In this document: positions 1-35,410 of the stretch, piece after piece
How the letters are laid out: each line of letters starts with the position of its first letter
How positions within the stretch are numbered: position 1 is the stretch's first letter
Sequence record: SRR20825006_268
Reading direction: 5' to 3' (one strand)
DNA: 35,410 nucleotides
Program-made: the position numbers and the translations under genes
Notes under the pieces: generated by a model
What the model was told of the DNA's origin: nothing
What the model saw: only the letters and a program-made list of their open reading frames with translations
The model's database searches: none

Positions 1-1157
1 CCGGTAGCGACTGGGTGTTCGTACTGGATATCTCCGGTTCCATGAGCGCCAAACTGGCGACTCTGGGCGACGGCGTCAGCCAGGCGCTGGGCAAACTGCG
101 CGGCGGCGATCGCTTCCGTATCGTGCTGTTCGATGACCGCGCCGAAGAACTCACCAGTGGTTTTGTGGACGCAACGCCGAACAATATTCGCCAGTACACG
201 AAGAAGGTCATGCAGCTCCAGTCGCGGGGCGGCACCAACCTGTTCGGCGGCCTGAGTCTGGCTCTGAACCCGTTGGATGCAGATCGCCCCACCGGCATCG
301 TGCTGGTCACCGACGGTGTAGCCAACGTGGGCAAAACCCAACAAAAAAATTTCATCGATTTGCTGGAAAACCACGACGTTCGTCTGTTCACCTTTGTCAT
401 GGGTAACAGCGCCAACCGCCCCATGCTCACTGCCATGACCGGTGCCAGCAACGGCTTTGCCATCAGTGTGTCCAACAGTGACGACATCGCCGGGCAGATT
501 CTCAACGCCACCGCCAAGCTCACCCACCAGGCCATGAATGACGTTGAAATCGATATCGACGGGGTACGTACCGCTGATCTCCAGCCCCAGCGCATCGGCA
601 GCATTTACCACGGCCGTCAAATCGTGCTGCTCGGCCATTACTGGGGCAACGGCCCGGCAAACGTCACGCTGCGTGCCAACGTGGCGGGCCAGGACAAGCA
701 GTACAAAACCCGCTTCAACTTCCCCGCCCAGGGTGGTGATAACCCGGAGCTGGAACGCCTGTGGGCCTACGCCACCATTCAGGACATGCAGCAGGAAATT
801 AATTACTTCGGGGAGGAAAAGGACCTGCAACAGGGCATCGTGGATCTGGGCCTGGAATACGGCCTGGTCACCAACTACACCTCCATGGTGGTATTGCGCG
901 ATGAAGTATTCGCTGAATACGGTATCGACCGCCGCAATGCCAAACGCCGGGAAATCGAAAAACTGGCCAAGGCCCAGCGTCAGGCTAACGCCCCCACCAG
1001 CAACCGTGCGGACACCGCCCAGCCCATGTACACCAGCAACCGGCCGTCCTATAGCAGCGGTGGTGGTGGAGGCGGTGGCGGTGGCGCCTTCGGTATCGGA
1101 GCGCTGCTGCCCTTCCTGATCTTGTTGATCGGCGGCGGCCTGCGACGCCGCCGCTGA
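1..1157 (+). CDS. vWA-domain (VIT/vWA-type) surface protein with C-terminal GlyGly-CTERM sorting signal; 5'-truncated by the window
   Basis: MIDAS motif FVLDISGSM, then GGTNL and LVTDG. C-terminus SSGGGGGGGGGAFG + hydrophobic helix + RRRR. The frame is open to the window edge. Confidence 0.85.
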   Translation, partial: GSDWVFVLDISGSMSAKLATLGDGVSQALGKLRGGDRFRIVLFDDRAEELTSGFVDATPNNIRQYTKKVMQLQSRGGTNLFGGLSLALNPLDADRPTGIVLVTDGVANVGKTQQKNFIDLLENHDVRLFTFVMGNSANRPMLTAMTGASNGFAISVSNSDDIAGQILNATAKLTHQAMNDVEIDIDGVRTADLQPQRIGSIYHGRQIVLLGHYWGNGPANVTLRANVAGQDKQYKTRFNFPAQGGDNPELERLWAYATIQDMQQEINYFGEEKDLQQGIVDLGLEYGLVTNYTSMVVLRDEVFAEYGIDRRNAKRREIEKLAKAQRQANAPTSNRADTAQPMYTSNRPSYSSGGGGGGGGGAFGIGALLPFLILLIGGGLRRRR

Positions 1158-1173
1158 TCCAGCCAACAACCAC

Positions 1174-1208
1174 AAAAAAACCGGACAGGCAGCCCTGTCC
1201 GGTTTTTT
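1174..1208. terminator. Bidirectional rho-independent terminator
   Basis: A7-CCGGACAGG-cagc-CCTGTCCGG-T6 between convergent genes. Confidence 0.9.
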
Positions 1209-1332
1209 CTCTTCTCAATCTGCAAACGTTTCTCGTCAGGCCTTCAGCGCCGAGCCTTCTGCACAATGCGGCCGCTTCACAATAAATCAATCAGCCTGCC
1301 GCCTAGGCTCATCCACAACGCGCCTTTTCCTG

Positions 1333-1929
1333 TTATTCCTGACGCCCTTCGATGGCAGACATCAACACCCCGGCAGCAATCCCCAGACGCTTGTCTAGCC
1401 GTCCTTCACGATCGGCACTGAAATCCACATCCAGTTTCAGAATGAAGGGGTTGAAGCGCTGACGATACTCGGCCACGGGGCTATCCCCCACGGTAGCGTG
1501 GTAGTGCTGCGGAAAGAAAAATGCCAACGTTTCGATATAGCGGCGCACCAGCGCCTTGATCATGGAGTCTTCCTGCAGGGTACCGATTTCCTGGCCACCA
1601 CTATCCAGAAAGGTCCAGTGATCGCGCAGGAAAGACGACGTGAAGCCCGACCGCCGCAGCGTCCCCACATGCTCATCGCTTTGCGAATCATGTACGTCAT
1701 AAGCGCCAGCGAAATCGAAAATGCTGCGAGTGGAAATTCGCAGCAACTCCTGATCCTGGCTTTCGTCCGCATAGAGCCGGATGTCTTCGCGGATGCGGAA
1801 GCGCTTCATGTTGGAGTAAAGCGCCAGTTCTCCATCATCCGTATAAAGATGGAAGGCATCACCGAAGAACCGAAAGAACTTGCGGCGAATGGTGTAGCGT
1901 GGATGTTGAAAGCGCACAGCGTGCGTCAT
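1333..1929 (-). CDS. Hypothetical protein, LURP-one/scramblase (tubby-like) fold
   Basis: 198 aa with repeated beta-hairpin patterns (YTIRRKFF, GTLRR, EIGTLQE) and a terminal helix LDKRLGIAAGVLMSAIE. Confidence 0.6.
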   Translation of the reverse strand: MTHAVRFQHPRYTIRRKFFRFFGDAFHLYTDDGELALYSNMKRFRIREDIRLYADESQDQELLRISTRSIFDFAGAYDVHDSQSDEHVGTLRRSGFTSSFLRDHWTFLDSGGQEIGTLQEDSMIKALVRRYIETLAFFFPQHYHATVGDSPVAEYRQRFNPFILKLDVDFSADREGRLDKRLGIAAGVLMSAIEGRQE

Positions 1930-1989
1930 GACTTGTTCTCCATCAGCATTCGGTGAAACCCTCTTCTGTATTCAGAGAAGGCAATCCCA

Positions 1990-2655
1990 TTACCAGGGCA
2001 GCACGCTGCCATCGGAATGCCAAAAGGTCCCGCTGTTTTCCAGAGTCAGGGCATCCATCCGCGCAATCAGATCGCTGGCCGCTTCTTCCGCCGTCAGATT
2101 ACCGCTCTGCCGGGTCATGTCAGTCTGCACCCAGCCCGGATGCAGAATCGCCACCGCAATGCTGCGCGCCGCCAAATCCACCGCCAGGGATTTGCCCACC
2201 GCATTCAGGGCGGCCTTGCTGGCCCGGTAGCCGTATTTGGCCCCGGAGGTGTTATCCGCCATCGACCCCATTCGCGAAGTCATCAGGCCCACCTTGCTGC
2301 CTGCATGCAGGTTAGCCAACAAGGCCAGGGTGACCCGCAGCGGCCCCAGCGTATTGACCTCAAACTGGTCGCGCATGGCGTCAAAGTCCATGGCGTCCAC
2401 CGTTTCACTGCACATGATGCCGGCGTTGTTATAGAGCATATCTACCGGGGTCTCGCCCAGCGCATTCTGCAAGTTCATCACCCCGTCCGCCGTGCTCACA
2501 TCCACGCCATCGATCACTTTAGCACCGCTATCCAACAGCGCTGCAGAGGGCTGGCGGCAAGTGGCAATCACGGTATCGCCTCTGGCACACCACGCCTGCG
2601 CCATGGCAAGACCGATCCCGCGGTTCGCTCCGGTAATAACGATTGTCTGCCCCAC
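1990..2655 (-). CDS. SDR family oxidoreductase (CsgA/C-factor-like)
   Basis: ITGANRGIG, NNAG, catalytic YRASK, LHPGWVQTDM; GTG start with AAGGAG RBS. Confidence 0.92.
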   Translation of the reverse strand: MGQTIVITGANRGIGLAMAQAWCARGDTVIATCRQPSAALLDSGAKVIDGVDVSTADGVMNLQNALGETPVDMLYNNAGIMCSETVDAMDFDAMRDQFEVNTLGPLRVTLALLANLHAGSKVGLMTSRMGSMADNTSGAKYGYRASKAALNAVGKSLAVDLAARSIAVAILHPGWVQTDMTRQSGNLTAEEAASDLIARMDALTLENSGTFWHSDGSVLPW

Positions 2656-2840
2656 GATTTTCTCCTTTTGCCTGATTCAACAGATAGTTACCCTGAACCT
2701 GTTTCGCATTCAACGCCAGCAGACAAGCCACATTCGCAGGGCCCTGTGGCGGTGATTTGCCTCTCTGTCCGTAAACACCCTTTTTTGTCCGTGTCTCTTT
2801 GCTACAGTGAGTGTCCATTCTCAAGCCAAGGACGCGAATC

Positions 2841-3314
2841 ATGAGCATTGCAGTTGGCGATACCCTCCCCTCTATCACCCTGAAAACCAACGGCCCAGAC
2901 GGCCCGGAAGACCTCAACACCGGGGAATTTTTCAAAGGCCGAAAAGTGGTGCTGTTTGCCGTTCCCGGTGCCTTTACCCCCGGCTGCTCCAACACCCATA
3001 TGCCTGGCTTTGTGGTGAATGCCGACGCCCTGTTGGACAAGGTAGATGCCATTGCCTGCATGGCCGTTAACGACGCTTTCGTGCTGGATGCCTGGCAGAA
3101 AGACCAGAACGCCGAGCGCCTGACCATGCTGGCCGACGGCAATGCCGAGTTTGCCAAGGCGCTGGGGCTGGAACTAGACGCCACCGGCGGCGGCATGGGG
3201 ATTCGCAGCAAGCGTTTCGCCCTGATCGCCAACGATGGCGTGGTGGAATACATCGGTGTGGACGCCAAAGGCGTAGACAAAAGCAGCGCCGACACGGTGC
3301 TGGGTCAGCTTTAA
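2841..3314 (+). CDS. Peroxiredoxin, Prx5 type
   Basis: PGAFTPGCS peroxidatic motif, VNDAFV, RSKRFA; ATG at 2841 with AAGGA RBS. Confidence 0.93.
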   Translation: MSIAVGDTLPSITLKTNGPDGPEDLNTGEFFKGRKVVLFAVPGAFTPGCSNTHMPGFVVNADALLDKVDAIACMAVNDAFVLDAWQKDQNAERLTMLADGNAEFAKALGLELDATGGGMGIRSKRFALIANDGVVEYIGVDAKGVDKSSADTVLGQL

Positions 3315-3332
3315 TTCTACCGGTACAAAGCA

Positions 3333-3359
3333 TGCCTGTAGCCAACCTGGCTGCAGGCA
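3333..3359. terminator. Hairpin between convergent genes, possible terminator
   Basis: TGCCTGTAGCCA-acc-TGGCTGCAGGCA (one G-U pair); no U-tract. Confidence 0.45.
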
Positions 3360-3452
3360 GCCTGTCACAGACCATCACACTCTCTGGTTTGCGGTTTTGA
3401 ATCAACGGAGATGGCACCAGGCATTCGCCGGCGCGCACTGTTACTTCACCGC

Positions 3453-4631
3453 TTATATCTCCAGGGCAAGCCCCAGGGTAGCGGTAAAATCGTCTTTTTC
3501 CGGAGTAATGCCGTCGCTGTCCGGTTGCGGGCTTTCAATTCGTTTCCAGGTACCCGCCAGCCTCAGGTCCAAACGGCTGGTCAGATCCACGTCCAGTGCC
3601 ATATAGAAGTCATGCTTGGCACGGCCCGCATCCTCTTCCGTCAAGGTCACCTGATAATCAATCTGGAAGTCGATATTGTCGGTAATATCCTGATCGTAAT
3701 AAGTACCCAACAGCAATGCGGGCGTAGACACGGTACGGTCTTCACCCGGCGCCACGTCCACGTACTCGGTACGCTGATAACCGGGACCGGCCGAGACCGT
3801 CCAATCCAGCTTCGATGTATCAAAAATCTGGTACCCCGCACCAAAACCTACCGTCCATTCTGCTTCACGGTTCTGGAACGGATCACGGTAATATTCCGCC
3901 TGAATCGGCCTGAAAAACCATTTATGGCTAATCCGATAATCATGACTCAAACTCGCCGTGTGGTTATTGGCCAGCTGCTCGGATTCCGATTCCGAATAGT
4001 TACCGGTATAACTCATCTTGGTATTATTTTTTACCGTGCGGCGTTTCAGTGAAACCTTGGTATTCAGGTCTTTCTGTTCCACGTTACCACTGCGGAAATT
4101 CAGGCCCACCGAAATATCCGCAGACCACAAATCAAACTCTCTGGGTGAGGCCGAGGCAATACCCACCACCTGCGGAAACTCAACCGGTTCACCCCCCACC
4201 AGCAGCTTGCCGCGCTCCGTGGTCAAACGCCCCAGGATCACTTCACCGCCATCCAGCAGCACCGACATGACGCGCCCCGTGCGGATATAGGCCACGTCTT
4301 CCCAGTCAATCGAAATCAAATCGAAATGATCACTGTCGATCTCGACCGACTCTTCATGCAAGACCTTTATGCGGCCCTTCACCCACTCGCCAGTATCCAG
4401 CTGAATCCAGTCCCATTGCTGCACATCAAAGCTGGGCGGCTGCCAGATCTGCGGCGGGGTACTGGCCGTGTCGAAGGTTTGGTCCGCCGCAAAGGCGACA
4501 GCAGGAAAGGTGCAGACAACCAAACAGGCAGCCCAGAAGGCTGCCTGTTTGGTTGTCTGGCAAGAAGCACTGTCAGACGAGAAAGGTCGGCCGGCCATTA
4601 CCGGCCAGCCATTAACAACGACTTTTTTCAT
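3453..4631 (-). CDS. DUF481 (YdiY-like) outer-membrane beta-barrel protein with N-terminal extra domain
   Basis: Signal-like h-region ending AVAFA, WIQLDTGEWVKGRI N-domain, amphipathic strands, GFGAGYQ. ATG overlaps the glutaminase stop (TGATG). Confidence 0.8.
   Translation of the reverse strand: MKKVVVNGWPVMAGRPFSSDSASCQTTKQAAFWAACLVVCTFPAVAFAADQTFDTASTPPQIWQPPSFDVQQWDWIQLDTGEWVKGRIKVLHEESVEIDSDHFDLISIDWEDVAYIRTGRVMSVLLDGGEVILGRLTTERGKLLVGGEPVEFPQVVGIASASPREFDLWSADISVGLNFRSGNVEQKDLNTKVSLKRRTVKNNTKMSYTGNYSESESEQLANNHTASLSHDYRISHKWFFRPIQAEYYRDPFQNREAEWTVGFGAGYQIFDTSKLDWTVSAGPGYQRTEYVDVAPGEDRTVSTPALLLGTYYDQDITDNIDFQIDYQVTLTEEDAGRAKHDFYMALDVDLTSRLDLRLAGTWKRIESPQPDSDGITPEKDDFTATLGLALEI
4513..4559. 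repeat. Perfect 21-bp inverted repeat with 5-nt loop inside the DUF481 5' coding region
   Basis: CAGACAACCAAACAGGCAGCC-cagaa-GGCTGCCTGTTTGGTTGTCTG. Confidence 0.95.
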
Positions 4632-5689
4632 CACTTACCATAAGGTGCGGCTTCGTACGGGTTGCCCCCCAGCGCCGCGGAGATATCGGCAATGGCTTTC
4701 TGGGCACGTACGCTGTTACCGGCCTCATCCAGCGGCGGAGAAATAGCCGCGATGCCGAACTTGCCCGGAGAAACGGCAATGATACCACCGCCCACACCGC
4801 TCTTGGCAGGCAGGCCGGTCTTGTACAACCACTTGCCCGCATCGTCATACAGCCCTGCCGTCGCCATCACCGCCAGAATTTCCGGCATGTCTTCCGGTTT
4901 AACCAAAGCCTTGCCGGTTACCGGGTTGGTCCCGGCATTGGCCAGCGTCGCCGCCATGGTGCCCAGGTCCTTGGCATTGACACCCACAGAGCATTGACGG
5001 GTATAAATGTCGGTGGCCTGCAGCGGGTCACCTTCGATATGACCATAGGCATACATCAGGTGTGCGATCGCCTGGTTGCGCTGGTTAGTCGCCGCTTCGG
5101 ACTTGTAGATATCCTCCAGCACGGTCAGTTCCCGACCCGCAAACTCGCTGTAGTAACCGAGGATCTTGTTCCAGATTTCGTTGTAGCTCTTGCCTTGCAC
5201 CATGCTGGTGGTGGTAATCGCACCGGCGTTCACCAGCGGGTTCATTTCATGGCCCTGGTTCTGCTCGATGGCATAGATGGAATTGAATACCTGGCCGGTA
5301 GCGTCTACCCCCACATTCTTGGGCAGTGCATCGATGCCTTTCTCCTCTGTCACCTTGGCCATGGTGAAGACCTTGGAGATAGACTGGATCGACACCTCGG
5401 ATTTGATATCGCCCACGCTGTAGACCTTGCCGTCCACCGTCACCAGCACAATACCAAAGATATTGGAGTCCACCTTGTCCAGCGCGGGGATGTAATTGGC
5501 GTTAGCGCCTTCCTTCAATCCCTTGTACTTGTCATAGGCTTTTTTCAACGCATCATTGATGTTTTTTTCGGTGAGCTTGCTGTCCACCGGAGACGCCGCT
5601 GGCGCCTCATTTTCTGCTGAACAGCTGGCGCTTGCGACCGCCAGCATGCCGGCAAAAAACAGGCTGAAGAACTTACGTGAATATTGCAT
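4631..5689 (-). CDS. glsA: Glutaminase A with N-terminal export signal
   Basis: ANYIPAL, catalytic SIQSISK (SxxK), NPLVNAGAI, GLPAKSGVGGG, SPPLD; N-terminus MQYSRKFFSLFFAGMLAVASASC. Confidence 0.93.
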   Translation of the reverse strand: MQYSRKFFSLFFAGMLAVASASCSAENEAPAASPVDSKLTEKNINDALKKAYDKYKGLKEGANANYIPALDKVDSNIFGIVLVTVDGKVYSVGDIKSEVSIQSISKVFTMAKVTEEKGIDALPKNVGVDATGQVFNSIYAIEQNQGHEMNPLVNAGAITTTSMVQGKSYNEIWNKILGYYSEFAGRELTVLEDIYKSEAATNQRNQAIAHLMYAYGHIEGDPLQATDIYTRQCSVGVNAKDLGTMAATLANAGTNPVTGKALVKPEDMPEILAVMATAGLYDDAGKWLYKTGLPAKSGVGGGIIAVSPGKFGIAAISPPLDEAGNSVRAQKAIADISAALGGNPYEAAPYGK

Positions 5690-5724
5690 TACTCATGCTC
5701 CCTCTGAGAGATTCCGGCTTCCAC

Positions 5725-6885
5725 TTAAAGCAGATTGCCACTGGAAAAACTGTATTTGACGCTGAACTGGACACGGCGGTCGTAGCCCTTGTCACCGTCA
5801 TTGGCGGTGCGCTTACCAAACAGGTATTCCACCCCCATCATGACCTTGTCATTAGGGGTATAGAGCAGGTTGGTTGAGGCATACTCGCCTTTCTTGAAAG
5901 CATCCGGGCCCTGGAAATCCGTGTTGTCGATTTCGGTAGAGCTATAACCAATAGCGGAACTGTAACGGTCATTCCAGGCATGTTCGTAATAGCTGATCAG
6001 GCCGGTCAGTGGCACTACCTGGTAATCCGGATCAATGGCATTGCCATCCGGTGCCATATCGACCCCACCGTCGTTCATGTAATTGGAAATACCATCACCA
6101 TGAACCACACCCAGAATCAGACGGTCTTTTTCCAGCAGGTTGATCGTGGTGGTCAAATTGACGCCCCAACCCAACTCGCTGTCGTCCGGGCTACCATCAG
6201 GACCACCGGGAGTGTCATAGCCCACCTGGCGCAGGATACCCGCTACCTGGAAGTGGCCCCAGTCGCCGACCTGGCGGAAGTGCGCGGTCAGGTCGGGGTA
6301 TTCGTTGTCGCCCGCAGTGGTATTCGGATCCAGCCCGTTATCCACCCCACTACCCGGAGTCTCAATGGCCACGGCCACGGTCTGATCGCCCTGCACCGGC
6401 GTCCAGCGAATCTGCGGATTGCGCAGGAACACCATGCCCGACGGCCCCCAGTAGTCGATCACGTTAGGGAACACATCCCCGTCCATGAACACACTATTGG
6501 TTTGCCCGGCCAAAATGGATTTCCACTCACCGTAGGCATGACGCAAACGAATCGTCGTCTGCCCCTCATCCGGGCCGACGCCGTACATATCGAATTCGAA
6601 TTTGGTGGTCAGTTCACTGTCACCAGCCATGGTGCTGGCATTCACACCCAGACGACTCTGGCGAACACTCAACTCCGCCTGACCATCACTGCCAACGGAG
6701 GACGCGTTGGTTGGGATACGGCTAGGGCGCAACGCCCCTACCCAATCCGGATTGGGCCGATCAAACGCCTGCACATAATCCACCATCCCGAAACCGTAGA
6801 CTTCGAAAGAGGAATCCGCCAAGCAAGTGAGAGGAGCAAGAAGCAGCGCAGTACCGAGGGTGCGCCTGGAAGCGAGAGTACCCAT
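5725..6885 (-). CDS. DcaP-family trimeric outer-membrane porin
   Basis: Signal peptide, VYGFG, RQSRLG, KFEFD, RLRHAY, GQTNSVFMD, terminal RVQFSVKYSF; start chosen at the ATG downstream of AGGGA. Confidence 0.85.
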   Translation of the reverse strand: MGTLASRRTLGTALLLAPLTCLADSSFEVYGFGMVDYVQAFDRPNPDWVGALRPSRIPTNASSVGSDGQAELSVRQSRLGVNASTMAGDSELTTKFEFDMYGVGPDEGQTTIRLRHAYGEWKSILAGQTNSVFMDGDVFPNVIDYWGPSGMVFLRNPQIRWTPVQGDQTVAVAIETPGSGVDNGLDPNTTAGDNEYPDLTAHFRQVGDWGHFQVAGILRQVGYDTPGGPDGSPDDSELGWGVNLTTTINLLEKDRLILGVVHGDGISNYMNDGGVDMAPDGNAIDPDYQVVPLTGLISYYEHAWNDRYSSAIGYSSTEIDNTDFQGPDAFKKGEYASTNLLYTPNDKVMMGVEYLFGKRTANDGDKGYDRRVQFSVKYSFSSGNLL

Positions 6886-7172
6886 GATCATCATCCCTGT
6901 GCATTGTTTTGTTAATCGCTGCCATTCCCGGGCAGAACTGTTGAGCACCCCGAGCTGCAACGTTAAACCTGTGATCCGCCTCCGATAGAAGCACAAATTT
7001 TACAGAGTGTCACGATAGTCCCATCCACAGCTTTTCAAAATGGTGACACGCTTTACAGAGCCTTAAAAAACACACGCGGTTGTCTATACTGGTGGTTAAG
7101 CTGAACGGCATGGCGACACGCCAATGTGACCAAGCGATAAGCCACCATTCACAACCTACGGGCAACCTCATA

Positions 7173-8003
7173 ATGAGTATTCTGCAACTGCCCCACGCCC
7201 GCCCCGATGTCATTCTGATTGACTGGCACGCCACTCTGGTAGACACCCATGACGCCATGTACCACGCCGTGGATGACATCCTTCCCCAACTAGAAGATCT
7301 CGACCTGTGGGACCGGCTGCTGGACCCGGATGAATCCAAGACTATTGAAGACGCCAAGCTGCTGATTTATGTGAAAGATCATCACCGCTTGCACCCCAAA
7401 ATCGTCTCTCAGCGGAAGATTTCCCGCACCGATATCTTCGAAGTATTGTTCGGAAGTGATCAAGACGCCAAAGGGCGCGCTCACCAGGCCTTCGACCAGG
7501 CCTACCGAAAATACGTGGCCGAAGTACACCCGCTGGAACCAGACATTCGTCCACAACTGGAGCACCTGCGCGAGCTGGGCGTAAAAGTCGGATTGATCTC
7601 CAACCGCAAACGGGAATTTCTGGAACACGAACTGGCGCTGGTGGATGGCACCGGCTGGAAAGACCTGTTTGATGTGGTCGTGTGTGGCAGTGATGTGGAG
7701 GAACGCAAACCGTCACCACAGATGCTGTTGAAGGCCATGGAGATTCTCAACAGGCCTCCCGCCGAAAGTTGCTGGTATGTGGGTGACAGCACCACCGACG
7801 TGATTGCCGCCAAGGAAGCCGGTGTTACCTCCATTTTCTACAATGGCGCGGGCTGGGATCAGGCCTGGCTGGACAAGATTTTCCCGCATACGGTCAAACA
7901 CCCACACCGTCCGGACGCCGTGGTCGGCAGCATTGCCGAACTCACCGGTCTGGCCCGCCACCTGCTGGCCCAGCACAAACGCGTGGAACGGGCGCGGCCC
8001 TGA
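7173..8003 (+). CDS. HAD-family hydrolase (Gph-like) with atypical motif I
   Basis: LIDWHATLVD, LISN, KPSP, YVGDSTTDV. Confidence 0.85.
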   Translation: MSILQLPHARPDVILIDWHATLVDTHDAMYHAVDDILPQLEDLDLWDRLLDPDESKTIEDAKLLIYVKDHHRLHPKIVSQRKISRTDIFEVLFGSDQDAKGRAHQAFDQAYRKYVAEVHPLEPDIRPQLEHLRELGVKVGLISNRKREFLEHELALVDGTGWKDLFDVVVCGSDVEERKPSPQMLLKAMEILNRPPAESCWYVGDSTTDVIAAKEAGVTSIFYNGAGWDQAWLDKIFPHTVKHPHRPDAVVGSIAELTGLARHLLAQHKRVERARP

Positions 8004-8103
8004 AACGCGCCTGCCCTGTCAGCCGATTGGCCCGATCAGCCCCCGCCCGCCCCGCGCCAAACTGGTACATTCGTGCAAAATAACAACCGGCCCGCGAGAC
8101 ACC

Positions 8104-9516
8104 ATGACACAGCACACGCTTCACGCCTTTACCGATGACGCCCTGGGCACCGATGACGCCACTGCTCTGGCAGAGCGCCTGCAACGCGGCGACATCAGCA
8201 CCACCGACGCCACCGAGGCCGCCATCGCCCGCTTGCAGCGGGTCAACCCCACCCTCAACGGGCTGGTGCTGGATACCTATGCAGAAGCGCGGGAACGAGC
8301 CGGCAACAAGCACTTTGAGGGCTTTTTTGCCGGCGTTCCCAGCTTGATCAAAGACAATATCGATCTGCGCGGCCTGCCCACCGGCCATGGCAGTGCCGCC
8401 GTGGGCGGCAAACCCATGAAGAAAACCAGCGTACTGGCAAAGCAGTATCTGGCTCAGGGTTTTAACCTGCTGGGCAAGACCACCCTGCCCGCCTTCGGCT
8501 TTACCGCCTCCACCGAGATGGCTCACGCCCCGGCCACCCGCAACCCCTGGCACCTGAACCACTCCGCCGGCGGCTCTTCCGGCGGCAGCGCCGCACTGGT
8601 GGCCGCAGGCGCCGTGCCCATTGCCCACGGCAACGACGGCGGCGGCTCCATCCGCATCCCCGCAGCGGTCTGCGGCCTGGTGGGCCTGAAAAGCACCCGC
8701 GGGCGCTTGGTCACCCAGGAAGCCGCCAAAGCCCTGCCGATCAATATCATCAGCGATGGCGTGCTCACGCGCACCGTGCGCGACACCGCCAACTTCTTCG
8801 CCGAAGCCGAAAAGTACTATCGCAACAGCAAGCTACCCGCTGTCGGGCACGTCACCGGCCCCGGCAAACAGCGGCTACGCATCGGCCTGATGCTGGATTC
8901 CATCGCCGGCGACCCCACCTGCCCGCAAACCCGTGCCGCCGTGGAAGCCACCGCCAAACAGCTGTCCGCCCTGGGCCACCATGTGGACGTCGCCCACATC
9001 GACCTGCCCCAGCGGTTTGTGGACGACTTCCTGCTTTACTGGGCCATGCTCGCGTTCTTTGTCAGCAAATTCGGGCGCGCTCTTTTCCCTCAGGGATTCG
9101 ATAGTCAGCAGCTGGACCCGCTTTCACAGGGCCTGGCCCGCTATTACCGTCAGCGCTTCCTGAAAACCCCCGGCATGCTGCGCCAGCTTCGCCAGAGCCA
9201 GGCCCGCTACGCAGAGGTATTCAACCAGTACGACGTGGTGCTCACCCCGGTGCTGGCCCACACCACACCGGAGCTGGGCTATCTGGGCGCCGATGTGGAC
9301 TTCGACACCCAGCTGGAACGCCTGTTGCGCTACACCACCTTCACTCCTGCCAACAATGCCTCTGGTAGCCCGGGCCTGTCCCTGCCGCTGGGCCAGGCCG
9401 ACAACGGCCTGCCCATTGGCGTCCAGCTCAACGGCCGCCACGGCGAGGAACGCACCTTGCTGGAGCTGGCCTTTGAACTGGAAGAGGCACACCCCTTCAG
9501 GAGACTTACGTCATAG
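8104..9516 (+). CDS. Amidase signature family protein
   Basis: IKDN, GGSSGGSAA, GNDGGGSIRIPA; the upstream extension of the listed ORF overlaps the HAD gene and was discarded. Confidence 0.93.
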   Translation: MTQHTLHAFTDDALGTDDATALAERLQRGDISTTDATEAAIARLQRVNPTLNGLVLDTYAEARERAGNKHFEGFFAGVPSLIKDNIDLRGLPTGHGSAAVGGKPMKKTSVLAKQYLAQGFNLLGKTTLPAFGFTASTEMAHAPATRNPWHLNHSAGGSSGGSAALVAAGAVPIAHGNDGGGSIRIPAAVCGLVGLKSTRGRLVTQEAAKALPINIISDGVLTRTVRDTANFFAEAEKYYRNSKLPAVGHVTGPGKQRLRIGLMLDSIAGDPTCPQTRAAVEATAKQLSALGHHVDVAHIDLPQRFVDDFLLYWAMLAFFVSKFGRALFPQGFDSQQLDPLSQGLARYYRQRFLKTPGMLRQLRQSQARYAEVFNQYDVVLTPVLAHTTPELGYLGADVDFDTQLERLLRYTTFTPANNASGSPGLSLPLGQADNGLPIGVQLNGRHGEERTLLELAFELEEAHPFRRLTS

Positions 9517-9590
9517 AGGCCACCCACCGCCTTTTGCTATTGTCAGTGCCTTGATCTCACAGGGAACCCGGATCATGGCAAATCAGTAGC

Positions 9591-9625
9591 GTAGGTCGTG
9601 TTAGCCTGAAAGGCGTAACCCGACA
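9591..9625 (+). repeat. GTAG-type REP-like palindrome (family 1)
   Basis: GTAG-GTCGTGTTAGCC-tgaa-aGGCGTAACCCGAC-A imperfect hairpin preceded by GTAG. Confidence 0.7.
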
Positions 9626-9666
9626 ATTGGCGTCCTTCCTCTTTTCACAAGGGCAACTGATCAAGG

Positions 9667-9945
9667 ATGATTACCATGAAACAGCCCACCCCGAGTGGCG
9701 GCGTGGTCCACCCACTGCCCGACGATCTTCGCCAGACTCTACTGGCGGACAGCGCCATGCTGGCGCAATGGGAAGACATCACCCCGTTGGCCCGTAACGA
9801 ATGGATTTGCTGGATAGAAGACGCTAAAAAAGCCGACACTCGACGGGGTCGCATTACCCGTGCCCAGGAAAATCTCACCGCCGGCAAACGCCGCCCCTGT
9901 TGCTGGCCGGGCTGCCCCCACCGCGAGCGCACTGGCAAGGCATGA
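9667..9945 (+). CDS. YdeI/OmpD-associated family protein
   Basis: LPDDL..L, WEDITPLARNEWICWIEDAKKADTRRGRI, C-terminal PCCWPGC; AAGGA RBS. Confidence 0.85.
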   Translation: MITMKQPTPSGGVVHPLPDDLRQTLLADSAMLAQWEDITPLARNEWICWIEDAKKADTRRGRITRAQENLTAGKRRPCCWPGCPHRERTGKA

Positions 9946-10164
9946 AAACGTCCGCCCGCGCGCCAACAACCCGGACACCTTACGGCGAGCCATCCGGATG
10001 CACGAGAACCACAAGCTGCCTGATAGTGACGGCTTACCAACATAAAGCCGCAGAGTGCGGTTTGCTTGTTTTCAACGGAAACAGCCCCGCTTACGCACCC
10101 CGCCAGCTACAATTTTCTTCTATATCAAGCACCTTGCTGTCATCCAATGGATGACAATTCTCCA

Positions 10165-10324
10165 GGAGTTATATAGAACGTTCCTCATAACTCCGTGCAG
10201 GAGATTGGCTATAGCATCCCAACCTTTTGTTATGGCAGGCTTTTCCTTGTGGTAAGGGAAGCACGGTTCCAGAGTTATAAGGAACCGGGTTATGCGGAAC
10301 GTTCTAATTAATACGCTGTTAGGC
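10165..10324 (+). mobile_element. Putative integron attI region (core plus repeated upstream arms)
   Basis: Core TAAT-ACGCT-GTTAGGC has the 5-bp L/R spacing of attI1 (TAAA-ACAAA-GTT). Four GRGTTAT-NNN-GAAC motifs lie upstream, and there is no attC-type palindrome directly before the GTT. Confidence 0.6.
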
Positions 10325-10986
10325 ATAAAAGTATGTACCGTAAACTCGAACACAATGTGCCAGAAAAGGCGCAACACAAATATTACAATGAACATTTCGA
10401 GCGTGCTGAAATCGACCTCGCGTTCAAAAATGCGGTTCATGTTTTTCAAAATTGTATATTTGAAGACTGCTGCATAAGGGTTAATTCAAACTCATCTGCT
10501 ACGCCAAAAATACTCGGCACAAATACATTTGCAAATTGCGTAATCTGGCCGGGAAGAAAAATGTCCGTAAGCACCATAGAGGCAAACTTTGTAAGTTGTA
10601 AATTTAAAGGAACATGGTCAGGCCATATAAGAGGCAAGGTAGAAAATTGTGATTTCTCTGAAGCAAATATAGAAATGTTTACCTTCTTTGACCAGAAAGA
10701 AATAGGTAACAATATTATCTGTGGCCAAAACTTAGCCATAATTGAAAATGCTGGTGAGCACAAAGCGGCTTTAAAGTCGGCTTTGGGTGAAGAGTCAAAA
10801 ATGTGGATTCATATTCGCGCAAACACAGGGCTGTTTATTGTTAATATCAATAAGCATCAAGACAGCGAAGTATTGTTAAGGGTTTTGCCTAGTTTGCCAT
10901 TTGTTAAGGTGGCCCATAATGCCTAACAATCGCAGGTTGTCGGACTGGTTTTCCGCTGAGCTCCAAGCCAGCCGCAACTGCGGGCG
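10319..10986 (+). mobile_element. Integron gene cassette (single ORF)
   Basis: Starts at G/TTAGGC (10318-10324), the exact complement of attC R'' GCCTAAC (10921-10927); AT-rich; ATG 14 nt after the crossover; stop codon lies within R''. Confidence 0.88.
10333..10926 (+). CDS. Cassette-encoded hypothetical protein with pentapeptide-like/beta-solenoid repeats
   Basis: 197 aa, AT-rich codons; VFQNCIFEDCCI, TFANCVI, ANFVSCKFKG, VENCDFSEANI. Confidence 0.8.
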   Translation: MYRKLEHNVPEKAQHKYYNEHFERAEIDLAFKNAVHVFQNCIFEDCCIRVNSNSSATPKILGTNTFANCVIWPGRKMSVSTIEANFVSCKFKGTWSGHIRGKVENCDFSEANIEMFTFFDQKEIGNNIICGQNLAIIENAGEHKAALKSALGEESKMWIHIRANTGLFIVNINKHQDSEVLLRVLPSLPFVKVAHNA

Positions 10987-10992
10987 TTAAGG
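10921..10992 (+). mobile_element. attC recombination site
   Basis: GCCTAAC-aat-CGCAG(G)TTG(T)CGG(A)CTGG...CCAGCCG-CAACTGCG-ggc-GTTAAGG: imperfect palindrome with three unpaired bases on one arm. Confidence 0.9.
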
Positions 10993-11026
10993 GAACTTAC
11001 AACCAGCCCCGTTGCATATTTCGGAT

Positions 11027-11965
11027 TCATCTACCGGAAAATGTCCAAGCCAGCACCCGAGCAACCTTGTTTCCCTGCTTCATCTCTATTTCCCGCACCT
11101 CAACGGCGCCGACCTTCAGCATCAATTTCCTCAAAGGCCTCACATTGTCGGATTTTGAAACCAGGCTGGTAAACCAGTGACATTGCGATGAATACACCTG
11201 ACTTTCTCTTACCATTTTCTTGAGAAACAACAGCTCTCCGCCCTTGCACCAGAGCTCAGCGCCCTGCCCACCAAAATTGAGATTCGGCGCCTTTGTTTTT
11301 ACCTTTTCTTTGCCGCGATTGCGCGCAAGGTTCGAGACTTTACGTTGGGTACTTTTCAGTGCCTCATCCTGCGAAGCATGGAAAGGCGGGTTGCATACGC
11401 TGACATCGAAAAACTCATCCGACTGGATGATCCCTTCAAAAATGTGGTTCTTGTCGGTTTGGGTGCGCAGGGAAAAACGCTCTTTGAGATCGGGATTGCT
11501 GGCGATAATCGCTTCCACATTCGCAAGCGACTGGGGGTTTATGTCACTGCCCACACACTGCCAACCGTAAATCCGGCAGGCCAGTAGCGGGTAGATGCCG
11601 TTTGCGCCTGTTCCGATATCAAGTAGCTTGATGTCGGAATTTTCAGGCCCAACCAGATCCGCAATATAATGGATATAGTCAGCCCTACCCGGAATGGGAG
11701 GGCAAAGTGCACCGTCCGGAATATCCCAATCGGCAATATTGTAGTGTTGCTTTAGCAAGGCGGCGTTGAGCGTCTTGACTGCCAACGGATTGGAAAAATC
11801 GATTGAAAGATTGCCGTAAGGGGTTGGCTTCACATGGGAGGCCAACGCCGGATAACGGGTTACCAGAGCAGGAAAGTCATAGCCCTGGTTGTGCAGGTTT
11901 CTCGGATGAAGACCTTTGCTAACCGGTTTGGGCTGGTTTTTCTTACTTCGCTGGCGGGTGTTCAC
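11027..11965 (-). CDS. rlmF: 23S rRNA m6A1618 methyltransferase
   Basis: LHPRN, LCPPIPGRADY, LDIGTGANGIYPLL, CNPPF, ELWCKGGE, WFTSLVSK, MKQGNK, LAWTF; start uncertain (GTG 11965 or TTG 11995). Confidence 0.93.
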   Translation of the reverse strand: MNTRQRSKKNQPKPVSKGLHPRNLHNQGYDFPALVTRYPALASHVKPTPYGNLSIDFSNPLAVKTLNAALLKQHYNIADWDIPDGALCPPIPGRADYIHYIADLVGPENSDIKLLDIGTGANGIYPLLACRIYGWQCVGSDINPQSLANVEAIIASNPDLKERFSLRTQTDKNHIFEGIIQSDEFFDVSVCNPPFHASQDEALKSTQRKVSNLARNRGKEKVKTKAPNLNFGGQGAELWCKGGELLFLKKMVRESQVYSSQCHWFTSLVSKSDNVRPLRKLMLKVGAVEVREIEMKQGNKVARVLAWTFSGR

Positions 11966-12158
11966 AATGACAGGCCTGAGGCGGAGAGTTAACAATTAGA
12001 GTAAATGCGAATTAGCCAGTGATTATAGTGTTTTATCTGTCTCGGGCATAATCGACAGTCAGGAAATCTTGGAGCCAGATCTAGACCTCAATGCTTTACT
12101 CGGTTCTCTATATTTTTTCCTGAACGTTCAGGCTCGCCTATATTCCCTATTAGAGGAA

Positions 12159-12191
12159 TGTCCGATTACGGCTACGCCTAATACGCTCTAT
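12159..12191 (-). repeat. Degenerate REP-like palindrome (family 1), inverted relative to the copy at 9591
   Basis: Reverse complement ATAGAGCGTATTAGGCGTAGCCGTAATCGGACA follows the same (G)TAGnnCGTnTTAG..loop..CGTAAnCnGACA layout. Confidence 0.55.
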
Positions 12192-12358
12192 CCAAGCCGC
12201 TTATAACTTATTTTCCGGTACTCACGTTCTCCCAAGGGAAAAGACTTTTCATTGTCAGATGAATCCCTGGATTTTTTTAGTCCACCTTGTCGATTATCGA
12301 CATTCCAGTTCGACTGATCATTAACAACACATCCGTTAATACGATTAAGGAGAGCGAC

Positions 12359-12814
12359 ATGGCAGAAGCAACGGGGACCGTCACGCTACACCGAGTACTG
12401 CGGGCACCCACTGGTCGGGTGTACAAGGCATTCATTGACAAACAGGCACTGGAATACTGGCTGCCGCCCTACGGCTTCACGGGAACGGTGCATGAAATAG
12501 ATATCAGCGTAGGTGGCGGGTATCAGATGTCGTTCACCAACTTCCGTACCGGTGAATCACATTCCTTCACGGTGAAATACCTGGAACTGGAACCCGGCAA
12601 ACGCCTGTGCCACACGGACCGTTTTGAGAATGTACAGCTGCCCGGGGAAATGCGGGTGACCATTAACCTCGACGAAGTGCCCTGTGGCACGGAGCTTCGC
12701 ATTACCCAGGAAGGAATCCCCGCCGTGATTCCGAAAGCCATGTGTTATCTGGGTTGGCAGGAATCACTGGCACAACTAGCCAGACTGGTGGAACCCGATA
12801 TCCCTGAGGGGTAA
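12359..12814 (+). CDS. SRPBCC/AHSA1 family protein
   Basis: LHRVLRAP..RVYKAF, WLPPYGF, GGGYQMSF, CYLGWQESL; AAGGAG RBS. Confidence 0.9.
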   Translation: MAEATGTVTLHRVLRAPTGRVYKAFIDKQALEYWLPPYGFTGTVHEIDISVGGGYQMSFTNFRTGESHSFTVKYLELEPGKRLCHTDRFENVQLPGEMRVTINLDEVPCGTELRITQEGIPAVIPKAMCYLGWQESLAQLARLVEPDIPEG

Positions 12815-13139
12815 TGCGCACCAGAAAGAATTACCCCGTCACCGGCACCCCATTGCACAGGCGCAGAGGTTGGCGCCTCTGTGCATACTGTACGGCCTCA
12901 GGTATCGCGTTAACAAATATCCTGTCCCTCGCGGGGTTGAAACTCTCGTTATCGCCCTTAGTCTCACGAATCGTGATCCTGCTTTAGCCGGGGCGAGCAC
13001 ACACGCAAACTCCATGCCAGCGCTCTGTGTGGCGCCTTTTTCTACCCCGGCCATGCGGGGATGTGTACCCAAGGAGAAATCCAAAAGCCTCATAGCAAGG
13101 CTGCTTCTGATTTCTGCACCAGATTACGGAGGTGATTTG

Positions 13140-14072
13140 ATGTCAGCCCAGAACCTGACTTGCCCGGCGCCGATTTCGGCTGATCCCTACCCCACCCGGT
13201 TATATCAGCATCCGGAACAACCCTGGCGCGAGCGCCGGGAACATACCGTAAAAGGCCGGCATTTTCCTGGCCCGCTCACTGAATTGCAGCTTGACTGCTT
13301 TGCAGACAACGGTTTTCTTTTTGAACCCGGCTTTCTGCCCACAGAAGAGGTCCGCGCTCTGACTGATGCCATGGATGAGCTACTGAATTGTGATGATTAC
13401 AGAAACCGGTCGTTTACGATTACCGAACCGAACAGCCAGGAAATTCGTTCCGTGTTTGCCGTACATTTTCTGCATCGCGCCTTTCAGCGTCTGGCACGCG
13501 ATCCTCGCCTGACGAAACGGGTGGCCCAGATTCTGGGAGGCAATCACTACATCCACCAATCGCGCATCAATTACAAACCCGGCTTCAAGGGAAGAGGATT
13601 CAACTGGCATTCCGATTTTGAAACCTGGCATGCCGAGGATGGCATGCCCGCCATGCACGCGGTGAGCGCCTCTATCATCCTCACCGACAACCATGCCTTT
13701 AACGGACCGCTGATGCTGATCCCCGGCTCCCATCGACACTTTATTCCGTGCGTAGGCCCCACGCCAGATGAACACCACAAACAGTCCCTGAAGGCACAGC
13801 AAATTGGCGTACCGCCACAAGGCGCTCTGAAAGCCATGATTGACCAATATGGCATTGAAGCCCCCACCGGCCCGGCGGGCAGCTTGTTGCTGTTCGACTG
13901 CAACACCCTGCACGGCTCTAATGCCAATATGTCACCGGACCCACGCAGCAATGTGTTCTTTGTTTTTAATCGCCGGGACAACGCCTGTGGTGAACCCTAC
14001 GCGGCGAACAAACGTCGGCCACGGTTTCTCGGCCATGAGCCAGATCGGCTTTGGCAAGCGGAAGATAATTAA
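13140..14072 (+). CDS. ectD: Ectoine hydroxylase
   Basis: Signature FNWHSDFETWHAEDGMP, HQSRINYKPGF, FDCNTLHGS, PRSNVF; GGAGG RBS. Confidence 0.95.
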   Translation: MSAQNLTCPAPISADPYPTRLYQHPEQPWRERREHTVKGRHFPGPLTELQLDCFADNGFLFEPGFLPTEEVRALTDAMDELLNCDDYRNRSFTITEPNSQEIRSVFAVHFLHRAFQRLARDPRLTKRVAQILGGNHYIHQSRINYKPGFKGRGFNWHSDFETWHAEDGMPAMHAVSASIILTDNHAFNGPLMLIPGSHRHFIPCVGPTPDEHHKQSLKAQQIGVPPQGALKAMIDQYGIEAPTGPAGSLLLFDCNTLHGSNANMSPDPRSNVFFVFNRRDNACGEPYAANKRRPRFLGHEPDRLWQAEDN

Positions 14073-14101
14073 TTCGCGACAAAAACTTTCGACGACTGAA
14101 T

Positions 14102-14140
14102 AAAAGCCGCGCCTACAATCTATGGCGCGGCCTTTTGTTT
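14102..14140. terminator. Bidirectional terminator
   Basis: AAAA-GCCGCGCC-loop-GGCGCGGC-CTTTTGTTT between convergent genes. Confidence 0.8.
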
Positions 14141-14153
14141 CCGTTATTAACTA

Positions 14154-15047
14154 TTAATTTCTTTCTTTGTGCTGAAAAAATCGCTGAATGCTGGAGAAAT
14201 CTTTCTCGGCGTATCCGTGGTTGCCGTGGGCGGCATAGAGGGATTTCGCCAGATTCCCCATGGGCGTGACGGACTGGGTGCTGAGGCCGGCTTGCAGCGC
14301 CAGCCCCAGATCCTTGTTCATCAGCTTCACCGCAAAACCGCCTTCGTAATTTTTCGATGACGGCACGTTTTCCATCACACCTGGCCAGGGGTTGTACTTG
14401 TCCAGCGACCAGTTGTCGCCGGAACTGGCTTTCATGATGTCGGACAGTACGGCCGGGTCCAGGCCGTGGTCGGCGCCCATTTGCAGGGCTTCGGCGGTAC
14501 CGATCATGTGGATCGCAAGCAGCATGTTGTTGCAGATTTTCGCCAGTTGCCCGGCACCGTTATCACCAGCACGAAACACCTGCGCACCCATGCATTCCAG
14601 CACCGGGCGGGCACGATAGATGGCCTCTTCCGGGCCGCCACAGATAAAGGTGAGCGTGCCAGCCTTGGCCCCGCCAACGCCGCCGGAGACCGGCGCATCG
14701 ATCATTACCCTGCCCTGCTCCTGGGCAATGGCAGCCACGTCACGGGCGGTGTCTGCATCAATGGTGGAGCAATCGATAATCAGGGCGCTTTTATCAATGT
14801 GCGACAGCACACCCTCCTCTCCCAGGTACAGACCACGAACCGCACCCGCTGACGGCAGCATGCTAACAACCACGTCAACGCCGGCGACAGCATCAACCGC
14901 ACTACTCGCCGCCTTGGCGCCTTCCTGAACGACGGTTTCCAGCAAGGCGGGCATCAGGTCAAACGCCACCACTTCATGGCCGGCCTTAACCAGATTGGCG
15001 GCCATGGGCCCGCCCATATGACCGACACCGAAGAATCCGATTTTCAT
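14154..15047 (-). CDS. mmsB: 3-hydroxyisobutyrate dehydrogenase
   Basis: GFFGVGHMGGPMA, DAPVSGG, KICNNM, YNPWPG, DFS. Confidence 0.95.
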   Translation of the reverse strand: MKIGFFGVGHMGGPMAANLVKAGHEVVAFDLMPALLETVVQEGAKAASSAVDAVAGVDVVVSMLPSAGAVRGLYLGEEGVLSHIDKSALIIDCSTIDADTARDVAAIAQEQGRVMIDAPVSGGVGGAKAGTLTFICGGPEEAIYRARPVLECMGAQVFRAGDNGAGQLAKICNNMLLAIHMIGTAEALQMGADHGLDPAVLSDIMKASSGDNWSLDKYNPWPGVMENVPSSKNYEGGFAVKLMNKDLGLALQAGLSTQSVTPMGNLAKSLYAAHGNHGYAEKDFSSIQRFFQHKERN

Positions 15048-15126
15048 AGCGCACTCCTTGTCATTATCGCATCACGCTTCAGGCACCATGCATGCACGCG
15101 CGCCGGCATGTTGCGTGTTGCATCTT

Positions 15127-16278
15127 TTATAAAAACGATAAATCTTTTAATACATTGCGCGCGATGATCACACGCATAATTTCATTGGTGCCTTCCAGAA
15201 TCTGGTGCACTCGCGCATCGCGCACATATCGCTCTAGCGGATACTCACTGATATAGCCGTAGCCACCGTGCAGCTGCAGCGCCTGGTTGCAAACGTTGAA
15301 ACACAGATCCGTTGCCATGCGTTTGGCCATGGCGCACAACATGCTTTTATCACTGTGATTCTGATCCAGCTTCCAGGCAGCCAGGCGCACCATCTGCTGT
15401 GCCGCTACCAGCTCGGTGGCCATGTCCGCCAGGGCGAACTGCACGGTCTGAAAATCAGCAATGGCCTGGCCAAACTGTTTGCGTTCCTGCACGTATTGTT
15501 GCGCGTGTTTCAGTGCGGCCTGGGCCGCCCCCAGCGAACAGCTGGCAATATTGATACGCCCCCCATCAAGGCCAGCCATAGCGATCCGGAAGCCCTGCCC
15601 TTCTTCGCCGATCAGGCAGTCCGCAGGAATTCGTGCGTCTTCGAGAATCACCGCCCGGGTAGGCTGGCTTTTCCAGCCCATCTTGGCTTCATTACGGCCG
15701 TAGCTGATGCCCGGCGTATCCGCCGGCACCGCAAAGCAGGAAATACCCCCTGCGCCTGGCCCGCCGGTACGTGCCATCAACACCAGCACATCGGTATCGC
15801 CGGCGCCGGAAATAAACGCCTTGGCGCCATTCAGCACATACCCATCGCCGTCTTTTTTTGCGGTGGTGCTTAACGAGGCGGCATCGGAACCGGCACCCGG
15901 CTCGGTAAGGCAATAGGACGCCAGCTTTTCACCACTCATCAACGCATCGGCCCAGCGCCCCCGCGTCGCCTCGTTACCGAAACGGGTGAGCATCCAGGTC
16001 GCCATATTGTGGATGGTGATGAAGGCGGTGGTGGAGGTGCAGCCCTGGGAGAGCTGTTCAAAGATCAATGCCGCATCCAACCGACTCAATCCCATGCCGC
16101 CATGTTCTTCATCGCAGTACAAGGAACAGAAGCCCAACGCCCCGGCTTCGCGAATGGCGTCTTTTGGGAAGAGGCTTTTGGCATCCCATTCTGCGGCGAA
16201 AGGCGCCAGCGCTTTTTCAGAAAACTGCCGTGCCGTTTCCCGGAATGCCTGTTGTTCTTCAGTGAAAGAAAAGTCCAC
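15127..16278 (-). CDS. Acyl-CoA dehydrogenase (isobutyryl-CoA dehydrogenase-like)
   Basis: YCLTEPGAGSDA, LNGAKAFISG, GLDGGRINI, QLHGGYGY, ILEGTNE; lies between mmsA and mmsB. Confidence 0.92.
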   Translation of the reverse strand: MDFSFTEEQQAFRETARQFSEKALAPFAAEWDAKSLFPKDAIREAGALGFCSLYCDEEHGGMGLSRLDAALIFEQLSQGCTSTTAFITIHNMATWMLTRFGNEATRGRWADALMSGEKLASYCLTEPGAGSDAASLSTTAKKDGDGYVLNGAKAFISGAGDTDVLVLMARTGGPGAGGISCFAVPADTPGISYGRNEAKMGWKSQPTRAVILEDARIPADCLIGEEGQGFRIAMAGLDGGRINIASCSLGAAQAALKHAQQYVQERKQFGQAIADFQTVQFALADMATELVAAQQMVRLAAWKLDQNHSDKSMLCAMAKRMATDLCFNVCNQALQLHGGYGYISEYPLERYVRDARVHQILEGTNEIMRVIIARNVLKDLSFL

Positions 16279-16321
16279 GCATTGATCCTTTCAAGACCGT
16301 TTAATCATTCAAGACTCTGCC

Positions 16322-16397
16322 GAAGGAGCGCAGCGAATAAAGTCGCTGGCGGCGCGATAACCTGACGCTGGAATCGCGCTGCAAGCGACGCTCCTAC
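16322..16397. repeat. Inverted REP doublet (family 2, GTAGGAGCGTCGC)
   Basis: Right copy (minus strand) is GTAGGAGCGTCGCTTGCAGCGCGA; left copy GAAGGAGC[insert]GTCGCTGGCGGCGCGA. Confidence 0.7.
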
Positions 16398-16408
16398 GGA
16401 AAACCCCG

Positions 16409-17908
16409 TCACTTCAAATTAATGCTCATGTTCGGCCCTGCGGCAGCCGGAATGTCGGAATCAAACCAACGACTGGTAACGGTCTTGGTTTCCGTATAGA
16501 AGCGCACGCCCTGCTTGCCGTAAGCGTGTTGATCGCCATAAAACGATCCTTTCCAGCCAGTGAAGCTGAAGAATGGCAGCGGCACAGGAATCGGCACATT
16601 GATACCCACCTGCCCGACTTCCACTTCGTGCTGGTATTTGCGCGCAGCGGCGCCGTTGGCAGTAAAGATAGACGTGCCGTTGCCGTAAGGGCTGTTGTTG
16701 ACCAGTTCGAGGGCCTTATCCAGTGAGTCCACGCAGACGCAGCACAACACCGGGCCAAAAATTTCTTCCTGATAGATCGCCATGTCAGCGGTCACATCGG
16801 TGAACAGCGTCGGTCCGACCCAATTGCCGTCTGGCAAGCCGTCCACGGTACAGTCCGAGCCATCCAACAGGCAGGTAGCGCCTTCTTTCTTACCCTGCGC
16901 GATCATGCTTAGCACCCGTTGTTTTGCTGCCGGGCTGATCTGCGGGCCATACGCCGCATCCGGGTCATTCCAGGCGCCGGGCCGAATCTGTGCGAACTGG
17001 CTGGCCAGCTCGTCGATCCAGGCTTTGGAATCGCCCACGAACACCGCCACACTGATGGCCATGCAACGCTGCCCCGCCGCCCCGCAGGACGACCCCACCA
17101 GGCTGCTGACCACCTGATCCTTGTTGGCATCCGGCATGATGACCATGTGATTCTTGGCGCCCGCAAAACACTGTGCGCGTTTCATATTGGCGGTGGCAGT
17201 GCGGTACACGTGCTGCCCCACCGGCACAGAGCCCACAAACGAGACGGCCTTGATGTCCGGGTGTGACAGCAAGGTATCCACCTGCTCCTTGCCACCGTGC
17301 ACCACCTGCAACAGGCCCGGTGCTGCCCCCGCTTCCTGAAACAGCTCGGCCAGACGGTTTGGCGTCATGGGGTCTTGCTCAGAGGGCTTGAGCACGAAGG
17401 TATTACCGGCAGCGATAGCCAGCGGGAACATCCACAGGGGAATCATCGCCGGGAAATTGAACGGGGTAATCCCGGCGCACACGCCCAACGGCTGGGTCCA
17501 GGAATGAGTGTCGATGCTGCGCGCCACGTTCTCCACGGTTTCGCCCATCATCAACGAAGCGATATTGGCGGCCTGCTCGGCCACTTCGATACCACGCCAT
17601 ACATCCCCTTTGGCGTCTTCAAAGGTCTTACCGGTTTCCTGGCTGAGAATCTCGGCAATTTCGTCGTGATGCTCTTTCAACAGCGCCTGATAGCGCAGCA
17701 TCAACCGGGCACGCTCGGACACTGGCACTTCTTTCCAGGTCTGGAAGGCCGCCTTGCCCGCCGCAATGGCCCGCTCCATTTCCTCAGCGGTGGCCGCCGG
17801 GGCTTCGCACAGGGTTTCCTGCGTGGCCGGGTTGGTTACCGCAATCCACTGGTCAGTCTGGCTGGCAACAAATTCGCCATTAATCAGTAAGGGTAGTTGG
17901 TGGGCCAT
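16409..17908 (-). CDS. mmsA: CoA-acylating methylmalonate-semialdehyde dehydrogenase
   Basis: [50 protein letters not shown]. Confidence 0.96.
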
Positions 17909-18049
17909 CGAAATCTCCATGATTGTCCGTACTCCAGGCTGGCGGCCAGCGTAGAGCAAGTCTGCGTGCAAGCGTTGACACTGTTGTAGCACAGCTTGTT
18001 TGTCATGCAGATAGCCACTTTTGAACAAAGATGGACTATATTGCTGTTT

Positions 18050-18958
18050 ATGAAAACCGAACAACGTCAAACCGCAGAAACCTCACACTGGCCGCTGCCC
18101 GCTAGCGGGCAGCGTACCGTGATCCCGCCTGCAGTGCTTTCCCGAGTCAGCCAGCACCCGCTTTGCGCAGGCTGCATGCCCCATGGTGTGGGCTTTTACC
18201 CTCACGCTAGCGGGCACCGCATGGCACGCCACCGGCCGGCGGATGACCTGCTGATCTACTGTGTAGCCGGCGCCGGGGAAGTGACGTACGGAGGCCAGAG
18301 CCAGCCAGTGACAGCCGGTGAGCTATTGCTGTTCCCTGCCGGCCTGGCCCACCGCTACCAGGCCAACCCGCAACAGCCCTGGAGCATTTACTGGGTACAT
18401 TTGGGGGGGCATGAGGTAGAGAGGTATTTCGACGAAATTGCCGGACAGTCACAGCCCGGCATCCGCAAGGTTAACGTGGGCGTGCACTCGCGGCTGGCAG
18501 AGGATTTTCAGGCACTGATGGCGGCGGCCACTAACGCCCAGCCAGAGCACCTGATGTATGCAGCCAATTTACTGCGCAGCCTGCTCGCCTACGCAGCGCT
18601 GATGCGCCGCCAGCACCAGGTGCGCCACGCCACTCTGGATGTAAACCGGGTAAACAGTCACCTGCAAACGGCCATCGATCAGCGCCTTAGCCTGGACGCC
18701 CTGATCGCCGCCACCAGCGACTTGTCCCGCTATCATTTTATTCGTGAATACAAACGCCAGACCGGCCAGACCCCCATGCAGGCTTTCCTGCGCATCAAGG
18801 TGAGCCATGCCTGTTACCTGCTGGACATCAGTGATCAGGGAGTGGCCGCCATTGCTCTGCAACTGGGCTATGACGACCCCTATTATTTTTCTCGATTGTT
18901 CAAAAAAGTGATGGGCGTTTCGCCGCAGAAATACCGACAGGAAAGAGGGAAAAAGTAA
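18050..18958 (+). CDS. mmsR: AraC-family regulator, MmsR-like, divergent from mmsA
   Basis: Cupin domain (GFYP, LIYC, WSIYWVH) plus AraC HTH ([21 protein letters not shown]). Confidence 0.85.
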
Positions 18959-18996
18959 TTTTACTTTAACGTTCCTTTTGTGTTTTTTTCTAAAAA

Positions 18997-19722
18997 TTAC
19001 GGCCTACCTTCCCAGCTCATGGTTAACACCTGAAGGTTACTTTCGCACTGAAAAACATAGGCACAACCGCTGTTACCAAACCAGAAGGGAAGGGTATCGG
19101 TGGAATCAATCTGAAAAAGAAATTTCATCGGTTTTTGGCAACAGGAACAGGACGGGTAATCCACTTCCGCCACCCAGTGCGGCCAACCCAGAAACTTGTC
19201 ACCCGGCTGCGGGGCAGGGCGGTGAGCCTGGAGCAGGGCGACCATGCCCTGTGGCACGTCATCATTCAGGGCCGCCATTTCCTGGCGGTCGGGAAAATCT
19301 GTCACGCGCTGCCAGCCCGTCAGCGCCTGCTCGGTAAACGCATCCGGTATCCCCACCGGCAAGGCATCGAAGCCATCAGCCTGCTGGCGAGGAATCACTC
19401 GCACCAGATTGGCGTCAGAGAAGGGCAGATGTGCGTGCCCCAACACTTCACAGTCTTCCTCCCCATTGGTGCAATAGAACACCTGCAGTACGCCGTCGCC
19501 GAACCCTGCGCGGCTATCCACCGGCAGATCCTGGGAGTCGAGCTGCACAAACAGCTGCATGGGCTGATGGCAATGGCCACAGCACGGCCAGGATTCATCC
19601 GTTTTCAGCAGCGGCAAGCCGCCAAACTTGGAGCGCGCGCCCGGCACCGCCGGGCCGACCCGAGGTCGCCACCCGGGACGGGCCAGGGTAGACAGCTTGT
19701 GTTTGATTTCTTCGGGCAACAT
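18997..19722 (-). CDS. DUF1963/YwqG family protein
   Basis: SKFGGLP, WPCCGHC..PMQLFVQL, KFLGWPHW, FLFQIDS, FGNSGCAYVF. Confidence 0.8.
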   Translation of the reverse strand: MLPEEIKHKLSTLARPGWRPRVGPAVPGARSKFGGLPLLKTDESWPCCGHCHQPMQLFVQLDSQDLPVDSRAGFGDGVLQVFYCTNGEEDCEVLGHAHLPFSDANLVRVIPRQQADGFDALPVGIPDAFTEQALTGWQRVTDFPDRQEMAALNDDVPQGMVALLQAHRPAPQPGDKFLGWPHWVAEVDYPSCSCCQKPMKFLFQIDSTDTLPFWFGNSGCAYVFQCESNLQVLTMSWEGRP

Positions 19723-19874
19723 GACTCGTCCTCGTACGGTCGTTTCATGTTCGTCTTCACGCAACCTTGACGCAATGAACCCGGTTCCGTTACCCGCTGC
19801 CAGGCCGTTTTTTCCGGTTGAGCGGCGTGCAATTAACTGCCAAGCCCGGTTTTATGCCCGCGGTGACTCCTTGT

Positions 19875-20864
19875 TCAGGAGGATTTCAGGGTCAAAGTGG
19901 CGGTCATGCCGGCCGCCAGCACCGTGCCTTCAGGCAGGCTATCGGCATCGATGGATACCCGTACCGGCACCCGTTGGGCCAGGCGCACCCAGTTGAAGGT
20001 GGGGTTCACATCCGCCAGCAAGTTGGCACCGGTGGGGTTATCCCGATCGGCGATACCGTGGGCGATGCTCTCCACCGTACCCCGTGCGCGTATCCCACTG
20101 AGTAAACGCACCTGTACCGCATCTCCCACGTGTACATTGGGCAGCTTGGTTTCCTCGAAGTAGCCGTACACCCAGAAATCATGGCGATCGATCAATGCCA
20201 TGTGCGCCTGCCCGGCGTGGGCGTAATCCCCCGGATACAGCGCCAGGTTAGTGACATAGCCGTCCACCGGCGCGCGCACTTCGGTCCGCTCCAGATTCAA
20301 TTGCGCCAAAGCCAGCGCCGCATTGGCCTGCTGCAAGCGAGCCAGCAACTGCTGCTGGCTGGCGGTGGCCCGCTGGTGGCTGGCCTGGGCCGCCTGCAGC
20401 TGGGCCTGCGCCGCGTCAGCGTTACTGTGGGCGTTATCGCGCACCTCCCGGGACACCGCTTCAGCAATGCGGTCCCGGCGACGGGACTCCGCTTGGCGCA
20501 TGGCAAACTCCGCCCGCGCCTTGGCCGCACTGGCCTGGGCTGCACGGATATCCGCTCCGGCTGCCCGTGCGGCCGCTTCGGCGGCCTGCTGGTCTGCTTC
20601 TGCCTGCTGCAGGGCATTCTGGTAGCGGCTGCGATCGATCACGAACAGCAGATCCCCCCGCTGCACGCTCTGGTTATCCTCGACAGCCACCTCGGTGACC
20701 AGACCGGTCACATCCGGCGCCACCTGAACCACCCGTGCCCGTACCCGGCCATCACGGGTCCAGGGGGAATACATATAGTGTTGCCACAGGGCCCAGGCCA
20801 GCAGTGACGCCAGCACCACCATGACCAGGGTCACCATGACACGCAGCAGGGATTGGGTTTTCAT
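19875..20864 (-). CDS. HlyD-family periplasmic adaptor (AaeA-like)
   Basis: TM anchor, SPWTRDGRV, VRAPVDG, YFEETKL, NPTFNWVRLAQRVPVR. Confidence 0.92.
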   Translation of the reverse strand: MKTQSLLRVMVTLVMVVLASLLAWALWQHYMYSPWTRDGRVRARVVQVAPDVTGLVTEVAVEDNQSVQRGDLLFVIDRSRYQNALQQAEADQQAAEAAARAAGADIRAAQASAAKARAEFAMRQAESRRRDRIAEAVSREVRDNAHSNADAAQAQLQAAQASHQRATASQQQLLARLQQANAALALAQLNLERTEVRAPVDGYVTNLALYPGDYAHAGQAHMALIDRHDFWVYGYFEETKLPNVHVGDAVQVRLLSGIRARGTVESIAHGIADRDNPTGANLLADVNPTFNWVRLAQRVPVRVSIDADSLPEGTVLAAGMTATLTLKSS

Positions 20865-20888
20865 CCGCCTCTCTCCTTTCTTGTTCAG

Positions 20889-21089
20889 CTACTGCATGAC
20901 CAGCAAACCGAGGCCGCCAAAACAGCAAAAAAATACCGCCACCCGGAACAAGGGTGGGTGCCAGACATAGCGATACAGCCCATAGCGACCGCCGACCCAG
21001 TCCACCGCCCACTGCAGCAGCAAGCTAAAGACGAACACCAGCAGCAGGCTGGGCACCAGCGCATCCAGCAAGGCGATTTCATGGGGCAT
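20889..21089 (-). CDS. DUF1656 (AaeX-like) small membrane protein
   Basis: 66 aa, two hydrophobic segments, YRYVWHPPLF. Confidence 0.9.
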   Translation of the reverse strand: MPHEIALLDALVPSLLLVFVFSLLLQWAVDWVGGRYGLYRYVWHPPLFRVAVFFCCFGGLGLLVMQ

Positions 21090-23211
21090 GGGCCACTTCC
21101 TCCTGGTCTGCGCTTGCCGATAAACACGGCTGCGAATGAGATGATTCCGGGGTCGCCATCAGCACCGAACGGGTATCCAGCAATGCCAGGCGCAACAGGT
21201 GCAGCTGACGCAGGGCAGGGCGGTGCGTCACCGTGAGCATGGCCTCATCCAGCGCCTGCAAGGCGCGCTCATGGACATGCGGTTGTTTATCCGCATCACT
21301 GCGATACAAATCCGCAAAGACCGCCAGCACCGCCCTCTCCGCGGCTTGCTGTGCCTGGGGCAGGGCGAGGCGCAGGCGGCGCAACTCCACCACTGCCCGG
21401 CCGGTTTCATGCACCGACAGCGCCCAGGCCAGCCAGTCACGGGCACGCGGGCCGGCATGCACCATGATCTGCATGAACAGGTCCCGGGTGGCACTTTCAA
21501 AGCGGTGCCGCAGTCCGCTCAGGGGCGCCTCACAGGCGCGAGTCACCTGATAGCGCAACTGACGTAACAGGCGATGCCGCAACCAGCCATTGCTGGAGGC
21601 ATTGCCGAACAGGCTAAACGCCACCGCCACGGCCAGCACCCCGGCGATCTGACTAATGGCCTCGTTGGCCACATACACCGGATCGAACGTCATCGGGCTG
21701 TGCAGGTTCAGCAGGTAGATAAAGCTGAGCACATAACCGGTGCCATAACCGGCCAGTGTCGGCCGGGTAGTGAGATACAGCCCGGTCAGCAGAAACGGTA
21801 CGGTGCCTGCCACCATTAGCCCGAAACCATCCATGTGGGTAAGCACCAGAAACTGGCAAAGAAAGGCCAGTGGCATCCCTGTAGCAAAGCCCAGTGAAAT
21901 CTGGCGCACCACCGCCGACGGGTTCGGCGCACTGGCAAACAGGCCGGTAAAGATCGTCGCCAACATCATGGCACTGCCGCCATGCACCCAGCCGGACAGA
22001 ATCCAGAAACTGCCCATCACCAGCATGGTGAGTGTGGCCCGCACCCCGCTCAACAACGCGCCGAGGCGATCATTACCGTGCTGAAATACCACCTCTTTCT
22101 GCGCCGCCGAGGACACGCCGGGGCGGCGCAATACCGCATAGGCCTGCACATAGGCCTGCAATTCCTGCACGCAACGGACCAGCAACTCCGCCCCGGTGTC
22201 GAAATCCAGCCGCTCCCGGCGGGATGTCAGCCCCTGGCGTTGCGCCCTGATCTGCCCGGGCAATTCCCGCTCGGTCTGTTGTAACGCCAGCGACAAGCGT
22301 GCCGCCGCCTCCGGGCTGGGCTGGCAATCGCCGTCCAACACCGTGGCGGTGAACACGCACAACTGCATCAACCGATCGCGGGTATCGCGGTGATGGGGTG
22401 CGTGCATGCGATTCATCAGGTGATGCAGGGTCTGGTAGCTGGTGGAGACCTCCATGAAATGCTGGTTGAGCTGGCGCAATCGTGGGCTGTGCGCCCGCAC
22501 CCCGGCATCCTCGAACACCACGGAACTGCGCAGGTTTTCCACCTGAAGGGTCTCGCCAACAAACCGCATGTGGGCCTCTTCCAGCGCATCACGGGCCAGC
22601 ACGCCCCCCAGACTGGCGCGCACAAACGCCAGAAAACCACTGTATTGATCGGCCAATTGCTGACGCAGGGCCATGCGCAACCGCTGTGGGAACAGCACAT
22701 CCCCCACCAGTCCGGCCACCAGAATGCCCAGCATTACTTCGCTAACCCGCATCACCGCCGAGTCAAACAACCCCAGCGGGTGCTGCACCACCGGCAGCAC
22801 CACAATGGCCACGGTGTAACCGGACAGCACAAAGCCATAGGACATGAAGTTGCGATACAGGGACGCCCCGGCCGCACACAGGCCGATCCACAGGGCCATG
22901 CCCACCAGCAATAACTCACGTTGTTGCGGGAACAGGCCCACTAAAGCGATGGCCACAGCACACCCCACCAGCGTCCCCATGGCCCGGTAAAAGCTTTTCG
23001 CCAGCACCATGCCACTGGCCGGATGCATCACCAGCGCCACCGTCATCATAGTGGTGGCCGGCTGCTGCAGGTCCAGGCGCATGGCCAACCAGCCACCGAT
23101 AAAAATGGCCAGCAGCACCTTGCCCACGTACAACCAGTCCAGCGCGGCTTCGCGGAGCATGCCTGCCAGCTGTGGGCCGGGCTCGGCGGTGTCGTCGTGG
23201 CGGGCACTCAT
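21079..23211 (-). CDS. FUSC-family (AaeB/FusC-like) inner-membrane transporter
   Basis: GMVLAKSFYRAMGTLVG, SYGFVLSGYT, RVSEVMLG; two TM blocks. Confidence 0.92.
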   Translation of the reverse strand: MSARHDDTAEPGPQLAGMLREAALDWLYVGKVLLAIFIGGWLAMRLDLQQPATTMMTVALVMHPASGMVLAKSFYRAMGTLVGCAVAIALVGLFPQQRELLLVGMALWIGLCAAGASLYRNFMSYGFVLSGYTVAIVVLPVVQHPLGLFDSAVMRVSEVMLGILVAGLVGDVLFPQRLRMALRQQLADQYSGFLAFVRASLGGVLARDALEEAHMRFVGETLQVENLRSSVVFEDAGVRAHSPRLRQLNQHFMEVSTSYQTLHHLMNRMHAPHHRDTRDRLMQLCVFTATVLDGDCQPSPEAAARLSLALQQTERELPGQIRAQRQGLTSRRERLDFDTGAELLVRCVQELQAYVQAYAVLRRPGVSSAAQKEVVFQHGNDRLGALLSGVRATLTMLVMGSFWILSGWVHGGSAMMLATIFTGLFASAPNPSAVVRQISLGFATGMPLAFLCQFLVLTHMDGFGLMVAGTVPFLLTGLYLTTRPTLAGYGTGYVLSFIYLLNLHSPMTFDPVYVANEAISQIAGVLAVAVAFSLFGNASSNGWLRHRLLRQLRYQVTRACEAPLSGLRHRFESATRDLFMQIMVHAGPRARDWLAWALSVHETGRAVVELRRLRLALPQAQQAAERAVLAVFADLYRSDADKQPHVHERALQALDEAMLTVTHRPALRQLHLLRLALLDTRSVLMATPESSHSQPCLSASADQEEVAHAP

Positions 23212-23221
23212 GGCGCGGCGC

Positions 23222-23755
23222 TCACAGGTTCCGTTCGATCTGCTCGGCAACGCCCAGCAACCGCTTGAGCAAGATTTCCAGCATGGCGGTTTCCTGCGCA
23301 TCAAAGGCCGAGCCGTACTCATTCAGCAGTGAAGACATGGATGGCAGAAACTGCTCTACCAGCGCCTCTCCTTCCGGAGTCAGGGACACCAGCACACGGC
23401 GCCGGTCCTGGGGGTCGGCAAAACGGGCCATCCAGCCCCGGTCGTAGAGAATATTGCACACCCGGGTCACGTTGGCCGACTTCTCCGCCGCCGCATCACG
23501 CAGCTGAGTGACGGTCATCCCCTCCTGCTGGCAGCCATACAACATCATCAGCACGTTGTAGTCCGTGTGATTCAGGCCATATTGGCGCAGCACCAGGTTG
23601 GCGGTGTCGTGGACGTGCTGGGAGATGGCTTTTACCAGCCGCACCAGCATGGCCGGTTCCCGGGGATAGTCGGGAAAACGCTGGTGGGTCAGGTTGATGC
23701 GGTTTTCGGTGGCGTCGAAGCGGCTCAAGCAGCCCTCCTGAATCTTTATGAACAT
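23222..23755 (-). CDS. MarR-family regulator (EmrR-like)
   Basis: ANVTRVCNIL..RGW, DPQDRRRVLVSLTPEG. Confidence 0.92.
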   Translation of the reverse strand: MFIKIQEGCLSRFDATENRINLTHQRFPDYPREPAMLVRLVKAISQHVHDTANLVLRQYGLNHTDYNVLMMLYGCQQEGMTVTQLRDAAAEKSANVTRVCNILYDRGWMARFADPQDRRRVLVSLTPEGEALVEQFLPSMSSLLNEYGSAFDAQETAMLEILLKRLLGVAEQIERNL

Positions 23756-23765
23756 GATTCATTTA

Positions 23766-23809
23766 TTCTACAACCAAATAGTACACAAATGAACTATTTG
23801 GTTGTAGAA
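23766..23809. promoter_or_regulatory. Long palindrome, probable MarR autoregulatory operator
   Basis: TTCTACAACCAAATAGT-acacaaatga-ACTATTTGGTTGTAGAA (perfect 17-bp arms), 10 nt upstream of the marR start. Confidence 0.75.
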
Positions 23810-23858
23810 AGGCTCTTTGCACTTCACGAACAGAAATAACGATATGATTTAAAAGGGT

Positions 23859-25328
23859 TTACTCTGGGGGGAGCTCGCCAGATTCCTGGAACGGCTGTAG
23901 CTGCCACTGGGCAAACGCCTGCTGGGCCAACTCCAGTTGCTCGATCAACCGCTGGCGTTTGCTGGGGTCAAAGCGGCGGCTGGCCAGAGCCTGCAGGCTT
24001 TTTTGCAAGCCATTGCGGTGACTGCGTTCCATCTGTGCCAGCCAGTGGTCCTGCGCGCCGGTGACCACCAGCACATCGCGACCGGCATGGTTGCGCTGGC
24101 TCACCTGATACCAGTGCACCAACGCCCGGCCCAGCACCACATAGGCAAATTGCGGATCCCGCAGGGGACCGTAGACCGCCTCGCGGAAACCGCCACTGAG
24201 CGGCCCGAATTTCAGTTTGGTGAGCTTGTCGCTGTAGTAGTAACTGCCCGCCGCGCCCAGCAACCCACCGATCAGTGCGCCAGCCCCCAGGGAATGCCCC
24301 AGCGCCACCGCATCAATCCCCGCGCCACCCACAGCACCGGCACCGAAACCCGCGGCGGCCAGCTGGGTCTTGCTGATGCCCCATAGCTGACGGGTGCGCT
24401 CACTGAACAGGTCGCCGCCTTGCGGGGTTACCAGCGCCTCTTCCTGACGCTGCAGGCGGCGATGCTGGTACAAGTCTTCCACCGCCACACGCAGCCGTTG
24501 CTCACGCTCGCGCTGCCAGTTCTGCCAGCGCTGTTGTAGCTTGGGCAACAGAGGGCTGGCGTCTTCGAACTCACTCAACCGTGCGGTTTCCTGATGGCCG
24601 AGCATGTCGATCAGGGCGTCGGCGATGCGCTCCAGAGCCTGGCTGTCACGGCCAAATTTGAGCGCCTGCAGATATTCCAGCGCGGCATCCAGCGGCTCGC
24701 GCCAGTGGGGCGCCAGCTGGCCAAAACTGCGCAGCAAATCCAGGTGCTTTTCAAACGGAGCGCGCACCGCGTCGAAGCGCCGCACGATCTGGAAATACTG
24801 ACCCAACGCGGCCTCCCAGGCGGCACTGTGATCATCCGGGCCGATCTGGTTAATCAGCGCCAGACTGGGCCGGCCGGTCCAGCGCAGGATATTCATTTCC
24901 GCTTCGTGCTCGCGGTTATAGGGCACCGAGCCATCCACCACATAGATAATCCCGGCGCCCTCCACGATGGGCCGCAGCAGCTCGCATTCATCGTGGTAAC
25001 GCGGATCGTCACGGTGCTGGGTCACGAATGCGGCCACCGTTTCCGGCCGGTCCGAGGCGGACAGGCTATGCCCCTGCAACCAGGCCAGCACCTTGCGGGG
25101 GCGCTGGAAACCGGGGGTGTCGATCAGCTCATAGAGCGTCACGTCATCCACTTTCATGGGGTAACGGTGACTGTCGCGGGTGGTGCCCGGCTCCATGGCG
25201 ATGGCAATACTGTCGTTCTGGGCGAGCGTCGCCACCACACTGGATTTGCCCTTGTTGGGGTGGCCCACCACGGCAAAGCGCGGCAGATCAACGGAAGGCG
25301 CGGGAGTGGCGTTGTCTGGTTCGTGCAT
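23859..25328 (-). CDS. P-loop GTPase with DUF3482 domain
   Basis: G1 GHPNKGKSS, G2 PGTT, G3 DTPG, C-terminal Gly-rich hydrophobic hairpin; ATG overlaps the upstream stop. Confidence 0.85.
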   Translation of the reverse strand: MHEPDNATPAPSVDLPRFAVVGHPNKGKSSVVATLAQNDSIAIAMEPGTTRDSHRYPMKVDDVTLYELIDTPGFQRPRKVLAWLQGHSLSASDRPETVAAFVTQHRDDPRYHDECELLRPIVEGAGIIYVVDGSVPYNREHEAEMNILRWTGRPSLALINQIGPDDHSAAWEAALGQYFQIVRRFDAVRAPFEKHLDLLRSFGQLAPHWREPLDAALEYLQALKFGRDSQALERIADALIDMLGHQETARLSEFEDASPLLPKLQQRWQNWQREREQRLRVAVEDLYQHRRLQRQEEALVTPQGGDLFSERTRQLWGISKTQLAAAGFGAGAVGGAGIDAVALGHSLGAGALIGGLLGAAGSYYYSDKLTKLKFGPLSGGFREAVYGPLRDPQFAYVVLGRALVHWYQVSQRNHAGRDVLVVTGAQDHWLAQMERSHRNGLQKSLQALASRRFDPSKRQRLIEQLELAQQAFAQWQLQPFQESGELPPE

Positions 25329-26701
25329 CAGGCTTGCTGCTCCTTCTCTGCCGCCCCCGGGGCACACAGTAATAACTGGCTATCGCGCTGGCGGTCCACA
25401 AAGCGTTGCCACTGGGCGAGCAATCCCGCGTCAGTCAACGCCGCGCCACCTTCATCAGCCAATGGCACCAGCGCCAGCAGCGCCGACACGCCCTGTTCGC
25501 GGGCATCAAAAATAAAATCGCTCAGCTCACCGGTGGGCGGTTCCCACCCCCGGGCCACCACAATCACCGGCTGCCTGGATTCCGCCGCTTGCGCCAACAC
25601 CCGGGCATCCTCATCCAGACTGCTATTGCCGCCGGCACGCAACTGCAACGGCGCCGGGTCCGCCGACAGGGCGGCACCGAGTGATGCAGACTGCAGGCCC
25701 GCACCGGCCCAGTGAATCAGGGTGGCGCTGGCAGGAAGTGGCGACAGGGCAGTGTGGGCCGGGGCCGGGGCTGCCTGCCCCTCATCGTCGCCCCGGGTGT
25801 CCACCCAGGGGGTATCGAAGCGGTAATGGAGCGGCTGCCAGCCCGGGTGGGCGCGCAGGGCACGGTGGCTTTGCCAGCGTAATTGCAGCGCCGCCAGCAT
25901 CAGCAACACACAGCGGGGCAGCAGCACATAGACCAGCCACAGCATCAACACGAACGGCCACCAGGTACCCAGCAAGGCCGGGTTGGCCACGCCACTGTCC
26001 TGCTGCAACCGGTAAAATTGGGAGGCTTCCACCAACGCCAGCGAGGGCACCGCGTCTGGCCACAGGGATTGCCAGGGCAGCGCCAGCGCGCTGACCCACT
26101 GGTGATAACCGGCGGCGGACGCCTGCAACGTGGTACTCCAGCCGAAGGCCAGGTCCTGCACCGCCACCAGCAACAGCAAGGTCAACAGGCCGGTCAGGGC
26201 AAACATCAAACCACCGGTATGGGCGACCCGGGCGGACAACACCGGGCGCAACGGCGCCAGCGCATCGTCCTCCCCGCGCCAGCGACCCAGCAGGCTGCGC
26301 CAGGGCTGCCAGCCCAGCCAGGCCTGCACGCTGGTGAACAGTGCCAGCAGCCATTGCAGGGCCACCAGCGCGACCAGCAGGGTCACATTGATCTGCTGGC
26401 CGCCATCGTAATAGAGCAGACCCAGCATGAAGACCACACCCAGCACTGCACCCAGGCCGGCAAACACCCAGCGCGCCTGTCGCCAGCCGCGCAGGCGCGG
26501 ATCGGCGCCACTGTCTACCTGACGCTGACCATTGAGGGCATGTAAAGAGGCCAGCCAGGCGGGCACCGTGAGCGGCTGCCGCTGTTCCTGTTGCTGCTGG
26601 GCAAAACGCCGGTCGCGGCGATGCAGGAACGCGTGGTTCTGATCCACATCGCGGCGGTACTGGTCGTCAAAATCCAGCAGCAGGGTTAATGCATTCGCCA
26701 A
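25328..26701 (-). CDS. DUF2868 membrane protein
   Basis: Four TM segments, INV, DLAFGWSTTL, WWPFV..YVLLPR, WEPP; TTG start uncertain. Confidence 0.82.
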   Translation of the reverse strand: MANALTLLLDFDDQYRRDVDQNHAFLHRRDRRFAQQQQEQRQPLTVPAWLASLHALNGQRQVDSGADPRLRGWRQARWVFAGLGAVLGVVFMLGLLYYDGGQQINVTLLVALVALQWLLALFTSVQAWLGWQPWRSLLGRWRGEDDALAPLRPVLSARVAHTGGLMFALTGLLTLLLLVAVQDLAFGWSTTLQASAAGYHQWVSALALPWQSLWPDAVPSLALVEASQFYRLQQDSGVANPALLGTWWPFVLMLWLVYVLLPRCVLLMLAALQLRWQSHRALRAHPGWQPLHYRFDTPWVDTRGDDEGQAAPAPAHTALSPLPASATLIHWAGAGLQSASLGAALSADPAPLQLRAGGNSSLDEDARVLAQAAESRQPVIVVARGWEPPTGELSDFIFDAREQGVSALLALVPLADEGGAALTDAGLLAQWQRFVDRQRDSQLLLCAPGAAEKEQQA

Positions 26702-26723
26702 AGCGGCCTCGGGTCAGGGCAGA

Positions 26724-27071
26724 TCAATAACGGGACGGCGCGGAAGAAGTCGCAGACGGAGCCGCTTCATCCGCAGGTGCTGCCGGCGTCTCAGGCACCG
26801 GGCCCGGCATATTCGGGTCGTTCTTTTCCGACGTATATTTCACGCCATCGGTGGCGCAGGCTCCACAGGCGTTGGAGAACTCACCCAGAATGCCACCCTG
26901 CTGGTCGTAACCAAACACCGGACGGTAATCCATGGTGCACACCTCGGGCGGATCATCCGGGCAGGTGAGCGTGTCGTCCGGCAGGCCCATGGGGTAATCG
27001 TTGTCGTACGAGGAACTACAGCCCGCCAGTACCAGGGCCAGGCCTGTTGCAGCCAGAACGGCAGCTTTCAT
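26724..27071 (-). CDS. Lipoprotein with Kazal-like domain
   Basis: Lipobox LAGC; CTMDYRPVFG...FSNACGAC; Pro/Ala-rich tail; AAGGAG RBS. Confidence 0.8.
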   Translation of the reverse strand: MKAAVLAATGLALVLAGCSSSYDNDYPMGLPDDTLTCPDDPPEVCTMDYRPVFGYDQQGGILGEFSNACGACATDGVKYTSEKNDPNMPGPVPETPAAPADEAAPSATSSAPSRY

Positions 27072-27259
27072 ATTGCTCTCCTTGTCGCGTGTGTCAGCGC
27101 GTGTGCCGCGTGCATGAGCGCACGCGTGAATGCGCATTACACAGGGTATCTCTGAGACCCAAGCATAGATAAAGTTCGCCACGAACGCAGCCTGCGTTTG
27201 CTTATGGGGTGCGTTAAACTTTGGCCGCCATTCTTTTTCTGTTGCCCGTGAGGCCTACC

Positions 27260-28036
27260 ATGCACTCCCCCCATCGACCCATCGACTGGCGCCACACCCC
27301 GGCGGCCATCTGGCGCGGCCGTTCGCAAACGCTCCGCCCTGTTCCTCACCCCGACCCGGTACGGCTGGACGATTTGCTCGGCATCGCCACCCAGAAAGCC
27401 AAGCTGGTGCAGAACACGGAACGTTTTCTGGCCGGTCAGCCCTGCAATCATGTGCTGCTGTGGGGCAGCCGTGGCACCGGCAAGTCTTCCATCGTCAAAG
27501 CCTTGCTCAATGAATATTCCCCGCGCGGACTGCGCGTGATCGAGGTGGACAAGGATGACCTGCACGATCTGCCGGATATCGTTGACGATATTCGCGATCG
27601 CAGTCAGCGCTTCATCATTTATTGCGATGACCTGTCTTTTGAAGATGGCGAGAACCAGTACAAGCATTTGAAGAGCGTGCTGGAAGGGTCACTGGAATTG
27701 CCGCCGGAGAATGTACGCATCTATGCCACCAGCAACCGCCGTCACCTGCTCCCCGAATACATGAAAGATAACGAACAGACACAGGTGGTAAACCGGGAGC
27801 TGCATCACGGCGATGTGGTGGAGGAAAAAATTTCCCTGTCCGACCGCTTCGGTCTGGGACTGAGTTTTTATCCGATCAATGAGGCCCAGTATTTTGACAT
27901 CGTCGACCATCTGTTCGGCGCAGTGGAAGACCCTGAACAACTGCACGTGCGGGCCCGGCGTTTCTCCATGGAGAAGGGCGTGCGCTCTGGCCGCACCGCA
28001 CGGCAGTTTTATAACCAGTTTGTGGGGGAATTTTAA
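27260..28036 (+). CDS. DUF815 family AAA+ ATPase
   Basis: Walker A GSRGTGKS, YCDDLSFE, YATSNRRHL, EEKISLSDRFG, RSGRTA. Confidence 0.92.
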   Translation: MHSPHRPIDWRHTPAAIWRGRSQTLRPVPHPDPVRLDDLLGIATQKAKLVQNTERFLAGQPCNHVLLWGSRGTGKSSIVKALLNEYSPRGLRVIEVDKDDLHDLPDIVDDIRDRSQRFIIYCDDLSFEDGENQYKHLKSVLEGSLELPPENVRIYATSNRRHLLPEYMKDNEQTQVVNRELHHGDVVEEKISLSDRFGLGLSFYPINEAQYFDIVDHLFGAVEDPEQLHVRARRFSMEKGVRSGRTARQFYNQFVGEF

Positions 28037-28047
28037 AAACACGATCG

Positions 28048-28200
28048 AGTTGAAAGTTTAAAGTTGAAAAGCGCGAGGTAGGCCATCACGGCTTTTAGGT
28101 TGTGCCCGCGTTTTCCGCTAACGATAAAACGTGAGCACGGATTCATTCATATGGCTACGATTTCATTCGCGCTTTTAAACTTTCAACTTTGAACTTTCAC
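28048..28200. repeat. Heptamer-armed dispersed element, copy 1
   Basis: GTTGAAA-GTTTAAA-GTTGAAA...TTTAAAC-TTTCAAC-TTTGAAC arms with a core shared with 30968-31060. Confidence 0.85.
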
Positions 28201-28204
28201 TAAC

Positions 28205-29233
28205 TCACAACCGCTGCTTCGTCTCATCACAAATGTCATTCAGCGCCTTGCGGGCTGCCGGAATCACCCCGCCCATGGAAATAAATCCATGCACCAGTTC
28301 CGGGTAATCCAGTGAGGTCACGGCGCTATCCGCTGCACGCAGTTTTTCGGCGTACTCCAGACCTTCATCCCGCAACGGATCCGTCGCGGTAATCACAATC
28401 GCCGGGGGCTGACCGGCCAGATCCGGGTTGCGCAGGGGGGAGACGCGGTAGTCTTCGATCAGTGCCGGGTCCTGAATAAAGTGGTCACGGAACCAGTGCA
28501 ACAAGGCCAGGTCCAGCCCGAAACCCTGTCCCAACGTCTGCACGGAAGGGTGGGCCAGCGCACCGTCCGTGGTGGGGTAGATCAACACCTGCAACGCCGG
28601 CGTTGGCAGGCCTGCCAACGCCGCCTGCTGAGAGACCACTGCGCTCATGCACCCTCCGGCACTATCACCCATCACCGCCAGACGCTGCGGGTCCAGCCCC
28701 AGCTGCGCGGTGTTGTCGAGCAACCAGCGCCAGGCCGCCAATGAATCATCCATGCCAACGGGGGCAGGGTGCTCAGGGGCCAGCCGGTAATCCACACTGA
28801 GCACCACCGCATTGGTGCGATCCGCAATATAGCGGCACAGCCGGTCGTACTCTTCCACGCCGCCCACGGTAAAACCGCCGCCATGGAAAAACAGAATCGC
28901 AGGCGCCACTCGCGGCGCATTGGCGGGACGATAACGGCGCACCAGAATCTGGCTGCCGTCGTCCACCGCGACCTGGTGATCCACCACCACGGGGAGACGA
29001 ACCGGCGCCACATCCAGCAGCGCGATCATGTCACGGTAGGTGCGCCGGGCCTGCTCAACCGTGCCTGAATCCAGAGTTGGCTTGGCGCTGCTGAGTGCCA
29101 GCAGAAAACGCAGCCGCGCATCCAGATGCGAACGACTGTGGGTTTCCAGTCCGGCAGCAAAACGCGCCAGCACCGGCCCGGGCAACGTCATCAGGGCGCG
29201 TACGGTCGCCCGCTCAAAAACAGCAGGATTCAT
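28205..29233 (-). CDS. Alpha/beta hydrolase, HSL-family (family IV) esterase/lipase
   Basis: HGGG, DYRLAPEHP, GDSAGG, DPLRDEG, HGF. Confidence 0.95.
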   Translation of the reverse strand: MNPAVFERATVRALMTLPGPVLARFAAGLETHSRSHLDARLRFLLALSSAKPTLDSGTVEQARRTYRDMIALLDVAPVRLPVVVDHQVAVDDGSQILVRRYRPANAPRVAPAILFFHGGGFTVGGVEEYDRLCRYIADRTNAVVLSVDYRLAPEHPAPVGMDDSLAAWRWLLDNTAQLGLDPQRLAVMGDSAGGCMSAVVSQQAALAGLPTPALQVLIYPTTDGALAHPSVQTLGQGFGLDLALLHWFRDHFIQDPALIEDYRVSPLRNPDLAGQPPAIVITATDPLRDEGLEYAEKLRAADSAVTSLDYPELVHGFISMGGVIPAARKALNDICDETKQRL

Positions 29234-29320
29234 GAGTTCTCCTTAAGTACCGCAACAAGCGTCACGCACCACGCTAAAATCCGTAACCGTGTTGCGTGCA
29301 GCGTGAAGCATGCCGCGTTA

Positions 29321-29914
29321 TCAAAAATACCATTCCAGACCACCCTCAATGCCGGTGACAGTCAGGTACTCTTCATCGATGTATTGCATGTATTCCAGGG
29401 TCAGCCCCAGATTGAATTCCGTGCGCAGGCCAATGCCCGCACCAAAGGCCAGGCTGGTGTCGTCATTGCGAGCCGTATCGTCCCAGCAGCCCTGCGCATT
29501 GCATTTACGCGTAACGGTTTTCACCTTCACATCCGCAATACCGGCAAAGCCCTGCACAAACAGGTTTTCCACATAGGGCAGGGCCACCGGAGACTTGAAC
29601 GGGAAGCGCCCAGTGGCCAGCAAGGCGCCCACGTGGTCTACGGTATAATCCACCTTGGTGCGGCTGTTTTCCGGCCGGTAGGTGTCCGGTGATGGCCCCG
29701 TTGCCGCGCGTAGCTCCACCCCCCAGTAGGGGTTGACCATGCCACCCAGACGCAAGCCAACCCCGGAGGGCGTTACCTCCCGGCTGTCATAATCGAGATT
29801 GAGGTGCATCAGGTTACCGGCCACATAGGCGGAACGCTGATCCTGATAGTGGGCCACCGGGTCCGCCCACAGAGCGGGACTGAACAACAACCCGAAAAGC
29901 ATCCAGTAACGCAT
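29321..29914 (-). CDS. Small outer-membrane beta-barrel (OmpA-transmembrane-like)
   Basis: Signal peptide, amphipathic strands, FGAGIG, LEYMQY, C-terminal WYF. Confidence 0.85.
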   Translation of the reverse strand: MRYWMLFGLLFSPALWADPVAHYQDQRSAYVAGNLMHLNLDYDSREVTPSGVGLRLGGMVNPYWGVELRAATGPSPDTYRPENSRTKVDYTVDHVGALLATGRFPFKSPVALPYVENLFVQGFAGIADVKVKTVTRKCNAQGCWDDTARNDDTSLAFGAGIGLRTEFNLGLTLEYMQYIDEEYLTVTGIEGGLEWYF

Positions 29915-30044
29915 TGCCTGTCGTCCTTTTTGTTATTGTTGGGATTATGCGCTTTGCTGATGCGCACCGACGGCCTGTTATACCATTGCCCGCGTGCAGA
30001 GTCTGGTCATCTGCGGCCTTTTTTCATCAAGCAAGAGGATTGTG

Positions 30045-30962
30045 ATGTCGGTCTACACCCCGCTCAGCCACGCCCAGTTGGCAGACGTGCTGACGCCGTT
30101 CGGTTTCCAGCTGCATGATTACCACGCCGCCAGCCACGGCATCGAGAACAGCACCTTCCTGATCGAGGCCCGTGATCGCCATGGCCAGCCCAGCCCGCTG
30201 GTCCTCACTGTATTCGAATCCCTGGACCCGACGACCCTGGCGCCGTATCTGACCCTGCTGGAACATCTGGCGGAACAACACCTGCCGGTCCCCGCGCCGC
30301 TGCCGGATACCGACGGCAAGGACCAGATTACCGTAGCAGGCAAACCCGCCGTGCTGATGCCCCGATTGCCCGGCCAGCACGATTTTGCCGTGGATGCAGA
30401 TCGCTGCCGTCAGGTGGGTACCCTGCTCGCCCGGCTACACGCCAGTGACACCTCTCCACTGGCCCCACTGCCCAGCGAGCGCGACCGCCTGCGTGGCTTC
30501 ACCGCTCACCTGGATAAACTGCCCGCTGCCGACCGCGACACCGCCGCCGCCCTGCTGCACGACTGGCTGGCCCAGCCCGCCGGCAGCACCCTGATCCACG
30601 GCGACCTGTTTCGCGACAATCTGTTATGGCAAGACGGGCAGATCAGCGCCCTGCTGGATTTCTACAACGCCTGCCTGGACCATCCGGAATACGACCTGGC
30701 CGTGGCGCTCAACGATTGGTGTGTGGACGGTCATGGCCAGATCGAACCCGAGCGGGAACAGGCGCTGCTGTCTGCCTACCGGGAACAGGGCCGCAGCGTG
30801 GACCACAGCCGCCTGTGCGAAGCGCTGGCCGTGGCCGCGCTGCGATTCTGGTTATCGCGCCTGGCCGGCCCGGTGTCCGACGACAGCGAAGGGCAGGGCA
30901 GCAAGGACCCGGAGGAGTTTGCGCGGATTTATCGGCAGCGGCTGAAGGCGTTAACGGTTTAA
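30045..30962 (+). CDS. thrB: Homoserine kinase type II
   Basis: MSVYT, GIENS, LTVFE, IHGDLFRDN, LDFYNAC, AALRFWLSRL, KDPEEF. Confidence 0.93.
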   Translation: MSVYTPLSHAQLADVLTPFGFQLHDYHAASHGIENSTFLIEARDRHGQPSPLVLTVFESLDPTTLAPYLTLLEHLAEQHLPVPAPLPDTDGKDQITVAGKPAVLMPRLPGQHDFAVDADRCRQVGTLLARLHASDTSPLAPLPSERDRLRGFTAHLDKLPAADRDTAAALLHDWLAQPAGSTLIHGDLFRDNLLWQDGQISALLDFYNACLDHPEYDLAVALNDWCVDGHGQIEPEREQALLSAYREQGRSVDHSRLCEALAVAALRFWLSRLAGPVSDDSEGQGSKDPEEFARIYRQRLKALTV

Positions 30963-30967
30963 GAAAC

Positions 30968-31060
30968 AGTTAAAAGTGTAAAGTTCAAAGTTGAAAGGCG
31001 CGGGCACAGCCTTCGATGCTGCAATGGCCTTCCTCGCGTTTGAACTTTCAACTTTCCACT
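30968..31060. repeat. Heptamer-armed dispersed element, copy 2
   Basis: GTTAAAA-GTGTAAA-GTTCAAA-GTTGAAA...TTTGAAC-TTTCAAC-TTTCCAC; core is the reverse-complement homolog of 28072-28110. Confidence 0.85.
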
Positions 31061-31065
31061 CCACC

Positions 31066-32169
31066 CTAACTTGCGCCAGACAGAATCAGATGATTCAGGT
31101 GCGCCAGGTATTCCTCTTCCTGCCATAACCAGGGGTAGCTGGGGCACGCCAGCGAGGTGGGCGTCAGCGCTTCCACGCCCTGGGTCAGGGCATTGACCAC
31201 CATCATTTCATGCAAGTCCGCCCATCCTGTGGGCAGCTTGCGCAAACCCTGTGGCTGGCGCACAAAGCCTTCGCTGATCACCGGTTGCAGGCGGCGCAGT
31301 CGGGTGAATGCCATACGCCGCTGCAACTGGTCTTCCAGCCGCCGCTGCCAATGCATGCCACCCGCGTCCAGCAACAGCTGCTTCATGGGATTGGCCAGCT
31401 TGCCCAGCAGGCCGGCGGCCGGCATGGCCTCACCACTGGCCAGCCGGTAGCGGGGATCATCATCCAGCCACAAACTGAAATCGAGGAAATCCAGCTCACT
31501 GGTATCCAGCTGCCGCAGCTGCTCACTGAGCGCCGCCGTGGTGCTCAGCCCCACGGGCACAGACGGAAACAGGGCGTGCAAGGCGCGGGGAATATCGCGC
31601 AGATACTCTTCCAGACGTTCACTGGACGCAGGGGACCAGTGCGACGGCAGTGACCGTTCCGGGGAGCGCCGGAACACGCGCCGGGCGACCCCGTGGGCGT
31701 GAGGCAACGACGGAAATTGGTAGCAGAAATCCAGCCCCGCCACGTCACCCAGATACCCCCACTGCTCCACCAGCGACAGGGTTTCACTCCACACCGCGAC
31801 AAAATCTTCCGGGCGACGCACAAAGGAACGGCGCGCGCGGCTGTCGTTGATAAAACGGCTGCTGAACCAGACCTTGAAGCCACGCTCATGGGCCGACTGC
31901 AGTAACTGCTGAAGCTGATGACGGATTTTCACTTCCACCGCTGGCGCGCCCTGGGGCATCAGCTCGCAACGGTCCATGTGGATACCGTTTTCCGGGGTGG
32001 CGATCAGGTGGGGGCAGGGGTCCAGGCGCAGGGTATTGAAGCCCCGCCGCTCGGTCTCATCCAGCACGCGCTCCAACGAAGCATAGGCGCCATCGCGAAT
32101 ATCGCGCTGCAGCAGCCAGGATATATCCCAGCAGGCCATCGCCAATGGTTGTGCATCGTGTTGCGCCAT
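31066..32169 (-). CDS. Cellulase-like (clan GH-A TIM-barrel) family protein
   Basis: LAMACWDISWL, LDETERRGFNTLRLDPCPHL, WSETL; no signal peptide. Confidence 0.7.
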   Translation of the reverse strand: MAQHDAQPLAMACWDISWLLQRDIRDGAYASLERVLDETERRGFNTLRLDPCPHLIATPENGIHMDRCELMPQGAPAVEVKIRHQLQQLLQSAHERGFKVWFSSRFINDSRARRSFVRRPEDFVAVWSETLSLVEQWGYLGDVAGLDFCYQFPSLPHAHGVARRVFRRSPERSLPSHWSPASSERLEEYLRDIPRALHALFPSVPVGLSTTAALSEQLRQLDTSELDFLDFSLWLDDDPRYRLASGEAMPAAGLLGKLANPMKQLLLDAGGMHWQRRLEDQLQRRMAFTRLRRLQPVISEGFVRQPQGLRKLPTGWADLHEMMVVNALTQGVEALTPTSLACPSYPWLWQEEEYLAHLNHLILSGAS

Positions 32170-32348
32170 GCAGGTCTTACCGCCTTTTTAGATCAAGCGC
32201 ATCAGCATACCCGTTTCGGAGGTTGCCTCAATGGCTCTACACCCTGTCACCCGCGTATTGACCCGCCTTGACACTCAAGGCCCCCATAAAAACGCTCAAA
32301 AGTGCGAACCGATTCCCCCTTCTCCCCGGGAGCGCTATTATCAATGCC

Positions 32349-32699
32349 ATGAAAACAATACTGACAACACTGATTCTGGCCCCGGGCCTGGCCTGGGCGG
32401 CCGAGCAACTGCCGGACACCGCGCCGCCGGACGATGCGGCCCCGCAAACCCGGGAAAAAGGCCCCGCCCACCCCATGGATGGCGAGGAGATGGATTCCCT
32501 GTACCTGCAATCACCGGTGGAGCTGGATACCAGCGACGAAAGCCGAGGGCTCAATGCCCTGAGTGCAGAAGCGCGCTATCTGGAAAACGAACAGCAGGAG
32601 ATGCGCCAGCGGCAGGCCGAAACCGTGCGCCCGGCAACAGTGCCAGACAATACCCCGCCACCCGCACCGCCCAACCTGATCCCGATACGCGACCTGTAA
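32349..32699 (+). CDS. Hypothetical exported acidic/Pro-rich protein
   Basis: Signal peptide MKTILTTLILAPGLAWA; mostly low-complexity mature region. Confidence 0.7.
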   Translation: MKTILTTLILAPGLAWAAEQLPDTAPPDDAAPQTREKGPAHPMDGEEMDSLYLQSPVELDTSDESRGLNALSAEARYLENEQQEMRQRQAETVRPATVPDNTPPPAPPNLIPIRDL

Positions 32700-32743
32700 A
32701 GTGGCCCACTGTCACCCGGCCTCGCATAAGGGCTGACTGGGAC

Positions 32744-33616
32744 TCAGCCCTGATCGGCCGCCCGCAGACACTGGGCGAAACCGGCGCTGAGCTCCGCCAA
32801 CCAGGGCAGGTATTCCTGTTGCGAGGAATCACGACCCAACGGGTCCTGGGGCTGGACATAACAGTCCGGGCACAAACGCTTGAGCAAGCCGGCCCGCGCC
32901 TCCGGTTCCTGCAGCGCGCAGCGTACCTGCTGATCACGCACCTGCCCGGCCAGGGTAACGAAACGCCGGCTGCCCGGCCCCGCATCCAGCTGTTCCGACA
33001 CCACCAACGGCTCCGCCAACCCCAGGCTCTCGCTCAGGTAGCCCCAGGGCTGGTGATAGCTAAGCCAGGGCACCCGGGCCAGCGACGCCAGCTGCGCGCG
33101 CTCCGCCTGCAACTGATTCGCGGCCGCCTGCTGCCACTGCTGCGGCTGGCCCGGCTGCAACCCCGCCGGAAAACGTTGGCCCACCGCCCCCGCCAGTAGC
33201 ACCATATTATCCACGGACAACCACAGGTGTGGGTCAGTGGTGGCGTCATGGCCGGGGTGCTCATCGTGGTCATGCCCCTCATGATGATCGTGTCCGCCAT
33301 TGCGTCGGTGTACGCCTTCCAATCCCAGCAAGGCCACCGATGGCCCTTGGCGACGAGCCACCAGTGGTGCCAGTGGCGCTTCCACTCCGGCCCCCAGCCA
33401 CACCATCAGATCGGCCTGCTGAACGGCCAGAGCCTGCCGGGGGGAGAGCGCCAGCTGATGCGGATTCTGGTTGGCCTGCAACAGGGTCGTTACCGTAACG
33501 CTATCGTCGTAAAGACTGCGCAGCACCTTGGCCAGCGGCTCCACACTGGCCACCACCGTCTGACTCATTGCCGGAGCACTGAGTACCATCAACATCACCA
33601 ACCACAAACTGCGCAT
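32744..33616 (-). CDS. znuA: Zinc ABC transporter substrate-binding protein
   Basis: Signal peptide, NPH, His-rich loop, DPHLWL, YHQ, DPLG; divergent from znuCB. Confidence 0.92.
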   Translation of the reverse strand: MRSLWLVMLMVLSAPAMSQTVVASVEPLAKVLRSLYDDSVTVTTLLQANQNPHQLALSPRQALAVQQADLMVWLGAGVEAPLAPLVARRQGPSVALLGLEGVHRRNGGHDHHEGHDHDEHPGHDATTDPHLWLSVDNMVLLAGAVGQRFPAGLQPGQPQQWQQAAANQLQAERAQLASLARVPWLSYHQPWGYLSESLGLAEPLVVSEQLDAGPGSRRFVTLAGQVRDQQVRCALQEPEARAGLLKRLCPDCYVQPQDPLGRDSSQQEYLPWLAELSAGFAQCLRAADQG

Positions 33617-33637
33617 CACTTCCTCAAATAGCACCCT

Positions 33638-33665
33638 GCAGGAGCGTCGCTGGCGGCGCCCCTAC
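33638..33665. repeat. Collapsed REP hairpin (family 2)
   Basis: GCAGGAGCGTCGC-tg-GCGGCGCCCCTAC shares AGGAGCGTCGCT and GTCGCTGGCGGCGC with 16322-16397. Confidence 0.65.
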
Positions 33666-33736
33666 AGCAAGCCTGCTTCGTGCAGGCGACAGAGCGGCAG
33701 TATATCATTGCGCCTTTGTACTTCGGGCCCTTTCTT

Positions 33737-34549
33737 ATGTCAGAACCTCTTGTCACGGTGCAGTCGGTGTCCGTCACCCTCGGCGGCAATGCGGTGCTGT
33801 CTGACGTCAGCCTGACCCTGGCGCCCGGGCGCATTACCACCCTGATCGGCCCCAACGGGGCCGGCAAGAGCACTCTGGCACGGCTGGTGCTGGGGCTGGT
33901 GCAACCGGATAACGGCAACGGCAGCGGTGGAACCGTCAGCCGCCGCAAGGGCCTGCGGGTGGGCTACATGCCCCAGCACATCAAGGTTGATGACAGCCTG
34001 CCGCTCACCGTGGATCGCTTTTTGTGGCTGGCCGCACCGGGGCCTACGGCCTCCCGGCGGGCCGCGCTGGAGCGGGCCGGGGTGGCACATCTGCGCCGGC
34101 GCGGTGTACAGCAGTTGTCCGGCGGCGAGATGCAGCGGGTATTGCTGGCCCGGGCCCTGCTGCGCAAACCGGACCTGCTGGTGCTGGACGAACCGGCCCA
34201 GGGCGTGGACGTGGCCGGGCAGAACGCCCTCTATGGCCTGCTCAAAACGGTGCGAGACGAATTGGGCTGCGCCATTCTGCTGATCTCCCACGACCTGCAT
34301 CTGGTCATGGCCGCCACCGACGAGGTGATCTGCCTGCAGCGCCATGTCTGCTGTTCCGGCAGCCCGGAGTCAGTGAGCCGGGACCCGGCCTACCACGAGC
34401 TGTTCGGCCCCGGCGCCGGCACCCCGAACCTGGCGCTGTATACCCACGATCATGATCACGACCATGACCTGCACGGCAACGCCACCCATTCTCACGAGCA
34501 CAGCCACAGCCATCACCACGACCACGACGGGCCCTGTAACCATGATTGA
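33737..34549 (+). CDS. znuC: Zinc ABC transporter ATPase
   Basis: [34 protein letters not shown], His-rich tail. Confidence 0.95.
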
Positions 34550-35324
34550 ACTGTTACTGCCGCCGCTGCTGGCAGGGCTCGCCGTGGCCCTGGTTTCCGG
34601 CCCCATGGGCGCCTTTGTGGTGTGGCGGCGCATGGCGTTTTTCGGCGACACCCTGGCCCACGGCGCGCTCTTGGGCGCGGCATTGGGGCTGGCCCTGGAT
34701 ATCAGCCTGTACGTGGCTGTGGTGGCGGTGTGTCTGGGGCTTGCCGCTGCACTCAGTGGCCTGCAACGGCAACGGCAACTGGCCGGTGACACCCTGCTGG
34801 GCATTGTCGCCCACACCACCCTGGCGTTGGGTGTGATTGCCATCAGCCTGCAAACCGGTATTCAGGTGGACTTGTTCGCCTATCTGTTCGGGGACCTGCT
34901 GGCCGTGGGCTGGCAGGATGTGATTGGCCTGTGGGTGGGCGCCATCGTCATCTTGCTGCTGATGCTGTGGCAATGGCGGGCATTGCTGAGTATTACCGTC
35001 AACGAAGAACTGGCCCAGGTGGAAGGCATCGCGGTGCAGCGCACCCGGTTACTGCTGATGCTGTTGCTGGCCTTGCTGATTGCCGGCGCCATTCGCACCG
35101 TGGGCGTGCTGCTGATTACCTCGCTGCTGGTGATTCCCGCTGCCAGCGCTCGCCGCCTGACTCACACCCCGGCGCAGATGGCCGCCGTGGCCAGCGTGCT
35201 GGGCACCGCATCAGTGCTGGCCGGGCTGGCGGTGAGCTGGTTCGCCAATACCCCGGTGGGGCCGTCTATCGTGGTGGCCGCCAGCAGTTTGTTTGTGCTG
35301 ACGTTGCTGCGCAAACCCGCCTGA
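34542..35324 (+). CDS. znuB: Zinc ABC transporter permease
   Basis: [37 protein letters not shown]. Confidence 0.95.
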
Positions 35325-35355
35325 CGGTTTCTCTCTGGACCTGTCGCGACCTGAC

Positions 35356-35410
35356 ATGCCTGATCGCCCTTCGGTCGATGCCGTGCTGCGCACGGTTCGC
35401 CCCCTGGAAG
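35356..35410 (+). CDS. Possible start of a downstream gene (3'-truncated)
   Basis: ATG followed by an open frame MPDRPSVDAVLRTVRPLE to the window edge; no clear RBS. Confidence 0.3.
   Translation, partial: MPDRPSVDAVLRTVRPLE

Follow-up and report, generated by a model that had tools for sequence, protein, structure and literature searches.

The window, by which we mean the whole stretch of 35,410 nucleotides analysed here, carries on one strand three co-oriented genes that encode, in the order in which they are read, a DcaP-family porin, an exported glutaminase A (GlsA) and a DUF481 protein. The host of this operon is Alcanivorax, a marine oil degrader and seawater organism. The stop codon of the porin gene is separated from the glsA ATG by 35 nt, with GGGAG immediately ahead of the ATG, and the glsA TGA (4633-4631) overlaps the DUF481 ATG (4631-4629) in the sequence TGATG. 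This layout, including the gap and the overlap, had been described in the initial annotation, and all three reading frames were recovered in the same positions and orientation. The features discussed below are collected in Table 1.

Table 1. Positions of genes, coding segments and RNA elements in the porin-glsA-DUF481 region.
Feature	Position	Strand	Remarks
Upstream region	6886-7079	minus	common to divergent HAD-hydrolase gene
DcaP-family porin gene	5725-6885	minus	386 aa from ATG at 6885
Porin gene, other in-frame ATGs	6891 and 6894	minus	
glsA (exported glutaminase A)	4631-5689	minus	352 aa
Codons for GlsA signal peptide, lipobox Cys and Ala/Pro/Ser linker	5579-5689	minus	extension that YbaS lacks
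Lipobox Cys codon of glsA	5621-5623	minus	
DUF481 gene	3453-4631	minus	392 aa from ATG overlapping glsA stop
RNA hairpin 1	4589-4610	minus	GGCTGGCCG / CGGCCGGCC, just 3' of glsA stop
DUF481 gene, alternative ATG	4598	minus	
RNA hairpin 2	4519-4553	minus	inside DUF481 signal-peptide codons
DUF481 N-terminal domain	4100-4487	minus	~120 residues, presumably periplasmic

Sequence comparison identifies GlsA as a full member of the glutaminase A family with its catalytic positions intact. The protein matched PF04960 (Glutaminase) over profile positions 1-282 of 286 (E 1.1e-104, 350.1 bits against a cut-off of 27) and passed the NCBIfam 'glutaminase A' equivalog model NF009020 (440.7 bits, cut-off 395). 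Residues 43-345 align without gaps to residues 6-308 of Escherichia coli YbaS (1U60), giving 303 residues at an offset of 37 (E 1.5e-84). S103, K106, N154, E198, N205, Y229 and Y281 are invariant among 14 sequences, and we take these positions to be the catalytic Ser-x-x-Lys and the substrate-binding Asn/Glu/Asn/Tyr/Tyr of YbaS.

The glutaminase A of bacteria is, by the textbooks, a cytoplasmic enzyme. Export signals were called in all three proteins of the operon with a heuristic of our own, based on hydrophobicity and the -3/-1 rule, and by this heuristic each has a signal-peptide-like N-terminus, in agreement with the initial annotation. In GlsA, R5 and K6 are followed by the h-region LFFAGMLAVA (KD 2.43) and then by a site that the heuristic reads either as ASA/SC or as a lipobox, SAS-C23. 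The predicted order is signal peptide (1-22), Cys23 in a lipobox-like ASASC, linker (24-37) and catalytic domain from about residue 38, and the Ala/Pro-rich stretch downstream of Cys23 reads SAENEAPAASPVDS. The N-terminal extension, which has no counterpart in cytoplasmic YbaS, amounts to 37-42 residues. Sequence comparison indicates that it is a feature of the whole clade: the same heuristic found a signal-peptide-like N-terminus in 101 of 104 close homologues from the fetched loci and in 114 of 115 full-length database homologues, and in none of five distant paralogues. The initial annotation had named a GlsA without a signal peptide as an outcome that would refute the proposed system, and these figures point the other way. 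A rapidly built tree places a long branch between the exported clade (93 rows) and four signal-less paralogues. The possible lipoprotein Cys and Ala/Pro linker noted earlier are likewise present and conserved in Alcanivoracaceae, where the motif S-x-S-C-[SAT]-A-[ED], followed by a variable low-complexity linker, occurs in 22 protein clusters although the h-regions vary; homologues with an SPase-I-type signal have no such linker. This pattern suggests that the GlsA of the Alcanivorax lineage probably carries a lipid anchor at Cys23, which would hold it against the inner face of the outer membrane. Since ASA/SC would suit SPase I well too, the enzyme may instead be soluble in the periplasm.

The porin matched PF19577 (DcaP) over profile positions 91-410 of 410 (E 2.8e-30, 106.1 bits, cut-off 27), and its residues 71-380 matched DcaP of known structure (PDB 6EUS, E 4.5e-21). 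The heuristic places its h-region at ALLLAPLTCL and a candidate cut at CLA/DSS, from which only about 25 residues lead to the barrel. The available text of one source describes a periplasmic coiled coil at the N-terminus of DcaP (PMC6679007). The profile match of the operon's porin starts at profile position 91, residue 51, and the coiled coil of about 60 residues was not found in it. According to the available part of a second source, DcaP3/4 of Acinetobacter allow permeation of di- and tricarboxylates, DcaP porins are required for growth on these compounds, and the characterised members prefer them to zwitterionic amino acids (PMC12338516). The operon's porin thus resembles Acinetobacter DcaP (6EUS) in its homologous barrel and in a KYSF motif near the C-terminus, but six residues follow KYSF in the operon's porin, the N-terminal coiled coil is lacking, and the gene lies beside that of an amidohydrolase and not in a dicarboxylate catabolic locus.

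DUF481 proteins form a large family of which, to our knowledge, no member has a known function. The protein encoded here matched PF04338 over residues 175-390 (E 1.7e-38, 133.2 bits, cut-off 21.1). With the overlapping ATG as start, the n-region spans 29 residues, an unusual length; the heuristic then finds an h-region, AFWAACLVVC, and a candidate cut at AFA/ADQ. The frame is open from this ATG in 12 of the 12 Alcanivorax orthologues examined. After the signal peptide come an all-beta N-domain and a 12-strand barrel, the strands lying at residues 158-379 of an AF2 model (pLDDT 85.9, pTM 0.73) whose best Foldseek matches, NanC (E 3e-5, TMt 0.55) and PcoB (TMt 0.57), are generic for barrels. The N-domain (model pLDDT 82.2) is predicted to be a tandem array of small SH3/Sm/Tudor-like beta-barrels, its fold matches being weak (tandem Tudor domains with a Foldseek E of 0.026; VIA Z no higher than 7.6), and searches gave neither a Pfam family nor a PDB sequence match for it. 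It recurs in 620 representative clusters, nearly always N-terminal in proteins of about 350-430 aa. Twelve strands are also listed for the DUF481/YdiY family in TCDB (1.B.75), according to the available part of PMC4827864; the match to PF04338 and the modelled strands agree with that family, from which the operon's protein differs by its additional N-domain. The barrel is a lineage-specific accessory and most likely serves as a second channel for small solutes or as a partner of GlsA in the envelope.

The junction between glsA and the DUF481 gene appears to be structured at the RNA level. The predicted fold of 4480-4650 on the minus strand has an energy of -83.9 kcal/mol (z -8.2). The core of hairpin 2 consists of AGGCAGCC (4546-4539), a loop (4538-4534) and GGCTGCCT (4533-4526), and a U-rich stretch comes next; the stem of this hairpin lengthens to 15 bp in the window. 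All eight stem pairs are preserved across the 12 species compared: six do not vary at all, and G-U pairing maintains the remaining two. The stem codons keep their third positions, as only 26 of 382 codon columns do gene-wide. At the site of hairpin 1, a GC-rich stem is present in the minimum-energy folds of most of 17 Alcanivorax loci, with a sequence that varies by species. A conserved hairpin at the 5' end of the DUF481 gene may set the dosage of this protein apart from that of porin and GlsA. Upstream of the porin gene, in the region shared with the divergent gene, GTGTCAC/GTGACAC cores at 7001-7016 and 7040-7055 belong to an inverted repeat, and some blocks of sequence recur from species to species; neither a sigma-54 (nitrogen-control) promoter nor an AauR-type site was found there. 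Portions of all three genes are covered by RNA-library contigs from four runs in three studies, and in each run a single contig reaches across the boundary between the porin gene and glsA. As evidence of expression these contigs are weak; some may stem from DNA, and they do not establish that the genes share one transcript.

A lack of conserved linkage in other genomes had been named as a second refuting outcome, and it did not occur: linkage holds for the porin across several phyla, and is narrower for DUF481. Of 80 loci, 47 encode a DcaP-like porin no more than 700 nt from GlsA, on the strand of GlsA in 46 cases, upstream of it in 34 and downstream in 13. These loci include some from Acidobacteriota, Eisenbacteria, Myxococcota, Thermodesulfobacteriota and several gammaproteobacterial families, although related genomes are non-independent samples in these and the following counts. 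Across these several phyla, members of the exported clade are 66-99% identical to the Alcanivorax GlsA. DUF481 is linked to GlsA in 13 of 80 loci, though within the genus its orthologue adjoins GlsA in all 17 genomes that hold one, as does the porin orthologue in 14 of 14; among 61 relatives, all 15 porin orthologues of at least 60% identity abut GlsA. The remaining 33 of the 80 loci have no DcaP-like neighbour, and four genus genomes carry GlsA alone, without porin, which indicates that the porin is dispensable. In five porin-less loci, another signal-bearing protein of 416-455 aa, assigned to no family, that resembles a different porin is encoded directly upstream. GltS is encoded directly downstream of GlsA in two loci. 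[quoted passage not shown] Alcanivorax has no orthologue of the Amidohydro_2 partner, only matches of 29-32% identity elsewhere.

The earlier statement that the operon encodes no inner-membrane transporter is correct: genes for GltS, SDF and Amt carriers are absent from it, and in the nearest genomes they are found elsewhere. GltS is present once each in the nearest genomes G001 and G020 and was not found in G013. All three have one SDF carrier, encoded beside an Amt gene in G001 and G020, and three Amt genes. No PF00710 asparaginase was found in any of the three, and G001 and G020 each gave a single GlsA match. We consider it somewhat better than an even chance that the operon is an Alcanivorax envelope system for extracytoplasmic deamidation of glutamine, with products imported by carriers encoded elsewhere. 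L-Glutamine, or a very close amide, would pass the outer membrane through the dedicated porin and be hydrolysed in the periplasm by GlsA, itself probably tethered to the outer membrane by some 14 flexible residues; Amt carriers would then take up the ammonium, and GltS or SDF carriers the glutamate. The main gain for a nitrogen-limited hydrocarbon degrader would be the amide nitrogen. The route originally proposed, entry through the porin and splitting in the periplasm, is the best-supported reading in view of the GlsA signal and the porin linkage, and is one that we infer rather than observe.

A tighter arrangement, which we think rather unlikely, would make the porin, a lipid-anchored GlsA and the DUF481 protein one outer-membrane machine for vectorial glutamine capture. 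GlsA might then be held at the periplasmic exit of the porin, possibly by the DUF481 N-domain, so that the amide is split on entry; the DUF481 barrel would act as a second conduit or docking site, and the hairpin in its signal-peptide codons would set its stoichiometry relative to porin and GlsA. It is similarly doubtful that the true substrate is some other amide admitted by the DcaP-type porin, such as an acidic or dicarboxylic amide, a gamma-glutamyl compound or D-glutamine. The role of DcaP porins in growth on di- and tricarboxylates (PMC12338516, as far as its available text goes) would fit such a substrate, as would the distinct and very conserved branch formed by the exported clade. The Amidohydro_2 and coiled-coil proteins and further outer-membrane proteins in other lineages' cassettes also mean that the substrate could differ from free glutamine. 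However, the substrate and catalytic residues mapped from YbaS are all invariant in a gapless alignment, the equivalog model is passed, and Alcanivorax is missing the Amidohydro_2 partner.

The remaining explanations seem to us less probable still. GlsA is the closest relative of YbaS, an acid-resistance glutaminase, and by analogy with YbaS-GadC, periplasmic release of ammonia might buffer the envelope. The cassette also occurs in Acidobacteriota MAGs. Yet Alcanivorax inhabits seawater, the operon lacks a GadC/GadB-type partner, and YbaS works by a different logic, in the cytoplasm and with an antiporter; the pH-buffering role once proposed is therefore unsupported and improbable, and YdiY, which had been called acid-induced, is termed salt-induced in the sources. 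Nitrogen scavenging is the likelier role of the operon. Slam works with neighbouring lipoprotein substrates, and by analogy the DUF481 barrel with its predicted N-domain could carry GlsA across the outer membrane to the surface. The conserved lipobox Cys and tether would suit this scheme, as would the build of DUF481, a barrel preceded by a soluble domain, and the placement of its gene directly after glsA, whose stop its start codon overlaps in all 12 orthologues examined, but DUF481 also stands beside SPase-I-type GlsA (L016, L017, L039, L049, L068, L070 and L073), a surface enzyme would not need a substrate porin, a 12-strand barrel is small, and paralogues with the same N-domain occur on their own in unrelated contexts (genome G057); we judge surface display very improbable. 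Hardly to be expected at all is that the three genes act independently and adjoin through shared ancestry in one genus. Synteny alone could account for adjacency within a genus, where divergent amidase and HAD genes are likewise conserved neighbours and GlsA stands alone in four genomes. Against this, porin and GlsA genes adjoin one another in distant phyla as well, in either order and among otherwise different neighbours, no orthologue of the porin or of DUF481 turned up away from GlsA in the relatives searched, and the genes are joined by a tight gap and a start-stop overlap.

Against the textbook picture of glutaminase A as a cytoplasmic enzyme of bacteria, a whole, highly conserved clade appears here to be exported and tied to dedicated outer-membrane channels. 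The form found in Alcanivorax has, in addition, what is probably a lipid anchor, and a conserved RNA hairpin where glsA and the DUF481 gene meet. If glutamine deamidation in the envelope is indeed its role, many environmental bacteria would strip amide nitrogen from glutamine ahead of the inner membrane, which bears on the use of dissolved organic nitrogen in seawater and soil and on the nitrogen limitation of oil-degrading Alcanivorax. A DcaP-type porin would also gain an amino-acid-amide substrate, and DUF481 a genetic handle. Were the three proteins to form a single machine, this would be a new type of outer-membrane substrate-channelling complex and provide the first function for DUF481.

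No published description of a porin-GlsA-DUF481 cassette was found in the literature searched. The view that no such architecture has been described stands to that extent, although the underlying logic is known for AnsB in Pseudomonas: periplasmic deamidation is familiar from AnsB-type enzymes, not from GlsA. In Pseudomonas, periplasmic AnsB (PGA) deamidates glutamine, after which the cell imports the glutamate and draws on the ammonia as a nitrogen source (PMC7962211). AnsB together with uptake by AatJQMP/GltS/GltP follows the same deamidation-then-uptake logic as that proposed for the GlsA operon. However, AnsB is a type II asparaginase (PF00710) that clusters with an ABC importer and is controlled by AauR and RpoN, whereas the operon's enzyme belongs to the unrelated PF04960 and has outer-membrane proteins as partners. 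In Helicobacter pylori, the coupled deamidase-transport systems gGT-GltS and AnsB-DcuA (Leduc et al. 2010, via PMC3279353) likewise pair an exported deamidase with an inner-membrane carrier that receives its acidic product. As far as the available text describes them, these systems use different enzymes and include no dedicated porin. E. coli GlsA1/YbaS (1U60), whose gene stands beside that of an inner-membrane permease, shares with the operon's GlsA its fold, its family, the Ser-x-x-Lys and the other mapped positions. YbaS is cytoplasmic and has no signal peptide, whereas the operon's GlsA combines an export and lipobox-like extension with outer-membrane channel partners.

Judging from the names of its homologues and loci, the window is from an Alcanivorax species, and the closest genome compared has 66% of the window's sampled words in common with it. 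The initial annotation had described three co-oriented genes, and the ORF coordinates bear this out. Genes for a DcaP-family porin, glutaminase A (GlsA) and a DUF481 barrel are arranged head to tail on one strand, with a 35-nt gap between porin and GlsA, GGGAG preceding the glsA ATG, and an overlap of the glsA TGA with the DUF481 ATG that reads TGATG. The C-terminus of the porin (window 5725-5745) reads ...KYSFSSGNLL and thus extends six residues past KYSF, the motif on which Acinetobacter DcaP (6EUS) terminates; outer-membrane barrels normally have an aromatic residue in last position, so this ending is unusual. Upstream, the operon is flanked by divergent HAD hydrolase and amidase genes, downstream by unknown ORFs and a short-chain dehydrogenase; these flanking genes are functionally unrelated. 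Further along the window, positions 10001-11000 have a G+C content of 0.43, as against 0.51-0.66 elsewhere; this stretch contains ORFs at 9645-10043 and 10333-10926, both without Pfam matches, and may be foreign DNA.

Coordinates of the operon genes and of the RNA hairpins at the glsA-DUF481 junction
Feature	Position	Strand	Description
DcaP porin ORF	5725-6885	minus	386 aa; PF19577, E 2.8e-30 (Pfam)
GlsA ORF	4631-5689	minus	352 aa; PF04960 Glutaminase, E 1.1e-104 (Pfam)
DUF481 ORF	3453-4631	minus	392 aa; PF04338, E 1.7e-38, residues 175-390 only (Pfam)
Hairpin 1	4589-4610	minus	at glsA-DUF481 junction
Hairpin 2	4519-4553	minus	in DUF481 signal-peptide codons

To judge signal peptides we used a rule of our own, which combines a hydrophobic window with the residues at −3/−1. 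As had been noted from the sequence, all three proteins appear to carry export signals: under this rule, a basic n-region and a hydrophobic core are followed in each by a candidate cleavage site with small residues. For GlsA the feature proved to be clade-wide. The rule recognized a signal in 101 of 104 close homologues in the fetched loci (66-99% identical) and in 114 of the 115 database homologues with a full N-terminus, as compared with none of five distant paralogues (34-38% identical). Only the homologues at loci L041, L056 and L101 were missed, and that of L041 has a strong hydrophobic core and fails solely on the K/R requirement. The homologues have mature domains that are 70-80% identical, beside N-termini otherwise unrelated in sequence, which is how signal peptides behave. 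In a quick tree, 93 exported rows fell on a long branch apart from four signal-less paralogues.

GlsA passes the NCBIfam glutaminase A equivalog model (440.7 bits, cut-off 395), and residues 43-345 match residues 6-308 of the cytoplasmic Escherichia coli enzyme YbaS (PDB 1U60) without a gap (E 1.5e-84). Since this alignment begins at residue 43, the first 37-42 residues are an extension. By the alignment offset, the catalytic and substrate-binding positions of YbaS presumably correspond to S103, K106, N154, E198, N205, Y229 and Y281, and none of the seven varies among 14 aligned homologues drawn from different families. From these features we infer that GlsA would be an active L-glutaminase.

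Whether the exported enzyme is released or lipid-anchored depends on how the c-region, VASAS-C23-SAENEAPAASPVDS in the window, is read. The Cys, the imperfect lipobox and the Ala/Pro linker pointed out earlier are not peculiar to this protein: the motif S-x-S-C-[SAT]-A-[ED] is retained in 22 Alcanivoracaceae protein clusters with differing h-regions, and in each case a variable run of 8-16 Ala/Pro/Gly/Ser residues comes after it. In homologues with a plain A-x-A signal, a conserved helix lies a few residues past the cut, without a linker. Although ASA|SC would suit SPase I well too, which counts against lipidation, a conserved Cys in an otherwise free-running region, together with a tether, favours it. 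On balance we consider that GlsA is likely to be lipidated at Cys23. Ser at +2 would then direct it to the outer membrane.

To examine the linkage of the three genes, we compared relatives of the nearest genome. GlsA was detected in 29 of the 61, including 21 of 24 Alcanivorax genomes. Within the genus, porin orthologues (at least 80% identity) occur in 14 genomes and DUF481 orthologues in 17, and GlsA adjoins them in 14/14 and 17/17 cases, respectively; the states observed are porin-GlsA-DUF481 (n=14), GlsA-DUF481 (n=3) and GlsA alone (n=4). In a relative from another family (G057) a 60% identical porin adjoins GlsA, and in a further one (G061) a 46% identical porin lies about 5 kb away; DcaP paralogues at 26-34% identity sit elsewhere in the relatives' genomes. 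A broader scan, taking one genome per species and overlapping the 61 relatives, gave 80 loci, seven of which have a flank below 1.5 kb on one side. Of these, 47 have a DcaP-like porin no more than 700 nt from GlsA, upstream of it in 34 cases, downstream in 13, and on its strand in 46. DUF481 occurs in 13 loci, in 12 of them at no more than that distance, and nine loci have both partners. We give these counts without a statistic because the genomes are related and hence not independent samples. The conservation of neighbourhood suggested as a check on the proposal was thus found: for the porin both in the genus and well beyond it, for DUF481 more narrowly. Porin-linked loci span Acidobacteriota, Eisenbacteria, Myxococcota, Thermodesulfobacteriota and several gammaproteobacterial families, and their remaining neighbours differ between lineages. 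On the quick tree, no fewer than 14 changes are required to account for the porin label, and phyla are interleaved; therefore the porin-GlsA pair has been kept, lost or re-formed many times.

We also clustered the three genes on each side of GlsA at 72 loci, the crude gene caller having missed glsA in the other eight. A secreted Amidohydro_2 enzyme recurred with 17 members, and a protein of about 500 aa that has a signal and, at its N-terminus, a coiled coil recurred with 14. Five members made up a group of signal-bearing, unassigned proteins (416-455 aa) encoded immediately upstream of GlsA. Two members each were obtained for GltS, immediately downstream of GlsA, for an asparaginase and for an aspartase-type lyase. 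The coiled-coil protein is most likely another outer-membrane channel. It joins the GlsA-porin pair, together with the Amidohydro_2 enzyme, at loci L039, L047, L056, L070, L076, L083, L085, L096, L099, L100, L103 and L105. The Amidohydro_2 enzyme bears a signal and a conserved N-terminal motif, DSHFHLTNY, and with its partner looks like a second channel-plus-hydrolase module. As only 27-32% identical matches to the enzyme occur in Alcanivorax, and these are located elsewhere, we rejected this module as part of the operon. Loci L054, L061, L075, L077 and L104 are without a DcaP-like porin and have the 416-455 aa protein directly 5' of GlsA. This protein, which has a conserved YDYDNPDG-like motif and no Pfam match, possibly represents a different porin family occupying the same place. 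Cytoplasmic glutaminases have inner-membrane permeases as their neighbours, exported ones have outer-membrane channels. We read this match of partner to compartment as evidence for substrate delivery.

The third gene product was modelled with AlphaFold2 (mean pLDDT 85.9, pTM 0.73, from 44 sequences). In the model, a signal helix and a disordered stretch precede an all-beta N-domain (63-149) and a 12-strand barrel (158-379); 12 strands are likewise given for the DUF481 family, TCDB 1.B.75, in a table of PMC4827864. Among solved structures, the best Foldseek hits of the barrel were two channels that also have 12 strands, NanC (E 3e-5, TMt 0.55) and PcoB (TMt 0.57); autotransporter barrels ranked next. 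VIA-align returned many barrels at Z 10-14, and VIA-wide on the whole model gave TamA, OmpG, CdiB and NanC at Z 12-14, which marks the likeness as generic. The N-domain has no family in Pfam and no match among PDB sequences (one at E 0.58), and in the ESM Atlas it finds only unnamed clusters (0.81-0.85). It occurs in 620 representative clusters, almost always N-terminally, in proteins of 350-430 aa. Modelled alone (pLDDT 82.2) it resembles tandem small beta-barrels. Small barrels of the Tudor/Sm/SH3 type match it weakly, with no Foldseek E below 0.026 and no VIA Z above 7.6 (about 48 residues aligned), and the arrangement is too common to serve as a functional lead. As G057 encodes two paralogues of N-domain-DUF481 architecture in unrelated contexts, this architecture is not glutaminase-specific. 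According to a preprint (10.1101/2024.12.11.627208), mutations in a Pseudoalteromonas DUF481 gene alter growth under nutrient stress and increase fusidic-acid sensitivity; our literature search found no other work on DUF481 function.

Between the glsA stop codon and the core of the DUF481 signal peptide, the RNA is predicted to form two strong hairpins (−83.9 kcal/mol over 171 nt, z −8.2). Hairpin 2, AGGCAGCC-N5-GGCTGCCT followed by a U-rich run, lies within the codons K-A-A-x-x-A-A-S/C. Of its eight stem pairs, six are invariant across 12 Alcanivorax species; the other two stay paired throughout, by way of G-U in one or two species. In DUF481 as a whole, no more than 26 of the 382 ungapped codon columns have a constant third position in the 12 orthologues, and the 7-codon windows with the hairpin 2 stem score 4 (mean 0.47, sd 0.67). 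The stem and this third-position conservation together indicate that both RNA and protein are under selection. The sequence of hairpin 1 differs between species, and a GC-rich stem is there in most minimum-energy folds. Our guess is that this conserved RNA feature may act as an attenuator or an mRNA stabiliser, uncoupling the DUF481 level from that of porin and GlsA. The DUF481 start also varies between species (window 4598-4631; L008-L010). Some species have ATGATGAAAAAG right at hairpin 2, giving a short classic signal peptide; the window is without an ATG there, so its predicted start must lie further upstream, by 17-28 codons. In 12/12 orthologues the stop-overlapping ATG opens an uninterrupted frame, despite varying length and sequence of the stretch.

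In scans for regulatory sites, a sigma-54 promoter pattern matched 71 times in the window against 65 expected, with none upstream of the porin, the AauR site TTCGG-N4-CCGAA matched 18 times against 16 expected, with none upstream of the operon, and matches to sigma-70 promoters and terminators were no more frequent than by chance. Close species share a conserved region upstream of the operon. Between the porin and the divergent HAD-hydrolase genes lies an inverted repeat with GTGTCAC/GTGACAC cores (window 7001-7016 and 7040-7055), a candidate operator in which no known motif was recognized. In four runs from three studies, RNA libraries yielded contigs that match portions of the porin, glsA and DUF481 genes with an identity of at least 90%, and one contig per run bridges the porin-glsA junction. 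As RNA libraries can contain DNA and a contig spanning two genes is no proof of a single transcript, these contigs give weak support to expression. The stretch 4443-4569 is without contig coverage in all four runs, those of X2 and X3 breaking off at 4416 with loose ends; we rejected this gap as a transcript end, since contigs cannot show one.

We then considered the fate of the deamidation products. The two nearest genomes (G001 and G020) each encode one GltS, one SDF-type carrier and three Amt proteins, so carriers exist for both products; no GltS match was obtained in the further genome G013. The three genomes searched contain one GlsA match each and no member of the type II asparaginase family, and exported GlsA thus appears to be their sole enzyme of its kind. 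In G001 (G001:C35:28101-31279), as in G020 and G013, the gene for the SDF-family (GltP/DctA-like) carrier is separated by about 800 nt from one for an Amt ammonium transporter, a proximity suggesting that the carriers for both deamidation products are paired. The envelope glutamine-hydrolysis system proposed in the initial annotation, for pH buffering or nitrogen scavenging, is partly supported, and of its two purposes we favour scavenging. Glutamine would be fed through the porin to the periplasm and deamidated there by GlsA, probably tethered to the outer membrane, for nitrogen scavenging; we lean towards this as the best reading.

The initial annotation knew of no described system with this architecture, and in the open-access literature searched we likewise came upon no account of a GlsA that is exported or that shares a cassette with a porin. 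Known substrates of the DcaP family are di- and tricarboxylates (PMC12338516). The logic of deamidation followed by uptake is itself known: in PMC7962211, Pseudomonas AnsB is described as acting in the periplasm, with subsequent uptake of glutamate and ammonia, and a citing passage in PMC3279353 describes periplasmic deamidation with product uptake in Helicobacter pylori also. The deamidase of the window belongs to a different family; the dedicated porin is a new addition to this picture of periplasmic deamidation and uptake.

Follow-up and report, generated by a model that had tools for sequence, protein, structure and literature searches.

The stretch of DNA analysed here (the window; 35,410 nucleotides of record SRR20825006_268) carries a module of short repeats between an amidase/OmdA-like gene block and rlmF, and directly behind the module a single gene cassette with its attC (Table 1). 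The module starts immediately after a terminator-like hairpin, as it also does in the orthologous loci of other genomes, and OmdA-like orthologs flank the site in the comparison loci L070, L018, and L016 (L numbers denote comparison loci).

Table 1. Features of the cassette locus and of the module preceding it
Feature	Position	Strand	Remarks
OmdA/YdeI-like small protein, native left gene	9667..9945	+	Pfam PF13376, E 2.9e-15; not a recombinase
Intrinsic-terminator-like hairpin	10045..10063	+	8-pair stem, then T-rich tail; closes upstream amidase/OmdA-like block
P0, left edge of module, TTTTCA-N2-GGAA	10068..10081	+	Degenerate repeat copy
Palindrome P1	10165..10194	.	Copy 1 (10166-10179, +) and copy 2 (10180-10193, -), tail to tail
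Conserved spacer block	10195..10244	+	24 invariant columns of alignment A2; between P1 and tandem copies
Tandem direct copies 3 and 4	10272..10300	+	Copy 3 (10272-10285, +) and copy 4 (10287-10300, +); exact motif matches
Degenerate inverted repeat copy	10301..10314	-	3 mismatches; GTTCTAAYTAAT nearly invariant; with copy 4 forms palindrome P2
Core R box GTTAGGC	10318..10324	+	Heptamer unique in window; end of homology; junction rule
Single gene cassette	10319..10987	+	669 bp; GC 0.40 vs. 0.59 in whole window
Cassette ORF	10333-10926	+	197 aa, function unknown; stop codon inside R'' GCCTAAC
attC	10921..10993	+	R'' GCCTAAC (10921-10927), R' GTTAAGG (10987-10993)
Right half of ancestral unoccupied attI, TTAAGGGAAC...	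10988..11005	+	Displaced behind cassette; same flank in L011 before rlmF
rlmF, native right boundary gene	11027..11995	-	NCBIfam NF008725, 432.9 bits (cut-off 302); Pfam Methyltransf_10

Two heptamers that are reverse complements of each other, GTTAGGC (10318) and GCCTAAC (10921), each occur once in the window and sit in a perfect 10-nt inverted repeat (10317-10326 and 10919-10928) that marks the cassette. With the crossover lying between G10318 and T10319, the sequence from 10319 onward belongs to the cassette, and by its junction box, ORF, low GC content, and attC, 10319-10987 is built exactly as expected of an integron cassette that entered at this point. The preliminary description of this DNA had missed both the attC and the inverted repeat, as well as the fact that the conserved module begins further upstream, at about 10068.

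The attC shows R'' and R' boxes (consensus RYYYAAC and GTTRRRY, the last base of R' being off consensus), a stem with compensatory changes, and, in the fold of the bottom strand, three bulges that lie on one side, the 3' half. A covariance model built from 16 candidate attCs, with compensatory changes in five of the nine stem pairs, scored the window attC at 72.6 bits (E 4e-15), this attC being itself among the model seeds. Folding energy taken by itself was not significant (z -1.56 and -2.08, with 13 and 7 of 200 shuffles folding as well). The cassette protein had no Pfam or NCBIfam match. Its 11 relatives in a large protein set include one from Enterovibrio baiacu (69% identical) and a shorter A. 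profundi protein (81% identical), and a language-model look-up pointed weakly to pentapeptide-repeat proteins (score 0.94; recognition 2001, short of the mark of 2300).

When 10060-11030 was compared with plasmids by BLASTN (distant mode), only the attC part (query 856-930) was matched, in 10 records, and the attI-like part found no plasmid match. Repeats on plasmids or chromids of Pseudoalteromonas, Catenovulum, and Salinivibrio match the window attC at 88-91% identity, which points to one attC subtype common to several orders of marine Gammaproteobacteria; the identity of the window attC to Alteromonas repeats is 77% (10921-10989). On the Pseudoalteromonas plasmid L001, an attC-like repeat follows an annotated integron integrase, 4.5 kb further downstream, and the repeat motif of the module was not above chance in the attI region of that plasmid (10 matches with up to two mismatches vs. 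9.6 expected). The likeness to the plasmid integrons of marine Gammaproteobacteria is confined to the attC at 10921-10993 and does not extend to the region 10165-10324.

The repeat module and its homologs in Alcanivorax

The motif GRGTTATNNNGAAC matches the window exactly four times, always within 10166-10300, and not once in 100 dinucleotide-preserving shuffles. The preliminary description, which had placed GRGTTAT-NNN-GAAC at four positions, is borne out in this, and the further symmetry it reported is present as well: 10174-10191 and 10289-10306 form an inverted repeat with one mismatch in 18, CCGTGC (10193-10198) is the reverse complement of GCACGG (10261-10266) and extends the symmetry, and the core TTAATACGCTGTT follows, reaching 10320. 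As single-stranded DNA, 10160-10325 folds better than 200 of 200 shuffles on both strands (z -4.68 and -4.61), with the crossover GTT 12 nt outside the predicted long-range stem. Rfam gave a single chance miRNA match (E≤1, 9500-12500). When up to three mismatches were allowed the motif was not enriched (99 matches in the window vs. 84.4 ± 9.0 expected), so that the argument for the degenerate copies is one of position and conservation.

Homologous sites were collected by a genome scan with the tandem pair of copies as the pattern (18 fixed bases), which returned 71 loci. Among these, 26 loci from 15 genomes are clear homologs of window 10068-10320, and all 26 come from isolates and MAGs of Alcanivorax or Alcanivoracaceae. 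The other 45 are unrelated (15-bp tandem repeats or chance matches) and were left out of all counts; L008, L009, L012, L035, and L058 belong here with others, many being 15-bp tandem arrays, e.g., from Planktothrix, an Oscillatoriales MAG, and a Kuenenia MAG. Since copies with variant repeats are missed by an exact pattern, the numbers of copies per genome are lower bounds. In every homolog the similarity reaches ...CGCTG|TTA and ends at G|TT.

Clustering by 6 kb of upstream sequence, which L046 lacked so that it stayed unclustered, placed the window and nine loci in group A, seven loci in group B, and three each in groups C and D, with L027, L028, and L047 as singletons. An adjacent intI was found in group D and in none of the other groups or singletons, and the copies occupy at least seven chromosomal contexts, one with intI. 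Their positions are orthologous across species and not scattered, and the neighbours at seven representative orphan loci are ordinary genes, e.g., for a hydrolase, an efflux pump, or an RNA methyltransferase.

The P0 block is kept in all 25 aligned sequences and in all chromosomal contexts, and the sequence to its left is unrelated between contexts; in other copy groups (group B) its counterpart is the left half of a full P1-like palindrome. The arms of P1 co-vary among the 25 homologs, pair 11-28 being AU in 15 and CG in 10, and pair 12-27 UA in 15 and AU in 9; written out (alignment A2, columns 5-34), the arms read GTTAT...ATAAC in 15 sequences and GTTCA...TGAAC in 10. Such co-variation would be equally compatible with integrase arms, with another symmetric (dimeric) binder, or with a hairpin. 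In contrast to the varying P1 arms, copies 3 and 4 of the tandem pair read GTTAT throughout; as the pattern of the genome scan fixed these two copies, they had to be invariant in the alignment, and the asymmetry with P1 is not conclusive. The spacer block is suggested by its conservation as a candidate cassette promoter (TTGGCT, 17 nt, TGTTAT). A consensus promoter scan found no site in 10063-10330, all three sites found lying inside the cassette ORF, and it is thus conservation on which the promoter proposal is based.

The long-range hairpin of 10174-10191 with 10289-10306 was rejected as a conserved structure, pairing being lost at columns 27 and 28 in 9-10 of the 25 sequences; 82% of the cells pair, in a test compromised by partner columns that the search pattern fixes. 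The pairing of CCGTGC with GCACGG is also lost in most homologous sites of the alignment.

Some members of group A deserve separate mention. In L032:10001 (Alcanivorax sp. S6407) an alignment gap of about 105 nt removes P1 and the spacer block; the tandem copies and the core are kept, and one weak attC match follows (E 0.06). The crossover triplet of L039 (Alcanivorax sp. DP30) is GCT, not GTT, and a cassette with a matching R'' follows; this could be a mutated, inactive site. Between L039 and both L062 and L066 the identity of the module is 0.92-0.93 vs. 0.74 for the adjacent amidase gene (nucleotide), which suggests that modules may have been exchanged or converted between lineages.

Cassettes and attC sites behind the module

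A search with the attC model over 27 sources (442,421 bases, both strands) gave 57 matches at E≤0.1 (16 of them model seeds), and all 57 lie downstream of the site on the same strand. At least one attC was found in 24 of the 27 sources, the other three having less than 550 nt of downstream sequence. The sole match in the window at this threshold is 10921-10992; the region 10165-10324, for which folding as a degenerate attC had been considered in the preliminary description, has none. A reading in which the module was excised as a cassette-like circle via the GTT at its left edge predicts a terminal attC with an R'' that complements this edge. This was checked in the window and the reading was rejected, as the only attC present complements the core junction instead.

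In 21 of 24 loci the four variable bases that follow GTT are perfectly complementary to R'' of the first attC, and three or more of the four positions match in all 24. For later cassettes the rule is perfect in 29 of 33 cases, and with shuffled partners a mean of 2.5 and a maximum of 9 of 24 loci were perfect. As complementarity of this kind is the signature of attI x attC integration, the site is by comparative anatomy a working-type attI. It has the layout of an integron attI, with a G|TT crossover directly followed by cassettes that end in attC.

As for the cassettes that follow the site in other genomes, every locus differs past G|TT. In group A the gene order is glutaminase-DcaP-HAD-amidase-OmdA, module, and, further on, rlmF or mmsB, and the locus of the window (amidase-OmdA, site, rlmF) is common to nine other genomes with different cassettes. 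The window and L070, a contig of Alcanivorax sp. NP90, are identical at 5868 of 6000 upstream positions (97.8%) vs. 22 of 99 positions after the junction, which indicates a recent change of cassette content; the flank identity over 6 kb also indicates that the window is Alcanivorax DNA. The window and L011 have one cassette each, the two being different, behind the same left flank and before the same right one, which begins TTAAG-N-GAAC... and leads to the rlmF stop; from this comparison the unoccupied site could be reconstructed. The occurrence of different cassettes at the same site in close relatives indirectly supports attI x attC recombination at this site.

In the MAG of Alcanivorax sp. 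NP90, the 99 nt after the L070 junction recur without a difference (99 of 99) behind the first attC of L031, an array of group C, and the shared 99 nt form the end of both contigs. Either the same cassette is present at two platforms of one genome or population, or the identity is an overlap in the assembly graph.

Among seven group-A loci, the mean pairwise identity of the module is 0.81 vs. 0.59 for the third codon positions of the amidase gene, and the module exceeds these positions in 20 of 21 pairs. Because 18 of the 156 module columns are fixed by the search pattern, the module figure becomes about 0.79 when the pattern is allowed for.

Integrase genes and comparison with known integrons

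None of the 65 ORFs of the window (21 + 44) had a Phage_integrase match in Pfam, and tblastn searches of the window with two integron integrases returned nothing at E≤1e-3 or at E≤10, so that two points of the preliminary description hold: no upstream ORF resembles a tyrosine recombinase, and the site is solitary, the 10 kb on its upstream and the 24 kb on its downstream side being free of intI and of intI remnants. The window therefore does not contain a complete integron, in which intI and attI occur at one locus together with one attC or more.

The attI1 site carries accessory integrase-binding repeats, and intI normally adjoins attI. In the window it does not; in three of the 26 homologous sites (L024, L026, and L048, found by tblastn with the L001 and then the L026 integrase) it does, and intI is there divergent as in the textbook integron, its start codon and the tandem copies being about 263 bp apart. 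These three loci share the single context of group D. The L026 protein scores 397.4 bits on TIGR02249 'integron integrase' (cut-off 265) and shares 48.3% identity with IntI1. Between the ribosome-binding site of intI and the module, L024, L026, and L048 alone have a LexA-box-like CTG-N10-CAG, about 240-255 nt upstream of the tandem copies, and the orphan copies are without it. The modules of L027 and L028 are closest to those of L048 and L026, the similarity beginning just right of the LexA-box-like element.

Beside the other 23 copies, which lie in at least six contexts, no intI remnant was found (tblastn E≤10); a 24-residue match in L028 was rejected as a remnant, being non-coding module sequence. 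In A. profundi one intI-linked copy (L026) is accompanied by two orphan copies (L051 and L066), and in MAG SAT93 one linked copy (L024) by two orphans (L047 and L062). For 12 of the 15 genomes no intI was present among the fetched loci, which comprise exact-pattern loci only. Integron integrases named from Alcanivorax were found at 61-99% identity, those of other Alcanivorax species at 61-66%, and orphan arrays contain a match of 82% identity or more to three of the 10 attCs found in intI-linked arrays. The comparison supports the stand-alone attI of the preliminary description, and the site of the window very probably belongs to a genus-wide set of orphan attI platforms, which exist alongside a single intI-linked one.

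For comparison with class 1, attI1 was taken from plasmid NZ_AP022178.1 (L073). In both systems the crossover G|TTA lies directly before the first cassette and is preceded by two direct GTTA-type repeats, 19 bp apart in attI1 and 15 bp apart here. The order of L box, three bases, and G|TTA in attI1 is matched by the degenerate inverted copy, three bases, and G|TTA, and in the intI-linked homologs the site lies between divergent intI and cassettes. However, there is no sequence similarity outside the short boxes; the repeat is here a 14-bp unit ending in GAAC, the module is enlarged by two further palindromic pairs, P1 and P0, and by a conserved spacer block, intI begins about 307 bp from the crossover in Alcanivorax vs. 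about 136 bp in attI1, and the window and 22 other homologs have no adjoining intI. Copies 3 and 4 resemble DR1 and DR2 of attI1 in layout, and 10301-10314 would by position be the L box of the simple site, standing three bases before GTT as in attI1. Since the order of elements matches, copies 3 and 4 may be read as accessory integrase sites and 10301-10324 as the simple site; binding of the integrase to the 14-bp units is predicted from this layout of DR1, DR2, L, and R.

IntegronFinder has a class for single attC sites that lack an integrase. With one attC at E≤0.1 and no intI, the window falls into this single-site class and not into CALIN proper. A CALIN is a cassette cluster lacking an integrase and needs at least two attC (PMC4889954). 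The same source gives integrase loss, splitting of arrays, and insertion at secondary sites as proposed origins; integrase-less clusters are common and unexplained, partly for want of attI sequences, attI being unknown for most integrons and hence not searchable (PMC4889954). The orphan loci described here resemble CALINs in having cassettes with attC and no intI nearby but differ in that a complete cognate attI stands at the head of the array, and none of the three proposed origins predicts attI-headed arrays at several loci at once. In Xanthomonas, intI-less clusters occupy a few conserved chromosomal positions away from the intI locus and are taken as a sign of ancestral integron activity, most intI genes being inactivated (10.1101/2025.06.18.660453). 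The two systems share intI-less cassette clusters at conserved chromosomal loci; they differ in that no attI copy at the cluster heads is reported in the part of that work available to us (10.1101/2025.06.18.660453). A narrow literature search, made without subscription journals, found no description of orphan attI copies or of the structure of the Alcanivorax integron.

Interpretation of the site and its significance

Based on these comparisons, 10068-10324 very probably reproduces in full the attI module of the chromosomal integron of Alcanivorax, standing alone between amidase/OmdA and rlmF, where it has captured one cassette. An integron integrase would have recombined the attC of a circular cassette with the site at G10318|T10319 and thereby left one cassette (10319-10987) behind it. 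The 14-bp GRGTTAT-NNN-GAAC copies would most likely be integrase-binding arms, with copies 3 and 4 acting as accessory direct repeats and the degenerate inverted copy with GTTAGGC forming the simple site at which strands are exchanged; P1 and P0 would be additional upstream palindromic arms with no counterpart in attI1. As no intI is linked to the site, any integration or excision there would have to be catalysed by an integrase encoded elsewhere, and the site, possibly still active, could be serviced as in the genomes that have one linked copy together with orphans. The preliminary description had offered service in trans and a clean deletion of intI as alternatives. The two are compatible, the former concerning present function and the latter origin.

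It is unlikely that the locus is a fossil integron, in which intI was deleted, the site is inert with nothing to service it, and the cassette is a fixed passenger. The absence of intI and of any remnant from the window, and of intI from the fetched loci of 12 of the 15 genomes, would fit such a fossil, and the GCT core of L039 and the loss of about 105 nt in L032 show that some copies do decay. However, a fossil should not be more conserved than neighbouring third codon positions, as the module is, nor be followed by different first cassettes in genomes with 97.8% identical flanks or by unlike single cassettes within identical flanks, as in the window and L011; attC subtypes are moreover common to intI-linked and orphan arrays, and integron integrases do exist under the name of Alcanivorax. 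A little more weight may be given, still with doubt, to the idea of a real attI in which the palindromes (P0, P1, possibly also P2) are bound not by the integrase but by another protein, e.g., a symmetric transcription regulator of the cassette or of intI, or act as DNA hairpins. The symmetric co-variation of the P1 arms (AT/AT vs. CA/TG, in 10 and 9 of 25) beside copies 3 and 4 that stay GTTAT would agree with this, although variation of the latter is invisible under the search pattern, as would the lack of P0 and P1 counterparts in attI1 and the position of P0 next to the LexA-box-like element and the intI start in linked copies. On the other hand, all copies share one motif, the GTTA part of which is similar to the crossover box; orphan copies, with no intI to regulate, retain the palindromes; and no regulator gene is consistently linked, the upstream neighbours being unrelated housekeeping genes.

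The two remaining explanations deny that the repeats are part of an integron. Cassettes have been reported at sites other than attI, both attG (10.1101/2025.06.18.660453) and secondary sites (PMC4889954), and the cassette could in principle have entered at a chance GTT of the attG type in an ordinary intergenic region with repeats of unrelated origin; we consider this hardly credible, as this module of about 250 bp, always with the crossover at the same point, stands before the cassette arrays of 26 loci, three of which have intI next to it. Barely more probable is the terminal repeat array of a transposon or MITE that became multi-copy by transposition. Up to three copies were seen per genome, and there are multiple short repeats in both orientations with strong single-strand folding; neither a transposase nor any other recombinase adjoins the 23 orphan copies, seven of which were taken as representative loci, however, and instead of scattered insertion sites there are orthologous positions across species, with a right end that is always the crossover G|TT followed by co-oriented attCs, and with no Rfam match.

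The textbook picture of an integron is a single integrase with one attI and one array. In Alcanivorax the attI is recognisable, and the orphan clusters of a whole genus are headed by full attI copies that are under constraint and whose cassettes turn over; integron finders that use only intI and attC will misclassify such loci. A wider reading, which the comparison allows us to put forward tentatively, at somewhat less than an even chance, is that Alcanivorax has a distributed integron. One SOS-controlled intI would serve several orphan attI platforms at fixed positions, each selected as an independent landing and probably expression site, and the platform of about 250 bp from P0 to the crossover would itself be copyable, having spread to new intergenic sites, each time with the same left edge, through some mechanism that has yet to be described. 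If this is true, 'one integrase, many platforms' would become an architecture open to test and a possible source of some clusters without an integrase, and the genus would provide a natural system for asking which attI arms the integrase needs.
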